This document shows, piece after piece, positions 1 to 64,000 of a stretch of DNA of 64,000 bases (positions within the stretch are counted from its first letter, which is position 1; every line of letters begins with the position of its first letter). This stretch comes from a virus. Lineage: Duplodnaviria; Caudoviricetes. The notes under the pieces are model-generated. The model was given only the letters and a program-made list of their open reading frames with translations. It searched no databases and was not told where the DNA came from. Where the stretch lies: IMG/VR virus record IMGVR_UViG_3300031994_000035, positions 1 to 64,000 of that record. One strand, 5' to 3'. Both the position numbers and the translations under genes were made by a program.

Positions 1-21
1 AAATGGAAACACGACAACATT

Positions 22-402
22 ATGAAGCGTTGTGAAGTTATTAAAAATGCATTAAATGTCCTGAATTTTGAGGAGTTTGTAAAAGATGAGGACTTAGTGG
101 AATTGATTTATGTTAAACCTATAAAAAATAAAGATATGAAAACGAAAATTAAAGAAATTATTAAGGAGGTAGATAATCTACGTCATTTATTAACATTTTC
201 TCAATTCACAATAGATTTGATTGAAGAATTTAGCGAATCAGTAGAAGAAACTGATGTAAATGAAGAAACTACAGCTGGTGCTATTTGCTATAAGATTGAT
301 ACAGTCCTTGATATTATGAACAAAGACAAACCTGATCATGAGTTTCTTAAAACCTTGTATACAAAGATCAGAGAAAATTATCCAGTACAAAAACAACAGT
401 AA
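22..402 (+). CDS. hypothetical protein
   Basis: 126-aa ORF in a tightly packed + strand array. Confidence 0.6.
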   Translation: MKRCEVIKNALNVLNFEEFVKDEDLVELIYVKPIKNKDMKTKIKEIIKEVDNLRHLLTFSQFTIDLIEEFSESVEETDVNEETTAGAICYKIDTVLDIMNKDKPDHEFLKTLYTKIRENYPVQKQQ

Positions 403-406
403 AATT

Positions 407-928
407 ATGAAAGACATTACATTAGAGGATGTTAAGAAAGCTGAGACAAAGTTATTACCTTGTCCATTTTGCGGAATCAAACCACAGATAATAATTTGTG
501 ACGATGAAGGAAACATAAAAAGAAATCCAGAAGAATACCTTGAAGAACAATGGTCAGGACTTTCTTTTGCTTTGATTCACCCAATGGACAAAGAATATTT
601 TTGTCCAATCACAACAGACAAAGATGATAGTGTTGTTCTTGGTAACTATTTATATAGTTCTCTTGATGAGTTGATTGAAAAATGGAACAAGCGTTTTTCT
701 AAAAAGACAGAAAAATCTTGGTTCGATGATATTTCTGCAATTTATATGAGGTTAAACGAAGAAGACACATATATTCCAATGACTTCGATGTTTGTAAGCA
801 GCCGTCTCAGTTATCTAAAAAATCTCGATTTCGAAGAAGTGGTGAAAAAACTACGTGAAGAATGGAAAGTTTGTTTTGATATGAGATTTGTTTTCAAAAA
901 TGGAAACATAAACGATTATAAAATTTAA
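407..928 (+). CDS. Lar-like (restriction alleviation) Zn-binding protein
   Basis: LLPCPFCG motif and IEKWNKR tail. Start moved to ATG 407 after an AAAATT context. Confidence 0.6.
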   Translation: MKDITLEDVKKAETKLLPCPFCGIKPQIIICDDEGNIKRNPEEYLEEQWSGLSFALIHPMDKEYFCPITTDKDDSVVLGNYLYSSLDELIEKWNKRFSKKTEKSWFDDISAIYMRLNEEDTYIPMTSMFVSSRLSYLKNLDFEEVVKKLREEWKVCFDMRFVFKNGNINDYKI

Positions 929-932
929 AACT

Positions 933-1145
933 ATGGGAAAGGGAAAAGAAAGACTATATCCAGACAAAAAGCAGAACAACTATCAGTACTGCACGTATGC
1001 CGACAATCCAGACAAGGATGTCTTACAAGAATGCATGATGCCTTGGTCAAACAGATGTAAAGGAAATCTGCATATGTGTAAGAAGCTGAAATATCAGTTT
1101 CTTGCATCAGTTCCAGATAAAGAAAAAGAGAAATATTCAAAATAA
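933..1145 (+). CDS. hypothetical Cys-rich protein
   Basis: 70-aa ORF, packed. Confidence 0.55.
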   Translation: MGKGKERLYPDKKQNNYQYCTYADNPDKDVLQECMMPWSNRCKGNLHMCKKLKYQFLASVPDKEKEKYSK

Positions 1146-1160
1146 ATTATTATTTCTACA

Positions 1161-1171
1161 TTGTTTATTAT
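1161..1171 (+). promoter_or_regulatory. TTGTTTATTAT intergenic motif (putative phage promoter), representative copy
   Basis: Same 11-mer at 1161, 3115, 8653, 19009, 26991, 31714, 42057 and 52858, always intergenic. Confidence 0.65.
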
Positions 1172-1186
1172 ATTAAAATTAAAGTT

Positions 1187-1804
1187 ATGGTAACATTAGA
1201 GGAAATTCAGAATTTTAGAAAGAAGTGCATATCTTTTGAGAAGAAAGTACATGAAAGTCATTCTAGTATTGCATCTGAAATCAGAGATGTCATAGAACGA
1301 TGTGATAATGAAATACTACGGAATGAACTTATGGAACTTGGTTATGAAACTATGGAAAATATTAATCGTAGTATCAATGCACATTCTTATAAAGTGGCAT
1401 CTAATTATAGATGGATAAGTGATATCTGTACCATAATTTACTGGTCTGACAAGTGTAAAATGAGTTGGCCTGACAATGATGACATAGTACCAAAACCTGG
1501 AAATTATTATGCGGAACTACGTTTTGGTACAGGTCCATATTTAATAAGTCAACATTATGAAAAAGCAAGACCTTATTTTTCAAAAATGTGGAATGAATTT
1601 CTTTCACTAAATCCAGATGTTACAGATACTCACAATAATGAACTTTTATGGGAAATTCATTCTGAAAACGCTGTTAAAGTTTGGAATACTTGGGAGACTG
1701 TAGTGAAAAAATATATTGACATGTTTAATGATGACATGAAAAAAGATAAAGAAATGCAAATTGCTGAATTGGAGGCAAAAATAGAAGCTATAAAAAAATC
1801 TTAA
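1187..1804 (+). CDS. hypothetical protein
   Basis: 205-aa ORF after the promoter motif. Confidence 0.7.
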   Translation: MVTLEEIQNFRKKCISFEKKVHESHSSIASEIRDVIERCDNEILRNELMELGYETMENINRSINAHSYKVASNYRWISDICTIIYWSDKCKMSWPDNDDIVPKPGNYYAELRFGTGPYLISQHYEKARPYFSKMWNEFLSLNPDVTDTHNNELLWEIHSENAVKVWNTWETVVKKYIDMFNDDMKKDKEMQIAELEAKIEAIKKS

Positions 1805-1814
1805 GATATTGATT

Positions 1815-2018
1815 ATGGATTACAGGACTTTCAAATATGACAAAAAATATTTAGAAAAAGTAGCTGAATGGCACTTGAACAGGACAGGTAAGAAACTTGA
1901 AGTTCTTGATGAATATACCTTTATATACAAAGGTATTGAACGTAGCGAACCTTTGCATGTACCTGCAAATATTTTAGTTCAGCAATATGAAAAAGTTCAA
2001 AAAGAAATTAAAAGTTAA
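1815..2018 (+). CDS. hypothetical protein
   Basis: Small packed ORF. Confidence 0.55.
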   Translation: MDYRTFKYDKKYLEKVAEWHLNRTGKKLEVLDEYTFIYKGIERSEPLHVPANILVQQYEKVQKEIKS

Positions 2019-2039
2019 TATAATTAAAATAAAAATATT

Positions 2040-2810
2040 ATGGAACCATCAAATTTCATAAACCATTCTATTTCCTACCTACTTACGACAGCTTTTAAGA
2101 ATTCTGTCAAAAAGTTGGTATTTGAAAATTCTTGTGATAAAATCGATGGTGTTACAAGAGATGACATTAACAAGATTCATGAAAAAATAGAATCAGGCCA
2201 GAATATGGTAGATTATTCTACTGAAATGCTTGTACTAAAAGATGCTAATATTGTAAATGTCCTGACTTATGTAATAAAATCAGCTTTAGACCATTACTAT
2301 GTAGACAGAGAACAACAAACAATTTATATTGTATGTAGTAAAGCACATTATTTTTATCAGGAAATATATACGTTCTTAAAAGAGGTATTTAAAAATAAAA
2401 TAACAGGAAGAGGTTCAAATCTTGAAGTTGAGGAATTTAAGGTAATCTTTACAGGTTATGATTACAGAGATTTTATAGGAATGAATGTAAATTATCTGAT
2501 TATAGAAGATGATTCTTATGAAGATGTTGAAAAACATAATGCTATCCATAAAATTATAAAAGATGAGTATCCGATAATTTCAGCAAGATATAACGGTGGA
2601 AGAGTTATGCTTGTTGAAAATAAAATGGAATCCACGAGATACCAACTTTTATTAAATAATGCTCTTAGCTATTACGGTTCCGAAGTTGGATGCAATATGA
2701 ATATTAGTTTAGAAAATCCAAATATCGTGCATTGTACAAGTTTTCTTGGAACGATTGACGTACCTGTTGAAGAAATTATTAAAGCATATAAGGAACACTT
2801 AAACAAATAA
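2040..2810 (+). CDS. hypothetical protein, possibly a degenerate terminase-ATPase-like fold
   Basis: FIGMNVNYLIIEDD resembles a Walker B region. No Walker A. Confidence 0.45.
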   Translation: MEPSNFINHSISYLLTTAFKNSVKKLVFENSCDKIDGVTRDDINKIHEKIESGQNMVDYSTEMLVLKDANIVNVLTYVIKSALDHYYVDREQQTIYIVCSKAHYFYQEIYTFLKEVFKNKITGRGSNLEVEEFKVIFTGYDYRDFIGMNVNYLIIEDDSYEDVEKHNAIHKIIKDEYPIISARYNGGRVMLVENKMESTRYQLLLNNALSYYGSEVGCNMNISLENPNIVHCTSFLGTIDVPVEEIIKAYKEHLNK

Positions 2811-2812
2811 TT

Positions 2813-3112
2813 ATGCAAGCAACTTATGATTATGAAACAGGAAAAATTACAAGATATTTCAAATTTGTTGAAATTGGACAACCTTGTAAGCTTACATCTA
2901 CATCAACATTTGTAGGTGATGAAACATGTAAGTCCTGTAAATTTAATCAAGGTACTTTCGAACTTTCATCTAAGTACCGTCATTTTTTTGATAATAATAC
3001 TTGTGAAATGTGTTCTCATCCATATGCAAAAGATTTTGAAGGATGTGGATGTTTTGTAAGTGATTTTAATGAAAAACTTCAACGAGAGGCGTTTAGTTCA
3101 TTTTATGACTAA
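2813..3112 (+). CDS. hypothetical Cys-rich protein
   Basis: 99-aa ORF. Confidence 0.6.
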   Translation: MQATYDYETGKITRYFKFVEIGQPCKLTSTSTFVGDETCKSCKFNQGTFELSSKYRHFFDNNTCEMCSHPYAKDFEGCGCFVSDFNEKLQREAFSSFYD

Positions 3113-3142
3113 CATTGTTTATTATATTTAATTATTAAAATT

Positions 3143-3589
3143 ATGGATCATAAAGATTGGATATCAATAAAAAATAATCCTGTAATATCTGATGACATTA
3201 AAGCGATTCATTGTGATACGAGGGATTTTCATGTACTGTTAAATACTGAACAGCCTAAGGTTGAAAAAGATGTAACATGCAATTATGATGAATGGTGCAA
3301 TCAAGGCTTGTCAAAATTTTATAAAATTGTTAAGAAAACAAACAGATCCGATTTTTCAATTTCAAAAGCCGAAATTGTACCTTGGCTTACAGAACTTTGT
3401 GAGAAATCAGGAGGATTTGAAAAAGATTGGAGACTGCTTATATCTGATGTTGATTATTGTAGAAATTGGGAGATAAAATATATAAGGTTTGTCAGGAATG
3501 TACAATGTCCTGATGAATTCATTGTATGTAACTCATATTTTATGCCAGTTAAATACAAGGATATTATACCTAATTTAAAGAAAGACTAA
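3143..3589 (+). CDS. hypothetical protein
   Basis: 148-aa ORF after the promoter motif. Confidence 0.65.
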   Translation: MDHKDWISIKNNPVISDDIKAIHCDTRDFHVLLNTEQPKVEKDVTCNYDEWCNQGLSKFYKIVKKTNRSDFSISKAEIVPWLTELCEKSGGFEKDWRLLISDVDYCRNWEIKYIRFVRNVQCPDEFIVCNSYFMPVKYKDIIPNLKKD

Positions 3590-3594
3590 TAACT

Positions 3595-3825
3595 ATGAAA
3601 GATATAATTTATAAATTAGATATTCCAGAATGTTCCAACTATACTTTTGAAGTTGGAGAAAAAGGTGTAATCAGAATTGAAGAAGATATTATCCAAACAG
3701 GAACCGCTGATGGTTATAATCCTTCAAAACTGATATATCGAGTTGTTTTTGACAATAATGACACTATTGAAATATCAGCTTCAGTAAGTGGAATTATAAT
3801 CTATAAACGAAAATCTGAAAAATAA
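3595..3825 (+). CDS. hypothetical protein
   Basis: Packed ORF. Confidence 0.6.
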   Translation: MKDIIYKLDIPECSNYTFEVGEKGVIRIEEDIIQTGTADGYNPSKLIYRVVFDNNDTIEISASVSGIIIYKRKSEK

Positions 3826-3832
3826 TAAAACT

Positions 3833-4024
3833 ATGAAAACAATTGTGATTATATGTATCACCATAATGTGTTGGTTGTTTTGTGCATTTTATTTCTTTTG
3901 TTGCTTAGAAGATGATAATGATATTATTTACGACAAACTATCCAAGTTTATTGTTGCAATAATTATTGGTTGGATAACTACTCCAATAATATTAGGTATA
4001 AAACTCGGCAGTCTGAAAAAATAA
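3833..4024 (+). CDS. small membrane protein
   Basis: Two hydrophobic segments. Confidence 0.6.
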   Translation: MKTIVIICITIMCWLFCAFYFFCCLEDDNDIIYDKLSKFIVAIIIGWITTPIILGIKLGSLKK

Positions 4025-4042
4025 TGAAAGGGGAATAGGGCT

Positions 4043-4360
4043 ATGAAAACAGGTAAATTTAACAGTATTGACAAACTTCTCAGTGAACTGAATTTAATTC
4101 CGGGGACAATATTAAATATTGGAGGTGATTCTAACTTTTTTGATTGTTGTCATATTAGCATAAAACCCAATAAAAGCAATATTAAAGAAGGCTGGATAGA
4201 TTCAATTCATGTCTTTCTTGCAGAAAATAGAAGCACTGCCGTAACTTTTTCAATAACGTTAAAATTTGATGTAGAAGGTGCTGAAAGATCAACTATTACT
4301 GTAGACAAGTCATGGATTGATAAAAATGTTAGTGAAATTAATATTTGGAGCTGGAAATAA
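4043..4360 (+). CDS. hypothetical protein
   Basis: 105-aa ORF. Confidence 0.6.
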   Translation: MKTGKFNSIDKLLSELNLIPGTILNIGGDSNFFDCCHISIKPNKSNIKEGWIDSIHVFLAENRSTAVTFSITLKFDVEGAERSTITVDKSWIDKNVSEINIWSWK

Positions 4361-4393
4361 TACTTTGTAAATAACAATTAAATTTTAATAATT

Positions 4394-4654
4394 ATGATAA
4401 CTAAAATTTTAAAACGAATCTATCTGAAACCAAATTCCTATCAAAGAGACTGCATAGAGATATGGCAAACAAGTGAATGCTATGTTATTCCGTACATTTC
4501 ATTTGAAAACATTATGAACATCATTCGCAAAGGTCGTGCTTATGTGAGACTTGGTTGGCTACACTGGAGTGTGGAGTATTTTAAGGATAGTGTCATTTCA
4601 TCAGGATGTGATGATGAAGATTCTCAGACAAATACGACAAGTGAAGAAAATTAG
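4394..4654 (+). CDS. hypothetical protein
   Basis: 86-aa ORF. Confidence 0.55.
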   Translation: MITKILKRIYLKPNSYQRDCIEIWQTSECYVIPYISFENIMNIIRKGRAYVRLGWLHWSVEYFKDSVISSGCDDEDSQTNTTSEEN

Positions 4655-4683
4655 GTATATAAATTGAAAGATAAATTAAAATT

Positions 4684-5175
4684 ATGGACAGAAAAGAAGC
4701 AATAGAAATTGTAAGAAAGAATTTTCCTGACAGTAGTTTCACAATGTTACGTGAAGCATTGGAAACCTTAATTCCAGAGCTCAATGAGGGTAAAGATGAG
4801 AAGATAAGGAAAGCACTCATTGAAAGCTTTAAATTCTTTGTTGATGGCTTTCTTGAAACACCTGAGGTAGGTAAAGATGATAATTTGCTTATTAAAGATA
4901 TTCTTGCTTGGCTTGAAAAACAAGGACTTATTAAAGAACTTGGCGAGTATAAGGTCAAATATACACAAGAAATTTTAGAAAACCACATGAATAATGTAAG
5001 TAATAAAGATGATGAAAGATTAAGAAAGACTACAATCGGTTTTCTTAAAGACTTTGCAGATAAAGGATATGAAAATGCTATAGAGTGTATAGATTGGCTT
5101 GAGAAGCAAGCCAAGCAAAAATCTGAATTTAGTACTGTTGACAGAGACACACCTAATTGGATTGGAAACAAGTAA
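4684..5175 (+). CDS. modular 'WLEKQ' family protein (family B), C-terminally truncated
   Basis: Two WLEKQ modules. N-terminus nearly identical to 61839. An in-frame remnant ending YNDLKKL continues to 5277. Confidence 0.7.
   Translation: MDRKEAIEIVRKNFPDSSFTMLREALETLIPELNEGKDEKIRKALIESFKFFVDGFLETPEVGKDDNLLIKDILAWLEKQGLIKELGEYKVKYTQEILENHMNNVSNKDDERLRKTTIGFLKDFADKGYENAIECIDWLEKQAKQKSEFSTVDRDTPNWIGNK
4927..5109 (+). repeat. 183-bp module duplicated at 23223-23405
   Basis: About 11 mismatches between the copies. Encodes LIKELGEYKVKYTQE...DWLEKQ. Confidence 0.9.
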
Positions 5176-5451
5176 AAATTACAAACACTTAACACACATA
5201 CAATTGAAAGTACTGTAACATATTCTGATGATAAACGCATTTTAAATGAACTTTATAATGATTTGAAAAAACTTTAAGTATATGAAACCAGCAAAAAAGA
5301 AAAAATGGGAAAGAAATTGTTATAACTGTAAACATATGTCAGGATGCAAGATAAAAATATTTGTAGGTGAAAAATGTGATAAATTTGAATTTAGTGCAAC
5401 CTGTAAATCAATATAATCTATAAAGTTGTTTAAAATATAAAATATTTAATT

Positions 5452-5949
5452 ATGGGAACAAGAAATTCGATATATAAACTAGATAAAAAAATTTGGGAGC
5501 ATTATCTTAATTCAAATGATAAAACCGAAATAGATAGTTCATGTGATATTGAAAAATTAGGAGGAAAACTGTTGCAAAGTGATTTCGCCACTGATTTCTT
5601 TTTAACATTGAAAGCTGAAGGAAACCTTAAAAGATTTTGCTTGGAAAAAGCTTCTTATGAATGTGATATATCTGTATATGTTCTTGACAAGGAATTATTT
5701 GAAATTTACCTAAAGAAACTTAAAGTACGTGTTGCGGAACTAATAGACAAAATAGGTAATAATAGTCTAACTGCCAAATATCATAAAGGAATTTTTGAAG
5801 ATCCTATGAATTTTTATTTGAAGATAAGTGATGACCCTGATACGTTATTAAAAAGTACCGATACGTGGTTTGACTGTCTTTATGAATCATTATACATTTA
5901 TAAAACCTTTGACTGGGAAAATTTTGTAATTGTAAGTGTAATTAGCTAA
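5452..5949 (+). CDS. hypothetical protein
   Basis: 165-aa ORF. Confidence 0.65.
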   Translation: MGTRNSIYKLDKKIWEHYLNSNDKTEIDSSCDIEKLGGKLLQSDFATDFFLTLKAEGNLKRFCLEKASYECDISVYVLDKELFEIYLKKLKVRVAELIDKIGNNSLTAKYHKGIFEDPMNFYLKISDDPDTLLKSTDTWFDCLYESLYIYKTFDWENFVIVSVIS

Positions 5950-5958
5950 ATTAAAATT

Positions 5959-6387
5959 ATGGAACTTGAAGAAAAAATAAAATTATTGACTGTTGACTTG
6001 ATGTCAAGAGTGAACTATTGGAATGATTTGAAAGTTGACTACAAAGGCAAGACATATACTTTGTTCGGATATGGAGCTGGGAGAGTGTCATTACTTGCAA
6101 ATCCATTTATGTCAGCTGTAGAAGAAGTTCCTTTGATTGAAGAAGTTAAACCATACTTACGTCCACTTTCAAACATGACGGAAGAAGAAGAAATTGAATT
6201 TTCCAATATTTTCAGTAAGTGGTTTGATAAAGAATTGTTCGTCTTGTCAGAAGAAACTTTTTTGGAATATGCTTTGTCTCAGATAGATTATTCAATTAGT
6301 CATGAATTATTTGATTGGCTCAATGCTCATAATTTTGACTATCGAGGTTTAATTGATAAAGGACTTGCTATTATCGAACTTAAATAA
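5959..6387 (+). CDS. paralog family A protein (YopX-like signature)
   Basis: KPYLRPLSNMTEEE ... DWLNAHNFDYRGLIDKGLAI. Confidence 0.7.
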   Translation: MELEEKIKLLTVDLMSRVNYWNDLKVDYKGKTYTLFGYGAGRVSLLANPFMSAVEEVPLIEEVKPYLRPLSNMTEEEEIEFSNIFSKWFDKELFVLSEETFLEYALSQIDYSISHELFDWLNAHNFDYRGLIDKGLAIIELK

Positions 6388-6399
6388 ACATATATTTTC

Positions 6400-6618
6400 A
6401 TGGAAATAACATTTTCAATACTAGGTCTTATACTTTTACTTTTACTTATATTTGTTTTTAGAGAATTAATTACAGAAATTATTGTTATTTTCTTAATTGC
6501 ATTGTTAATTATGTATGAATGTAGTGATGATTTCAAAAAGAATATTCAAGACATGACAAATGGTATTGAAATTAAACTTGATACATCATCAAATAATAAA
6601 ATTATCAATATAAAGTAA
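6400..6618 (+). CDS. small membrane protein
   Basis: Long hydrophobic N-terminus. Confidence 0.6.
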   Translation: MEITFSILGLILLLLLIFVFRELITEIIVIFLIALLIMYECSDDFKKNIQDMTNGIEIKLDTSSNNKIINIK

Positions 6619-6637
6619 ATTATGTCAAACATATACT

Positions 6638-6946
6638 ATGAAGAAAATCAATTTTAAATCTTTACGATGGAGGGTAACAATTCTATTGTATAGTCTAAAA
6701 GACCGATTGCTATATACTATTCGTAAATTGAGGCAAAAATCCATGATATCCGTTATAGGTGACGGAAGTAGACTTTTATGCAAGTTTCCAAACGAGAATC
6801 CACGTATTGTTGTAATTAAGAGAGTATGGGTTGAATTTGGTCATAATGGTGATTATGATAAGTTTTATATTATGGCGGACACGTCATTGGGAATGTCAAC
6901 ATTAAACGCTATACTTCGACATGCGGAGTATGTAGAAATTTTATAA
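6638..6946 (+). CDS. hypothetical protein
   Basis: 102-aa ORF. Confidence 0.6.
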   Translation: MKKINFKSLRWRVTILLYSLKDRLLYTIRKLRQKSMISVIGDGSRLLCKFPNENPRIVVIKRVWVEFGHNGDYDKFYIMADTSLGMSTLNAILRHAEYVEIL

Positions 6947-7204
6947 ATTGATATTGAGTTTCATTTGAGTAAAAATAAAATAAATTGATATAGGTTATGA
7001 CGAAGAAGTGTAAACTATGCAGGAATTTCAATATATTGTTCAGACCATTTTCATGTGACTTGTGGATAGAGCGACGATTGAAAGAAATGAAGACGAATGA
7101 AGTCAACAAGATAAAGCGTGCAACCAGTTTTGCCACAAATGGGATATAATCTCAATCTATGATAGAGATAAATTGTGGAAGTGAAATGAAACGTAAAACA
7201 TAAA

Positions 7205-7597
7205 ATGATTGAAGTTATGAAATCTTATACCGATTTGAAACAAAGCAAAAAATTGGCTGAAATACTGCCAATTGAAAGTGCGGATATGGAGTATATACTT
7301 GAACAATGGAGAGACGAAGAAACGCATCGTCTCAAGAAAGGATATTCAGAATATCCTGTTGTAAAGGTTGATGATGATGACCAATTTCAAGTAATTACAC
7401 TTCCTTGCTGGAGTCTTGTTGCATTGCTTGCTGTAATAAAGCCAGTCAATGAAAATACATATACTATTAGAGGTACTCTTGACGGAGGTGCAGCTATTTC
7501 ATTTGATGAAGTAACAACGGTAATGTTTCAAGAGGAAGAAATCATTGATGCTGTATTTAAAATGGTGGTTTGGCTAAAAGAAAATAAATTGATATGA
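7205..7597 (+). CDS. paralog family C protein
   Basis: SAD and LPCWSL motifs shared with 27976..28368. Confidence 0.65.
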   Translation: MIEVMKSYTDLKQSKKLAEILPIESADMEYILEQWRDEETHRLKKGYSEYPVVKVDDDDQFQVITLPCWSLVALLAVIKPVNENTYTIRGTLDGGAAISFDEVTTVMFQEEEIIDAVFKMVVWLKENKLI

Positions 7598-7660
7598 AAA
7601 ACAAGAACGAGAAAACAAAGAAATTTCATTAGATTCGACAATAGAAAAGATTTCAGGCTT

Positions 7661-8137
7661 ATGGAACCAGAATTGAAAAGAGCAAAGTTCATTGGTAACA
7701 ACACTAATATGCATGTCTATGGTTTTGATGAAGGTAAAGAATATGCTTGTCGAGACTTTGGACGTGGTATTGAGGTGTATTACGAAGGAACGAAAGGAAC
7801 TTCTCTTGCAATGGGCTATTCAACATTCTCATCTTGTTTCAATGTGATTGGAATGTGGCCAAGCAAAAAATCAACTAAGAAGTCAAATGGCAAAACCCTT
7901 TACAAAGTTGGAGACGTTCTTAAATTCACATATGCTGATGATAAGCACAAGTCAAAAGGATTCATGAAAGTTTCACGAATTACTGAAGAAGCAGGTACAT
8001 TTTACTACTATGATGAAATAAAACAGGTATTCATTGACGAACTTGATGTTGAAGGTAAATTAGAAGGGGACAAATTAATTCAATATAATAAAGAACTAAA
8101 GGAATATTTACGCTTAAAGAAAAAATTTGAATTATGA
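7661..8137 (+). CDS. hypothetical protein
   Basis: 158-aa ORF. Confidence 0.65.
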   Translation: MEPELKRAKFIGNNTNMHVYGFDEGKEYACRDFGRGIEVYYEGTKGTSLAMGYSTFSSCFNVIGMWPSKKSTKKSNGKTLYKVGDVLKFTYADDKHKSKGFMKVSRITEEAGTFYYYDEIKQVFIDELDVEGKLEGDKLIQYNKELKEYLRLKKKFEL

Positions 8138-8601
8138 AAAAGAATAATGAAAAGAAGGGTTTTTATGTAATAACCTCTCCAAAAGATTTTATTGACAGAA
8201 TTGCAATTGCACTTGGACATATTCGTTGTACTAGCCATAAACTTGATTTAAAAGAAGTAATCTATGAAAAAGTTTTAGGTTTGAAATATGTACAAGAGGT
8301 AATATCATTTGATGAACTTAAACAATGCAATGATGTTTCAAAAGAAAATTCTTTGAAGGTTAAAGAACTTCAAGAAAAATATCAAACACCTTGTCATGGT
8401 CACGGAGACTGCGAATTTGAAGTAATGTCAGCAGCTATTGAAATGGCTGAATGGAAAGATGAACAGACTAAGCAGCTTATTATAGAATTTTCAAAATGGC
8501 TTAATGAAAGAGGATTCTTTAAAGAAGATTTACAATGTGACCTCGAGCATCAAGCTAGAACATTCTTAGATAAGAAAGGTTTTAATGGGGCTTACGAGTG
8601 A
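8134..8601 (+). CDS. hypothetical protein
   Basis: EMAEWK motif shared with 24516..24767. Confidence 0.6.
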   Translation: MKKNNEKKGFYVITSPKDFIDRIAIALGHIRCTSHKLDLKEVIYEKVLGLKYVQEVISFDELKQCNDVSKENSLKVKELQEKYQTPCHGHGDCEFEVMSAAIEMAEWKDEQTKQLIIEFSKWLNERGFFKEDLQCDLEHQARTFLDKKGFNGAYE

Positions 8602-8680
8602 ATTTATAAAAATCAATAATGCAAGGCATTTTATCAGAACTATATAAATTCATTGTTTATTATAATTAAAAATTAATGTT

Positions 8681-8971
8681 ATGAAAAAATTATTTATATT
8701 ATTAACAATATTGCTAACAGCAGCCTGTTCAAGTACAAATTCATCAAGTACTAAAATTATTTCAATACCAAATAATTCACCTGTCTATAAAATTAAAGGT
8801 ACTCCAATATACCTTGTAGTTCTTGATTCATGTGAATATTATTATGCAGGATTTGGCAATGGTTTGACGCATAAAGGAAATTGTAAATTTTGTAAACAAC
8901 GTAAGGATAAAGAAAATGAATCTTTGAATAATGAAGATGAATATGATTTTACAATAAAAAGCAGACGATAG
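8681..8971 (+). CDS. putative lipoprotein
   Basis: Signal peptide with LTAAC lipobox; THKGNCKFC motif. Confidence 0.65.
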   Translation: MKKLFILLTILLTAACSSTNSSSTKIISIPNNSPVYKIKGTPIYLVVLDSCEYYYAGFGNGLTHKGNCKFCKQRKDKENESLNNEDEYDFTIKSRR

Positions 8972-8995
8972 AATAACAGTTTAAATTATAAAATT

Positions 8996-9628
8996 ATGCC
9001 TACAAAAGAAAATATAGAATTACTAAGAAGATATGCAGAGCTAAGAGGCGAACTTAATAAATTCGTATACCTTAGAGCTAACGAACGTGGTGACAGATAT
9101 ATTGAATATGCTTTTATACCAGGTGCGCCACATGATAATACTTGCCTGTCTTGGTATAATAAAATACAAGTACATGCTCTTTTAAGAAATGGACATAATA
9201 TTAAAGACTGGAAAGTATCTAAACTGGACGAAATATATTACTTGTCAAAATTTGATTGCGGCAATAGCGAAAATACTGGCGAACATCATTGCTCACCTGG
9301 CCATCCTTGTAAAAAATGTCTTCCTATTCAAGCAAAGAATTGGACTTATGAAGAACCTGTAAAATGTGCCTGTTGGTATTTAAGACGAGTGAATTATACA
9401 AATATTGCAAACTCTTCTGAGATTAAAACTGAAGCAAAAGTTAGAAAAGAATTGTTAGAAGAAAGTAAACAAGAACAGTATAATAAACGTAATGAGCATT
9501 CTGTTTTAAAACAAGATTCTAAGTTAAATATTTTGAAATATATCTTAACATTCATTTTGAAATATAGCTTAGCATTCATTCTCGGCTTTATATTATCAAC
9601 AATATTATTTTTAACCTTAGGTGCTTAA
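8996..9628 (+). CDS. hypothetical protein with C-terminal TM anchor
   Basis: Hydrophobic C-terminus. Confidence 0.6.
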   Translation: MPTKENIELLRRYAELRGELNKFVYLRANERGDRYIEYAFIPGAPHDNTCLSWYNKIQVHALLRNGHNIKDWKVSKLDEIYYLSKFDCGNSENTGEHHCSPGHPCKKCLPIQAKNWTYEEPVKCACWYLRRVNYTNIANSSEIKTEAKVRKELLEESKQEQYNKRNEHSVLKQDSKLNILKYILTFILKYSLAFILGFILSTILFLTLGA

Positions 9629-9631
9629 ATT

Positions 9632-10261
9632 ATGAAAAAAGAAGAATCAATAGGAATAATACTTAATCATTTTCCAAGATCTGTAAAGTTATGGTCTCCG
9701 ATGATAGGAGTTTGTACTTTCGTAGATTTACGAAAAGATGAAGAATCGGGATTTTGTCATATTATTGTTGAAGATGTCAACAAGAACAAGTACTCTTTTG
9801 AAGAGAATGGAAAGTTTACATACTTTGGAGAATGCATGCTATATCCTTCTGAAACGAATCAAAATTGGGAACGTTGGTATGAAACATTATTTGAACCAGG
9901 TGATAAAATCTTATATAATGACAATGTGTATACCTTTGTACGGTATGCAATTAAAGAAGGTGTATTTCTGCTTGGTTCAGATGATTTTGAACATTTTGTA
10001 AATTTTGAATCATTTGAAAAATTTCCGCCTGAAGTCATTTCAAATATTGAATTTACGGAACGGTCTAAGAAAATTCAATTCCTGTCTGATTATTCAATTG
10101 ATATAATAATAACAAATACTAAAACCGGTACACAAAAGATTTCACATGTTTTTGATATCGAGGAACAAGACGCAATTATTAAAAAATACTGTAATGAAAG
10201 TATTAAAAGCCCTGATAATATCAAATACGAGCATATTCCTGATGACAGTCTGCCATTTTAA
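9632..10261 (+). CDS. hypothetical phage protein
   Basis: KLWSPMIG...GECMLYPS motif; ends DDSLPF, an SSB-like tail. Confidence 0.6.
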   Translation: MKKEESIGIILNHFPRSVKLWSPMIGVCTFVDLRKDEESGFCHIIVEDVNKNKYSFEENGKFTYFGECMLYPSETNQNWERWYETLFEPGDKILYNDNVYTFVRYAIKEGVFLLGSDDFEHFVNFESFEKFPPEVISNIEFTERSKKIQFLSDYSIDIIITNTKTGTQKISHVFDIEEQDAIIKKYCNESIKSPDNIKYEHIPDDSLPF

Positions 10262-10301
10262 AATCAGTTATAAATATTTTTGTAACTAATTTATAATAAT
10301 T

Positions 10302-10868
10302 ATGATAGAATTTCTTAAATATCAACCATTCGGGTATGACAAGTCAATGGCCATTACAGCATTTGTATTTGGTGTGTTTTGGTTTATAGCTTATAATGCT
10401 TATGTATTATGGCATATTAACGGTATTGACAAAGACCATAAGGAAATTAAAATTTTACCAATCTCGATTAGTCAGTCATATTATATGATTGATGTCAGAT
10501 GGTTGTTCAAGGCTTTTATGTACAGTTCTATTTTTTCAATAATCTGTATAGGCCAGAATTATCTCTACATGATAGTCGGGATATTGTTTTTCATTATGGC
10601 CGTCAATCCAAGTGTTAACAGCGGTGACAGATATCTGATACCACACATGATTGGAGCGATTGGAGCAATCACCTTAGGCATATTGGGACTTGGAATTTGC
10701 TATAATATGTGGACGACTGTAATTATTACAGGTATAGGATGTGTATTATTATGGGTGTTGATAAAAATAATCAATAATGAGAAAATATCAGATTCATTCG
10801 TATATTTTCTTGAATTATATACACTTACATCTTTAATGACCGGATTTTGTATTTCTTTAGTAAAATAA
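10302..10868 (+). CDS. multi-pass membrane protein
   Basis: About six hydrophobic segments; SISQSYY motif. Confidence 0.7.
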   Translation: MIEFLKYQPFGYDKSMAITAFVFGVFWFIAYNAYVLWHINGIDKDHKEIKILPISISQSYYMIDVRWLFKAFMYSSIFSIICIGQNYLYMIVGILFFIMAVNPSVNSGDRYLIPHMIGAIGAITLGILGLGICYNMWTTVIITGIGCVLLWVLIKIINNEKISDSFVYFLELYTLTSLMTGFCISLVK

Positions 10869-10871
10869 ATT

Positions 10872-11207
10872 ATGCTTGAAAAATTATTTCTTGGAAGATT
10901 ACTGAAACAAATGGATAATGACTATGAAAGATGTCGTCTTACATTTTACACTTGTCAGTATACATTTTCAAATTTTGATGAAACTGTAAAAATTGATCCT
11001 TTCATTCAACAAAAAAGACTAAAGATAGCTGTAAAAATGGCTGACAACTTTTATAAGAAATGGTTTGGCAAGCTTTACAATTACAGTATATTTTTCGATA
11101 TTGTTGATAAAAAACGTAATGATTACCGCAAGTCACTACGGAGGTTGGAATCAAATTTTTCATTGGATATTAAACGTAGATTAAAATATGAACCTATTAA
11201 TTTATGA
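10872..11207 (+). CDS. hypothetical protein
   Basis: Packed ORF. Confidence 0.6.
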   Translation: MLEKLFLGRLLKQMDNDYERCRLTFYTCQYTFSNFDETVKIDPFIQQKRLKIAVKMADNFYKKWFGKLYNYSIFFDIVDKKRNDYRKSLRRLESNFSLDIKRRLKYEPINL

Positions 11208-11470
11208 TTATGAAAAAACGAATTGTAAAAAAGACCTGTAACTATGTACATACAGTTGATGAACATGGAAATCCTGAAATACGTACAGTTACTAAATTCT
11301 TTGTAGAAGAATATGATGAATATTCTAAAGATTGGCAAATAATGACGTATTTTAATGATGCCGACGATGATTGTATAAGACCTGCAATTTTCGAAGAACA
11401 AAAAGTTGCTGAAGCATTTTTAAAAGGTGAATTTGGTATTTTAAAGGAAGAAATTATATATACAGAATAA
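11204..11470 (+). CDS. hypothetical protein
   Basis: Packed ORF. Confidence 0.6.
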   Translation: MIMKKRIVKKTCNYVHTVDEHGNPEIRTVTKFFVEEYDEYSKDWQIMTYFNDADDDCIRPAIFEEQKVAEAFLKGEFGILKEEIIYTE

Positions 11471-11472
11471 TT

Positions 11473-11997
11473 ATGTGCAAGGTATTTTTTACAAGCGATT
11501 TACATTTTGGACATGAGCTATTGTGTCAAGCACTTCGTAATATGTCAGCAAAAGAATCTGATGAGCTGATTATTGACAACTGGAATAGTATTGTAACAAA
11601 AAGAGACACTGTATATATTCTTGGTGACATAACTATGGAAAAACATGCAAATATTTCTATGCTTGACAAACTTGTAGGCAATAAAGTCATTGTCGGAGGA
11701 AATCATGATGTTAGAAAATGTTGTGTTGCTTTACAGGATATGAATATTCCAGTAATGGGTACGTTGTCATATAAAGGATTTTTATGTACCCATATTCCAA
11801 TTCATCCTTTATTCTTGAAGGAATGTCGAGGTAATATTCACGGCCATATTCATCTTCCTGATTCAGAATCTAATTATAATATGCTTTTACCTGAAGGATC
11901 TGAAAGATACTATAATGTAAATTGTGAATTCCATAATTACAAACCTGTTTATTTTGAAGAAATTGTAAGTTATTTCGAAAACCTTAATAAAAAATAA
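11473..11997 (+). CDS. calcineurin-like metallophosphoesterase
   Basis: SDLHFGH, LGD, GNHD, THIP and HGHIH motifs. Confidence 0.92.
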   Translation: MCKVFFTSDLHFGHELLCQALRNMSAKESDELIIDNWNSIVTKRDTVYILGDITMEKHANISMLDKLVGNKVIVGGNHDVRKCCVALQDMNIPVMGTLSYKGFLCTHIPIHPLFLKECRGNIHGHIHLPDSESNYNMLLPEGSERYYNVNCEFHNYKPVYFEEIVSYFENLNKK

Positions 11998-11998
11998 G

Positions 11999-12391
11999 AT
12001 GTATATCGCTGTTGACTTTGACGGAACATGTGTAGAACATGAATATCCTGAAATCGGAAAAGATATTGGAGCTGTTCCAGTTCTTAAAGAAATTATTGCA
12101 AACGGGCATAAGCTGATTCTTCATACTATGAGAAGCCATCCTGCTCCTAATAATTCAAGTTCTATAATTTATCGAGACACTTTACAAGAAGCAATTGACT
12201 GGTTTAAGAATAACGGAATAGAATTATTTGCAGCAAATGAAAATCCTACACAATACAGATGGACAAGAAGCAAAAAGATTTTTGCAAACCTTTATATTGA
12301 TGATGCAGCACTTGGAGCTCCACTTGTAAACGGACATATTGACTGGGTAAAAGTAAGAGAGATGCTTGTCGAACTTGGAGTAATAAAATAA
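11999..12391 (+). CDS. HAD-family phosphatase (BT0820-like)
   Basis: AVDFDGT, LHTMR and K..ANLYIDD motifs. Confidence 0.9.
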   Translation: MYIAVDFDGTCVEHEYPEIGKDIGAVPVLKEIIANGHKLILHTMRSHPAPNNSSSIIYRDTLQEAIDWFKNNGIELFAANENPTQYRWTRSKKIFANLYIDDAALGAPLVNGHIDWVKVREMLVELGVIK

Positions 12392-12441
12392 CAAAATATT
12401 TCACATTGTTGTTTTTTAATTAAAATTAAAATTAAGATTAA

Positions 12442-12678
12442 ATGTATCAGCTTTCATCAGATCAAAAGGCTTTTTATTATTCAAACGATAAAAAGATTCA
12501 AATTGATATAGCAATAGCAAATAAGCTGTTGCTAAAATATCCTTATTTGAATGTCGAACCTATAAAATTTTCTTTTGGAAGAAAAGATCCTGAAGAAGTA
12601 TGTATTGTACGTCAGAATGGAGGTTACGTATCCTATTCCATAGATAAAGAAGTTTCAGAAATCATCAATAATAATTAG
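12442..12678 (+). CDS. hypothetical protein
   Basis: 78-aa ORF. Confidence 0.55.
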   Translation: MYQLSSDQKAFYYSNDKKIQIDIAIANKLLLKYPYLNVEPIKFSFGRKDPEEVCIVRQNGGYVSYSIDKEVSEIINNN

Positions 12679-12679
12679 T

Positions 12680-13507
12680 ATGGTTGGATCTGTAGAAATA
12701 GTAGATAATACAAAATCTCCAATAGGATACCTTATGGAAATTCCAAATTTTGCAAATGGAATGAAGTATGAGTTCAAACCTGGAGTCAATATTATTATTG
12801 GTGAAAATGGATGTGGTAAGACAACTTTATTAAGCCTTATAAGAAGTTATCTTATGGTTGATATTCGTACAGTAGGTACAGGAATGTTTAACAACGCTTT
12901 ACATAAAGCTCATCATAATTTTGGAGATAATAGTGATAATGAAGCATTTAGTGAATCATTCAGTGACGGAGTTATTGTGAAATCTGACTATTATAGGCAA
13001 ACATTCAACTATATACGTGATAATGAAATATCAAGCAATGACATAAATGAAAATTCGCATATATCTGTCGGAGAATGCCTTAACTCAAGATTTTTGTCAA
13101 GCGGACAAAGTAATTCATCATCACTTGGAGAACTTTTTAACATGGCATTTTCATTAAAACCTGAGCAGCTTGTTGTAAATTATGAAAAAATTTTTAAGAA
13201 ATATAATTACAACAATAGAATAAAATACATTAAAGAAAATAAGATTAAAGGAGATGAATTTACATTTTTAATTGATGAACCTGATTCATCTCTCGATATT
13301 GAAAATATAAAAATGCTTTATGACATATTCAGCTTTCACAAGGAACAAACACAAATAATCGCTGTGTTACATAATCCGTTGCTTATAGCATCCTTATCAC
13401 AGGTTGAATGTGTCAATGTTATTGAAATGACAGATGGTTATCTAAATAAAATTAAAAAATCAATTAATTCATTATTAAAATTACCAAAAGCATATAAGCT
13501 TAATTAA
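12680..13507 (+). CDS. ABC-type ATPase
   Basis: Walker A GENGCGKT, signature SSGQ, Walker B FLIDEPD, H-loop VLHN. Confidence 0.88.
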   Translation: MVGSVEIVDNTKSPIGYLMEIPNFANGMKYEFKPGVNIIIGENGCGKTTLLSLIRSYLMVDIRTVGTGMFNNALHKAHHNFGDNSDNEAFSESFSDGVIVKSDYYRQTFNYIRDNEISSNDINENSHISVGECLNSRFLSSGQSNSSSLGELFNMAFSLKPEQLVVNYEKIFKKYNYNNRIKYIKENKIKGDEFTFLIDEPDSSLDIENIKMLYDIFSFHKEQTQIIAVLHNPLLIASLSQVECVNVIEMTDGYLNKIKKSINSLLKLPKAYKLN

Positions 13508-13518
13508 AACTTAAAATT

Positions 13519-14499
13519 ATGAAAAACAAAAAATCAGAAAAATCACCAATGCTTTTATGGGCTGAAAGAGAATGTAAAATAGCTTGTAAAAGAGAAAATC
13601 CTGATCATAAATTCCTTGGCAGGCAGTTTGATTATGGTTGTGCCTGTTATGAAGCAGCTTATAAAGTTTATAAGTTAATGGATAAAATGGGTCATTCAGG
13701 TGCTTCTTGGTCCATAACAACAAATATTATAAATGACTTGCTTAAAGGCAGGCCTTTGTCTCCAATTACAGATAAAGACTTTGAAGAATTTAAACATATA
13801 GATAGCTTAAGTGACAGCATACAATGTTCCAGATATTCGTCATTGTTTAAAAGAACTGACGAAAATGGAAACGTTTCATACAAGGATATTGACAGGGTAT
13901 ATTATATAGATATTGAAGAACCAAGTAATACTTGGAGCGGAAGCACTAAAGTAGTTGATGAACTGTTTCCTATAGCTTTACCATACATGCCTCCAAAAAC
14001 TCCATATAAGATTTATGTAAAAAAATTTTTATGCGATAAGAAAAATGGTGACTGGGACACAACAGGAATTTACTATATAATTACTCCTGAAGGTGAAAGA
14101 GTAGATGTCAATAAATTTATGACTGTAAAAGACAGCAAAGATGTTGAAATTACAAAAGAAGAATTTGAAAGCCTTTTAGAGACAAAAAGAATAGACAAAC
14201 TTCATAATAAAATTTCAGAACACTTGATTTGGACTTTATTATATAATTCTTCAAATGATGAAGAATCTGCAAGACGTTTGGAAAAATGGAATAATTTGCC
14301 TAACGAAACAAAAAAGGACTTTACTGACAAACTTAACAAACTATGTATGTTTTTTGAAGAAGAAGAAAATTTCAAATATAACACTTTCTCTATGCATCAA
14401 GCTTTATGTACAGGAAAATATGAAAGCTATAAAATGTGTCGAGAACTTGTTGAAATTGCTGACTTATTAAAAAACATTTTACATACTATATCATGGTAA
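13519..14499 (+). CDS. conserved phage hypothetical protein
   Basis: 326 aa; GHSGAS...PLSPIT...QCSRYSSLFK motif. Confidence 0.65.
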   Translation: MKNKKSEKSPMLLWAERECKIACKRENPDHKFLGRQFDYGCACYEAAYKVYKLMDKMGHSGASWSITTNIINDLLKGRPLSPITDKDFEEFKHIDSLSDSIQCSRYSSLFKRTDENGNVSYKDIDRVYYIDIEEPSNTWSGSTKVVDELFPIALPYMPPKTPYKIYVKKFLCDKKNGDWDTTGIYYIITPEGERVDVNKFMTVKDSKDVEITKEEFESLLETKRIDKLHNKISEHLIWTLLYNSSNDEESARRLEKWNNLPNETKKDFTDKLNKLCMFFEEEENFKYNTFSMHQALCTGKYESYKMCRELVEIADLLKNILHTISW

Positions 14500-14820
14500 G
14501 TTGTGGAATAGTATTAAAAAATTCAGAAGGAAAATATCTTTTCGTTCAAGCGACTGGGAATAACCGAGACCGATGTTTCGGTGTTCCAAAAGGGCTTGTA
14601 AATGAGGATGAAGATTTTGAAACTTGTGCAAGACGTGAGTTTTTTGAAGAAACAAATAATAAAATAGAAGGACCTATTACGCTTATATATGACGAAGATC
14701 CTTCAAATGAACATATTCTTTCAAAAACTAAAAAGTATAATTACAAAATAACATAAATATATAAAAATATGAAAAAATATTTAAAATTATAAATATATAA
14801 TAAAAAACAACAAATACTCT

Positions 14821-15375
14821 ATGAAATTATCAACTTATGCTAAAAAACTTGGAGTTTGTTATAGAACTGCGTGGAATTGGTTTAATGAAGGTAAAATTGA
14901 TGGCGCATATCAATTACCGTCTGGTACAGTTATAGTACCTGATAGTGTTAAGAATGAATATGGAGTGATATTGTATGCAAGAACGAGTTCATCACAAAAT
15001 AAAGATTTACTTGAGAATCAAGCAAAGAGACTTGAATCTTATGCAATAGCAAAGGGCTATAAAATAAAAAAGATAGTAAAGGAATTCGGTTCGGGATTAA
15101 ATGATGAAAGAAAACAATTAACAAAAATTTTGCAAGAGAATCAATATGACAAAATTATAGTTGAACATAAAGATAGATTGACAAGATTTGGATTTAATTG
15201 GATACAGCTTCTTACAGGAAACAGAATTGAAGTTATAAATGAAGCAAAAGAAAAAGATGAAGATATCACAAGAGATTTAATATCCATAATTCATTGTTTC
15301 TCCGCAAGAATTTATGGTTTGCGTAGAAGCCAAAGAATTAAAACAAAAGTAGAAGAGGTATTAAAAGAGGAATAG
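14821..15375 (+). CDS. tnpA: IS607 serine transposase
   Basis: N-terminal HTH, YARTSS catalytic motif, GSGLN, DRLTRFG. Confidence 0.93.
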
Positions 15376-15377
15376 TT

Positions 15378-16610
15378 ATGTTAAAAGGAATCCAAATACG
15401 ATTATACCCAAATGATGAGCAAATGCATTATATTGCTTGTCTTCTTGGATGCTGCCGTAAAACGTACAACATGTGTTTGAATTATAAAAAGACTTCTTAT
15501 GAAAAAGATAAAACAAATATTTCATGGATTGATTTAGGTAAATATCTAACTGAAAAGAAAAATGAATTTGCTTACATGAAAGATGTTCATAGTAAAGTAT
15601 TACAACAATCAATTATTGACCTTAATACCGCATTTAACAACTTTTTCAGAGGAATTTTGAAAGGACAAAACATAGGTTATCCTGAATTTAAATCAAAATC
15701 TAATCATAATGATTCATGTAGATTTCCAAAAGATGCTTTTATCGGAATTAACGGTAATAGAATTTCATTAATCAAACCATTATCAAATATTCATTTTAAA
15801 TGTTCAAGAAGGGACGAATCCTGGCTTAATCACAATCAGGATAAAATAAAATATGTTACTTTAAGAAGAAATAAAGCCAATCAAATATATTGTTCCATAC
15901 TTGTTGATTATCCAATTGAATTGGTTTCTAATAATATAAACGGTGAAGTAGGAATCGATTTAGGTTTAAAAGATTTTTGTATAACATCAGATACTGAAAA
16001 ATATAATTTAGATGATTGTTCTCATCTTGAAAAGAAGTTGAAGAAGCAACAAAGAAAATTCTCAAAAACAGCAAACGGAAGTAAACGTCACGAAAAACAG
16101 CGAATACGAGTTGCTAAAACTTATCAGAAAATATCAAACAAAAGAAAATATAATCATCAAGTAATATCTTCAAAACTTGTGAAAGAAAATTCAGTGATTT
16201 CAATAGAAGATTTAAATGTTTCAGGCATGCTTAAAAACCACAAGCTTGCAAAAAACATACAATCTAAAGGTTGGAGTCAATTTGTTAATATGCTTGAATA
16301 CAAATCAAATTGGTATGGTTCAAATCTTGTAAAAATAAGTAGATGGTTTCCGTCAAGCAAGACCTGCTCTTCTTGCGGTTGGATTTATAAAGATTTAAAT
16401 TTATCTATACGAGAATGGACATGCCCTTGTTGTGGAACACATCATGACAGAGACATCAATGCAGCAATTAACATTTTATCTGAAGGAAAAAGAATAATAG
16501 GCTTGAGTTCAGCCGAATTTACGCACGGGGAGTACCCAACTATGGATGACCGTCACATTGACCTAAAAAGTAGTGGTACGTTGAATCGTGAACAGAATGT
16601 AAAACCATAA
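15378..16610 (+). CDS. tnpB: TnpB RNA-guided endonuclease
   Basis: IRLYP HTH; RuvC motifs GIDLG / IEDL / DRDINAA; Zn finger CSSC..CPCC. Confidence 0.94.
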
Positions 16611-16877
16611 AAATTATATAATTTTCTATGATTTACAGAACTATCTTAAAATTTTTCTTGCAGAAGGTGAATTTGATTTTAGTATTTTCAAGTCAAATAC
16701 TTGTATCGTAAACATAAACGGTAAGGATGTTGAAATACCGGAAGTCTGTAATCCAACTTTCTTTACATTGGAAGAGATTGAAAATAAGTGTTTCTTTTCT
16801 CAGATTAAATTAATTGAAACTCTTAAAAACTTGGAAACTAAGTCATTAAAAAAATAATTTGAAATTTTTTCAAATTT

Positions 16878-16911
16878 TTGATCCTACTTTCAAAAATCTG
16901 TATTATATTTA
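16878..16911 (+). promoter_or_regulatory. conserved strong (early-type) promoter
   Basis: TTGATC-N17-TATTAT overlapping TATATTTA; part of a block repeated six times. Confidence 0.75.
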
Positions 16912-16943
16912 CCTCAACAAATTAACATTAAAATTAAACAGAT

Positions 16944-17123
16944 ATGGAGAAAGATATTGAATCAATAATTGGCTGGTTTGAACAGATAGCACAAATCGCC
17001 AGAGACAGAAAAACTAATGATGGTACTGTAATGAGTAGAAAACAGGCACTTGATGCTATTGAGTCAATTGCACTGGATGCCTCATATTTTGTGAAGAAAT
17101 ATGTAAACAAGGTTGAGATGTAG
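16944..17123 (+). CDS. small hypothetical protein (59 aa)
   Basis: MEKDIESIIGWFEQ...KVEM directly after the promoter; too short for the ORF track. Confidence 0.65.
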   Translation: MEKDIESIIGWFEQIAQIARDRKTNDGTVMSRKQALDAIESIALDASYFVKKYVNKVEM

Positions 17124-17188
17124 ACTTGTGCTAGAATCAAGAATAGTGCTTTATTCATTATTATTCAATTATATTAAAATTAAAGATT

Positions 17189-17464
17189 ATGGAAACACAT
17201 CGAATGTTTTGGTTCTTTACAGGTAAGGATAACAAAAAACTCACTGAAATTGAAACAATCTCCGTTAAAAACGAGTATCTAAACGGATTGATACAACCTG
17301 TTTGTGAAATGACACTTAAAGATGGTACTAAAATTTGTGCTGAACTTTATTCAGTACAAAAGATAATCGTCAAAGAGTATGGATATGATGATAAAATCAT
17401 TCTTACCTTTGAGTCATACACACCAAACTTTGACGAACTGAAACAAGAACTACGATTGGTCTAA
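17189..17464 (+). CDS. hypothetical protein
   Basis: 91-aa ORF. Confidence 0.6.
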   Translation: METHRMFWFFTGKDNKKLTEIETISVKNEYLNGLIQPVCEMTLKDGTKICAELYSVQKIIVKEYGYDDKIILTFESYTPNFDELKQELRLV

Positions 17465-17486
17465 CAACTTAAAACAAATTAAGATT

Positions 17487-17816
17487 ATGGAAACAGTAAG
17501 CAGTAAGGTTATACAGGATGGTATGTGTGAATATAGGCTTGCATCTGTATTATGGGAAGTCGGACTTGACGAAAGGCATTTTTATAAAAGTGATAAAGAA
17601 GCTTGGGAAGACCTTAGGAAATCCCTACCTGGTAAGTATGCAACATTGTATAAAAAGACACACATGAAAATGAAAATAAACAGTCCAAAGACACTAATAC
17701 CAATATATAATAAAAAGTATTCTGAAAAACTTAAAGAAAACGCAACATTTGTTGATACAGAGGTATGGGTTCCCGTTTTGTTTGGAATAACAGATGATGA
17801 ATATTCATTAGTATAA
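17487..17816 (+). CDS. hypothetical protein
   Basis: 109-aa ORF. Confidence 0.6.
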   Translation: METVSSKVIQDGMCEYRLASVLWEVGLDERHFYKSDKEAWEDLRKSLPGKYATLYKKTHMKMKINSPKTLIPIYNKKYSEKLKENATFVDTEVWVPVLFGITDDEYSLV

Positions 17817-17828
17817 AATCATGTAATT

Positions 17829-18143
17829 ATGAAAAACTATGCAATAGTTATCAAGTTTAATTCCTTTGAAGAAGGTTCATATTCTGAATTTTATAAAAAA
17901 TTAGAAGAACTTAAAGCCCACAGTTCATTTACTAATTCCTTTGTAGATTTGTCAGGGCTATACTTTGTACATACTGACAAATCTGCAAAGGAAATCAGGA
18001 ATATGTTGTATCCTGTATTGAATAATACTACATTATCACAAGATTTATTATTCATTTTTGAAATCGGTGATGATTTTAGTGGATATACATATTATTCAGA
18101 TATTGCATGGTTGAAAGAACATAAACAAAAATTAGAATTATGA
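17829..18143 (+). CDS. small ferredoxin-fold protein (Cas2-like, tentative)
   Basis: YAIVI...YFVHTDKSAKEIRNML..DLLFIFEI pattern. Confidence 0.45.
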   Translation: MKNYAIVIKFNSFEEGSYSEFYKKLEELKAHSSFTNSFVDLSGLYFVHTDKSAKEIRNMLYPVLNNTTLSQDLLFIFEIGDDFSGYTYYSDIAWLKEHKQKLEL

Positions 18144-19003
18144 AATCAAGAAAAGAAATACAAGAATGGCTTCTTAAAGAAGTTGATGACATTATTGAGA
18201 AAAAAGATGAAAATTCTATAATGTTTCAAGCTCCTGCATTAGGTAAATGTCAATGGACGCTAAAAGAATATAGGCACGCTGTAGAAACTGATACGTGTCT
18301 TGAAAATACATCTATAAATCCAATTGATGATGTAATCAGCTACGTCAAATATTGTAAAGAACGTTATAATGTAGATCCAACAGAACACAATTCAGAAGGA
18401 TTGATGTCAGACATAGAATATACCCGTATAGTTACTAACAAAGAAAAATTTGTCATTGCTCAAACTATACGATTAAAAGACATTATTGATTATCTCGATG
18501 GTGCTCTTATATCCTGTAAATTAACAGAACAAAACCTCGACCATATTGACAATCGATACTGTTCTAAAGAAATTAGTTACAGAATATTTAAAAAAGACGA
18601 TTATTCAAAAGTATGTTTCTCAAATAAATGGTACATCGACCCAGAAAAACCATTTTGTGAAGAATTGAAAAAAGTAACTGAATATACGTTATCTAAAAAT
18701 GCCATCAGGAAATGCAATACAAAGGATGACATAATTAAAATGTACATAAAGAAGTTTTCCGGCTATTTGCATTTCAAGATTGGAATTCCTTATACATATA
18801 TCAACATTCAAAAAATATTATGTGAAGAGGTGAACAGTTCTAAATTATATTCTTCTGACAAAAGCCGTGTCTTACAAGAAGTTTATAAAGAAATATGTGA
18901 TGTCACATCTCAAATAAATTCTCTTTATAATAAATTGAAAATTCTAAAAAGACGAGAACAAAAACTAGAATTTCATCAAAAGATTCATGACATATTGAAG
19001 TAA
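18140..19003 (+). CDS. hypothetical protein
   Basis: 287-aa ORF. Confidence 0.65.
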   Translation: MKSRKEIQEWLLKEVDDIIEKKDENSIMFQAPALGKCQWTLKEYRHAVETDTCLENTSINPIDDVISYVKYCKERYNVDPTEHNSEGLMSDIEYTRIVTNKEKFVIAQTIRLKDIIDYLDGALISCKLTEQNLDHIDNRYCSKEISYRIFKKDDYSKVCFSNKWYIDPEKPFCEELKKVTEYTLSKNAIRKCNTKDDIIKMYIKKFSGYLHFKIGIPYTYINIQKILCEEVNSSKLYSSDKSRVLQEVYKEICDVTSQINSLYNKLKILKRREQKLEFHQKIHDILK

Positions 19004-19040
19004 ATATGTTGTTTATTATATTAACCTAAATATTATTGCT

Positions 19041-19460
19041 ATGTCTAAGATTATGCCATTTATGAAAAATCTCTATGGAGAAAATAATTATCATAATCAC
19101 TTTAAGTATAATAGTGAATATTGGTATGGTTTTCCTGATAATGACGAAATAGTACTATTAACAGGTAAAAGCTTACACAAACTTAAAATTACAAATATAC
19201 GTTCAGGCTGTATTTTTTATGTTCTGCCTGAATATCCTAGCATTCCTGAAAAGTTTGTATCAGCAAAAAGTCTGATGTGCGCATTTATGGTTCCATGCGT
19301 TCTTGATCCAATTAATGACACAAATATTCCAAGCTTGATAGAAAAATCAAAAAAAGATTGTCCGTTGCTTCCGATACCCAGATTTATTTTTGACGACAAG
19401 CTTACAACAATAGTAAATTGGGATAATGAAAAAGGTTGTCCTCTCAATGAAAATATCTAA
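19041..19460 (+). CDS. hypothetical protein
   Basis: ORF after the TTGTTTATTAT motif. Confidence 0.62.
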   Translation: MSKIMPFMKNLYGENNYHNHFKYNSEYWYGFPDNDEIVLLTGKSLHKLKITNIRSGCIFYVLPEYPSIPEKFVSAKSLMCAFMVPCVLDPINDTNIPSLIEKSKKDCPLLPIPRFIFDDKLTTIVNWDNEKGCPLNENI

Positions 19461-19472
19461 ATAATTACAGTT

Positions 19473-19832
19473 ATGACATACTTAATCAAATATAAAGACA
19501 AAACAATTTTTGACATTAACTTCTATATGGCACAAGGTTCTGTCGATTCAAAACTTGTAGGATGGAATTCAGAAATCTGTTCATCTCTAAGAATAACAGG
19601 ACTGATGGCATTTATCACTGACGAAATTCAAAAAACAAAAAACTTTGATGAATTTACTCATGATACTGCAATCATCAGCGACCTTAGACAGATTTTATAT
19701 GAAGAAAATCAGAATGGATTTATGGATGGTGAAGAAGCAAAAGAAAGACATTATCATAAGTTTAGGCCTGTTATCGAGAATAAAATAAAAGAGTACTGTA
19801 AAAAGTATAGTTTTCAATTATTTATTGACTGA
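19473..19832 (+). CDS. hypothetical protein
   Basis: 119-aa ORF. Confidence 0.6.
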   Translation: MTYLIKYKDKTIFDINFYMAQGSVDSKLVGWNSEICSSLRITGLMAFITDEIQKTKNFDEFTHDTAIISDLRQILYEENQNGFMDGEEAKERHYHKFRPVIENKIKEYCKKYSFQLFID

Positions 19833-19834
19833 CA

Positions 19835-20032
19835 ATGCATAAATTCAGAGTAAACCTTACAGATGTAAGAGGAGATAAAATAACTGTTGAGCTTGCTTCT
19901 GAATCAGAGCAGGATGCAAAAATTATTACTGCTCATTGCTGTAATGTTTCAGTAAAGAAGATAACAAGCATTGAATATATCGGTGAAACAAATGAAGCAT
20001 ATTTTAAAACTATAAGTACAGAATCTAATTAA
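19835..20032 (+). CDS. hypothetical protein
   Basis: Packed ORF. Confidence 0.55.
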   Translation: MHKFRVNLTDVRGDKITVELASESEQDAKIITAHCCNVSVKKITSIEYIGETNEAYFKTISTESN

Positions 20033-20128
20033 AATTAAATTTATGGAAAGATGTAATGAGTTTTCAAATAGTGATTTACGATCAATTAGCAAAAGACAAT
20101 ATAGACTTACAAATAAACTTATAAAATT

Positions 20129-20719
20129 ATGGGAACTAATAGAAAAATAGGTTATAGTACTTCTTTAGATATTACTGTATATTTTAGTTTACACTATAAA
20201 GATACAGGTGAAGAGTTCACAATTACAACGGAGGATTTTAATGGTGTTGAAGATAATAACGGAACTACTGTCATATTCTATCCTTGGGATAATGAAGGCC
20301 TGTATTTTCCTGAAGAAGAAGTACTTGAATCAGTTGAAGAAGTAAAAGCTCTTTATAAACAAGCATTGAATAAAAAAGAAAAACTTTATGATACACGAAT
20401 TGTAATTCAAAGAATTCCTGATTCCAAAATATGGGATTTCTGTTCAAAGACATCCCATGAATGGTGGCAAATGGCTATGAATATATGGAATACCTTATCA
20501 GACGAAGAACAGAAAAAATATAACCAATTTATAGGTTTCAATGACTTCAGCGACTATTTAATGAATATAATGGCTGGAGCACTTATGAGACTTCGTGATA
20601 CTGGAAAACTTGATTACGAAGAAGGTTCTTTGCTTTTAGAAAAAGAACATCATAAACCTTCTGATTTAAATATTGGAACTAGTAATAATGTATCAATGAT
20701 TGGAGATGAGCAGAAGTAG
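20129..20719 (+). CDS. hypothetical protein
   Basis: 196-aa ORF. Confidence 0.62.
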   Translation: MGTNRKIGYSTSLDITVYFSLHYKDTGEEFTITTEDFNGVEDNNGTTVIFYPWDNEGLYFPEEEVLESVEEVKALYKQALNKKEKLYDTRIVIQRIPDSKIWDFCSKTSHEWWQMAMNIWNTLSDEEQKKYNQFIGFNDFSDYLMNIMAGALMRLRDTGKLDYEEGSLLLEKEHHKPSDLNIGTSNNVSMIGDEQK

Positions 20720-20921
20720 AAAGAAAATAGCCGGTACAACTTGGTGCACTTGTAAATCCAGAAAGAAAGGTAAGCAAATGTGTCATAGAAAATTTAGAAG
20801 ATGTGGAAAATTCTTTAAGATGATCGAAGCAATGGATTCTTGGGATCTAGGAGGTGACGGCAAGCAGGTTGTTACTTGGGACAAGAAAAGTGAGTTATTT
20901 AAGAAATATACCAAAAAATAA
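20706..20921 (+). CDS. small basic phage protein (MSRSRKK type)
   Basis: MSRSRKK...WD.GGDGK pattern. Confidence 0.6.
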   Translation: MSRSRKKIAGTTWCTCKSRKKGKQMCHRKFRRCGKFFKMIEAMDSWDLGGDGKQVVTWDKKSELFKKYTKK

Positions 20922-20923
20922 TT

Positions 20924-21121
20924 ATGAAAAAATTGTTTCTTATATTAAAGAATCTATTTAAGAAAAAATCGTCTTTAAGAGAATTATGTATCGAAAAATA
21001 TGGTCAGGAATTTGGAAAAATATATGACAATATGTCATCAGGTATTCCTGTTGGAGATTTTTATCAAACAACAGTATATCTTGATATGATTACACAAGTT
21101 AAAAAAGAAAATAATTTTTAA
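20924..21121 (+). CDS. hypothetical protein
   Basis: Packed ORF. Confidence 0.55.
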   Translation: MKKLFLILKNLFKKKSSLRELCIEKYGQEFGKIYDNMSSGIPVGDFYQTTVYLDMITQVKKENNF

Positions 21122-21125
21122 AGTT

Positions 21126-21557
21126 ATGCAAGTATTTTTACCATACAAAAGTCCGTTAAAAGTTGCTAAAGTCCTAGACAAGAAAAGACTTAATAAGCAA
21201 ATTGTCGAATGTACTCAAATTATTAAGGGTATTACTGACAGTTCTTATACTTGGTCAAAACATCCAATTGTAAAGATGTATAAAAACCATCTTAAGTTTA
21301 TACAGCTTTATCAAAAAGTCTTAATATCATACAGAGACAATGCAAATTCATTCAAACTTAAAATATTGAATTTCAGGGCATTATGCCATTTACCATCCTT
21401 TATAACAAAAACTTATGTCAACCTTATGAAGAGTCGTCTTTATACAAAGGATGAAGATTATTATAAATGTTTTAAGGAATATGGTAAATCTTACTACAAC
21501 CTATATTACATTGATAACCAATGGATAAAATATAACCAAAAATATTATAAAATATAG
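21126..21557 (+). CDS. pyrimidine-dimer DNA glycosylase-like protein (DenV family)
   Basis: MQVFLPY, LDKKRLNKQIVECTQI, W.KHP.VKMY. Confidence 0.8.
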   Translation: MQVFLPYKSPLKVAKVLDKKRLNKQIVECTQIIKGITDSSYTWSKHPIVKMYKNHLKFIQLYQKVLISYRDNANSFKLKILNFRALCHLPSFITKTYVNLMKSRLYTKDEDYYKCFKEYGKSYYNLYYIDNQWIKYNQKYYKI

Positions 21558-21559
21558 TT

Positions 21560-21784
21560 ATGGATAAAAAAGACTCTAATTCGGCAAATATTTCAAATAT
21601 AACATATATTTTACATTATACTAATGATTTTGGTCCTCAACAATGTTTTTATAGAACAAGAGATGAACTAAATTCAGCAATAATGAAAGTAAAAGGAACA
21701 GATATATGGATTGAAATAAATGCAATTGTTAATGCAAGTTCACCAATAGCAAAAGTTACTGTAACGCTTGAAAATAAAAAATAA
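21560..21784 (+). CDS. hypothetical protein
   Basis: Packed ORF. Confidence 0.5.
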   Translation: MDKKDSNSANISNITYILHYTNDFGPQQCFYRTRDELNSAIMKVKGTDIWIEINAIVNASSPIAKVTVTLENKK

Positions 21785-21791
21785 TATAGAT

Positions 21792-22031
21792 ATGGAGAAT
21801 AATGTTAAAAATACAAGAAAATTCAGATATATAGTGGAATTTGATAAATGTGATAATTGTCCATTCAAAAAATTTGTGGATGACGATTATTCTCCTACAC
21901 ATACTGAATGTGAACGAATCGATGAATATATTCAAAAATGGATTTATAGAGAAGAAACTGATTATCGCAATCCAGAAACTGGTGTGTTAGATAATTGTCC
22001 ATTCTTAAAAAATAATACTATAACTGAATAA
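21792..22031 (+). CDS. hypothetical Cys-containing protein
   Basis: CDNCPF...NCPF. Confidence 0.6.
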   Translation: MENNVKNTRKFRYIVEFDKCDNCPFKKFVDDDYSPTHTECERIDEYIQKWIYREETDYRNPETGVLDNCPFLKNNTITE

Positions 22032-22066
22032 GAAAACAGAAATTGACAGCTTATTATATTGTTAAT

Positions 22067-22537
22067 ATGGAAACAAATTTCAAAGAAGGAGATTGGATTG
22101 TAAGAATTGACGGTTCAGACATTGTACCAAAAGTACGTACTATGTTAGTTCGAAAGATTGATACGGATTGTGTGCACTGTGAATATGAAACGTCAACTAA
22201 ATTTGTCTATGGGTACTTAATACCAAATATATCACTTAATAATTTTAGATTATGGAATATCAATGATGCAAAAAGAGGTGATTTTCTATTGGATAAAGAA
22301 AATTTTACAGCTGTTATATTTGATGAATTATTTGAAGATTCCTTCAAGGTATTTTGTTTAGTCATTTATGGCTGCATAGGTAGATGTAACCGGGTTCATG
22401 TGGAACACTTTAAACTTAATCCTGAAAAAGTCCGGTCATATACTCCGATACCGGCATGGTATAACATTGTGGATTATGCTTTGGAGGATGAAGGATATAA
22501 GTGGGACAAGGATAAAAATGAATTAATAAAAATATAA
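22067..22537 (+). CDS. family B protein (C-terminal module only)
   Basis: FKEGDWI, LWNINDAKRGD, GYKWD. Confidence 0.7.
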   Translation: METNFKEGDWIVRIDGSDIVPKVRTMLVRKIDTDCVHCEYETSTKFVYGYLIPNISLNNFRLWNINDAKRGDFLLDKENFTAVIFDELFEDSFKVFCLVIYGCIGRCNRVHVEHFKLNPEKVRSYTPIPAWYNIVDYALEDEGYKWDKDKNELIKI

Positions 22538-22541
22538 AACT

Positions 22542-23714
22542 ATGGAAAATTACAGCAAACTATTAGAAAAAGCAAAAAAGGTATATAAAACCTGTACAAC
22601 TGATGCTGAAAGAAAAGTAATTGAATCTATCTTTCCTGATGTCAAAGAGAGCGATGACGAGCGGATAAGAAAAGAACTATTGGATTACTTAGAAGAAAGA
22701 AGAGTTGTTGAAAGGCTTACAGATATAAGAGTTAAAGAAGAATGGATTGCTTGGCTTGAAAAACAAGGGGGAATAGATTTGGAACACTATGAAGATAGTG
22801 AAAATGAAAAACGGAAATTTGTAGGTTACGGATTCCTAAAATGTAAGGGTGATTTTCTTTCCTTCAAAGAGGGAAAAACATATTGGCTTGAGTATGTAGG
22901 TAAAGATAATTATAATGTGAGAAGTGATAATCTTCTTGGACAAACTTTCTACATCAAACCTGTTGAATTATATACAGTTTTTCGTCCTACAACTTGGCTT
23001 GAAAAGCAAGGCGAGCAACAACATACAAATTCAAAAGAAGATGATACTAATGAAGAGACAAACGCTCCAACAGAATATGGTAAATATGTAGATGAATGTC
23101 TTAATGAAGCGTCTAAACATTTCTTTTCAGACGGAGAAGATAAATATTCTGTTGCAGATTTGTTTTATGCTGGCGTAAGATGTGGGAAATCTTGGTTTGA
23201 AAAGCAAGATGATAAAGATAAACTTATTAAAGAACTTGGCGAGTATAAGGTCAAATATACACAAGAAGTTTTAGAAAATCACATGAATAATGTAAGTAAT
23301 AAAGATGATGAAAGATTAAGAAAGACTACTATTGGTTTTCTTAAAGAATTTGCAGATAAAGGATATGAAAATGCGGTTGAATGTATAGATTGGCTTGAAA
23401 AACAAAAAGAACATAAATCGGTATGGAGCGAGGATGACGAAGCCATACTTAAAGCTATAATACAAGATATTCAGGAACGTCACCATGATGCAATGTGGGG
23501 AATAGATACGAGTAAAACTGCTTCTGTTTCCACAGAATTTATTATTAAATTTCTTAAATCACTTAGCCCGCAATCACATTGGAAGCCAAGTGAAGAACAA
23601 ATAAATGCTTTGGAGCATTTTGTTAGAAGTATAGGCGAAAGCGGATATGCTTCTCCTTATGACAATAATACAAAACTTGTTTATTCATTATTTAACGACC
23701 TTAAAAAACTTTGA
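22542..23714 (+). CDS. modular 'WLEKQ' family protein (family B)
   Basis: Four W(L/F)EKQ-bounded modules; WKPSEEQ...NDLKKL end. Confidence 0.75.
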   Translation: MENYSKLLEKAKKVYKTCTTDAERKVIESIFPDVKESDDERIRKELLDYLEERRVVERLTDIRVKEEWIAWLEKQGGIDLEHYEDSENEKRKFVGYGFLKCKGDFLSFKEGKTYWLEYVGKDNYNVRSDNLLGQTFYIKPVELYTVFRPTTWLEKQGEQQHTNSKEDDTNEETNAPTEYGKYVDECLNEASKHFFSDGEDKYSVADLFYAGVRCGKSWFEKQDDKDKLIKELGEYKVKYTQEVLENHMNNVSNKDDERLRKTTIGFLKEFADKGYENAVECIDWLEKQKEHKSVWSEDDEAILKAIIQDIQERHHDAMWGIDTSKTASVSTEFIIKFLKSLSPQSHWKPSEEQINALEHFVRSIGESGYASPYDNNTKLVYSLFNDLKKL

Positions 23715-23715
23715 A

Positions 23716-23910
23716 ATGACAAATGAATGGCATAAAATATCCAATGGTGACTTTCCACCGCATACAGATGATTATTTGGTTGTCTGTAAAAATAAAAACA
23801 AAGAAGATGGAATATATCTTTATGAAATTGCGTATTATACAGGTGATGGTTGGGACAATCGTACACATTGGGAGGATATTATCGCTTGGATGGAATTACC
23901 AAAGTATTAG
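23716..23910 (+). CDS. DUF551-like small protein
   Basis: W.KIS..P...YLV...IIAWMELP pattern. Confidence 0.6.
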   Translation: MTNEWHKISNGDFPPHTDDYLVVCKNKNKEDGIYLYEIAYYTGDGWDNRTHWEDIIAWMELPKY

Positions 23911-24005
23911 AAATTGATAACTTCAATATGCAATATAATATTGAATGTGGAGAAGGTATACACTTCTTCAGGACTAAGAAAGATGAAAAAAACTATGGAA
24001 TTTAA
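23910..24005 (+). pseudogene. C-terminal remnant resembling a DUF5758-type protein
   Basis: IDNFNMQYNIECGEGIHFFRTKK..NY with no N-terminal part. Confidence 0.4.
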
Positions 24006-24016
24006 AAATAATTAAT

Positions 24017-24511
24017 ATGACACAAGAAGAAAAACAAATACTGTTAAATGACTTAAAATGTCGTTTATATACGAAGACACAATGTCAATGTATGTGGTCT
24101 AATACTGCAAAGAATGGTTCAGTAGGTGCCGTTAATGAACTTAACACTTATATCCTTGATGAGCTTGAGAGGATTGACAATCCTGATAACAAGGATGTGA
24201 TCAGTGACATTGAGCCAATGTTTAGCGACATTAAGCCTTTTCTTCGTCCAATGTCAAGTATGAATGGTGAAGAGAAAAACGAGTTTATTAATTATGCTGG
24301 TTATGAGGTTGAAGAATCTGTAAACGGAAGACATTACGAATATTATTTAAAAGATTTTGTTGGTACAAAAGAAGAACCCATTGTAAATGTTGATGCAATT
24401 AATTGGCTCAATACCCATCACTTTGACTATCGTGGATTGATTGAAAAGGGACTTGCTCTTGAAGCACCTGAAGGAATGTATGATAATCCAAAACTGATAA
24501 AAGGAGAATAG
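24017..24511 (+). CDS. paralog family A protein
   Basis: KPFLRPMSSM ... HHFDYRGLIEKGLALEAPEGMY. Confidence 0.75.
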   Translation: MTQEEKQILLNDLKCRLYTKTQCQCMWSNTAKNGSVGAVNELNTYILDELERIDNPDNKDVISDIEPMFSDIKPFLRPMSSMNGEEKNEFINYAGYEVEESVNGRHYEYYLKDFVGTKEEPIVNVDAINWLNTHHFDYRGLIEKGLALEAPEGMYDNPKLIKGE

Positions 24512-24515
24512 AATT

Positions 24516-24767
24516 ATGTCAAATGAAGAAAAAGCAAATGAATTGATAGCTGGAGACGAAAGTATCAATATATCAACAGTAAGATTATTGATTAAGGATA
24601 AAGTTTTACAAATGGCAAAATGGAAAGAACAACAGATGATTGATAGAGCATTGAGACATCTTCAAGATGTCTATACTCAATTCGATATTACTGACACAAA
24701 CGGTTATAGAATTGATTTCAGATTTTTTAAATACGAATTTGAAAAAGCAATGATGAAAGGAGAATGA
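24516..24767 (+). CDS. hypothetical protein
   Basis: QMAKWKEQ motif. Confidence 0.6.
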   Translation: MSNEEKANELIAGDESINISTVRLLIKDKVLQMAKWKEQQMIDRALRHLQDVYTQFDITDTNGYRIDFRFFKYEFEKAMMKGE

Positions 24768-24770
24768 ATT

Positions 24771-25214
24771 ATGACAAAAAATGAAAAACAACTTTTAATA
24801 AAGGATTTATCAGCAAGATTGCCATATGGTGTTATATGTAAAGGAATAAATTTGGACCTTGATGTAACTAAAGATGAAGATGAGTATGTGAACAGAGAAG
24901 TCAGTGGTCCATTGACAAAAATTGGATATGATCATTGCACACTTGGTATTACAAAAGAATGTGAATTAAGTACAATCAGATCATACTTACGTCCAATGTC
25001 AAGTATGACGGATGAAGAATATAAAGAATACAGAAAAGCTGGTGAAGGAGACACTTTAGACAGTGCAAAAGCATTAAGACTAAAGGCTGAAGGAAAATGT
25101 TACATATCTTCTTGGTACCGAGGTGCAGATTGGCTTAATGCTCATCATTTCGACTACAGAGGTCTTATTGGTAAAGGCCTTGCATTGGAAGCTCCAAAGG
25201 ATATGTATAATTAA
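24771..25214 (+). CDS. paralog family A protein
   Basis: DLSARLPYGV, YLRPMSSMT, HHFDYRGLI. Confidence 0.75.
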   Translation: MTKNEKQLLIKDLSARLPYGVICKGINLDLDVTKDEDEYVNREVSGPLTKIGYDHCTLGITKECELSTIRSYLRPMSSMTDEEYKEYRKAGEGDTLDSAKALRLKAEGKCYISSWYRGADWLNAHHFDYRGLIGKGLALEAPKDMYN

Positions 25215-25228
25215 AATTGATATAGGCT

Positions 25229-25996
25229 ATGACAAAAGAGGAAAAACAACTTTTATTAAAAGACTTGACGGCAAGACTACAGTATAAAGTAAAAGTTCAA
25301 ATTGATGGACTTGCTAACAGCATACTTACAGGTATAGATGATGACGATGTATTTACTGATAGAGGCATAAACTATCCAATAAGGTTAGTCAAACCATTTC
25401 TTCGTTCAATAGATAGTATGACTGATGAAGAAAAACAAGTTTATAAAGAGATTAGTTCTCATTTATGTGATACAATTTCTGCAAGAACACTAATTGATTG
25501 GTTCAACATACATCATTTCGACTATCGCGGACTTATTGAATTGGGACTTGCACTAGAAGCACCTAAAGGGATGTATAACGTAACAGCATATAATTCTAAA
25601 CAAAATAAAATTATGGACACTAAATTATATTCTAACTGCAGACAGCTTAATGAATTAGCAAAAGAAATTCATCAAGATAATGTTGACAGAGGATTTTATG
25701 AAAAACCTCGTGAAACAGGAACCGAACTTATGCTTATTGTTTCTGAGTTGTCAGAAGCTCTTGAAGCTTTTAGAAAAGATAAATTTGTTAATAAGGAAGA
25801 TTTATATAAGCATATATTTGACAAAGATCACTTCAAAGAAAAAATAAAAGACACATTTGAAGACGAAATTGCAGATGCTTTAATTAGAATACTTGACATG
25901 TGCGGTAATATGAATATTGATATTACAGAACATGTTTATCAAAAACTTGAATATAACAGAACTCGTGAATATAAACATGGTGGTAAAAAAATTTAA
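25229..25996 (+). CDS. family A protein fused in frame to a MazG-like NTP pyrophosphohydrolase
   Basis: Family A motifs in aa 1-117, then LIVSELSEALEA...EDEIADALIRILD. Internal ATG at 25613. Confidence 0.8.
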   Translation: MTKEEKQLLLKDLTARLQYKVKVQIDGLANSILTGIDDDDVFTDRGINYPIRLVKPFLRSIDSMTDEEKQVYKEISSHLCDTISARTLIDWFNIHHFDYRGLIELGLALEAPKGMYNVTAYNSKQNKIMDTKLYSNCRQLNELAKEIHQDNVDRGFYEKPRETGTELMLIVSELSEALEAFRKDKFVNKEDLYKHIFDKDHFKEKIKDTFEDEIADALIRILDMCGNMNIDITEHVYQKLEYNRTREYKHGGKKI

Positions 25997-25999
25997 CTT

Positions 26000-26221
26000 A
26001 TGAAAATACAAAATTATGATTCAACAAGCTCGAAATTAAAACCATGTCCATTTTGTGGAGGAACTCCTATATGGCACTATAATGGCAATGATTTTACTCC
26101 ATCAAGAACAGTTGTAATAGAATGTAAGCCGTGCAATATATCAATGCAAATAAAGGGTCGTTTACTAGGCATTGATAGACTTGAAGAAATAATTATTAAA
26201 AAATGGAATAATAGAAAATAG
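26000..26221 (+). CDS. Lar-like restriction alleviation protein
   Basis: LKPCPFCGG...C..C...KWNNR. Confidence 0.72.
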   Translation: MKIQNYDSTSSKLKPCPFCGGTPIWHYNGNDFTPSRTVVIECKPCNISMQIKGRLLGIDRLEEIIIKKWNNRK

Positions 26222-26228
26222 TTAAATT

Positions 26229-26990
26229 ATGATTCTTCCAAGAAAAGTAGATATAAAGTCATTAAAAAATATAGAGGGTTTCAGCAGCGAAATTCAATTG
26301 GCGCTTATTGACCTTATATGCAGATATAAAAATCCTAATAATGTACTTGAAATAGGTACTTGGCATGGACGAACTTCTGTCATACTTGCAGCTTATGTCA
26401 ATAAGAAAAATGGTAACTATTATGGAATAGAACCTCATGAGAAACGTGCTGACATCACTCTTGAAAACTGTAAAAATGTCTGTTCGCCTGATGTACTGCA
26501 TATTGACAAAAACGTTTCATTTTATAGTGAGATGTTAAGAAAGATGTTATACCTCGATATAGTCCATATTGACGGTGAACATAGTTTTTCAGCAGTTTAT
26601 AATGATTTGTCGGTAGTATCAAAAATAATGCAAAGAGACGGTATAATTATTCTTGATGACTTCTTTTTTGATATGTATCCACAAATTACACAAGCAACTT
26701 ATAAATGGCTGGATGACAATCCTGACTATGTTCTGCTTGCTACCGGAGTCCTTAAAGGGTTTATTTGCAATAAAATGTATTATAAAAAATATGCAGATTT
26801 TCTTTTAAGTCCTGAATTTATACATGAGCTTAAATTGTATAATCCTTCAGAATATCCATATATTTCAATAACAAGAACTTCACCATTAATTGATTGTCAG
26901 ACACTTGGTATTTCATTAAATATATCTGAAAAAAATCTTATTGGTAATGAATGCGAAGATGGACGAATGGAAAAAATTATGTGTTCTTAA
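26229..26990 (+). CDS. class I SAM-dependent methyltransferase (Methyltransf_24-like)
   Basis: VLEIGTWHGRT, DIVHIDGEHS, GIIILDD. Confidence 0.85.
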   Translation: MILPRKVDIKSLKNIEGFSSEIQLALIDLICRYKNPNNVLEIGTWHGRTSVILAAYVNKKNGNYYGIEPHEKRADITLENCKNVCSPDVLHIDKNVSFYSEMLRKMLYLDIVHIDGEHSFSAVYNDLSVVSKIMQRDGIIILDDFFFDMYPQITQATYKWLDDNPDYVLLATGVLKGFICNKMYYKKYADFLLSPEFIHELKLYNPSEYPYISITRTSPLIDCQTLGISLNISEKNLIGNECEDGRMEKIMCS

Positions 26991-27016
26991 TTGTTTATTA
27001 TTAAAAATATATAAAA

Positions 27017-27487
27017 ATGACAAAATTGCCAAAAGAAATATTACAACTTATATCTGACTTTGAAAGTGATTCAAAGACTAAATCTCTTTGTGCTGAAAAG
27101 AGTTTGATAAAAATCTGTGAACCAATAATTAAAAAATATTATGACATAACAATGGAATACAATCAGTTAGTCTATAATGTTTTTAATGAGTTGTCATCTG
27201 ATATATTCAGTGAAGAATATTCATCTGACAGAGGTGACTTGGTAAAGTTTTTAAGATATAACAAAGAAGATAATTCTCTTGAATTTCTATATAAAGACGG
27301 ATGTCTTGGTGAAGTTTGGGAATGTACTGTAAGTATGCCTGTAGATTGGTTTGATGAAAATTATAAACAAACATTCCGTAAACAATATAAAGATTCAATA
27401 ATTAAAAAATTGAATACAGTTCTTGAACAACATGAACGTAAAAAAGCTGGAATCTTAGATACTATTGATAAACTACAAAAACTTTAA
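27017..27487 (+). CDS. hypothetical protein
   Basis: 156-aa ORF after the promoter motif. Confidence 0.62.
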   Translation: MTKLPKEILQLISDFESDSKTKSLCAEKSLIKICEPIIKKYYDITMEYNQLVYNVFNELSSDIFSEEYSSDRGDLVKFLRYNKEDNSLEFLYKDGCLGEVWECTVSMPVDWFDENYKQTFRKQYKDSIIKKLNTVLEQHERKKAGILDTIDKLQKL

Positions 27488-27491
27488 AATT

Positions 27492-27737
27492 ATGGACATT
27501 AGCACAAAATATTGTACAAATGATACTGTTCTACTTTATGAACAGTCAAAAGGTCTTATTTATGGAAAAGTTAAAAATATAAAAATAGACATTGTATCTC
27601 ATTTTAGAGGTACAGATTACGTAGGTCACTACACATCAATAGTTTATGACGTAATACTTTCAGATGATGAACTTCGTCATGCTGTACCCGAATCACAACT
27701 ATTTTCGTCAAAAGAGGATTTTATAGATTCACTTTAA
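27492..27737 (+). CDS. hypothetical protein
   Basis: Ends ESQLFSSKEDFIDSL. Confidence 0.6.
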   Translation: MDISTKYCTNDTVLLYEQSKGLIYGKVKNIKIDIVSHFRGTDYVGHYTSIVYDVILSDDELRHAVPESQLFSSKEDFIDSL

Positions 27738-27748
27738 AAGAAAGACGT

Positions 27749-27967
27749 ATGAAAAATTCAGAAATTATAAACATTGCAAAACAAGAACTCGATGTAGTAA
27801 AAGTCATTGCATCTTCAGTTTGCCAAATAAAGGATGAAGATGTTAAGGCAAAAATTGATTATGTCCTTAAATATTTGGATTGCGACGTATATAATGATCA
27901 GGCTCGTTCAGGATTCAGAATATTCGCACAAAAATTAAAAGAATTGATTAATGATGATTCAAAATAA
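27749..27967 (+). CDS. hypothetical protein
   Basis: Packed ORF. Confidence 0.55.
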   Translation: MKNSEIINIAKQELDVVKVIASSVCQIKDEDVKAKIDYVLKYLDCDVYNDQARSGFRIFAQKLKELINDDSK

Positions 27968-27975
27968 TTTCATCT

Positions 27976-28368
27976 ATGGAGTTTGTAAATTTTACATCAG
28001 AAGAGCAAATCAAAAAGTTAATCAAAGCAGGTATTGATATAAATTCTGCTGATTACACTTTAAGCAGTAATATTGTTGTACCTCATGATCCAGAATCTAA
28101 GAGAGGTCTAAAAGAATTACCTTGTTGGAGTCTTGGAAGGCTTTTTCAGATAATTCCTTCTGAAATAATCTTAAATCCTGAAGATAAAACAACAATACAA
28201 AATTTCAAAATGACATTCTGTAATGTCAACCATGTTGAAGTTTGTTATGAAAATCAATATCTTGAAGCTAATTCATATTATATTGACGATGACAATAAAA
28301 ATATCATAGACGTTTTAGTTTCACTTATATGTAAGTTATTACAAGATAATTTACTTAAAGGTTTTTAA
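27976..28368 (+). CDS. paralog family C protein
   Basis: SAD and LPCWSL motifs. Confidence 0.65.
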   Translation: MEFVNFTSEEQIKKLIKAGIDINSADYTLSSNIVVPHDPESKRGLKELPCWSLGRLFQIIPSEIILNPEDKTTIQNFKMTFCNVNHVEVCYENQYLEANSYYIDDDNKNIIDVLVSLICKLLQDNLLKGF

Positions 28369-28371
28369 GCT

Positions 28372-28800
28372 ATGGATAATAAAAATACAACATCTTTAAG
28401 TTTTGAAGACATGCAGCTGCTTATAGGTGATTTAAGTATGCGCCTGCCTCATGGAGTTTGGATAGACTTAAACGGTATAAGAGGAAAAATCAATAATCTT
28501 GATGTAACTCATTATTATGATAATTCAGACATTCCTACAAACTTAAAAGCATTTACAGATTTCTTCATACCTAATGAACCTATTGATATTTGTAATTTCA
28601 AGCCTTTGCTTAGAAAAATGACGGATATGACAAAAGAAGAAGAATCTGAATATACATCAATAAAAGGCATTATACGAATGAATCATTTTGAAGAGCAGTC
28701 TATGAAACTTATAAATTTTTTGTTAATACATCATTTTGATTTTCAAGGACTCATAGAAAAAGGATTAGCAATAGAGGTTAAATACGATTTTTACTTTTAG
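28372..28800 (+). CDS. paralog family A protein
   Basis: KPLLRKMTDMT, HHFDFQGLIEKGLAIE. Confidence 0.72.
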   Translation: MDNKNTTSLSFEDMQLLIGDLSMRLPHGVWIDLNGIRGKINNLDVTHYYDNSDIPTNLKAFTDFFIPNEPIDICNFKPLLRKMTDMTKEEESEYTSIKGIIRMNHFEEQSMKLINFLLIHHFDFQGLIEKGLAIEVKYDFYF

Positions 28801-28803
28801 AAT

Positions 28804-29169
28804 ATGGATATAAATTTAAAAAATAAAATAGATAACTGGTATATAAATTTCATCAATAACAATAAGAATGTTATTATGAAACTTATTCAATTAGGAATTC
28901 TTAAAACAGGTGAAACAAATTGTCAGGACCATAATGTAGGTGAAAGTAATTATGCAAAACATATCATTCAGCCTTGGCATATTTGGCAGGAATGGAAATT
29001 AAATCCATGGGATGCTGATATTGTAAAACGAATATTGCGTACAAAATCAACAGATGACCGGGTTCTTGATTATCAAAAAATTATTCATATCTGTGAAGAA
29101 CGAATTAGACAGATTGAAATTGAACGAGAAATATCTGAAAATAATGGAATTGAAGAAATTATTAAATGA
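28804..29169 (+). CDS. DUF3310-like protein
   Basis: HNVGESNY..IQPW..W.LNPWDADIVKRILR..DYQK. Confidence 0.6.
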   Translation: MDINLKNKIDNWYINFINNNKNVIMKLIQLGILKTGETNCQDHNVGESNYAKHIIQPWHIWQEWKLNPWDADIVKRILRTKSTDDRVLDYQKIIHICEERIRQIEIEREISENNGIEEIIK

Positions 29170-29545
29170 TGATGAAAGAAAACTGATTTTAACGGACTTA
29201 TCTCTCAGAATTCCATATAAGGCAAAATTCAGGGCATTTTCAGACAATAAAGAGTATATATGTAAAACAGTGTCAAGTGATTTTAGAATTAATAAGTCCA
29301 GATGTTTTGACGGTTATTTAATAACCTCAATAAGACCTGTGTTACGCCGGATGTCTACAATGACTGAATCAGAGCTAAAAGAATGGAAACAGATAATGTC
29401 CCTTAATGTCCATGTGTCTGACAATAATACAGTATTTTCATTACCTAATTATGTCGCACTTGAATGGTTATTAAAGCATCATTTTGATTTTCAAGGACTT
29501 ATAGAAAAAGGGTTAGCAATAGAAATGAATTTTAAACATATTTAA
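29144..29545 (+). CDS. paralog family A protein
   Basis: RPVLRRMSTMT, HHFDFQGLIEKGLAIE. Confidence 0.72.
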   Translation: MELKKLLNDDERKLILTDLSLRIPYKAKFRAFSDNKEYICKTVSSDFRINKSRCFDGYLITSIRPVLRRMSTMTESELKEWKQIMSLNVHVSDNNTVFSLPNYVALEWLLKHHFDFQGLIEKGLAIEMNFKHI

Positions 29546-29556
29546 ATTTTAATATT

Positions 29557-30627
29557 ATGAGAAAATTAGTAAGCGTAAGAACAATTGGAAGTACTTATCC
29601 AATTAAAGGTAAAGACAGAGTTGAAATGGCAGTCGTAGATGGTTGGACCTGTATGGTCAGTAAGGCCGATAATTTCAAACCTGGTGACTTATGTATCTTT
29701 TGTGAAACTGATTCTGTTTTTCCACAAACTGAAAAATGGGAATTTTTGAAAAAATACAATTACCGTATTAAGACACAGCGTTTCAAAGACGCCGATGGCA
29801 ATTACATTTATTCACAGGGTCTGGTACTTCCAATGACAGATTTTCCAAATGCAAAACTTGGTGATGACTTGACAAAAGAAATGAATGTCATACAATACGA
29901 AGCAACAATGGATATTGAATCAAAACCTAAAAAATTCAAAAATCCTTTGATGAGATTTGCTTGGTTTAGAAAACTGTTCGGTAATGTACAAACTAAAGAA
30001 TCATTTCCTGATGAGATAAGTAAAACAGATGAAGAACGTATCCAAAACTGTCCTGAAAGACCTTCACTTGCAGAAAAATGGATAATGACAGAAAAAGTTG
30101 ATGGACAGTCAGGAACTTATTTACTTCGAAAACATAAATGGTTGTTCGGTACAAAATATGAATTTGTTGTTTGTTCCCGTAATTTTAAAACAAATGACAA
30201 AAATACCTCATATTGGAAGTGTGCTGAAAAATACAACATTGAAAAGGCTTTGAAAAACCTTATCGGTAATCATAAATGGATTTGTCTGCAGGGTGAGTGT
30301 CTTGGTCCCGGTATTCAAGGTAACAAATATAAACTGCCTTGCTATACGTTAAGAGCTTTCAACTTAATTACTCCTGAAGGACGTATGGACAGTGTAACTG
30401 CTGAAACACTTGTAAAATCACAAGGTATTTTTTGGGTTCCAATGCTTGGTGAAATTTCAGGTGAACAACTAATGAAATTAGGAGTTGACGGTATATTAAA
30501 AGCAGCAAACGGACTTTCTAAATTAAATTCAGATACTAAGCGTGAAGGAATTGTATTTAGAAGCAGTGACGGTAAAAAATCATTCAAAGCCGTAAGCCCT
30601 GAATTTTTAATCAAATTTGATGAATAA
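29557..30627 (+). CDS. RNA ligase (Rnl2/DRB0094-like)
   Basis: Motif I TEKVDG, SRN, QGE, REGIV, FKAVS; N-terminal OB-like domain. Confidence 0.9.
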   Translation: MRKLVSVRTIGSTYPIKGKDRVEMAVVDGWTCMVSKADNFKPGDLCIFCETDSVFPQTEKWEFLKKYNYRIKTQRFKDADGNYIYSQGLVLPMTDFPNAKLGDDLTKEMNVIQYEATMDIESKPKKFKNPLMRFAWFRKLFGNVQTKESFPDEISKTDEERIQNCPERPSLAEKWIMTEKVDGQSGTYLLRKHKWLFGTKYEFVVCSRNFKTNDKNTSYWKCAEKYNIEKALKNLIGNHKWICLQGECLGPGIQGNKYKLPCYTLRAFNLITPEGRMDSVTAETLVKSQGIFWVPMLGEISGEQLMKLGVDGILKAANGLSKLNSDTKREGIVFRSSDGKKSFKAVSPEFLIKFDE

Positions 30628-31009
30628 AATATATTCATTGTTTTTTTATTATAAACTTAAATTGATGAAACATATTCATTTAAAATATTTTTATAATGAA
30701 AAGACAGGAATTCCTAAATATCTGCTGGATTGTGCTAGCAGATATTTAGGAATTAATGAATTTGATTTTAAATTGTCAAGACATATTATAAATCATTGTA
30801 ATAGCTTAAAAACAAATAGATTTTTCACACCTGAGTATTTAATAAATCAGGTAAATCACATAAGAACTAATAGAATAGCTCCAATTTCTATAGAAACAAA
30901 TGATAACATAGTCGTTGGACAAGCTGTTTACAAAATGAATTTATCAAGTGAAAAATCTTTATATCTTGTGATAGGAAATAAAATACTTATAACATCTTAT
31001 ATAAAATAG
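30620..31009 (+). CDS. hypothetical protein
   Basis: ORF overlapping the ligase stop. Confidence 0.55.
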   Translation: MNKIYSLFFYYKLKLMKHIHLKYFYNEKTGIPKYLLDCASRYLGINEFDFKLSRHIINHCNSLKTNRFFTPEYLINQVNHIRTNRIAPISIETNDNIVVGQAVYKMNLSSEKSLYLVIGNKILITSYIK

Positions 31010-31013
31010 TCCT

Positions 31014-31298
31014 ATGAATTTTAATGATGCAAAATTATTTGTTGATGAAACCATAAAAGAAGGCGAGTCAACACTGTATAAAGTCGTTTCAGACTTTAAG
31101 GTAGAAGAATTAAAGTTTGACAAAGATTCTATAAAGCTAATCTTTTCAAATGATAGCGTAACTATCAATGAGCATAATATTGATGTACTTTATAAGTATA
31201 AACAGCAGGCTTTAAGGCATATAGCAAATAGATGTAAAATTTTCTTAGTCCAACATGATTTTTTAGCTTTGAAAAATGCGGACATCATAAAAATATAA
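31014..31298 (+). CDS. hypothetical protein
   Basis: 94-aa ORF. Confidence 0.58.
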   Translation: MNFNDAKLFVDETIKEGESTLYKVVSDFKVEELKFDKDSIKLIFSNDSVTINEHNIDVLYKYKQQALRHIANRCKIFLVQHDFLALKNADIIKI

Positions 31299-31325
31299 AT
31301 AAATAGTTCGTTTAATTTTATAACT

Positions 31326-31646
31326 ATGAAAAATATCATTTTATCTGACATATCTGAATTGATAAAAATTGCAAAAGAAGCATTTGAAGAATTGCAAGTT
31401 CGTGATTTCAACGGCAATATTACTGTTGAATATCTTGAAAAGATGTTTACAGACATAAGAAATAAAGAACTTACAGGCGAAAAAATGCAGGCTTCTGGAT
31501 ATAATGATATTATTGTAATGCATTATATGTTAAGAGCAAAAGGTGTCAATTTCTATTTTCAACGTCATGAACTTCAAGTAGATAACATGGATGATTGGAA
31601 AGAGTTTGTAAAAACTTACATAAGGCACTATACAAGACTTTTGTAA
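31326..31646 (+). CDS. hypothetical protein
   Basis: 106-aa ORF. Confidence 0.6.
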   Translation: MKNIILSDISELIKIAKEAFEELQVRDFNGNITVEYLEKMFTDIRNKELTGEKMQASGYNDIIVMHYMLRAKGVNFYFQRHELQVDNMDDWKEFVKTYIRHYTRLL

Positions 31647-31651
31647 AATTT

Positions 31652-31685
31652 TTGATCCAACTTTAAAATTTTTACATTATTTTTA
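31652..31685 (+). promoter_or_regulatory. early-type promoter copy upstream of the RNA island
   Basis: TTGATC-N17-CATTAT. Confidence 0.65.
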
Positions 31686-31851
31686 CGTCATCAAACAATT
31701 TTTATAAATTCTGTTGTTTATTATATACAAACAAGCTTATAAAGTACATTGAAATATTAAGGAACTACAAGTTAACATCATACCAAAGATGTTGAGTGGA
31801 ATCGGAAACAGGTGGTGCTGTCGGTAACAGAAAAAGTAATTCCTTTTTAAA

Positions 31852-31965
31852 ATTGCGTTATGTAGGAATGGCTGACCAACATTCCACAAATTGCTGGGCG
31901 TGGAAGTGTGTGAATAATCCAGAAGAACAACACACAATGATTGGTACGAATTCCTCTGACGCAAT
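31852..31965 (+). ncRNA. unidentified structured RNA
   Basis: Closing stems ATTGCGTTA/TGACGCAAT and AGGAAT/ATTCCT; GC above background. Confidence 0.5.
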
Positions 31966-31976
31966 AAATTTAATCT

Positions 31977-32050
31977 GGGCCGGGTAGTGTAATTGGCTAG
32001 CACGTCACATTTGCACTGTGACAGAGGGGTTCAAGTCCCACCTGTGTCCA
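31977..32050 (+). tRNA. tRNA-Ala(TGC)
   Basis: Anticodon arm TCACA-TT TGC AC-TGTGA; G3:U70; imperfect acceptor stem. Confidence 0.75.
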
Positions 32051-32081
32051 CTAAAAAAGAGTACATTGAAATAGTTATAAT

Positions 32082-32262
32082 TTAAAGATTCTGAGGTGGA
32101 GCAGGTTTTTCCTCTAAAGCATTCGAGGATAGAGGGTTGGAAGTAATAACTGCGTGGACGTGTCCTTTACGCTCGACTTACTCGCGTGAAACTAAGAGTA
32201 TGGGGACCAAAGGTCGGCTACAACAGGGCGAATACTGTCGAGGGCTGTATAGGAATCTTTAA
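32082..32262 (+). ncRNA. unidentified structured RNA (~180 nt)
   Basis: 10-bp closing stem TTAAAGATTC/GAATCTTTAA plus internal hairpins. Confidence 0.55.
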
Positions 32263-32268
32263 TTTTTG

Positions 32269-32612
32269 GGGGGTGTATGGTTTTGACTGCAGATTAGTGG
32301 TATGAGATACATGTGGTGATTGAACGGCTCACCTAAAACAACGGTCGAAAAATAAAGGTAAAAAACACTTTCAGCAAAGTAAGCAACAAGGTTGTAGACT
32401 TCGCAAACAGAGTAGTAGACATCAGAATTGCTCCAGTAGTAATGAGAATGGCTGCTTAATAGCCTTTAAGATTTCCGTGTTAGATTAAATACGGTGGTGG
32501 AGCTGCGAGAGCAGAGGTTTTGGAACAGAACCTTAATCTGTTATCCTAAACATGTAAATAATATCTTGTATTGACGGTTTGTAGGACCGGAGTTCGAATC
32601 TCCGCACCTCCA
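32269..32612 (+). ncRNA. ssrA: tmRNA
   Basis: 5' GGGGGTG-TATGGTTTTGAC; 3' T-arm CGGAG-TTCGAAT-CTCCG and CACCTCC-A with G3:U70; tag ORF ends ...MRMAA-TAA-TAG. Confidence 0.93.
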
Positions 32613-32618
32613 CGATTA

Positions 32619-32694
32619 ACGCTTGTCGTCTAATGGTTAAGACATAGGGTCTAAAATAAAACCTTAGATTCGGGTTCGAGTCCCGACTTGACAT
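32619..32694 (+). pseudogene. tRNA-like element with 12-nt anticodon loop and unpaired acceptor stem
   Basis: D arm GTCTAATGGTTAAGAC and T arm TCGGG-TTCGAGT-CCCGA are intact. Confidence 0.65.
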
Positions 32695-32778
32695 CATTGC
32701 ACCTAACATATATGTCAAAGCGTTGTCATCATACTTATCACTTGCGGCATGCGTGAGGATTCCGTGTGCCGCCCTCCT

Positions 32779-32847
32779 GCCACGGTCGTCTAATGGTTAG
32801 GATCTGAATGCGCAATCAAGAACCAGGTTCGATTCCTGGCTGTAGTA
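32779..32847 (+). pseudogene. tRNA-Glu-like element with shortened anticodon arm
   Basis: D and T arms intact; 14-nt anticodon arm. Confidence 0.6.
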
Positions 32848-32852
32848 CTAAT

Positions 32853-32986
32853 GTCCATGTTGATGGACTTTCTATTGCATAAGTGTACATAGTTCAATAG
32901 AAAGGTGCTGGTAAGCTTTATCATCTGTTTTTGTCAATATTCATGATACATTGACAAATAATGAGGTTCGATTCCTTACGTGGACT
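32853..32986 (+). ncRNA. expanded tRNA-like RNA (134 nt)
   Basis: Acceptor GTCCATG/CGTGGAC, T arm TGAGG-TTCGATT-CCTTA, two long internal hairpins. Confidence 0.65.
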
Positions 32987-32990
32987 CAAA

Positions 32991-33066
32991 GACTTATATA
33001 GGCAAATAGGCGAAGTCGTCAGGAAGAAATTCCTGAAGGTACTGGTTCGAAACCGGTTATAAGTCC
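32991..33066 (+). ncRNA. tRNA-like RNA with a GAAA tetraloop in place of the anticodon loop
   Basis: Acceptor GACTTAT/ATAAGTC; TCAGGAA-GAAA-TTCCTGA; T arm intact. Confidence 0.7.
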
Positions 33067-33072
33067 AATAGT

Positions 33073-33185
33073 AATGAACTGAGTCAGAAAAGTAAAGCGC
33101 TTAATATGTCGACTAAAAGCGTGAGTAACGAAGTAGGACCAAGGACGTGAGTAGCTACGCAGGTAAGCATCTTCAGGCGTCCATT
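33073..33185 (+). ncRNA. unidentified structured RNA
   Basis: Closing stems AATGAAC/GTCCATT and CTGAG/TTCAG; two CGTGAGTA hairpins. Confidence 0.4.
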
Positions 33186-33187
33186 CT

Positions 33188-33259
33188 GCCCCGGTCGTCT
33201 AATGGTTAGGACGTGAGGTTTTCATCCTCAAAATTCGGGTTCGATTCCCGGCTGGGGTA
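33188..33259 (+). tRNA. tRNA-Glu(TTC)
   Basis: TGAGG-TT TTC AT-CCTCA; full cloverleaf. Confidence 0.92.
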
Positions 33260-33276
33260 CAAAATGATTTATTTTA

Positions 33277-33288
33277 GTTCTTTGACAT
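33277..33288 (+). promoter_or_regulatory. boxA-like antitermination site
   Basis: GTTCTTTGACAT; variants GTACATTGAAAT at 31744 and 32061. Confidence 0.5.
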
Positions 33289-33302
33289 ATTGGAAATATT
33301 TT

Positions 33303-33384
33303 GGACCTGTGGTGGAATTGGTAGGCACGCCAGACTTAGGATCTGGTGCAGAAATGCGTGAGAGTTCAAGTCTCTCCTGGTCCA
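33303..33384 (+). tRNA. tRNA-Leu(TAG)
   Basis: CCAGA-CT TAG GA-TCTGG; long variable arm. Confidence 0.9.
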
Positions 33385-33394
33385 CAAAGAAAAA

Positions 33395-33510
33395 TCGCAG
33401 GTGCAGTTCGAGTCTGCATGGTTGTGAAACGGTGCACCATATCACATATTCAGGTGTACAACTAATATGTGTATGAAGTAGCAACCATAGGTGTATGGGT
33501 AGCATGGCGA
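33395..33510 (+). ncRNA. circularly permuted tRNA-like RNA (YrlA-like topology)
   Basis: Order is T arm, 3' acceptor strand, insert, 5' acceptor strand, D arm; ends pair TCGC/GCGA. Confidence 0.6.
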
Positions 33511-33516
33511 AAATTT

Positions 33517-33634
33517 AAGTGGTGATAGACGATCAATAAGATGACATGAGAACGGTTGATGCGGTTAGGCTACAAATTACCGGTAGTATCTGGTCTCATT
33601 GGAAGGTGACGAATCGGTATTCCTTCTGCCACTT
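33517..33634 (+). ncRNA. unidentified structured RNA
   Basis: Closing stem AAGTGGT/GCCACTT; inner stems ATGAGA/TCTCAT and GGAAGG/CCTTCT. Confidence 0.5.
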
Positions 33635-33636
33635 TT

Positions 33637-33711
33637 GGGCCTTTAGCTCAATTTGGTTAGAGCTTCCGTCTGATACGCGGAAGGTTCTTGGTTCAAGTCC
33701 AGGGAGGCCCA
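33637..33711 (+). tRNA. tRNA-Ile(GAT)
   Basis: TCCGT-CT GAT AC-GCGGA. Confidence 0.9.
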
Positions 33712-33818
33712 CAAATGATTTCCAAGTTAGATTAAACTTGGTGGTGCAGGAAGCATCAGCCAACACAGGTGATGTAAAAAAATATGTGGATGCGCCTACT
33801 GCTAAGTGAGGATTTTTA

Positions 33819-33894
33819 GGGCCTGTAGCTCAGTATAGGTTAGAGCAACTGACTCATAATCAGGAGGTCACTGGTTCAAGCCCAGTCTGGCCCA
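33819..33894 (+). tRNA. tRNA-CAT, probably Ile2 (lysidine type)
   Basis: CT CAT AA loop; GGGCCTG acceptor typical of Ile tRNAs. Confidence 0.85.
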
Positions 33895-34160
33895 CAATAC
33901 CAAATTGCGTTGTGGTTATAAACAAACGCTGGCATAGACGAAACTTGCCAATGTAACTATGTAGGTAGCTTCTGGAACGAGTGGTGATCGTAAACAGAGA
34001 CAAGTTCATCATAAACTCGTAGTGAATAGTACAAAAGTTAGACGTAGGTGCGGAACGATTCTTTTCAGAAAATGCTAAGATTGAAAGACTTACCAGGTCA
34101 GTTGTTCTCTTTTAACCGCCCAGAACAAATAAAATGAAGAACATACGATGTTAGCTTTAT

Positions 34161-34241
34161 AGCGGAGTGTCAGTAGATGGTAGCTGGAAAGTCTCATAAA
34201 CTTTTGCGAAAGCCTCGGAGGTTCGAGTCCTCCCTCCGCAA
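34161..34241 (+). tRNA. tRNA-Met(CAT), atypical
   Basis: AAAGT-CT CAT AA-ACTTT; A1xA72 mismatch; extra GC-GAAA-GC variable hairpin. Confidence 0.8.
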
Positions 34242-34353
34242 CTACGAAACACGCTTGGTACCCTGCGTCCGGGGCTGGACGAGCCAAGTAATGAACAGGT
34301 AAGTCTCCACCTGAAGTAATTAGTGAGGTGATAAATGAGTAAAGGGAGGCGAT

Positions 34354-34469
34354 GGACTTGTCGTCTAATGGATAAGACACGGGGAATAGTCAAGACACGT
34401 GGTCTAATAAAGACACGAGGTCTAGTCTAAACTATAACCTTGGATTCAGGTTCGAGTCCTGCAAGTCCA
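34354..34469 (+). pseudogene. tRNA-like element with internal duplications and expanded anticodon loop
   Basis: Acceptor GGACTTG/CAAGTCC; AAGACACG three times; paralog of the 32619 element. Confidence 0.65.
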
Positions 34470-34532
34470 CAAAAGTAATGGAGATCTTGAAGGATGGTAC
34501 TCCACGTTAAATACTAAAAGACCTCCTATCAA

Positions 34533-34617
34533 GGCCGAATGGTGGAATGGTAGACACGTGAGACTTAAAATCTCAGGAACAGAAATGTTCGTGCAAGTTC
34601 GATTCTTGTTTTGGCCA
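34533..34617 (+). tRNA. tRNA-Leu(TAA)
   Basis: TGAGA-CT TAA AA-TCTCA; long variable arm. Confidence 0.9.
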
Positions 34618-34742
34618 CGTGAAATGGTGTAGTGTATGCTTTCCACCATTGGTCCTACGGGCAGATGGCTGGGGGTTCCTCATTATGCACCAACCTTTGA
34701 AGAGGTACCACTTCTGAAAGGAGGACAAAAGGAACCAAATTT

Positions 34743-34829
34743 GGAGAAATAACCCTAACCTGGTAAGGGAACTGTTTGCTAAACAGTCAGTAGCCGAAAG
34801 GTGTGCAGGTTCAAATCCTGCTTTCTCCG
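34743..34829 (+). tRNA. tRNA-Ser(GCT)
   Basis: ACTGT-TT GCT AA-ACAGT; long variable arm; G73. Confidence 0.9.
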
Positions 34830-35054
34830 CAAATTACATCGTTGTAGTTTCTTCTACAACAGAGTACATTACTTATTAAGTCACAATATGTACATTCATC
34901 TTCAAAAATGTGCGAAGGTTTTGATTGTTCATCAATCTAAGTTGCTTCTACAATAGACTGTTAAGAAGATGTGTGAGGGATTCTACAAAAAATCCCCGTT
35001 AAGTTTGGACAGCAGCTGATCAGGTCCTGACAAAGTGAGGTCGAAAAACTTTCT

Positions 35055-35128
35055 GGTGGCATAGCTCAGTTGGATAGAGCAACAGCCTTCTAAGCTGTGG
35101 GTCGGGAGTTCGAACCTCTCTGTCATCA
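35055..35128 (+). tRNA. tRNA-Arg(TCT)
   Basis: ACAGC-CT TCT AA-GCTGT. Confidence 0.92.
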
Positions 35129-35173
35129 CAACATTTTGAAAAAATTTCAAAAAAATGAAAATTTTTTATAGAA

Positions 35174-35207
35174 TTTGATACAACTTTAAAATATTATACT
35201 ATATTTG
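35174..35207 (+). promoter_or_regulatory. promoter of the second tRNA operon
   Basis: TTTG...TATATTTG (Bacteroidota -33/-7 type); variant of the repeated promoter. Confidence 0.72.
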
Positions 35208-35217
35208 CTATACATAA

Positions 35218-35301
35218 ATGAACAAAACGATGTTAGTAGTTTTTACACATAAGACACAAAATAATTACCAACCCAAAGATTGGTCGGATATTTGTATCTA
35301 G
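35218..35301 (+). CDS. putative attenuator leader peptide MNKTMLVVFTHKTQNNYQPKDWSDICI
   Basis: 27-aa ORF between promoter and terminator; its codons match the downstream tRNA set. Confidence 0.75.
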   Translation: MNKTMLVVFTHKTQNNYQPKDWSDICI

Positions 35302-35330
35302 TGTCGGAGTGTATTAAAATATAAAAACCT

Positions 35331-35371
35331 AAAATCCCTCTCCGACAATCTTGGTGAGGGATTTTTATTTT
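35331..35371 (+). terminator. attenuator terminator
   Basis: AAAATCCCTC-T-CCGA[CAATC]TTGG-T-GAGGGATTTT followed by a T-rich tract, ending right before tRNA-Asn. Confidence 0.8.
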
Positions 35372-35445
35372 GGTGACATAGCTCAGTTGGTTAGAGCATC
35401 TGACTGTTAATCAGAGGGTCGAAGGTTCGAAGCCTTCTGTCACCG
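35372..35445 (+). tRNA. tRNA-Asn(GTT)
   Basis: TCTGA-CT GTT AA-TCAGA. Confidence 0.93.
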
Positions 35446-35450
35446 CAAAA

Positions 35451-35526
35451 CTAGGTATAGAGGAGCTAGGTTTATCTCGCCTGTCTTGGACTCAGGAGCA
35501 CGCTGGTTCGAATCCAGCTACCTAGA
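35451..35526 (+). tRNA. tRNA-Pro(TGG)
   Basis: CT TGG AC loop; acceptor CTAGGTA/TACCTAG-A. Confidence 0.85.
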
Positions 35527-35533
35527 CAAATTT

Positions 35534-35621
35534 GGAAGTGTGTTCGAATTGGTAAGGAATCAGTCTTGAAAACTGACGGGTACATAAAATGGCCTTGTGG
35601 GTTCGAGTCCCTCCACTTCCG
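35534..35621 (+). tRNA. tRNA-Ser(TGA)
   Basis: TCAGT-CT TGA AA-ACTGA; long variable arm. Confidence 0.9.
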
Positions 35622-35626
35622 CTGAT

Positions 35627-35699
35627 TGTCCTTTCATACAATGGTTTAGTATACCAGAATTTGGATCTGGTCATCTTGGTTCGAATCCAGGAAGGACAA
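35627..35699 (+). tRNA. tRNA-Gln(TTG)
   Basis: CCAGA-AT TTG GA-TCTGG; T1:A72. Confidence 0.88.
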
Positions 35700-35706
35700 C
35701 AAAATT

Positions 35707-35795
35707 GGGAGAGCGGTTACGATGGTGGAGTAACGCTGGACTGTAAATCCAGTACATTTAAAGAAACGTAGTAGGTTCGAATCCTACCTCTCCCA
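35707..35795 (+). tRNA. tRNA-Tyr(GTA)
   Basis: CTGGA-CT GTA AA-TCCAG; long variable region. Confidence 0.9.
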
Positions 35796-35800
35796 CACAT

Positions 35801-35874
35801 GGTGTTAGTAGTTCAGTTGGTAGAACGCTGGTTTGTGGAGCCAGTAGTCATTGGTTCGAATCCAATCTAACACA
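35801..35874 (+). tRNA. tRNA-His(GTG)
   Basis: CTGGT-TT GTG GA-GCCAG; G-1 present. Confidence 0.88.
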
Positions 35875-35883
35875 CAAAATAAA

Positions 35884-36001
35884 CTAGGTATAGAGAAATT
35901 GGTAAACTCACCCTGTATTGGAACAGGGAACACAAGGAATAGTTACTAGTGGAATACTTGTGGACAGTAATGTCTTGTTGGTTCGAGCCCAGCTACCTAG
36001 A
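35884..36001 (+). tRNA. tRNA-Pro(TGG)-like RNA with giant variable region
   Basis: Same acceptor as 35451; 6-nt ATTGGA loop; ~48-nt two-hairpin variable insert. Confidence 0.6.
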
Positions 36002-36006
36002 CTAAT

Positions 36007-36083
36007 GATTTCGTAGCTAAGTTGGTCTTTAGAGCATGACACTTTTAATGTCGGTGTCGAGAGTTCGAATCCAATCTGACACA
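36007..36083 (+). pseudogene. chimeric tRNA-Lys(TTT) with a His-type 3' end
   Basis: TGACA-CT TTT AA-TGTCG, but the 3' end copies tRNA-His so the T and acceptor stems do not pair. Confidence 0.7.
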
Positions 36084-36088
36084 CAAAT

Positions 36089-36162
36089 GCCTCTTTAGCT
36101 CAATTGGTGAGAGCAGCTGATTTGTAATCAGCAGGTTGTAGGTTCGAGTCCTACAAGAGGCT
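36089..36162 (+). tRNA. tRNA-Thr(TGT)
   Basis: GCTGA-TT TGT AA-TCAGC. Confidence 0.93.
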
Positions 36163-36167
36163 CATAT

Positions 36168-36241
36168 AGTGCTGTAGCTCAGTTGGTTAGAGTAATGGCC
36201 TGTCACGCCATGGGTCGCGGGTTCGAGTCCCGTCAGCACTG
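36168..36241 (+). tRNA. tRNA-Asp(GTC)
   Basis: ATGGC-CT GTC AC-GCCAT. Confidence 0.93.
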
Positions 36242-36297
36242 CACCTTTTATTATATCAGTCGAGAAATCGGCAAAAATCCAAAAATTTTTCAAAATT

Positions 36298-36331
36298 TTG
36301 ATCCAACTTATAAAAAGTTGTATTATATTTA
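36298..36331 (+). promoter_or_regulatory. early-type promoter copy
   Basis: TTGATC-N17-TATTAT-ATTTA. Confidence 0.75.
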
Positions 36332-36369
36332 CCTCAACAAATTATTATTAACATTTAAAATTAAATAAT

Positions 36370-36750
36370 ATGTATAAAGTTAATCCAATTGATTCTCAAA
36401 AAGGAGAATTCTACTATTGTTTCAAAATAACAGACAAAGTAGTGTTTCAAGTCAAAAATTACACAATAGGCAGTAACAAAGAAAATTATTTTGCTACTGA
36501 AGCCTGTTTATTTAATAATGATAAAACAGATTATAATGAATGTGGTCAATGTCAAGAAAGACTATTACCTAAAGATTCATTAGCTTATAAATTTTACAAG
36601 AAGTGGGATTATAAGCAGACATTGCATTTATCCGATACTGAATTACAAAATGTTAAAGAAGACGTTGAAAAATTGAAACAAGCGTATCCATATGTTGAAA
36701 GTATGACAACAGATTTATCTTTCGGAAAAGTAAAACAATTAGTTAAATAA
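36370..36750 (+). CDS. hypothetical phage protein
   Basis: 126-aa ORF after the promoter; CGQCQ motif. Confidence 0.68.
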   Translation: MYKVNPIDSQKGEFYYCFKITDKVVFQVKNYTIGSNKENYFATEACLFNNDKTDYNECGQCQERLLPKDSLAYKFYKKWDYKQTLHLSDTELQNVKEDVEKLKQAYPYVESMTTDLSFGKVKQLVK

Positions 36751-36778
36751 ATAAATTAGTAAAATTATTTTAAGTAAA

Positions 36779-37192
36779 ATGACAAAATCAAAAGCTCTAA
36801 AAATTATTAAGAATCTACTTGATTCTGATGAAGACATGGAAACATTTGTATTATTCAAATTTTATGATAAATACAAATATGATTTAGATGAAATCAAATC
36901 CCGGTCTGAAAAATCCAATCAAAATTTTTTCATATCTGACGAAAAATATATTACATATCATTTCATATTGTCAGATTTGTACAAATTAATTCAGGAACAA
37001 GATAATCTCGGTATTAAAATTCTTGACGGACGAAATTGCATATTGGATGAAAATTCTGAACTAAAAGATATGACGGTTGAAGATGTGGTTCGTCAATGCT
37101 TGAAAAACCTGTCATTCTTTAAGTCACAAATTCCAATACCTGTAGAAGTGACTTCATCAAAAGAATTATTCAATAATTATTCTCAAAAATGA
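36779..37192 (+). CDS. hypothetical protein (paralog of 63368..63877)
   Basis: Shared MTKSKALK N-terminus and SDL, IP..V motifs. Confidence 0.65.
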   Translation: MTKSKALKIIKNLLDSDEDMETFVLFKFYDKYKYDLDEIKSRSEKSNQNFFISDEKYITYHFILSDLYKLIQEQDNLGIKILDGRNCILDENSELKDMTVEDVVRQCLKNLSFFKSQIPIPVEVTSSKELFNNYSQK

Positions 37193-37280
37193 AATTTTTC
37201 AAACATTTGTTGATAAAAATTTTTCAAACATTGTTAATTATTTGAAAATAAATAATTTATAAACTTAATTCTTTAAAGTC

Positions 37281-37649
37281 ATGTTAAAAAAATCATCTAC
37301 AAAGAAAGTAGCAAGTAGCTCCAAGAAATCAACTACAGCTACAAAAGAGACAGTTGCTAAACCTGCATCAAAATCAGTAAAAGCATCAAAATCAGTAAAA
37401 GCTCCTGTAAAAACAGCTAAAGCTCCTGTAAAGGCAACAAAAACTGCAAAAACATCTGTTAAAGCAGTTAAGGCTCCAGTTTCTAAACAAGCTCCTAAAA
37501 TGGTAAAAGCTAAAACAGTTAAACCTGTAAAGGCTAAAACTCCTGTAAAGGCTGTAAAGGTTTCAAAAACAAAAACATCGCCTAAAAAATCTCCAAAACG
37601 TATTGGAAGAGTTTCAGTGCTTACAAAAATTATTCGGGCATTGAAATAA
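37281..37649 (+). CDS. histone H1-like basic protein
   Basis: K/A/S/T/V/P-rich; repeated (K)APVK(T/A) units; almost no acidic residues. Confidence 0.75.
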   Translation: MLKKSSTKKVASSSKKSTTATKETVAKPASKSVKASKSVKAPVKTAKAPVKATKTAKTSVKAVKAPVSKQAPKMVKAKTVKPVKAKTPVKAVKVSKTKTSPKKSPKRIGRVSVLTKIIRALK

Positions 37650-37667
37650 TTAAAACTACTTATTATT

Positions 37668-37698
37668 GTAAAGGCTCTGATATTTTCAGAGCCTTTAC
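37668..37698. terminator. bidirectional terminator
   Basis: GTAAAGGCTCTGA-TATTT-TCAGAGCCTTTAC between convergent genes. Confidence 0.85.
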
Positions 37699-37700
37699 TT

Positions 37701-39374
37701 TTAATACACCTGAGGAGCTTTTTCAACATCCATTACATTATCAGCAAGTAAAAGCAGTTGTGAATCCTTTACTACATACTGTTCTATAAGCAACATCAAA
37801 TCTTCTACCTTAACCATTTTATTCCAAATCCTCAAATTGGTAAGCTGTCCGTTAAATTTCTGAATGCTTACTGTCGCATCCTTCATTTCATATTGTGAAA
37901 TATTGGCTGACTTAATTGACTTGAATACAAGAACATTATTCATAGCATTAAGTTTCTGTAGTTCATACAAACATACTTGCGACATCATGTTTCTCTGCAT
38001 ATATACCACAGCATACCAAGTATTTTCAGAAATATTTTGAAAACTGTTTGTTTTTCCATTTATTGAAGTCACTATTTTTGAATTGGATATTGACAGCTTA
38101 AATGTTTTTTCATTATTTGAAATTTTCAAAATATCTTTTGTATTCGTATCACTTACTTTGAACAGCAAAGAAATCATTCTGTCATTTTCAATGCTTGAAA
38201 AATCTATCAGGTCATTGTATACAACGGAATCTTGATTTTTAGAATCTGTCAGGTCATAATGATTTCTTGATATTATAGCCATCTTATCACGTAAGTCATA
38301 CTTTACAATCTTGACATATTTGTCAACCGATTTTCTTAAATCATCAAATGAATAAGGTGTTTGTACTGATACCTGTTCCTGTATCGTATGATTTGCTTTT
38401 TCCATTTCGATACCGGCACCGCCATCTTTTTCATATTCTTCTTCTATACCTGTAATTACATCCAATGTGTCTTCAAGCAGCGATTCTCCGTCATCAGTTT
38501 TGTCATACTGCCTTTCTGCACGTTTTTCAAATTGTTTTAATGATATAATCCAAAATGTCGATAGTTCTTCATGCTTCGTATCATCAATTACAGAATTTAT
38601 CTCATACATATTATGAAACATTGTATTGACATAAATGTAGTCGCCAACATCAGGATGGGACTTTGGTCCAAATATTTCCCTAAAATGTTTTTTAAGAATA
38701 TGTACAGTAAACATTGTAGGATAATCCATCATTAAAGGATTAAAACTTATATCTGTAGACGGCAATGTTTGATTTGGAAACATAATCTTTACACACTTTT
38801 CTGAAACAACATTTATAAGACTGTATTCATTAAGTATGTAATCTGATGATCTTTTATCAGGGCTTGTCTTGAAGTATTTTACATCGACACCCATTGAATT
38901 GTTGATTATGTCATTAAGCTCAGTAGTTATTTTAGATGCAGCTTTTACAGAATCATATGGTGAAAACGGTTTTGACTGAGAAGCATCATTTTCATTACCT
39001 TTTAATATGATTGAATTATCCTGACAAGCTCCGCTACAAACTCCAGTACTTGCAGCTCTTGCCTCTATTTTACTAAGTATGCAATTATCGTTACTGTCAT
39101 TTGATTCCTTCATTTGAACAGTCTGAATTTCTACATTGAACTCCGTCTGTTCTGATTCCTCACTTTCGCTCTGCTCGTCAATTGCAAGACGTAAATAAAG
39201 TTTTCTATTTTTAGGGTATGCGAATTTTACCAAATTTTTATGGCTGACAGCAAGCCATTCAGACCAAAGTATTTCATCTTCTGATATAGAAAAATAAACT
39301 GTATTACTGTAATCAGTAATTATTTTATAGATACCGGCAACAGATTCAAATGTTTGTTCAAAGACAATTTCCAT
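37701..39374 (-). CDS. virion neck protein-like (T4 gp14-like core) with C-terminal beta-rich LamG-like domain
   Basis: MGVDVKYF..YILNEY..P.VGDYIY..MYEI pattern; upstream ATAAATA late-like motif on the minus strand. Confidence 0.6.
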   Translation of the reverse strand: MEIVFEQTFESVAGIYKIITDYSNTVYFSISEDEILWSEWLAVSHKNLVKFAYPKNRKLYLRLAIDEQSESEESEQTEFNVEIQTVQMKESNDSNDNCILSKIEARAASTGVCSGACQDNSIILKGNENDASQSKPFSPYDSVKAASKITTELNDIINNSMGVDVKYFKTSPDKRSSDYILNEYSLINVVSEKCVKIMFPNQTLPSTDISFNPLMMDYPTMFTVHILKKHFREIFGPKSHPDVGDYIYVNTMFHNMYEINSVIDDTKHEELSTFWIISLKQFEKRAERQYDKTDDGESLLEDTLDVITGIEEEYEKDGGAGIEMEKANHTIQEQVSVQTPYSFDDLRKSVDKYVKIVKYDLRDKMAIISRNHYDLTDSKNQDSVVYNDLIDFSSIENDRMISLLFKVSDTNTKDILKISNNEKTFKLSISNSKIVTSINGKTNSFQNISENTWYAVVYMQRNMMSQVCLYELQKLNAMNNVLVFKSIKSANISQYEMKDATVSIQKFNGQLTNLRIWNKMVKVEDLMLLIEQYVVKDSQLLLLADNVMDVEKAPQVY

Positions 39375-39487
39375 TAAGTTGTAAATTTAAGTTTATAACC
39401 TTTATTATTTATCGTTTCTATCAAACACAAAAAAATCCCTGATGAAGGTTTCACATAAATATAATATATAAATTAAACTTATTTGTA

Positions 39488-40042
39488 ATGTGTTCAAAGT
39501 CAAAAATATTAGTATTAGGAAAGTCTTACAGTCGTAAGGACGAATTATTAAAGGCATTGCTTGACCTTAAATTTTATCAAAAAGGTCTTATCAAAGTTTA
39601 TACCGACAATCCTGACAAATGCAATGATATTTGTTATGAGGTATGTTCACCTGAATTATTTGACAAACTTCATAAAAAGGATAAAATTAAAAAGGTATAT
39701 TATGATGAAACAAATCACAGGTACGGTATTAAGGATTCTGAGATAAGGTATGCAAAAATAATATCATGTCCTATTGAAATATACAATGACTATTCGGAAG
39801 AATTCAAAGATTATAAAACGGTATATGTTGAATCTGATGAAGAACAACACCGTGAAAGAATAGCGATGATGGAAGACAATGACATCAAATCTTCTATAAT
39901 TGACAAAATGAACACTGAGTCAGAACAATATGACCAAATTGATTCATATTATGATATTGTTATAAAAAGCTCATCATTTTATATGAATCCTATACAGAAT
40001 ATTGTTTTTTATATACAGCGAATTTTAATGGAATATAATTAA
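39488..40042 (+). CDS. guanylate-kinase-like protein (degenerate P-loop)
   Basis: LVLGKSYSRKD, YT, RYG, YDIVI. Confidence 0.55.
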   Translation: MCSKSKILVLGKSYSRKDELLKALLDLKFYQKGLIKVYTDNPDKCNDICYEVCSPELFDKLHKKDKIKKVYYDETNHRYGIKDSEIRYAKIISCPIEIYNDYSEEFKDYKTVYVESDEEQHRERIAMMEDNDIKSSIIDKMNTESEQYDQIDSYYDIVIKSSSFYMNPIQNIVFYIQRILMEYN

Positions 40043-41566
40043 ATGATTTTAAAACATTCAGAAAATCCTAATTTCTTAGAAATTGTTTCGTGTTCACAAG
40101 TAGAATATAAGTGTCTTACAACAAATTATACAAAATTTGTAAAAGGCTATCAGTACAGGCCTACTTATATTAAAAAGCATTGGGATGGGAAATTGACGTT
40201 CATGCGTTATAAATATATTCCATTCGGTAGCTGGTCATACTTAAATTACCTGTGTAGGGAATTTAATATGGAAAGTAATGTCCTTCAAGTAGTCGAACCG
40301 ACAATTAACAAGCTTGACTATTCAGAATTTGAAAGTTATTGTCTTGACTTGATGAAAGATTCTAAATATACTCCAAGAGATTATCAAATACAAGCTGCTT
40401 GGAAAATCATAAAATACAAAAAATGTATGGCCCAGCTTGCAACTTCAGCAGGCAAGACTTTAATTACATTTTTAGTATTTTCATATCTTGTAGACAGGTG
40501 CGGAGTTAAAAAAATCTTAATGGTTGTACCGACAGTACCACTTGTTAGACAAGCATGCAAAGATTTTGAAGACTATAAAGCTGGAAAATTTAGTGTTTGT
40601 GAAATATATGCAGGTCAAAAAGATGATTCTGATAAGTGTATAATTACTGTTGGTACATTTCAATCTCTTTGTAAAAAACCAAAAGAATATTTTGACAAAT
40701 ATGGTTGCTGTATGGTAGACGAATGTCATAGAATGTCAGCAATATCAGAATCAAAAATTATAGAACTTTGTGACTGCCAATATAAATGGGGATTATCAGG
40801 AACTGTTCCTACCAATTTCAAATATGCTGATGCACTACAAGCCGTATGCTTGTTAGGACCACTTGTGGTCAACATTAAAGCTTCAGACTTGCAAGATCTA
40901 GGCTTTATATCAAAATGCTTCATACATCGCATTATTTTGGATTATTCTCATATTAAGAATAAGAAGCAGATACAGTCAATGGCCGAAACAAGAAAACTTA
41001 TAAAAACTATAGAAGATACTGAAATGAAAGCACGTGCTTCATCAAAATTGTATGCTTCTGAAAAGAATTTTATAGTTGAACTTAATTCAAGGTTAGACTA
41101 TATAACTGATCTTGTTACATCATTAAAAGGAAATACATTGATACTTGTACATCATATCGCATACCTTGAAAAACTTGAAAAGAATTTGAAACTTGCAACG
41201 GATGCAAAGGTTTACACAATTTCAGGAACTACGTCATACGACAACCGGGATTTTGTAAAAGACGAAATCGAGAATAATCAGGATTGCATAATGCTTGCGA
41301 CATTTGGAACCTGCAGTACAGGTATAAACATTACCAATCTTAACAACCTTATACTTGCTGAAAGTTTTAAATCACAAGTTATTGTATTACAATCTATTGG
41401 AAGATTATTAAGAAAAAATGCTCAAAAGACTATTGCAATGATTTATGACATTTGCGACAACATCTACAGAGGTTGTGCAATTTATAAACATGCTTCTGAA
41501 CGTAAGAAACTGTATGATGAGCAAAAGTTTAAATATGATGAAATTACTAATAAATTAAAATATTAA
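40043..41566 (+). CDS. uvsW: UvsW-like SF2 DNA helicase
   Basis: WDGK, PRDYQ, ATSAGKT, DECH, GLSGT, STGINI, QSIGRLLR. Confidence 0.92.
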   Translation: MILKHSENPNFLEIVSCSQVEYKCLTTNYTKFVKGYQYRPTYIKKHWDGKLTFMRYKYIPFGSWSYLNYLCREFNMESNVLQVVEPTINKLDYSEFESYCLDLMKDSKYTPRDYQIQAAWKIIKYKKCMAQLATSAGKTLITFLVFSYLVDRCGVKKILMVVPTVPLVRQACKDFEDYKAGKFSVCEIYAGQKDDSDKCIITVGTFQSLCKKPKEYFDKYGCCMVDECHRMSAISESKIIELCDCQYKWGLSGTVPTNFKYADALQAVCLLGPLVVNIKASDLQDLGFISKCFIHRIILDYSHIKNKKQIQSMAETRKLIKTIEDTEMKARASSKLYASEKNFIVELNSRLDYITDLVTSLKGNTLILVHHIAYLEKLEKNLKLATDAKVYTISGTTSYDNRDFVKDEIENNQDCIMLATFGTCSTGINITNLNNLILAESFKSQVIVLQSIGRLLRKNAQKTIAMIYDICDNIYRGCAIYKHASERKKLYDEQKFKYDEITNKLKY

Positions 41567-41569
41567 ATT

Positions 41570-42052
41570 ATGAAACAAGAAATTAATCTTACTAACGGTA
41601 AAATCTTAGAAATTAAAGATTTCTTTATAGCTGTTGAAAGTAAAAAACAAAATGATTTACTTTCTAAAATAATTTATGCCAAAAATTCAGAATCATTGAA
41701 AAATACAATCTACGAAGTATCTGAAAATTTTGAAAAAATACAAAATGACAATCAGAAAACGATAAATGATTATTCAAGATATAAGGCTGCTATAAATTAT
41801 TTAATGCAAACTTATAAAGACGACAAAGAAGCTTTACGTGATGAAATCGACAAGGTAAATTCTGAATATAATGACATCATTGAGGCATACCGTTATTTTG
41901 ATACTGAAATTATGAAGACATTTTTTGATAATGAAATCACAGTCAAAATTGAGCCTATAAAAATTTCTACGGTACAACTTGGTGAAATTTTATTCAAAGA
42001 AAATAACCTACCAATTGTAATTGTTGACAAATTTATCACATTTACCTGTTAG
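41570..42052 (+). CDS. hypothetical protein
   Basis: 160-aa ORF. Confidence 0.62.
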   Translation: MKQEINLTNGKILEIKDFFIAVESKKQNDLLSKIIYAKNSESLKNTIYEVSENFEKIQNDNQKTINDYSRYKAAINYLMQTYKDDKEALRDEIDKVNSEYNDIIEAYRYFDTEIMKTFFDNEITVKIEPIKISTVQLGEILFKENNLPIVIVDKFITFTC

Positions 42053-42091
42053 TTTATTGTTTATTATATTAAAATTTAAAATTTATTACAA

Positions 42092-43072
42092 ATGGATCAA
42101 AGTACTTCAGAATTGTTTACAGAAAAATATCGTCCTAAAATGGTAAAATATATTGTTTTACCAGAACGAATAAAGAAAGTCCTGCCCTTGGAAAAAGACA
42201 GTCAGATTTTCAATTATATATTCTATGGGCAACCTGGTTCAGGTAAGACTACTGCTGCAAAAGCAATCATTAAACAATCAAATTCAAGATACCTTTATAT
42301 AAATGGTTCTTCAGAAAACGGTATTGACATTATTCGTACAAAAGTTACAGATTTTGCAAGAGAACGCTCAATAGCCCTTGATGAAGATGCAAATTCTATA
42401 AAAATCGTATTCATAGATGAGGCCGATATGCTCACACTGAATGCCTTTACAGCTTTACGTTCTTTAATAGAACAATTTGCAGCAAATACACGTTTCATAT
42501 TCACTTGTAATTATTTCAATAAAATACCTGAAGCAATTACAAGTAGATGCAGATGTATTAACTTTGATGTTGATTCAAAGGAACGTGAAGAAATTTTTGG
42601 TAGTTATAAAAAACTTGTAAACCTTGTCTGCAATAAGGAACAGATTACAATATCGGATGAAAATACAGATTTGTTACTCAATACATTCTTACCGGATATG
42701 CGTAAAGTATATCAGTGTCTGAATATTGTAAAGGCAAACGGCGCAAATGAAATAACTGAAAATTTTATTCGCGAGTACCGTGACGGTATTGTAGATGATG
42801 ATTTTATCTATGACTTATGTACAAACCTTGACCTTTCAGATTCAGAAATTTATACAAAAATGATTGACAAGATTTCTGATATCGATTTTGTATTTAAGTA
42901 TTTGTCTACCAGATTCCTTGACAAAGTATTGAACACACACCCAGAATTATTATCATTATTAGTATTGGATATACAGACATATAGTTATCAGCTTTCATCA
43001 TCATTTGATAAGATGATAACACTTATTGCCTGCATTTTTAAAATTAGACAGAATTATAAAAAATTAAACTAA
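42092..43072 (+). CDS. sliding-clamp loader large subunit (T4 gp44/RFC-like)
   Basis: EKYRP, GQPGSGKT, DEAD, SRC motifs. Confidence 0.93.
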   Translation: MDQSTSELFTEKYRPKMVKYIVLPERIKKVLPLEKDSQIFNYIFYGQPGSGKTTAAKAIIKQSNSRYLYINGSSENGIDIIRTKVTDFARERSIALDEDANSIKIVFIDEADMLTLNAFTALRSLIEQFAANTRFIFTCNYFNKIPEAITSRCRCINFDVDSKEREEIFGSYKKLVNLVCNKEQITISDENTDLLLNTFLPDMRKVYQCLNIVKANGANEITENFIREYRDGIVDDDFIYDLCTNLDLSDSEIYTKMIDKISDIDFVFKYLSTRFLDKVLNTHPELLSLLVLDIQTYSYQLSSSFDKMITLIACIFKIRQNYKKLN

Positions 43073-43079
43073 AATTATT

Positions 43080-43295
43080 ATGAAACATTTATCTTATGAA
43101 CATAGACAGAAGATTTCGGAAGCACACAAAAATAAACGTCGAAAGCCATTCTCTGAAGAATGGAAACGAAAGATGTCAGAAGCGCATAAAGGAAAGAAAT
43201 TCTCTGAAGAACACAAACAAAAAATCGCATTATCAGTCAAAAAGACATTACAAAGTAAGAAAGCCCTCATCAACTCGCAGAATCCTACGACTTAG
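43080..43295 (+). CDS. NUMOD3-repeat protein (homing-endonuclease DNA-binding motif, no nuclease)
   Basis: SYEHRQKISEAHK, SEEWKRKMSEAHKGK, SEEHKQKI. Confidence 0.75.
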   Translation: MKHLSYEHRQKISEAHKNKRRKPFSEEWKRKMSEAHKGKKFSEEHKQKIALSVKKTLQSKKALINSQNPTT

Positions 43296-43755
43296 GAGGT
43301 ATTCCAGGAAATTACTTTATACACTTTTTGCTCTTATTCTAACAATAGACATATCTCAATACCGTAATATAAAGATATATGAAGTTTCAGCTAATAAACA
43401 GAAAATGCCTATATCTAGAATATGTACGATTACAGTCTATAATCCTGATAAAAAGCAATGTAATGAAGATTTCCTGCATACAGCCGATATGAGTTTTATT
43501 GATACAAATAAATTAAAGGATTTCAGTATTAGGTGGTGTGCTGTTTCAAATAATCTGTTACAGGATTTTTGTAATTTCGGCGACACTTTGTATATCAAAA
43601 TAGGTGATGAATTAATAGATGGTAAATGGGTTGTTCATGACAGAATGAATAAAAGGTTTACCAATTATGTAGATTTATTGTCTGATAAAAAATTTAACAA
43701 AAGAATTAACAAAAGAAAATCAATAGAAATATATAATCTAAGCAGATATGAATAG
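43096..43755 (+). CDS. 3D-domain (lytic transglycosylase-like) protein, true start uncertain
   Basis: TVYNP..QC..TAD, CAVS..LL, FGD, VHDRMN.R...VD. Confidence 0.7.
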   Translation: MNIDRRFRKHTKINVESHSLKNGNERCQKRIKERNSLKNTNKKSHYQSKRHYKVRKPSSTRRILRLRRYSRKLLYTLFALILTIDISQYRNIKIYEVSANKQKMPISRICTITVYNPDKKQCNEDFLHTADMSFIDTNKLKDFSIRWCAVSNNLLQDFCNFGDTLYIKIGDELIDGKWVVHDRMNKRFTNYVDLLSDKKFNKRINKRKSIEIYNLSRYE

Positions 43756-45388
43756 TGAGTATGAGGTAGAGAAATTTTGTGACAGACTTCTTGAAAGCTA
43801 TATGTCAACCAATGACGACGTAAATAGTTTTATTTCAAGATGTTTGTCTGCATTATCTGATGGATTTTATCGAGATATGGTATGTATATTTGATATGTAT
43901 GCATCATCATATTATGTTAAAAGACAGTTAAATAACGTATTATCAAAAAAGAATAAAGAAGATGTTGAGTTTATCTATATCGACAGATTTATACAAGACG
44001 AAGAAGAACTTAAAAAATTTATTGAAAAGAAGGTAAAACCGACAAATGCTAATTTATATGTTGTTGATTTTTCAATATCTTTTACAAAGGTCAATGATGC
44101 AATCTATCATTATATAGACAATACAATACAAATGCTGAAAATTCTTTGCAAACAGATTTCCTCAAAAAGAAAGAAAAAGTGTGTATTTAATTTGTCAATT
44201 ATCAATGATGACTGCGAAGATCTTATTGACGAACTTACTTCAAGATTCTTTGTCAATATGAAAATTTACAATGATTCTTTGAAGATAAATGAAAAATATG
44301 CCAAGAAATATTATCAATTTATAGATAAAATAACAAAACCGCAAAATACTCTCAACAGCCTACTTAATGATGTAGATTTTGAGAAAACAAATAGCTTTGG
44401 TAAAATTACAAATATATCAAGAGTCTTTAAAGATTTATGTTATGACAGTGCTGTAATACTTTTCTATAACAATGAAAAAATACTTAATAACTTCAAACAA
44501 ACCTACAATTCAGTATTTCATTTCAAAAGCCTTAATACAGCCAATGTAAATGTCGATTCATTAAAAACATTTTGCTGTAAGAATATTATAGGCCAAGATG
44601 AATCTATTGAAAAAATTTGCCAGCGACTTGAATCAAGAATATTATTCGGTACATCTGAAAGAATACTGATGACAGCAATGCTTGCCGGCAGTACGGGTGT
44701 AGGTAAAACTGAAACTGTAAAAATTATTGCTGAATACCTTAAAAAATATGACTATGATTTTTACACTTATGATATGTCTACATATTCATCAGGTATGAAT
44801 GTCGCTTCATTATTTGGTGCTGCTCCTGGTTATGTAGGATATAGTGAAGGAGGAGCTCTTATAAATGATTTAGCAAATAACAACCGTGCTGTTATCTTAT
44901 TTGATGAAATTGAAAAAGCTGACACACTTGTACTCAACTCATTGTTAAAGATGCTTGATGAAGGTTTTATCAAAACACATACAGGAGACACAATCACACT
45001 TGACAAGTGCCTTATATTTATGACAACCAACAGCGGTTCGAAAGAATCAAAAATAAAATCAGTAGGTTTTAATAATAAAGGCACTGATAAAAGTAAAGTA
45101 TATAATAAAGCGATTTCAGGTGATTTCAGACCGGAATTTTTATCAAGACTTGATGAAGTGCTTATATTCAATGATTTGTCAGAATCTGATTATCGTAAAA
45201 TAATAAACCTTCAATTCAAGAGAATTAAAAAGAAAATAAAAGACAAGTATTCTATTAACATAAACTTAGATACCTATTATAAAGATAAAATCTTAAAACA
45301 AATTTCAGAAAATGGATCCAATGTTCGTTCTGTAAAAAGAATGTTGGAACAGGCTGTAATGACTAAACTAAAAAATTTACAAAAATGA
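43748..45388 (+). CDS. ClpA/ClpB-like AAA+ ATPase (D2 domain intact)
   Basis: GSTGVGKT, GAAPGYVGY pore loop, LFDEIEKA, FRPEFLSRLD. Confidence 0.9.
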   Translation: MNSEYEVEKFCDRLLESYMSTNDDVNSFISRCLSALSDGFYRDMVCIFDMYASSYYVKRQLNNVLSKKNKEDVEFIYIDRFIQDEEELKKFIEKKVKPTNANLYVVDFSISFTKVNDAIYHYIDNTIQMLKILCKQISSKRKKKCVFNLSIINDDCEDLIDELTSRFFVNMKIYNDSLKINEKYAKKYYQFIDKITKPQNTLNSLLNDVDFEKTNSFGKITNISRVFKDLCYDSAVILFYNNEKILNNFKQTYNSVFHFKSLNTANVNVDSLKTFCCKNIIGQDESIEKICQRLESRILFGTSERILMTAMLAGSTGVGKTETVKIIAEYLKKYDYDFYTYDMSTYSSGMNVASLFGAAPGYVGYSEGGALINDLANNNRAVILFDEIEKADTLVLNSLLKMLDEGFIKTHTGDTITLDKCLIFMTTNSGSKESKIKSVGFNNKGTDKSKVYNKAISGDFRPEFLSRLDEVLIFNDLSESDYRKIINLQFKRIKKKIKDKYSININLDTYYKDKILKQISENGSNVRSVKRMLEQAVMTKLKNLQK

Positions 45389-45858
45389 TAGTATTAAAGC
45401 ATAAAGACAAACGCGTTGTCAGTGTAAGATATATCTATAATAGTGAAAATCAATTACTTGACGATGACGAAATTTTACTTGATTCTACAGATATATATAG
45501 AATATTAAATAAACATAATAAAAAAGAACAAGTAACATCTATAACAAAATCCTTTATTCGGGATATTATTTCAATAATAGAAACAGCTTTTGAAATTCGT
45601 CCAAATACATTAAATATCAATAAACGATATGAAAATTATGTAATTGCAAGATATACAGGTATGTATATCTTATATAAACATCATTATGGCTCACTTTCAA
45701 AGATAGCAAGTGTATTTAATAAGGATCATGCAACAGTCATACATGCAAATCAAGTTATTGAAAATATCCTTACAACACATGACAAACGAAATTATTCAAA
45801 AGTAAAGCAATGCATTGATAGCTGTGAAGAATATTTTTTAACCATGACAGAACAATAA
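45385..45858 (+). CDS. DnaA domain IV-like HTH protein
   Basis: AR...MY....SLSKIA..F.KDHATVIHA. Confidence 0.8.
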   Translation: MIVLKHKDKRVVSVRYIYNSENQLLDDDEILLDSTDIYRILNKHNKKEQVTSITKSFIRDIISIIETAFEIRPNTLNINKRYENYVIARYTGMYILYKHHYGSLSKIASVFNKDHATVIHANQVIENILTTHDKRNYSKVKQCIDSCEEYFLTMTEQ

Positions 45859-45867
45859 CGGAATCCA

Positions 45868-45875
45868 TATAAATA
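45868..45875 (+). promoter_or_regulatory. T4-type late promoter TATAAATA
   Basis: Exact consensus upstream of 45896; ATAAATA variants near 39456 and 47721. Confidence 0.55.
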
Positions 45876-45895
45876 ATAAAAATAGCTAATTTAAT

Positions 45896-46834
45896 ATGGA
45901 CAATATTTCATCATTGCATAATATATATTCATTTGACATTGTTGTCAGTGACGACGACAAAAAACTTAATACAAAAGAATTTATAGAAAAAATATCTCAA
46001 GAATATAAAGATGAATACTTTTCTGAAAATTCAAATCATGAAATAGTCATATCTAATATTGATATAGAATTTTTGAAATGTACATTATTAACTCTTGAAG
46101 ATATTATCAACCGTTCAAAAATAAAAAATTATACAGTATCTATAAATGCTCGTTGTACTACAACTACATTTGATACATTTAACACTCAAAAATTCTTTCA
46201 TGATTATGACGAAGATGAAATCTATAATTACCTTGGTAAAAACTTTGATAGGTTTAGAAAATTTTATAATTATCCAGTAACCTATCAAGAAGCAAAAGAA
46301 GGCTTTAAATCGAAAATATCAAATTTTGTAGTTGATTCAAAAGATTACTATATTGACTTGTTATCTACTCCGAATACTATAAAAATCAATTGTTTCAAAG
46401 GTGTTGATGACTTTAAGAAAATAGCTACTGTATCAAATTATATTGTAAGTATTGTAGATAGCTGTATCAATAACTTTGAAACATACTTGTTCAATGAATC
46501 TGAAAAGGTTTTTTCAGATATTGTTGAAACTTATGAAACAGGACATACATTCTGGAAATCTTTAAGTAAAAATCATGAATTACTTATAGACTTGAAAGAA
46601 TATGACAAAGATGAGTATTTTAACTTTGAATATTTTAGAGATGCACTTGTGTGTCTTGATAAAATTTTTCATAGTAAAGATAAAATGGCAATCAACCTAG
46701 ATACTGAAAACCTATGTCTTGAAATTAATACTGATAAACTTGAAAATTATTATCTTTGCAATAAGTCAAATATAAAAATATATCTGCTTGCAGATATAAA
46801 GGGATGCAGACTTATAAATATTGAAGTTAAATAA
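45896..46834 (+). CDS. hypothetical protein
   Basis: 312-aa ORF. Confidence 0.65.
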   Translation: MDNISSLHNIYSFDIVVSDDDKKLNTKEFIEKISQEYKDEYFSENSNHEIVISNIDIEFLKCTLLTLEDIINRSKIKNYTVSINARCTTTTFDTFNTQKFFHDYDEDEIYNYLGKNFDRFRKFYNYPVTYQEAKEGFKSKISNFVVDSKDYYIDLLSTPNTIKINCFKGVDDFKKIATVSNYIVSIVDSCINNFETYLFNESEKVFSDIVETYETGHTFWKSLSKNHELLIDLKEYDKDEYFNFEYFRDALVCLDKIFHSKDKMAINLDTENLCLEINTDKLENYYLCNKSNIKIYLLADIKGCRLINIEVK

Positions 46835-46845
46835 AACCTATAATT

Positions 46846-47292
46846 ATGAAAACTATAAAATCATTTAAACAATTCTTAAAAGAAAATAATATTATGAGAA
46901 GATCCATATATGAGCTACTTGCTGATCCAAGTACTCCTGCTTTTATCAGAAAAGCATTCGTGCCTGACATATCTGAATTTAGGTCAAATGTTCTTGGTCT
47001 TGCAGACGAACATGAAATAAATCTTAATAAAGACTATATAACTAAATTTATAGAACAGCATTCTGAAGCAACTGGTACTCCTAAAGAATTGTATGCTGCT
47101 TGTTTTGAAGCAATTATGTTTGAAAAAGCAAATGAAATGCTTGACAAACAAGCTTTGATTCCACAAGATTCTAAGTATGCTATGCAAAATCCTCCAGATG
47201 AAGTAGTTATTGATATTTTCAATGATTTAGGTCTTGCGACTTCTCAACTACAAACAGCTAATAGACTAATTGACATATTGGATAATGACTAA
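46846..47292 (+). CDS. putative internal head protein
   Basis: N-terminal MKTIKSFKQFLKE resembles the T4 capsid-targeting sequence. Confidence 0.55.
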   Translation: MKTIKSFKQFLKENNIMRRSIYELLADPSTPAFIRKAFVPDISEFRSNVLGLADEHEINLNKDYITKFIEQHSEATGTPKELYAACFEAIMFEKANEMLDKQALIPQDSKYAMQNPPDEVVIDIFNDLGLATSQLQTANRLIDILDND

Positions 47293-47304
47293 ATTTGAAT
47301 AAAA

Positions 47305-47715
47305 ATGGAATTAAAGACATTTAATGAATTCATAAATTCGTCAAAAAAATATAAAGAGGTTCAAACAACATTTATAAATTTCCTAAGATATTTTATGCAT
47401 ACAGGCGTTAATGACAAAATTACACTTGACATGTGCAATAGTCTTTTGAAAACGAATCCTGAAATAATTTTTTCAAAGCTTTCAAATAAATTTATGAATG
47501 CTGATGAACTATTTAAGCAAACGTCGGTAAAAGATGTGTATAATATAAGATGTACTGAAGACAGACAGGCTTCGCTTATAACTTTATCAAAGGGTTCGAC
47601 AGTAAATTTTAAGACATATACGTCAGAATCTCCTGATTTATTTGAAAAATCTATAAAACAATATATGGTTGAAGAAGAATCAGAATCTTCTGAAGAATCA
47701 GAATCAAATCAGTAG
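47305..47715 (+). CDS. putative internal head protein
   Basis: N-terminal MELKTFNEFIN; acidic tail. Confidence 0.55.
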   Translation: MELKTFNEFINSSKKYKEVQTTFINFLRYFMHTGVNDKITLDMCNSLLKTNPEIIFSKLSNKFMNADELFKQTSVKDVYNIRCTEDRQASLITLSKGSTVNFKTYTSESPDLFEKSIKQYMVEEESESSEESESNQ

Positions 47716-47763
47716 TTGTAATAAATAGTTTATAGACGGTTGTAAACTAAATACATAAAGGTA

Positions 47764-49542
47764 ATGTCATCATTTTTTAATAAAGCGAGAATTTCAGCTG
47801 TACAAATAGTCCAGCAGGCTGTTGATAAAGTTTCTGAGCAATATTCTCAGGCAAAACAAGTATTTACAGCAGCCAGTCCGTTTGGTCAAATTCTACTTGT
47901 CATCTCAAATTTATTTGAGATGTTCATGACATACCTTTCTCATGCACTTGAAAACCTTAATATTAAAACTGTACATAGTGTCGAAGGTGTTTATGGACTT
48001 GCAAGCCTTGTAGGACATAACGCATTCAGAGGAGCGTCATCTAAATCAATCATCAACTTATCATTAAATAGTTCGGCTCCTGGAAATGTTAAAGGATCTT
48101 ATGTAAAGATTCCAAACAATGCGGTACTTACAACAAATAATAATTTGAAATTCTTCATACAAAGTCCGCAAGATTTCATAACACTTAAAATGAATTCTTC
48201 AGAAGGTGTGAATGTTACAATAGTTGAAGGTACTATAGAAGAACAAATATTTGTTTCTGATGGTTCAAAGCTACAGAGCTTCGACGTCATTACAAAAAAT
48301 ATGACAGATAATTTTGATGTAAGTGTATTTGTCAATGATGAAGAATGGACTAAAAAAGAATCACTCTATGATATGAATGAAAATGAAGAAGCATTCATAT
48401 TAAAAACAGGTTTATCAGCCGGACTTACTGTATTTTTCGGTAATGGCGACTTTGGTAAAATTCCAGACAGCGGTGCTTCAATTAAGGTAAGATACATATT
48501 GTCGTCAGGTGCTGCAGGAAATGTTGATTTAACTAATTTTGAATTAAAATTTTCAGAACCGGGAATTTCATCTACAGGTGAAGAAGTCGATCTTTCACAA
48601 AATGTTGATATTAAAGTTATTGAAAATGCAAGATTTGGTGCTGACTATGAAGATGTAAATTTTACAAGACTTATTGCACCTAAAACAAGTAAAAGTTTCG
48701 TTCTTGCGACTGCTGAAAACTACAAACAATTTTTGTCAAGATATAACCAATTTTCATTTATAGATGTTCAAGTATCTGATTCTGTATCATATCTTAATGA
48801 CAATAATATCATATATATTACATTACTAAAAGATGTAACTCCTTATTATTCAACAGGATACGACTACTTTACAATACCTGAAGAAAAATTCTTATTAACA
48901 GAATCTGACAAGAAAAACATTATAGACTTATTGAATTATTCTGGTTATGCACTTGTCAATACCAATATAGTAATCAATAACCTTACGATAGAGCATTACA
49001 TTATAAACATTATAATTTCAGCTTTTGAAGACGCTGATAAAAATACCATTCGTACGTCTATCTATGATATTCTAAACAAATATTTCTTAAATGTAAAAAG
49101 ACGAGACCTTGTAGCAAAATCAGACCTAATATCACTTATAGAATCTATCAAAGGTGTAGATACCTGTCAAGTATTCTTTACGTCTGAAAAGAATGAATTT
49201 GCTAAGAAAAACGGTTACTATACAGAAAAAGTATTCATATTCAATAAAGAAAAATCCATCTATGAAATATCAGAAAAAACAATCACTGTCGAACCTGACA
49301 AAATTCCTAATTTACGTTTAGGTTTTGATGACGTCGACAATCTTGTCATCGAGAAAAATACCTTGATGCTTCCAAGAGGTGGTTGGTCTGATTATAATTC
49401 AAATTTCTTTACAGAGACTTATACCCCAGACAAGCTTTCAAACCTAAATATATTCTTTACTGATGATACAAAATCGGATATGTATAATTCAGATATGAAT
49501 AACAAGCTTGAAAAATTATTAAAAACATCTTATAACAAATAA
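47764..49542 (+). CDS. baseplate wedge subunit (T4 gp6-like)
   Basis: LASLVGH, FGNGDFGKIP..G..I.V.Y..SSGAAGN, TAENY. Confidence 0.85.
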   Translation: MSSFFNKARISAVQIVQQAVDKVSEQYSQAKQVFTAASPFGQILLVISNLFEMFMTYLSHALENLNIKTVHSVEGVYGLASLVGHNAFRGASSKSIINLSLNSSAPGNVKGSYVKIPNNAVLTTNNNLKFFIQSPQDFITLKMNSSEGVNVTIVEGTIEEQIFVSDGSKLQSFDVITKNMTDNFDVSVFVNDEEWTKKESLYDMNENEEAFILKTGLSAGLTVFFGNGDFGKIPDSGASIKVRYILSSGAAGNVDLTNFELKFSEPGISSTGEEVDLSQNVDIKVIENARFGADYEDVNFTRLIAPKTSKSFVLATAENYKQFLSRYNQFSFIDVQVSDSVSYLNDNNIIYITLLKDVTPYYSTGYDYFTIPEEKFLLTESDKKNIIDLLNYSGYALVNTNIVINNLTIEHYIINIIISAFEDADKNTIRTSIYDILNKYFLNVKRRDLVAKSDLISLIESIKGVDTCQVFFTSEKNEFAKKNGYYTEKVFIFNKEKSIYEISEKTITVEPDKIPNLRLGFDDVDNLVIEKNTLMLPRGGWSDYNSNFFTETYTPDKLSNLNIFFTDDTKSDMYNSDMNNKLEKLLKTSYNK

Positions 49543-49550
49543 GATTTCAG

Positions 49551-52500
49551 ATGGACAACTATAATTCAAATATTTTTGTAGATAATACAAAATGTGGTAA
49601 TATTGATACAGGATATATAGGTAATCAATATAGAAATTATTCTAATAACCAAACTCTTACAGTTAGATCAGCAGAAGCAACTAGTGATGGTAAGGCAAAC
49701 TATATAAAAATTAATTTAAGTCTATATACACATATTCTTTTTACCTATTATAAACACAGACTTATTCCAGGTCATTTAACATTTAAACATGATTCTGCTA
49801 AAATTTCTGAAAATGAGCCTATACAAAAATTTACTTTTAATGAACTATACGGAAATGAAACATATTGTCCATCTGTAAATTTTCAACCGAGTTATACATC
49901 AGGACTTCATGAATTTGGTTATGATTCATCTAGAACTTATACGTATGTAAATGTAAATAGAGGTCCTTATTATCATAATAATCATTATGGATATTATGCT
50001 CCATTTCTTACATTATTTCATAATTCATTCTTTGATGAACAATTAATACAATCAGAAGATGAAGAAATACCTGTTATTGATACAAGTATTTCTCAAATCA
50101 GGACATTTTCACAAAATAGAAATGATGTAGAAAATAAAAATAATAATTCATATCAAAAAAATGAAATATTTTTATATACTCCACAGGATTTAAAAGATAA
50201 ACATAACTATACAAATATTACAAGATATCCTAGGAAAGATATTCTTGTCAATGGTACATATAAATCATTTTCATTTAATTTAAAAAAATTTACAGAAAAT
50301 ACAATATGGTATGATAATAATCTTTTTATAGAAAATACAAAATGTGATTATAATTCTGAGCGTGACATTTTAGAATATGATGTAACAGATGACATATCAT
50401 ATCTAAACTTATATTCTATATACACACCACACCAATTTATGTGGACGTCTAATAATGCAATGCTCATTGAATCTTCACAATTCTTAAATTTTGCATTTAA
50501 TGACTATGGACAAATATGGTTGCATGATAAGGGTGTAAATGGCCACTCAAAACAATTTGCGGATAATATCTATATAAAAGGCTACAGTAAAAGAGATTAT
50601 TTATGGAGAGAAAGCAGATGGAGTAAAAGCTTCTATAGAACTAAAATATTCGATTATTCAAATGGAAATATTGCTTTGAAAGGAACATCTGACAGAGATG
50701 ATAAATATAATCCATTATGTGTACTTGGATTAAATTTATCAAGAAAGGAATATTATAATAATTCGGGAGATACTGAAGCAGATAGAAGGAACAGATTTCT
50801 AGAATTACTTAAAGATGCATTCAGTAATTCAGCTATTCATGCAAAATATAATTATTCTGATCCATATGGTTGCTTAAATAATTATAGGTTTGCCAAATTA
50901 TTTTGTAATGAACAAGATGACCCTAGAAAAGATTTAGATAAGATAACTTTTTCATTTACACCGCATAATACTTTATATATAGACCCATTTATAAGTAAAA
51001 GATATTGTGAATCAAATTTCTGGACAGGCCGCTTGTCCGTACTCGGTAAAAAGGGATATAACCAATATCATAAAAAGACTTATCAAGCACTTAATATATC
51101 ATCAAAAATCCGTGATAACGAATATCAACCAAATAAATTACTGTATGTTGTAGGACAACGGTCATATGTCAATAATGTTATAAGAGGATATTATTATAAT
51201 GAAAAATTTTGGTACGACCAGGAACATACTCAAGAAATTACAGGAGATAGAAGTAACATATATGTTGATATTGCAAGTCATTTATCTTACCTGTATCTTG
51301 GAAAATTTATTTTAGATGATGGTTATTTTGATAATATCAATGTATACACACATCAAGATAATTTTGTAGAAGGTGGATATTTAAATCCTGTAGTTGCAGG
51401 TGAAGAACTTTTATGTATTAATAATTATAATATTGGATATGATCAAACTGGAAGTAAAGATCATTATAAAAACCTATTCGAAAATAAAATACAAATAGAT
51501 AGTATTATGACAGAAGATGAAGTAACAGGTATTGATGATATTCATCTTAGTTTAATTCCATCAAAAGAATTAAATAACATTGATGAATTTAGACCTTATT
51601 ACAGAATTCTTGTCAATGAATATACAAATCCTGATGACCATGGTTTGATTACTCAAGAATTATATGACTTATTATACAATAGTAATATCTATGATCAAAA
51701 ATGTTATGGAACAAATACATATAAGTATAGATTTACTGATTTTATACCTGATGATATTAAAAAAGACTTTGACATAAAAAGTAATAGAGATACATGGCTA
51801 AGACGAATTCTATCCCAAAATAATTTATATGATAAGTTCAATATAGCTGAAGATTTTATAAAAAGAGATATTCAGGCATTAAACATTTTTTATGACAGGT
51901 CATTTAGCCTATTCAGTAAATTCTTAAAAAAAGACGGAACCGTTGACATGAACAAGGTTATTTCTGATAAAGCCATTAGTACATTAATATCTTTTGATAA
52001 AGATACAAATTCAATTGTTTTTGATAAAAATCTTTCTGTAAAAGGATTTAATGAAACAACTAAAAAACCTGAAACTTATTTAAAAACTCCTGATGATTTT
52101 AAAACGCTTGATGAATGGACTAACTATCATACCAAATATTTTCATTTATTTTTTGCTTCAAATAACCATACAACTGATAGTTCCATTGACACAGTTTCAA
52201 AAACTTATACTCAAACCTCAGTTTTAGATATTCAAAATGTAAATGCAAATAGAGATATTAAAAAATATGACGGTGATACATTACTTGTAACAACTAATTT
52301 ATGGCAAGAAGAACCACATTCATTTCAATCAATGTACTTCTTTCCAGCAAGACTTGATTTTTCATTATACATTAAAACTTCCAAGCCAGTAGCATCTCTT
52401 GAAGATGATACTCCAAAATATCCATTCTATTTCACTAAATTAATATATAGTGATACTTCTGATAACTGGAAAGAGAATGGTTATGGTGGATTCGATATTA

Positions 52501-52838
52501 AAAAACCAGCTTCAAAGTGCGACTATGATGTATATGATTTACGTTATAAAGTACAAGTTAAAACAGATAATGGATATGAAACAATTGCTGAATACAGCAT
52601 TTCACCTTATAAAGAACATACACAACTTAATGGTGATCAATATATGTCAATAGTAGAATATGATAATAAAATTAAAATTACACCTAAACCTTTATTTGTA
52701 TCGAAATATTGTAAAAATGTTCCTATTGAAAATAAATCAGAATTCATTAGGATATTGTTAGTAACAGGGTTTATAGCAACATCTGGTTGTAAAACTGAAA
52801 TCTCTTCTAAGGTTGTTGATAATATCTCTTCTATATAA
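49551..52838 (+). CDS. large putative virion/baseplate-associated protein
   Basis: 1095-aa N/Y/D-rich ORF following the baseplate wedge. Confidence 0.55.
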   Translation: MDNYNSNIFVDNTKCGNIDTGYIGNQYRNYSNNQTLTVRSAEATSDGKANYIKINLSLYTHILFTYYKHRLIPGHLTFKHDSAKISENEPIQKFTFNELYGNETYCPSVNFQPSYTSGLHEFGYDSSRTYTYVNVNRGPYYHNNHYGYYAPFLTLFHNSFFDEQLIQSEDEEIPVIDTSISQIRTFSQNRNDVENKNNNSYQKNEIFLYTPQDLKDKHNYTNITRYPRKDILVNGTYKSFSFNLKKFTENTIWYDNNLFIENTKCDYNSERDILEYDVTDDISYLNLYSIYTPHQFMWTSNNAMLIESSQFLNFAFNDYGQIWLHDKGVNGHSKQFADNIYIKGYSKRDYLWRESRWSKSFYRTKIFDYSNGNIALKGTSDRDDKYNPLCVLGLNLSRKEYYNNSGDTEADRRNRFLELLKDAFSNSAIHAKYNYSDPYGCLNNYRFAKLFCNEQDDPRKDLDKITFSFTPHNTLYIDPFISKRYCESNFWTGRLSVLGKKGYNQYHKKTYQALNISSKIRDNEYQPNKLLYVVGQRSYVNNVIRGYYYNEKFWYDQEHTQEITGDRSNIYVDIASHLSYLYLGKFILDDGYFDNINVYTHQDNFVEGGYLNPVVAGEELLCINNYNIGYDQTGSKDHYKNLFENKIQIDSIMTEDEVTGIDDIHLSLIPSKELNNIDEFRPYYRILVNEYTNPDDHGLITQELYDLLYNSNIYDQKCYGTNTYKYRFTDFIPDDIKKDFDIKSNRDTWLRRILSQNNLYDKFNIAEDFIKRDIQALNIFYDRSFSLFSKFLKKDGTVDMNKVISDKAISTLISFDKDTNSIVFDKNLSVKGFNETTKKPETYLKTPDDFKTLDEWTNYHTKYFHLFFASNNHTTDSSIDTVSKTYTQTSVLDIQNVNANRDIKKYDGDTLLVTTNLWQEEPHSFQSMYFFPARLDFSLYIKTSKPVASLEDDTPKYPFYFTKLIYSDTSDNWKENGYGGFDIKKPASKCDYDVYDLRYKVQVKTDNGYETIAEYSISPYKEHTQLNGDQYMSIVEYDNKIKITPKPLFVSKYCKNVPIENKSEFIRILLVTGFIATSGCKTEISSKVVDNISSI

Positions 52839-52895
52839 CTATCTATTTAAGATTTTATTGTTTATTATTTTATTATAATTTAAAAGTTTAATGAT

Positions 52896-53756
52896 ATGAA
52901 TAAATTTATTGAATTAAAGTCAGTAAATGTAAAGAACCTGACTAAACTGTTTCAAAATTCCTCAATTTTTAAAAAGAATCAATTATCATTTTACATTGAT
53001 TCAACCCAAGAAAATGACATTTACAAGTCATTTGCTGTAAATGATTCAAAAACAATGATTAAGTACATTGAATCAGACCTTAAAGAATATTGTGAATCAA
53101 TTGAGAAAAACTTTGAAGGACGTTCAACATCTATTTTTTCTTCATCAGAAAAGATAATGAACATCCTGAAAAATCTTGGTACAGCAACTTGTGACATCAA
53201 GATTATATTTGCTGAATCAGAAAAGTATGGTAACCTTTCAAAGATGATTAAAATTTCTAATCAGTATTTTGAAGTTAACCTGCCTGCAATGTCTGAAATT
53301 GTTTGTGATACAGTATCTGATAATTTATATTACGATGATAAATTAAGAGACAGATTCAGTTCAGCAAAAATTGCATATTCATTCAAAATCAGCGACATCA
53401 AACAAATTCTGTCTTGTATGTCAATTGATGACGCAAATACTAAATTCTATATGTACAATAATGAAGGTACAGCATATTTTTCAGAATTACCTTCAGATTC
53501 AGAAGCAGTTGTTACAAATGTAGATGAGCTTACAGCTCTTGACAATATCTACAAATATACACTTTCACCTGTTGAAAATCAATCATTAGACAAGATCTTC
53601 AATGCAGTAAGTAAGGATTTATTCAAAAACGTAAATTCAAACATAACATACTCTGCGGATGTTATAGAAATTAATAAATCCGTTTACTCGCTTCGTCTAA
53701 TCTCTGATCCGGACATTTGTTCTGAAATGTATATTGTATCAACTCTAAAACTATAG
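52896..53756 (+). CDS. putative DNA sliding clamp (tentative)
   Basis: 286 aa, directly upstream of PolB, clamp loader nearby; no diagnostic motif. Confidence 0.4.
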   Translation: MNKFIELKSVNVKNLTKLFQNSSIFKKNQLSFYIDSTQENDIYKSFAVNDSKTMIKYIESDLKEYCESIEKNFEGRSTSIFSSSEKIMNILKNLGTATCDIKIIFAESEKYGNLSKMIKISNQYFEVNLPAMSEIVCDTVSDNLYYDDKLRDRFSSAKIAYSFKISDIKQILSCMSIDDANTKFYMYNNEGTAYFSELPSDSEAVVTNVDELTALDNIYKYTLSPVENQSLDKIFNAVSKDLFKNVNSNITYSADVIEINKSVYSLRLISDPDICSEMYIVSTLKL

Positions 53757-53762
53757 TATTAT

Positions 53763-56627
53763 ATGCTCGTTGACATTGTTTATAATGAGACTCCAAATAA
53801 TCATTATTTGGAGGTCTCATATTGGAATAATAAAGGTTTTGTTGAAAAAATTCAAAAAAGAATTTCAGATGATGATATTTTTGATTGGGTTATTTCAGAA
53901 AAACCTACTAAAAAATTTAACTACTTAAACAAGTATGTAAAGCCAAAATATAAAAAGTATCTACGAGACCTTTCAAAATATAGAGTACAAGAACTTATTG
54001 AACAATATTTTGATAAAGAGCTTGACCTAATTTATTCAAGTCAGCAGCCACAATTCACATTTTTTGATATTGAAATAGAAGTACCTGATAATTCAATTTC
54101 ATTGGATGACATTATTGCTCAGGCTGACAATGCAATAACACTTATTTCATTTGTTACAAATAAAAAATTGTTTGTACTTGGATGGAAGAAAATGCCTGAC
54201 GAAGACATAGAATTTGTAAAAGAATCCATTGACAAACATCTTGAACTTTCTAAAATTCAGGATAGATATGAATTCAAATACAAATGCTTTGATTCTGAAG
54301 AAGATATGCTTACATTCTTTGTGAACAAAGTTGTAAAACGTACAGGTATTTTTTGTGGATGGAATTCAGAAGGATTTGACTGGCCTTACATATGCTATAG
54401 ATGTCGAAAACTTGGAATTACAGATATAGCAAAAGCATACTTTCCAAAATCAAGAACTTCTGAACGTCCAAAGGGTGTAAGACTTGATCACGTAATTCAT
54501 TTCGATTATCTTACTGCTTTCCAAACTTGGTCTAAGTATTTGACTGATAATATGAAACTTGATACAGTCGGTGAAGTTGTCGCAGGTGTGAGAAAAATCC
54601 AACATGAAGAAGATTTGCAGACAATGTACCTTGAACATTATAAAGAGTACGTTCTCTATAATGCTATAGATAGTGTAGTTGTACAGCAAATTCATAATGT
54701 GACAAAGGCTTTAAGTTCCGGACTTTTGACAACATCGCTTACTCACTCACGAGCATCCGATTGTGCTCATCGTTCAACACTTGTCGCAGACATTCTTAGA
54801 AAGGGATATTCTGAAGAAGGAAAGGTATTGAATGCTGATTATGTAAGTCCTAAAAAAGATAGGTCATATAGTGGAGCATTTTTCAAAAAACCTGTTGTTG
54901 GGAAACATTTTGACAATATGGCCTGTGACTTTGCCTCTCTGTACCCTTCAATTATGCGTGAATTCAATATTTCACCAGAAACACATTTAAGACAAGAAGC
55001 TCCAGGTTCATTCAAGGAAATTATACCTGGCGAAATACGTTGTGCCTCAGGTGCAGTATATTCTAAAAAAGAAGGTGTATTGCCTCGTATTCTTACAAAG
55101 CTTTACAATGACCGTAAGTCATTTAAAAAGATTATGATGAAGTATAAACAAGAATATGAGGACGGACGAGAACTTATGTTATCAAATGCGTCTTTATCTG
55201 AACTCTTGGATTATTATAACAGTCATAACGAGAATAAGAAGGAGTCTATAACAAAAGATGAATTTGAAGATTATTTAACAAGGACATACAGACTTCAGAA
55301 ATCAAATAATGAGCTTCAAAATGCAGCCAAAACAATTATTAACGCTTCATATGGTGCTTTTGGATTCGAGACTTTCAGATTTTTCAATCTTGATATTGCT
55401 GAATCAATTACTACACAAGGTAAGGACGCAATTCTATGGACTGAGAAAAATTTGAATGAGTTGTTTAAGAAACATTGGCTTGAACAAACTGACGCTCATA
55501 GAAAAATGAACATTGTTGCAAGACATAATGTTATGAATGATTCTTCAGTATATATCGCAACCGATAGTATCTATGCCTCAGTACGTGAAGTAATAGAATC
55601 AACTGACTGGAATGAACATAAAGTTTGGCGAATTATAACAGATGATAAGAAACATTATTTCTGTTCAGCAAATAATTTGGACACTGAAGAACAGGCTCTT
55701 GAATTTTTCAAAAATGTCCGTAATGTGGATATTAATAATGCAAAAATAGACCTGATAGATCCTGACGGATGCTCATTCGCTATGACGCTTTATGACGTTC
55801 TTTTGAAGCAGTTCTATGCAAACTTATTCGAAGACTATGCTAAGCGATACAATGGTAACGGTAATATTTTGAATTTCGAATTTGAATCATATTCAAAAAC
55901 TGGTATTTGGCTTGCAAAGAACAGATATGTTCAAGATATTCGTTGGTCTGATCCAAATATTTACTACAAGCCATTTACTAAAATCAAAGCAACTGGCCTT
56001 GAAGATATTAAGTCAACTTATACGAAATTCCTAAGAAAAATGATTGCTGATACTGAATTGTTTTTATTACAGAATGAAAAACTTTCAGAAGAAGAGGTTG
56101 CTGAATTCCTTAGAAAAATGAAAAATATCTTTATGACTGCAAAGATTGCAGATATTTGTTCACTTCAGACAATCCATACATATAAAAGATATTGCATACA
56201 GGACTTCGGTAAAGCCATCATTCGTTCAAAAGCCCCTATGACAGTAAAAGGTGCCGTTCTATGGAATTATATTGTCAATAGCAATCCAAAGCTAAAGAAA
56301 AAATATAATTTGATAGGTGACGGTTCAAAAGTACGATTGGCTCTTGTAACATCTCCAATTATCAACTTCACAGTTATTAAAAATACTGAAGATACTGATG
56401 ATGGTATAATGGATGATGATTTTACAGGAGACAATATGGAATCACAAGTCATTGCATTTAGCCAAGATGATGAAGTCAATGATAGACTGATTTCAGATAT
56501 GAAAATAAAAATAGATAAGGTACAAATGTTTGAAAAACTATACCTGCAACCTGTAAACAGGCTTTTGGAGGCTTGTAAAATTAGAACATTTGATGCTTCG
56601 CTTTCTTACTCAATTTCATTATTCTAA
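53763..56627 (+). CDS. family B DNA polymerase (T4 gp43-like)
   Basis: Exo motifs FDIE, GWNSEGFD, YNAID; pol motifs DFASLYPS, K...NASYG, YIATDS. Confidence 0.95.
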   Translation: MLVDIVYNETPNNHYLEVSYWNNKGFVEKIQKRISDDDIFDWVISEKPTKKFNYLNKYVKPKYKKYLRDLSKYRVQELIEQYFDKELDLIYSSQQPQFTFFDIEIEVPDNSISLDDIIAQADNAITLISFVTNKKLFVLGWKKMPDEDIEFVKESIDKHLELSKIQDRYEFKYKCFDSEEDMLTFFVNKVVKRTGIFCGWNSEGFDWPYICYRCRKLGITDIAKAYFPKSRTSERPKGVRLDHVIHFDYLTAFQTWSKYLTDNMKLDTVGEVVAGVRKIQHEEDLQTMYLEHYKEYVLYNAIDSVVVQQIHNVTKALSSGLLTTSLTHSRASDCAHRSTLVADILRKGYSEEGKVLNADYVSPKKDRSYSGAFFKKPVVGKHFDNMACDFASLYPSIMREFNISPETHLRQEAPGSFKEIIPGEIRCASGAVYSKKEGVLPRILTKLYNDRKSFKKIMMKYKQEYEDGRELMLSNASLSELLDYYNSHNENKKESITKDEFEDYLTRTYRLQKSNNELQNAAKTIINASYGAFGFETFRFFNLDIAESITTQGKDAILWTEKNLNELFKKHWLEQTDAHRKMNIVARHNVMNDSSVYIATDSIYASVREVIESTDWNEHKVWRIITDDKKHYFCSANNLDTEEQALEFFKNVRNVDINNAKIDLIDPDGCSFAMTLYDVLLKQFYANLFEDYAKRYNGNGNILNFEFESYSKTGIWLAKNRYVQDIRWSDPNIYYKPFTKIKATGLEDIKSTYTKFLRKMIADTELFLLQNEKLSEEEVAEFLRKMKNIFMTAKIADICSLQTIHTYKRYCIQDFGKAIIRSKAPMTVKGAVLWNYIVNSNPKLKKKYNLIGDGSKVRLALVTSPIINFTVIKNTEDTDDGIMDDDFTGDNMESQVIAFSQDDEVNDRLISDMKIKIDKVQMFEKLYLQPVNRLLEACKIRTFDASLSYSISLF

Positions 56628-56629
56628 TC

Positions 56630-57430
56630 ATGAGAGCAGTTTGTTTTTGGTATATAAATGATAGGGTTACTGATGAGTTTTTTGAAATGGAAAACCTTCA
56701 TTTTGAAAAAATTAAACAGTATAACATCAAGCAATATTTTGATAAAATAGATGTACACATATCTATTAATCCTAAATTTCATTATGCCGAACATACTGAA
56801 TTCTTTGATAAGGCTGTAAGAAAACTGCAATCTTGTCTTGGAAAAAATATTAATATAGTGGCATCCGAAAACTCTCCAAAATATGGGGAGTTTTTATGCT
56901 ACTATGATATGGTATTTAAAACTCTGAAAGATGAAATTGAACCTATATTTTATTTTCATTTCAAAGGAGTTAAAAAGTTTGACCCTGTTTTTATACAATC
57001 AAGGACAAAATGGATTAATGTCCTCTATGACAAATGTTTTTCAGAAAATATTCTTAACCATATAGGTGAATACTCTATGTCAGGTGCTCATTTTGAACCA
57101 TGTTCTAGAAGCTGGTTTGAAAAATGGCTTTGGCTTGGAACATTTGAAAAATATAAAAAATCATATCCATTCTTAAAAAATCTTCAATCTACAAATTGCG
57201 GTTATCTCGACGGATCATTTCAATGGATAAATCCGATAAAGCTCAAAGAATATCTTTTTGAAAAGGGTGTTTCAATAGATGATTTGTTTTCAATTGAATT
57301 TTCAGACAATGCAAGAATAAGATACACTCATTTTTCAGAATATTTTCTATGTAGTATTTTAGATAAATCTGAAATCAATGCTGAAGAATTTGTAAGAACC
57401 TACTTACAAAATAAATTACTCAATAAATGA
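56630..57430 (+). CDS. hypothetical protein, glycosyltransferase-like (tentative)
   Basis: GEF, FYFHFKG, GSFQW, H.SE motifs. Confidence 0.45.
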   Translation: MRAVCFWYINDRVTDEFFEMENLHFEKIKQYNIKQYFDKIDVHISINPKFHYAEHTEFFDKAVRKLQSCLGKNINIVASENSPKYGEFLCYYDMVFKTLKDEIEPIFYFHFKGVKKFDPVFIQSRTKWINVLYDKCFSENILNHIGEYSMSGAHFEPCSRSWFEKWLWLGTFEKYKKSYPFLKNLQSTNCGYLDGSFQWINPIKLKEYLFEKGVSIDDLFSIEFSDNARIRYTHFSEYFLCSILDKSEINAEEFVRTYLQNKLLNK

Positions 57431-58176
57431 ACGGAATAAATCTATATAATACCGACTGTTTCAACATTTTATCACAGCTTGAAAATAACAATACAAAACT
57501 TGACTGTATAATTTGTGATTTACCATATTATAATGTAGTCGAAAGTGAATTTGACAATCAATGGAAATCAAATGATGAATATATAGAATGGCTTTGTACA
57601 TTCGTTGAAAAATGTTATTCTGTACTTAAAGAAGGTGGGAATATAATATTATTTTGTTCAAGACAAAATATGTGGAGAATTTCAGCTATGATGTATAATT
57701 CAGGCTTTACTGAAAACAGAACAATAATTTGGGCACGTAAAAGAGGTTTTAACAGTACAAGAGGTAAGTCATTAACAAGCGGATATGAACCAATTTTATT
57801 TTGGTCAAAGGGTAAATCATTGACATTCAATCAGATAAAATTAAAAATAAATTCAAAAAGAAAAGAATATACAAAGGGTTTTCTAAAAGACGGTGTAAAT
57901 CTTACTGATGTTTGGACAGATATTCCTGCACTACCTCATAATTCAAAGGAAAAAACAAATCATCCGACTCAGAAACCTTTGAAACTGATGGAACGAATAG
58001 TAAGCCTTTTTACAAACAAAGATGATTTAGTGGCTGACTTCTTTATGGGATCAGGTACGACAGGTGAAGCCTGCGTAAACTTGAAACGAAGATTTATAGG
58101 TGTTGAAATAAACAAAGAATTTTTTGAAACAGCTCAGGAAAGAATCCAGAAAAACTTGTTTGCATATGGTATCTAA
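57427..58176 (+). CDS. N6-adenine/N4-cytosine DNA methyltransferase (beta class)
   Basis: DLPY motif IV, HPTQKP, DFFMGSGTTG motif I. Confidence 0.92.
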   Translation: MNGINLYNTDCFNILSQLENNNTKLDCIICDLPYYNVVESEFDNQWKSNDEYIEWLCTFVEKCYSVLKEGGNIILFCSRQNMWRISAMMYNSGFTENRTIIWARKRGFNSTRGKSLTSGYEPILFWSKGKSLTFNQIKLKINSKRKEYTKGFLKDGVNLTDVWTDIPALPHNSKEKTNHPTQKPLKLMERIVSLFTNKDDLVADFFMGSGTTGEACVNLKRRFIGVEINKEFFETAQERIQKNLFAYGI

Positions 58177-58226
58177 ATCAAAATTTTTATAATTTTTTAT
58201 CTTATAGGTAAAAATAATTCAAAATT

Positions 58227-58260
58227 TTGATCCAACTTTCAAAATGTCATATTATATTTA
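58227..58260 (+). promoter_or_regulatory. early-type promoter copy
   Basis: TTGATC-N17-TATTAT-ATTTA. Confidence 0.75.
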
Positions 58261-58299
58261 CATCAACAAATTAATATTAGCGTTTAAAATTAAATTATT

Positions 58300-58842
58300 A
58301 TGACACAAGAAGAAAAATTATTATTAATAGATTTGTCATCAAGAGTACAATATAACGTGTTGGTTGAACAAACATGGTTTCCTACATACCTTGCAGGTAA
58401 AGTACAATGCTTAAAGTCAATACAAAATAATAATACAGTTACGCTATGCTGGCGTTTTGACAATGAATTTGTTCCTATACATGAAATTAAGCCATACTTG
58501 CGTTCAATGTCAAGTATGGCTAATGAAGAGGTGAAAGATTTAATAAAAGTAAAAATTTTATCTAAATATGGTAAAGTAGGTGATTATTTTGGTTTTAATA
58601 ACATAAAGTCAATTAAGAATATTCACTTCAGTTCAAGATACAATGAGTGGTTTTGTGATGTTACGTTTAACACGATTGAGGATAAATTTACCACTTGTTT
58701 TTCAGTAGGCAGAGTTACTTGGGAAACCACAATTGCAGAAATTGATTGGCTCAACGCTCATCACTTTGATTATCGTGGACTTATTGAGAAAGGTCTTGCA
58801 TTGGAAGCAAAAGAAAAAATGTATAAACAATTAAATAATTAA
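58300..58842 (+). CDS. paralog family A protein
   Basis: KPYLRSMSSM, DWLNAHHFDYRGLIEKGLALEA. Confidence 0.75.
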   Translation: MTQEEKLLLIDLSSRVQYNVLVEQTWFPTYLAGKVQCLKSIQNNNTVTLCWRFDNEFVPIHEIKPYLRSMSSMANEEVKDLIKVKILSKYGKVGDYFGFNNIKSIKNIHFSSRYNEWFCDVTFNTIEDKFTTCFSVGRVTWETTIAEIDWLNAHHFDYRGLIEKGLALEAKEKMYKQLNN

Positions 58843-58846
58843 AACT

Positions 58847-60841
58847 ATGAATTACGAAAAGAAATATAAAGAAGCTCTTGAAAGAATGAAATCTTGGGTA
58901 AAAGGTGAGCATCCTGAATGCTTCTGTGAAGCTCAAAAGGCTGCCGAATTTGTTTTCCCTGAACTCAAAGAGAACGAGGACGAGAATATAAGAAAAGCCA
59001 TCAAGTATGGTCTTGACCATGTGTTTACTAACAACACTACCATCTTTGAAGTCACAAAGGAACAGTGTCTTTCTTGGCTTGAAGGGCAAGATGATCAGAA
59101 ACCTGTTTTGAATGAAGAGGATGAGAAGATGTTTAAATCAATTATTGAATGTATAGATGGAACCGGTTTACTTGATTCAGACCAAATAACTTGGTTTAAA
59201 TCTCTCAAAGACAGAGTTGGTTGTAAAGTGAATTACATGACTACAAAAGAATGGAGTGAAGAAGATGAATATCAAATCAATACAATTCTTCACGGACTTG
59301 ATTTAAAGAGAGCAATTTATAGAAAAGAAAAAAACAAAGTAGAAGAAGATAGATACAATACACAATATAATTGGCTCAAATCCTTCAAAGACAGAGTTGG
59401 TTGTGAAGTGAATTGTACAACCACAAAAGAGTGGAGTGAAGATGATGAATATCAAATCAATACAATTCTTCACATACTTAATTTAAAGAAAGAAATTTAT
59501 AAGAAGAGAGAAAATAAAGTAGAAGAAGATAGATACAATACACAATATAATTGGCTCAAATCTATCAAAGACAAATACAAAGATGCTGTAGAATATGATA
59601 AGGCACGACTTGAAAAACAAGACGAGCAAAAAGAAACACTTTGTGATAAATGCAGGAGAGAACAACCTTATCACTCTTGTCAAGACATTACAGAATTAGG
59701 AAGATGTGTATTAGAACATCAATGTGAACAGAAATCTAATAATGTTGAATCGAAGTTCAAAGTAGGAGACTGGATTATACAGAATGGCGTAGGAACATAC
59801 AAAATTGTAGAGGTTTGCGAGTCTTGGTATGAAGTAGTTGATGCTGAAGACAATCAGTATTCAATCTCTTTTGATAAAGAGTATATGTGCCATCTTTGGA
59901 CTATCCAAGACGCGAAGGATGGTGATGTGCTTACATTTGTCAAGAACGGAACAATTTTTATATTCAAAAACGTTTTGGATAATATGCCATATTCTTATTG
60001 TGGAATAGATTACTTTGCAAGATTTAGAAATTGTATCGAAGAAGGCGGAAAAGAGGGAAGAAATTGGACATCGTCCTTACAAGGTATTTGTCCTGCAACC
60101 AAAAAACAACGTGACATACTATTCCAAAAGATGAAAGAAGCTGAGTATGAATGGGATGCTGAAAATAAATTAATAAGAAGACTTTCTAAATTTCATGTAG
60201 GCGATAAGCTGATTAGTTCAAAGAACCCAAGACTTACTTATAATATTTTGGAAGTTGGACATATCAATGAACTCGGCAACACAGAATATAAAGTAGAAAT
60301 CTTTACTGATGGAAAAGCACAAAATCCTTGTAACATTCTTTATATGGAATGTTGTAAAGTAGATGAATGGGCTGAACTGATTAATCAAAAGTCCAATGAT
60401 AAAGTTGAACCAAAGTTTAAGGCTGGTGATTTGGCTGTTGATAACTGTGGTTATATCTGGAAAATAGAAGGAATCTTAAACCAGTTTTATCTCTTAGAAG
60501 GTGTAGAAGGTGGTGAATCTCGCCCTCCAATAGAATTGGTTAACAAGAACTTTCATCTTTGGACTATTCAAGATGCAAAAGATGGCGATGTACTTTCTTA
60601 TGTAACAGATAAAGGAAATTTGTGGATATTGATTTATAAGTCTTTTTATGAACCTTATGAAGGACATGTTCATTATCACGCACTTCTTGCTAATGATGAC
60701 TTTTCATGTGAAGGTACTTGTTGTATTTCTATTGACAACTTGAAACCATCATCTATAGAACAACGTAAACTTTTATTCCAAAAAATTGAAGAGGTTGGTT
60801 ATAAATGGGATTTAGAAAAGAAAGAACTAATAAATGAATAA
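58847..60841 (+). CDS. modular family B protein
   Basis: ENIRK, FKVGDWI, two HLWTIQDAKDGDVL, GYKWD; 60-aa tandem repeat. Confidence 0.78.
   Translation: MNYEKKYKEALERMKSWVKGEHPECFCEAQKAAEFVFPELKENEDENIRKAIKYGLDHVFTNNTTIFEVTKEQCLSWLEGQDDQKPVLNEEDEKMFKSIIECIDGTGLLDSDQITWFKSLKDRVGCKVNYMTTKEWSEEDEYQINTILHGLDLKRAIYRKEKNKVEEDRYNTQYNWLKSFKDRVGCEVNCTTTKEWSEDDEYQINTILHILNLKKEIYKKRENKVEEDRYNTQYNWLKSIKDKYKDAVEYDKARLEKQDEQKETLCDKCRREQPYHSCQDITELGRCVLEHQCEQKSNNVESKFKVGDWIIQNGVGTYKIVEVCESWYEVVDAEDNQYSISFDKEYMCHLWTIQDAKDGDVLTFVKNGTIFIFKNVLDNMPYSYCGIDYFARFRNCIEEGGKEGRNWTSSLQGICPATKKQRDILFQKMKEAEYEWDAENKLIRRLSKFHVGDKLISSKNPRLTYNILEVGHINELGNTEYKVEIFTDGKAQNPCNILYMECCKVDEWAELINQKSNDKVEPKFKAGDLAVDNCGYIWKIEGILNQFYLLEGVEGGESRPPIELVNKNFHLWTIQDAKDGDVLSYVTDKGNLWILIYKSFYEPYEGHVHYHALLANDDFSCEGTCCISIDNLKPSSIEQRKLLFQKIEEVGYKWDLEKKELINE
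59192..59571 (+). repeat. 180-bp tandem duplication
   Basis: Two copies encoding KDRVGC.VN.TTTKEWSE.DEYQINTILH...YNTQYNWLKS. Confidence 0.9.
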
Positions 60842-60896
60842 ACTATAAGTTATTAAAAAATAACTTTTATAAAGAAAATTAAAATTGATAAAGAAT

Positions 60897-61796
60897 ATGG
60901 AAAGAAAAGAGGCAATAGAAATTATAAGAAGCAATTTCCATAATGGAAGTGTTAAGTTAAGTGAGGCATTGAAAACACTCATTCCTGAACTTGAAGAAAA
61001 TGAAAACGATGACGATGGAATAAGAATGGACCTTATTGAGTTTGTTAGACAATATGGTGATAACTATTATGGTCAATTTTCAAAGGCATCCGTAATTTCT
61101 TGGCTTGAAAAGCAAGGTGAGCAAAACAAACAGCATCTATATGATATAATTATATCCCTATGGGGTTTATTGGATAAAATAGATACGTTTGTAGACTTGC
61201 AAATAAATGATACTAGTCAACATAATCCTTTTAGAAAAATAGAGGATATAACACAAGAAAGACATAAATTTGTGAAATCAGATGGATATAATTTGTTCAT
61301 TGATGACTTTATGATAACGAATGATAAAAATTTTGAAAAACAGGGTGAGAAAAAATCTGCAGATAATGTTGGCCCAAAGTTCAAAGCTGGTGATTGGATT
61401 ATCTGCGATGGACTTCATCCTGCACTTATATTAAATGTTGCCGATAATAAGTATGAAATCGAATTTACCGATAATGGTGCTGTAGGGCATCATGCTATTG
61501 ATTTCATAGAGAGACATTGGCATCTTTGGACCATCGAGGATGCAAAGGATGGTGATGTACTTGTAAGCGGTAGTGGCTGCCCGTTTATTTATAAAAATAT
61601 TAATGATAGATTGGCTCTATTTTATTGTTGTGTAAGTGCTGATAATGATTTCCTTATTGGTAATGATAGAAGTTATTGTGGTCTTAAAAAAACAGCCAAG
61701 CCTGCAACCAAGAAACAACACGACTACCTATTCCAAAGAATGAATGATGCGGAATATAAATGGGACGCGAACAAAAAAGAATTGCATGCAATATAA
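60897..61796 (+). CDS. modular family B protein
   Basis: WLEKQGE, FKAGDWI, HLWTIEDAKDGDVL, PATKKQ. Confidence 0.78.
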   Translation: MERKEAIEIIRSNFHNGSVKLSEALKTLIPELEENENDDDGIRMDLIEFVRQYGDNYYGQFSKASVISWLEKQGEQNKQHLYDIIISLWGLLDKIDTFVDLQINDTSQHNPFRKIEDITQERHKFVKSDGYNLFIDDFMITNDKNFEKQGEKKSADNVGPKFKAGDWIICDGLHPALILNVADNKYEIEFTDNGAVGHHAIDFIERHWHLWTIEDAKDGDVLVSGSGCPFIYKNINDRLALFYCCVSADNDFLIGNDRSYCGLKKTAKPATKKQHDYLFQRMNDAEYKWDANKKELHAI

Positions 61797-61838
61797 TACT
61801 ACATTAAATTTTTAATACATAAACTTTAAATTTTGGTT

Positions 61839-62846
61839 ATGGAAAGAAAAAAAGCAATAGAAATTGTAAGAAAGAATTTTCCTGACAGTAGCTTCACTAT
61901 GTTGTGTGAGGCATTGAAAACCTTAATTCCAGAACTCATAGAGATTGAGGATGAGAAGATAAGGAAAGAAATCCTTGAGGATGAGAAGATAAGAAAAGAA
62001 ATCCTTGATTATTTCAAAGACCTTGATGAACACGGTTATCCGACCAAAGAATGGACTGCTTGGGTTGAAAAGCAAGGTAAACAAAAGTCTAAAGACAAAT
62101 ATACATTTAATTCAATACCTCGCTTGCTTGAAATGATTAAGCCAACAGATAGAGCAAAAAGATATTGCCAAAAGTTGATTGATTCTTTACAGCAAGAAGG
62201 ATATGTTACAGATGCTAAGATAATTAGTAAATGTCTAAAACGAATGAACGGTGAGAAAGTTTCCATAGTCACTATGGATGAAAAACAAGGAGAACCTGAA
62301 TCAAATAATAAAGTTGAGCAAAAGTTTGAGACAATGTTCAAGGTTGGGAATTGGATTGTTACCAATGACGGGATTACTACCAACAATGGTACAAACACGT
62401 TTTTAATAACGAATATTAATTGCGGATATGACTCATTAGGAGAGAATATGATTTATAGACATTACTGCTCATTAGAAGATACTGAAGGTGTTGTTCATTA
62501 TCCTTGTCTACTATCTGAAAATCTCTACCACCCATGGACCATCAACGATGCAAAGGATGGTGACGTAGTTGTCGATAAATCCAATGGAATTATTGGGATA
62601 TTTCAAAGCATAGGACACCACACCGATGGTGGTAGTTATAATGACCCTTCTTATTGTTTCCTACATTGTCGTTATGATGACGGATTCTTTTATGCAGATT
62701 TTGAAAATGGAAATATGATTGATTCTGATAATTTAATTCCGGCTACTAAAGAACAGCGAAATACTCTCTTTGTAAAAATGAAAGAGGCTGGTTATGAATG
62801 GAATGTAAACAAAAAAGAAATAGTTTCAATATCAAAAGATAAATAA
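61839..62846 (+). CDS. modular family B protein
   Basis: EDEKIRKEIL twice, WVEKQG, PWTINDAKDGDVV, PATKEQR. Confidence 0.78.
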   Translation: MERKKAIEIVRKNFPDSSFTMLCEALKTLIPELIEIEDEKIRKEILEDEKIRKEILDYFKDLDEHGYPTKEWTAWVEKQGKQKSKDKYTFNSIPRLLEMIKPTDRAKRYCQKLIDSLQQEGYVTDAKIISKCLKRMNGEKVSIVTMDEKQGEPESNNKVEQKFETMFKVGNWIVTNDGITTNNGTNTFLITNINCGYDSLGENMIYRHYCSLEDTEGVVHYPCLLSENLYHPWTINDAKDGDVVVDKSNGIIGIFQSIGHHTDGGSYNDPSYCFLHCRYDDGFFYADFENGNMIDSDNLIPATKEQRNTLFVKMKEAGYEWNVNKKEIVSISKDK

Positions 62847-62933
62847 AATATGTAGGTAGAAAGGTTGATTAGTCCAAGCATGTACAATAATATTGTCTAT
62901 AAAAATTGGCTTTTGTAAAAATTTTTCAAGATT

Positions 62934-62967
62934 TTGATCCAACTTTCAAAAAGTCGTATTATATTTA
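62934..62967 (+). promoter_or_regulatory. early-type promoter copy
   Basis: TTGATC-N17-TATTAT-ATTTA. Confidence 0.75.
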
Positions 62968-63005
62968 CCTCAACAAATTAACATTAACATTAAAATTAAA
63001 CGGAT

Positions 63006-63359
63006 ATGAGTACTAAGAACATTTTAACAGATGAAACTGAAATTGCAATCAATTCATTCAAGAACAGATTGAAATCTTTAGGATTCAAAAAAATAATTGA
63101 CGGATGTGACTATACTACATACCGTTATGACGAACTATGTGAAGACACAAGCAAATCCCTAACATTGGAAATCCAAGAAAAATCAGGAGCAACTACGTAC
63201 AATTTATACACAACGGACTTTGACAATACTAAACCAAAAGGTCATCAGAAATTTATAAAACGTGTATACCGCACAATGGTGTCCTTTAAATATTCTGAAA
63301 AAGAATTTGACAAAATCATCAAGAAATACAAATTCTCGACTCTTAAAAAATCCAAATAA
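63006..63359 (+). CDS. hypothetical protein
   Basis: 117-aa ORF after the promoter. Confidence 0.65.
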   Translation: MSTKNILTDETEIAINSFKNRLKSLGFKKIIDGCDYTTYRYDELCEDTSKSLTLEIQEKSGATTYNLYTTDFDNTKPKGHQKFIKRVYRTMVSFKYSEKEFDKIIKKYKFSTLKKSK

Positions 63360-63367
63360 TTACGGTT

Positions 63368-63877
63368 ATGACAAAATCAAAAGCATTAAAATTGCTTAAA
63401 CAGCAATTAGAGAAAGATGATACAGTTCTTATTAGCTTATATGATATATATAAGAAAGAGCTTCGATATAATCAAGAAATCGTAGAGACAAGAGGTAAGA
63501 GCGACTTTCGTCAAGACCTACAGGATTTTGTAATAGAACAGGTGAAGGTTTCAGACCTCATCAAAAACTTGAAAAAAGAAGAGGTCAAACTTCAAGATAT
63601 TGTGATAGACGAAAATAAAATAGCAGAAGAAAAATGCTATATGCCGGAGCTTCGTCCATCATTGACTTACCAAGTGCTTGTGATGGAGATTGAAAAAATC
63701 AAAAAGCCACTAATGATTCCAGCCTACATTGTAGAATCTGTTAATGAACTTAGTGACTTCATACATAATCCTGAAAATAAGAAGATTCTCGACACTCACG
63801 AATATGCTATGAAGAAAATACTTCATGGTTATATCGCAAATGCTTTTACATCAGTAAATAACTCAATGTTCAGGTAA
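63368..63877 (+). CDS. hypothetical protein (paralog of 36779..37192)
   Basis: MTKSKALK N-terminus. Confidence 0.65.
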   Translation: MTKSKALKLLKQQLEKDDTVLISLYDIYKKELRYNQEIVETRGKSDFRQDLQDFVIEQVKVSDLIKNLKKEEVKLQDIVIDENKIAEEKCYMPELRPSLTYQVLVMEIEKIKKPLMIPAYIVESVNELSDFIHNPENKKILDTHEYAMKKILHGYIANAFTSVNNSMFR

Positions 63878-63893
63878 TTAAAAATTTGGAATT

Positions 63894-64000
63894 ATGGAAA
63901 ATTTTAAGACATTCAAAGAATTCAACTTTGACAAAAATGGATACACGGACCTTACAGGTGACAAACAAGAAATAAAGGATTTTCTTATAAAAAACAAAGA
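63894..64000 (+). CDS. partial ORF running off the window
   Basis: MENFKTFKEFNFD... Confidence 0.55.
   Translation, partial: MENFKTFKEFNFDKNGYTDLTGDKQEIKDFLIKNK

Follow-up and report, generated by a model that had tools for sequence, protein, structure and literature searches.

How a phage tRNA block can be transcribed when a strong intrinsic terminator stands immediately in front of its first gene is the question raised by the locus described here. Phage tRNA genes are usually seen as fixed cargo, serving either codon-usage matching or the replacement of tRNAs cut by host defences, and, to our knowledge, the control of their expression has barely been studied. A literature search found no paper on a mini-ORF and a terminator gating a phage tRNA block. 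In the window analysed, which is a stretch of 64,000 nucleotides from a T4-like rumen phage, positions 35174-35371 of the plus strand carry a promoter, a short ORF and an intrinsic terminator, and a tight tRNA block follows at 35372-36242. The parts of this region, their positions, rarity and energies are established. We read it as a leader controlling the tRNA block, and consider ribosome-mediated attenuation its likeliest mode of control, plausible but unproven, to which we assign a probability of roughly 0.45.

The first part of the block (35372..35875, plus strand) encodes tRNA-Asn(GTT), Pro(TGG), Ser(TGA), Gln(TTG), Tyr(GTA) and His(GTG), separated by spacers of 4-6 nt, and the second part (36089..36242, plus strand) encodes Thr(TGT) and Asp(GTC). 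These eight tRNAs are the ones called by ARAGORN and Rfam. Between the two parts lie two further elements of the plus strand. One is a Pro-like stretch of 118 nt (35886..36003), without a tRNA call, whose anticodon loop has 8 nt and whose variable region is long. The other is a Lys-like remnant (36008..36084) with an intact D arm and TTT anticodon arm and with a broken T stem and acceptor, for which no tRNA was called even at lowered thresholds. The 3′ end of this remnant copies that of tRNA-His (36063-87 against 35854-78, 96% identical) and, by our reading of the sequence, the copied end appears to leave the T stem and the acceptor stem unpaired. A contig of a near-identical phage strain from goat joins position 35853 to 36063. 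The earlier reading of this DNA from its sequence only had assigned to the operon tRNAs for exactly nine amino acids. This assignment has to be corrected, as Lys is uncalled, the supposed tRNA-Lys is a broken chimera and the block contains an extra Pro-like element.

The terminator in front of the block (35331..35371, plus strand) consists of a 10-bp lower stem, a 4-bp upper helix and a 5-nt loop followed by TTTTTATTTT, and ends one base before tRNA-Asn (35372). Its hairpin (35331-35365) has an energy of -17.4 kcal/mol, with the T-tract extending to 35371, and in 124 kb it ranks among the top three hairpin/T-tract sites by strength. The remaining two are located at gene ends, and the tail TTTTTATTT is common to them and to the leader terminator. 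At the opposite end of the leader, the promoter (35174..35207, plus strand) is composed of TTTG (35174-77), 22 nt and TAtaTTTG (35200-07), and belongs to a repeated motif of ~70 nt that occurs in the genome in 9 canonical copies and, as variants, at 31652 and 35175, always on the plus strand. Both elements had been placed correctly by the sequence-only reading. Within the family, the leader promoter stands apart by its -7 box and downstream region; behind the variant at 31652, no leader ORF plus terminator was found. In general, the phage promoters resemble the Bacteroidota type, and a search with a strict Bacteroidota promoter pattern gave no enrichment in the window.

Predicted from spacing only, transcription from the leader promoter would start at ~35210-35214. 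The ATG of the ORF is located 10 nt past the -7 box and ~5-8 nt from this predicted start; the canonical promoter copies carry a 5′ UTR of ~38 nt. Such a very short predicted 5′ UTR is a weakness of the attenuator reading. With the T-tract ending at 35371 and the tRNA starting at 35372, there is no room for a second promoter before the tight block and, because no other promoter can serve it, its transcription must pass the terminator. Whether initiated at this promoter or continuing out of the upstream tRNA array, transcripts would meet the terminator.

The leader ORF comprises 27 codons (35218..35301, plus strand; ATG at 35218, TAG at 35299-301), with a second in-frame ATG at 35230, and both the frame and the peptide are as originally written. 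Its start region is unpaired in the MFE structure. The ORF contains a run of 12 codons (35245..35280, plus strand) specifying T H K T Q N N Y Q P K D, all of them amino acids of the downstream block. A 12-codon run drawn from the same nine-amino-acid set is present in 8 of 247,608 six-frame windows, in 3 of 607 short ORFs (the leader itself counted) and in 0.07% of windows from real proteins, while random sets of nine amino acids match the codon run in 0.03% of cases. Moreover, coverage of all nine amino acids is seen in 0.9-1.7% of controls, and the presence of all eight intact tRNA specificities within the 27 codons in 1.4-2.2%. Overall, the codon run matches the tRNA set of the block at about 1e-3 and, with the full coverage of its amino acids taken in, p ranges from about 1e-3 to 1e-2. 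The claim that the run is confined to the nine-amino-acid set stands in so far as the 12 codons are present and rare; without Lys, which provides 3 of the 17 matching codons though its gene is broken, the run shrinks to 7. For most amino acids of the block, the leader contains between one and three codons, which are scattered and mostly single rather than arranged in tandem, and two of the codons used, CCC and TCG, are rare and read only by wobble.

Two segments of the leader are complementary to the interior of the terminator. Segment A, which corresponds to region 2 of an attenuator (35302..35309, plus strand, TGTCGGAG), directly follows the stop codon and is the exact reverse complement of 35340-47, giving a perfect helix of 8 bp. 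Segment B (35276..35288, plus strand), inside the ORF, is complementary to the terminator loop (35341-52) over 12 bp with one bulged G. Both pairings are confirmed as proposed. Their duplex energies are -14.2 kcal/mol for A and -17.2 kcal/mol for B, and the intramolecular energies are -10.3 and -9.9 kcal/mol, respectively, as compared with -13.7 kcal/mol for the 1:2 hairpin; the lower terminator stem alone accounts for -7.5 to -12 kcal/mol, against -17.4 kcal/mol for the full terminator. These pairing energies are trp-like in size. The complementarity of segment B alone has a p of 0.001-0.02, and, when compared with genome pieces, the double complementarity to the terminator interior a joint p of about 0.002. 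Segments A and B cover the loop and the upper 4-bp helix but reach just a single base of the 10-bp stem below, and their pairing reduces the stability of the hairpin to -7.5 to -12 kcal/mol. In other words, the claimed pairing with the 5′ arm and loop of the terminator applies to the loop and the upper stem, and leaves the lower 5′ arm (35331-39) free. From geometric estimates, helix A may coexist with the lower stem as an H-type pseudoknot, and helix B would be sterically incompatible with the closed stem.

The geometry attributed to the leader is that of trp/his-type attenuation, in which region 1 would be provided here by the 5′ part of the 12-codon run (35245-57, plus strand). In the MFE structure, the 1:2 pairing joins 35245-48 with 35309-12 and 35253-57 with 35301-05. 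Since the TAG at 35299-301 adjoins 35302-09, a ribosome terminating there would mask region 2. The placement of the stop codon is in keeping with the attributed geometry. The 1:2 hairpin is present in the MFE structure, but shuffled sequences fold as well as the leader without its terminator (z -0.82), and the 2:3 pairing of 35302-09 with 35340-47 leaves the lower 5′ arm unsequestered. On the whole, the anatomy of a trp-type attenuator is partly supported, and fits better than the sequence-only reading had described.

Folding that takes the ribosome into account gives a different picture at equilibrium and in a nascent transcript. Masking of the ribosome footprint had been proposed as a check and, at equilibrium, it goes against the expected switch: the terminator forms with a probability of 1.00 in all 28 ribosome positions. 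This result is not counted as a refutation because attenuators work kinetically. In a transcript truncated at 35355, the pairing of region 2 with 35340-47 has a probability of 0.26-1.0. Specifically, with the P-site at 35254-35260 it is segment B, instead of region 2, that pairs with the terminator interior, and helix A is lost only with a ribosome on the last codons or the stop (P-site at 35293 or beyond). The no-translation state is ambiguous, because in the cut transcript helix A forms also without a ribosome.

On these grounds we infer translation of the ORF, its coupling to transcription, ribosome stalling and regulated read-through, which would operate as follows. With no ribosome, or with a ribosome at the TAG, region 2 would be unavailable, either masked or paired with region 1, and the terminator would form in full. 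A ribosome slowed on the codons at 35245-80 would open the 1:2 hairpin, and the freed region 2, or segment B (35276-88), would then pair with the terminator loop and upper helix. This alternative pairing would weaken the hairpin, whose energy of about -17 kcal/mol would shrink to some -7.5 kcal/mol or less, allowing the polymerase to enter the tRNA genes, so that the tight block would be expressed by read-through alone; RNase P would cut the transcript at 35371/35372. Tentatively, then, the transcription of eight tRNA genes might be tied to the speed of the ribosome on a 12-codon sample of the codons read by those tRNAs, and the leader might be a multivalent leader-peptide attenuator. The net outcome would be a feedback of tRNA supply on tRNA synthesis, which, if true, would represent a new use of the classic attenuation switch. 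The output of phage tRNAs would rise when the host pool is depleted, for example by anticodon nucleases or by host shut-off; the counter-defence rationale involving anticodon nucleases is one that we infer purely by reasoning. Moreover, simple reporter constructs could then be used to check whether phage tRNAs are produced on demand.

An unlikely alternative is that the locus is unregulated. The promoter, ORF and terminator would then form a stand-alone mini-gene or a small RNA of ~160 nt comparable to the stable RNAs of the T4 tRNA cluster. Transcription coming from the upstream array as well as from the local promoter would leak constitutively through the terminator and so feed the tRNAs, and both the match of codons and the complementarities would be by-products of an A/C-rich structured RNA. 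The position of the terminator, 30 nt past the stop codon of the ORF, is similar to that of the phage's other gene-end terminators, 34-112 nt past their ORFs, and the same view is favoured by the very short 5′ UTR and by a terminator that always forms at equilibrium. Transcription running in from upstream would also fit an RNA-library contig (35118-35268) that spans the promoter, at a depth of 2.5 and possibly derived from DNA; no listed RNA contig covers 35269-35371, and these data are assembled contigs from four runs, with no bearing on transcript ends or levels. As for composition, the codon run is 81% A+C, and shuffling its own bases gives a match in 0.8% of cases. The match is still rare after this control, however, as it is against real proteins and short ORFs, and the unregulated view leaves unexplained two independent complements to the terminator interior, one of which adjoins the stop codon. 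In addition, a strong terminator right at the 5′ end of a tRNA, with no promoter behind it, would be an odd way to express eight tRNAs. Simple chance, with a spurious ORF in an AT-rich spacer and a terminator whose only role is to close the upstream tRNA array, is very improbable. We estimate that an open frame of 27 codons has a likelihood of ~10% in such DNA, but a member of the promoter family sits between the upstream array and the terminator, and the combination of the codon run with the double complementarity is rare.

A further possibility, rather improbable in our judgement, is that the terminator is regulated with no ribosome sensing, either as a timing device like that of lambda Q or as a switch that binds an RNA or a protein, makes use of the A and B pairings and leaves the ORF incidental; the tRNA block would then come on at a set time of infection. 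In phage lambda, PR'-tR' (6S RNA) is a short promoter-to-terminator unit placed before downstream genes and subject to antitermination by Q, and the ~160-nt unit described here resembles that layout; in the tRNA cluster of T4, small stable RNAs are encoded beside the phage tRNAs. The distinct promoter variant would fit such a device, the alternative pairings need no ORF, and terminators are few in this genome, so that each may be a control point. Nevertheless, no antiterminator protein or binding site and no Q-like factor or pause signal was identified at this locus, and a search of Rfam at E up to 1 gave neither a riboswitch nor a T-box. Neither lambda PR'-tR' nor the T4 RNAs show a codon/tRNA correspondence, and the codon/tRNA match and the stop codon set against region 2 would be left unexplained by this type of control.

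Searches for relatives were extended to several collections. Against 50,697 phage records, blastn and megablast returned generic tRNA matches only, and tblastn with the leader peptide gave nothing relevant. A relative bearing the operon was not found in the phage, IMG/VR, JGI metagenome, GTDB and protein-indexed collections. In particular, IMG/VR was searched via neighbouring proteins and DNA patterns, the pattern search of JGI metagenomes returned only an unrelated tRNA-Met, and those of GTDB genomes gave no match. Of 20 spurious ORFs taken from all over the RNA island, none had an exact counterpart in the protein collection, and distant RNA-ligase relatives with tRNAs (L007, L016) showed no comparable leader. 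Relatives of the flanking genes differ in what they hold: the one with a flanking RNA ligase of 75% identity (L004) has no tRNAs in 16.6 kb, one of 81% identity (L030) has ORFs in place of the tRNA block, and a third (L037) keeps the first promoter of the island and tRNA-Ala, where its contig ends. Another fragment (G001) has the promoter family in common and is without tRNAs. The goat strain, the only variant, carries one non-synonymous change, a 7-nt linker insertion and a change in the T-tract, and is uninformative on conservation.

Compared with known systems, the attenuator reading finds its closest anatomy in the trpL, hisL, thrL, ilvL and pheL leaders. These have a promoter-proximal mini-ORF with the sensed codons, a 1:2 hairpin containing those codons, a region 2 able to pair into the terminator, a stop codon that lets the terminating ribosome cover region 2, and an intrinsic terminator ~70 nt past that codon, all of which are present or predicted here. 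Unlike the present leader, they gate biosynthetic enzymes rather than tRNAs and use tandem runs of one to three amino acids, the multivalent thr and ilv leaders included, whereas here eight or nine amino acids are scattered. Furthermore, the antiterminator takes here the loop and upper helix and not the lower 5′ arm of the terminator, and the 5′ UTR is nearly absent. T-box elements also read tRNA status by transcription attenuation through a leader terminator/antiterminator, but they are ORF-free, bind one uncharged tRNA by a specifier codon and the T-box bulge, and control aminoacyl-tRNA synthetase and amino-acid genes. Identity with a T-box or riboswitch was rejected, as 35130-35371 has no Rfam match at E up to 1.

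Among phages, an ORF of 34 aa precedes the Asn-Trp-Phe-Ile-His block of the crAss-like phage cr116_1 but shows no codon match, so that the pattern is not universal. In phage phiCbK (JX100813), on the other hand, a terminator and the tRNA block behind it are preceded by a mini-ORF in which the block's amino acids are enriched: they make up 23 of its 45 residues, against a background of 22%, an enrichment found in 0.05% of windows. As in the locus described here, the order is promoter, short ORF, terminator and tRNA block, and the ORF starts at or near the 5′ end of the transcript. The two phages and their hosts are unrelated, phiCbK being a Caulobacter phage with no sequence similarity. If the attenuator reading is true, the rumen phage would add a further independent lineage of tRNA-block attenuation besides phiCbK, and would carry the layout to an AT-rich genome far from the Caulobacter phages, in which the pattern is clearer. 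The two arrangements differ in detail, in that phiCbK has several such units with repeated codons and the present phage only one, and 10-130 nt separate the phiCbK terminator from the first tRNA, in contrast to the adjoining position seen here.

The phage record, a 123.8-kb IMG/VR virus with a GC content of 30% that is ~49% complete, encodes a T4-type baseplate protein, a DNA polymerase and a helicase, and a 255-kb contig carries the same genes; the phage is present in sheep and goat gut runs. Its RNA island (31650-36250) opens with a loosely spaced array (31979-35129) in which tRNAs are accompanied by one tmRNA and several unusual tRNA-like elements; the leader stretch follows, and a tight tRNA block with 4-6-nt spacers (35372-36242) comes last.

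On checking the sequence, the anatomy of the leader is that of the sequence-only reading: promoter elements TTTG (35174-77) and TAtaTTTG (35200-07), a start codon at 35218, a TAG stop at 35299-301, and a hairpin spanning 35331-65, with TTTTTATTTT directly 3' of it and tRNA-Asn beginning at 35372. A ~70-nt promoter-plus-5'UTR motif, with conserved segments TTGATCCAACTT ... TATTATATTTAC ... CAACAAATTAA, recurs in this genome, and the leader promoter is one of its variants; the motif is also found in G001 and L030, two relatives by flanking genes. Nine near-identical copies, all on the + strand, stand upstream of ORFs (16878, 36298, 58227 and 62934 in the window; 109369, 115469, 116993, 119007 and 119457 in the whole record), and there are two divergent ones, at 31652, where the RNA island opens, and at 35175, the leader promoter itself. 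Our own search for a hairpin plus T-tract on the + strand found only six sites in 124 kb, the three strongest being those at 35331 (-17.4 kcal/mol), 89069 and 109307. These have the tail TTTTTATTT in common, and the latter two lie directly 3' of ORF ends; by this shared strength and tail, the hairpin at 35331 is a terminator of the kind used by the phage. With no base left between the terminator (to 35371) and the tRNA (from 35372), the tight block lacks its own promoter, and what the layout implies most firmly is that any transcription of the block would have to pass through the terminator.

Of the 27 leader-peptide residues, 17 belong to the nine-letter set N, P, S, Q, Y, H, K, T and D, 12 of them consecutive (35245-35280). 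In controls taken from the phage's own genome, 8 of 247,608 six-frame windows of 12 codons fall entirely in the set, and a run of at least 12 occurs in 3 of 607 ATG-started ORFs of 20-40 aa, the leader being one of the three, and in 0.07% of 27-aa windows of real proteins. All nine amino acids are present in 0.9-1.7% of controls (1.4-2.2% for the eight without Lys), and random nine-letter sets produce a run of at least 12 on the leader peptide in 0.03% of cases. The run has an A+C content of 81%, and shuffles of its own bases keep all 12 codons in the set in 0.8% of cases; composition alone does not explain the codon match, a genuine one at about the 1e-3 to 1e-2 level. Under wobble rules the matching codons are all decodable by anticodons of the block, CCC being the exception, as four-way wobble would be needed; the phage seldom uses CCC, TCG or ACG.

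The block had been said to encode tRNAs for exactly nine amino acids, and eight of these are called by ARAGORN and Rfam. The remaining one, a Lys-like element (36008-36084), yields no tRNA call even with lowered thresholds, and without Lys in the set the codon run shortens to 7. Specifically, this element is Lys-like in its 5' two-thirds, with good D and anticodon arms and an anticodon loop CTTTTAA; its 3'-terminal 22 nt duplicate the 3' end of tRNA-His, and on our reading of the sequence this disrupts T stem and acceptor stem alike. In a goat-strain contig 35853 is fused straight to 36063 through a shared 15 nt, and the stretch between the two copies, that is, the 5' part of the Lys-like element and a Pro-like tRNA-shaped element (35886-36003), is missing. 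The latter, 118 nt long and likewise uncalled by ARAGORN and Rfam, has a 7-bp acceptor identical to that of tRNA-Pro at 35451; its anticodon loop (TATTGGAA) is 8 nt long, and its variable region of ~45 nt contains two hairpins.

Both complementarities between leader and terminator are exact as first described: segment A (35302-09) with 35340-47, and segment B (35276-88, inside the ORF) with 35341-52, at duplex energies of -14.2 and -17.2 kcal/mol, respectively, against -17.4 for the terminator. B-like complementarity to the terminator 5' arm and loop is met in 0.1-0.8% of shuffles and 2% of genome pieces, and two separate sites of equal quality in 0.2% of genome pieces. In the minimum free energy structure of the leader, 35245-48 pairs with 35309-12 and 35253-57 with 35301-05, both 5' segments lying within the 12-codon run. 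The arrangement resembles that of trp, with a sensing-codon/region-2 hairpin (1:2), helix A (2:3) and the terminator (3:4), and with the leader stop codon adjoining region 2.

That a ribosome-mediated attenuator controls the block is the reading we tentatively prefer, at a probability of about 0.45. An unregulated mini-gene or small RNA followed by a leaky terminator is a doubtful alternative, to be set against the codon match and the trp-like layout. For the attenuator, the translation start is a difficulty: the leader ATG lies 10 nt downstream of the -7 box, so that the promoter's own transcripts would have a 5' UTR of ~5-8 nt (canonical copies have ~38 nt). Run-in transcripts from the upstream array would escape the short-5'-UTR problem; a single low-depth RNA-library contig, which could be DNA, covers 35118-35268. 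A terminator regulated without use of the ribosome, by a timing factor or an RNA switch, is rather unlikely, and a coincidence, to be judged by the control frequencies, is improbable.

A ribosome reaching the stop had been proposed to mask the antiterminator, and in transcripts cut at 35355 helix A indeed has probability 0 solely with the P-site at 35293 or beyond; ribosome-free RNA forms this helix too, and its probability is 0.26-1.0 for most ribosome positions (at least 0.6 at most of them), B replacing it at P-sites 35254-35260. Several folding results are weak points of the attenuator reading. The full-length transcript keeps the terminator (probability 1.00) whatever the ribosome state, and the leader minus the terminator has a fold no stronger than that of shuffles (z -0.82). 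In the lower stem A and B reach only C35340, their other targets being the terminator loop and the upper 4-bp helix, and a residual stem of -7.5 to -12 kcal/mol is left; the terminator is then weakened, not abolished. We estimate from geometry that the closed stem would exclude B (12 bp with a 3-nt connector) and that a pseudoknot might accommodate A (8 bp with a 9-nt connector) alongside it.

No relative keeping the operon was found in phage, IMG/VR, JGI metagenome, GTDB and protein-indexed collections. A goat-gut strain covers the leader with three differences, namely 35293 T>C (Cys26 to Arg), a 7-nt insertion after 35314 in the linker, and 35365 T>A in the T-tract, with hairpin energy unaltered. 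Start, 12 codons, stop, both segments and hairpin are identical to the window, an identity that is not significant with the flanks diverging by 2-4.5%; this rumen-phage instance is weaker evidence than cases with conserved relatives. The pattern of mini-ORF, terminator and tRNA block recurs in an unrelated phage, phiCbK (JX100813), where depositor-annotated terminators stand immediately ahead of tRNA blocks; this recurrence makes the attenuator reading more probable beforehand. In particular, 23 of the 45 residues of gp083, which lies upstream of a Pro, Pro, Lys, Lys, Leu x3, Ser x2 block, are P, K, L or S versus a 22% background, an enrichment seen in 0.05% of real-protein windows. A 32-aa ORF, starting 7 nt past a -10 box and including QFVRQIQVVRNI, lies upstream of the terminator of a Phe, Val, Ile, Ile, Val, Gln, Gln block. 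Within 47000-53000, mini-ORFs rich in the amino acids of the following block are each followed by an annotated terminator. In cr116_1, a crAss-like phage of our choosing, no codon match of this type was found, and the pattern is thus not universal.

The phiCbK genome paper (PMC3556154) does not discuss the mini-ORF/terminator arrangement, and neither it nor a full-text literature search yielded a description of attenuation of tRNA genes; if true, the attenuator would be a known mechanism in a new use. A counter-defence role against anticodon nucleases is plausible but speculative, with an RNA ligase close by (29557-30627; phrog_968, E 1.6e-52), 1.3 kb upstream of the island. Relatives of this ligase, at 33-75% identity, occur at 13 IMG/VR loci, with tRNAs in the fetched stretch at only 3 of the 13.

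The phage genome also contains a transposase-like ORF (15378-16610; phrog_506, E 6e-113). In the loose array, the tmRNA (32269-32613; Rfam RF00023, 89.7 bits) has an unusually long predicted tag of 33 residues (ARAGORN). Of three tRNA-like elements (32992-33066, 32625-32687 and 32779-32847), one has a GAAA tetraloop replacing the anticodon loop and two match tRNAs weakly (27.7 and 31.7 bits). At 34357-34461, Glu-like tRNA halves are split by a tandem repeat of three 18-nt units (34374-34432), two units of which, 36 nt, are absent from the goat strain.
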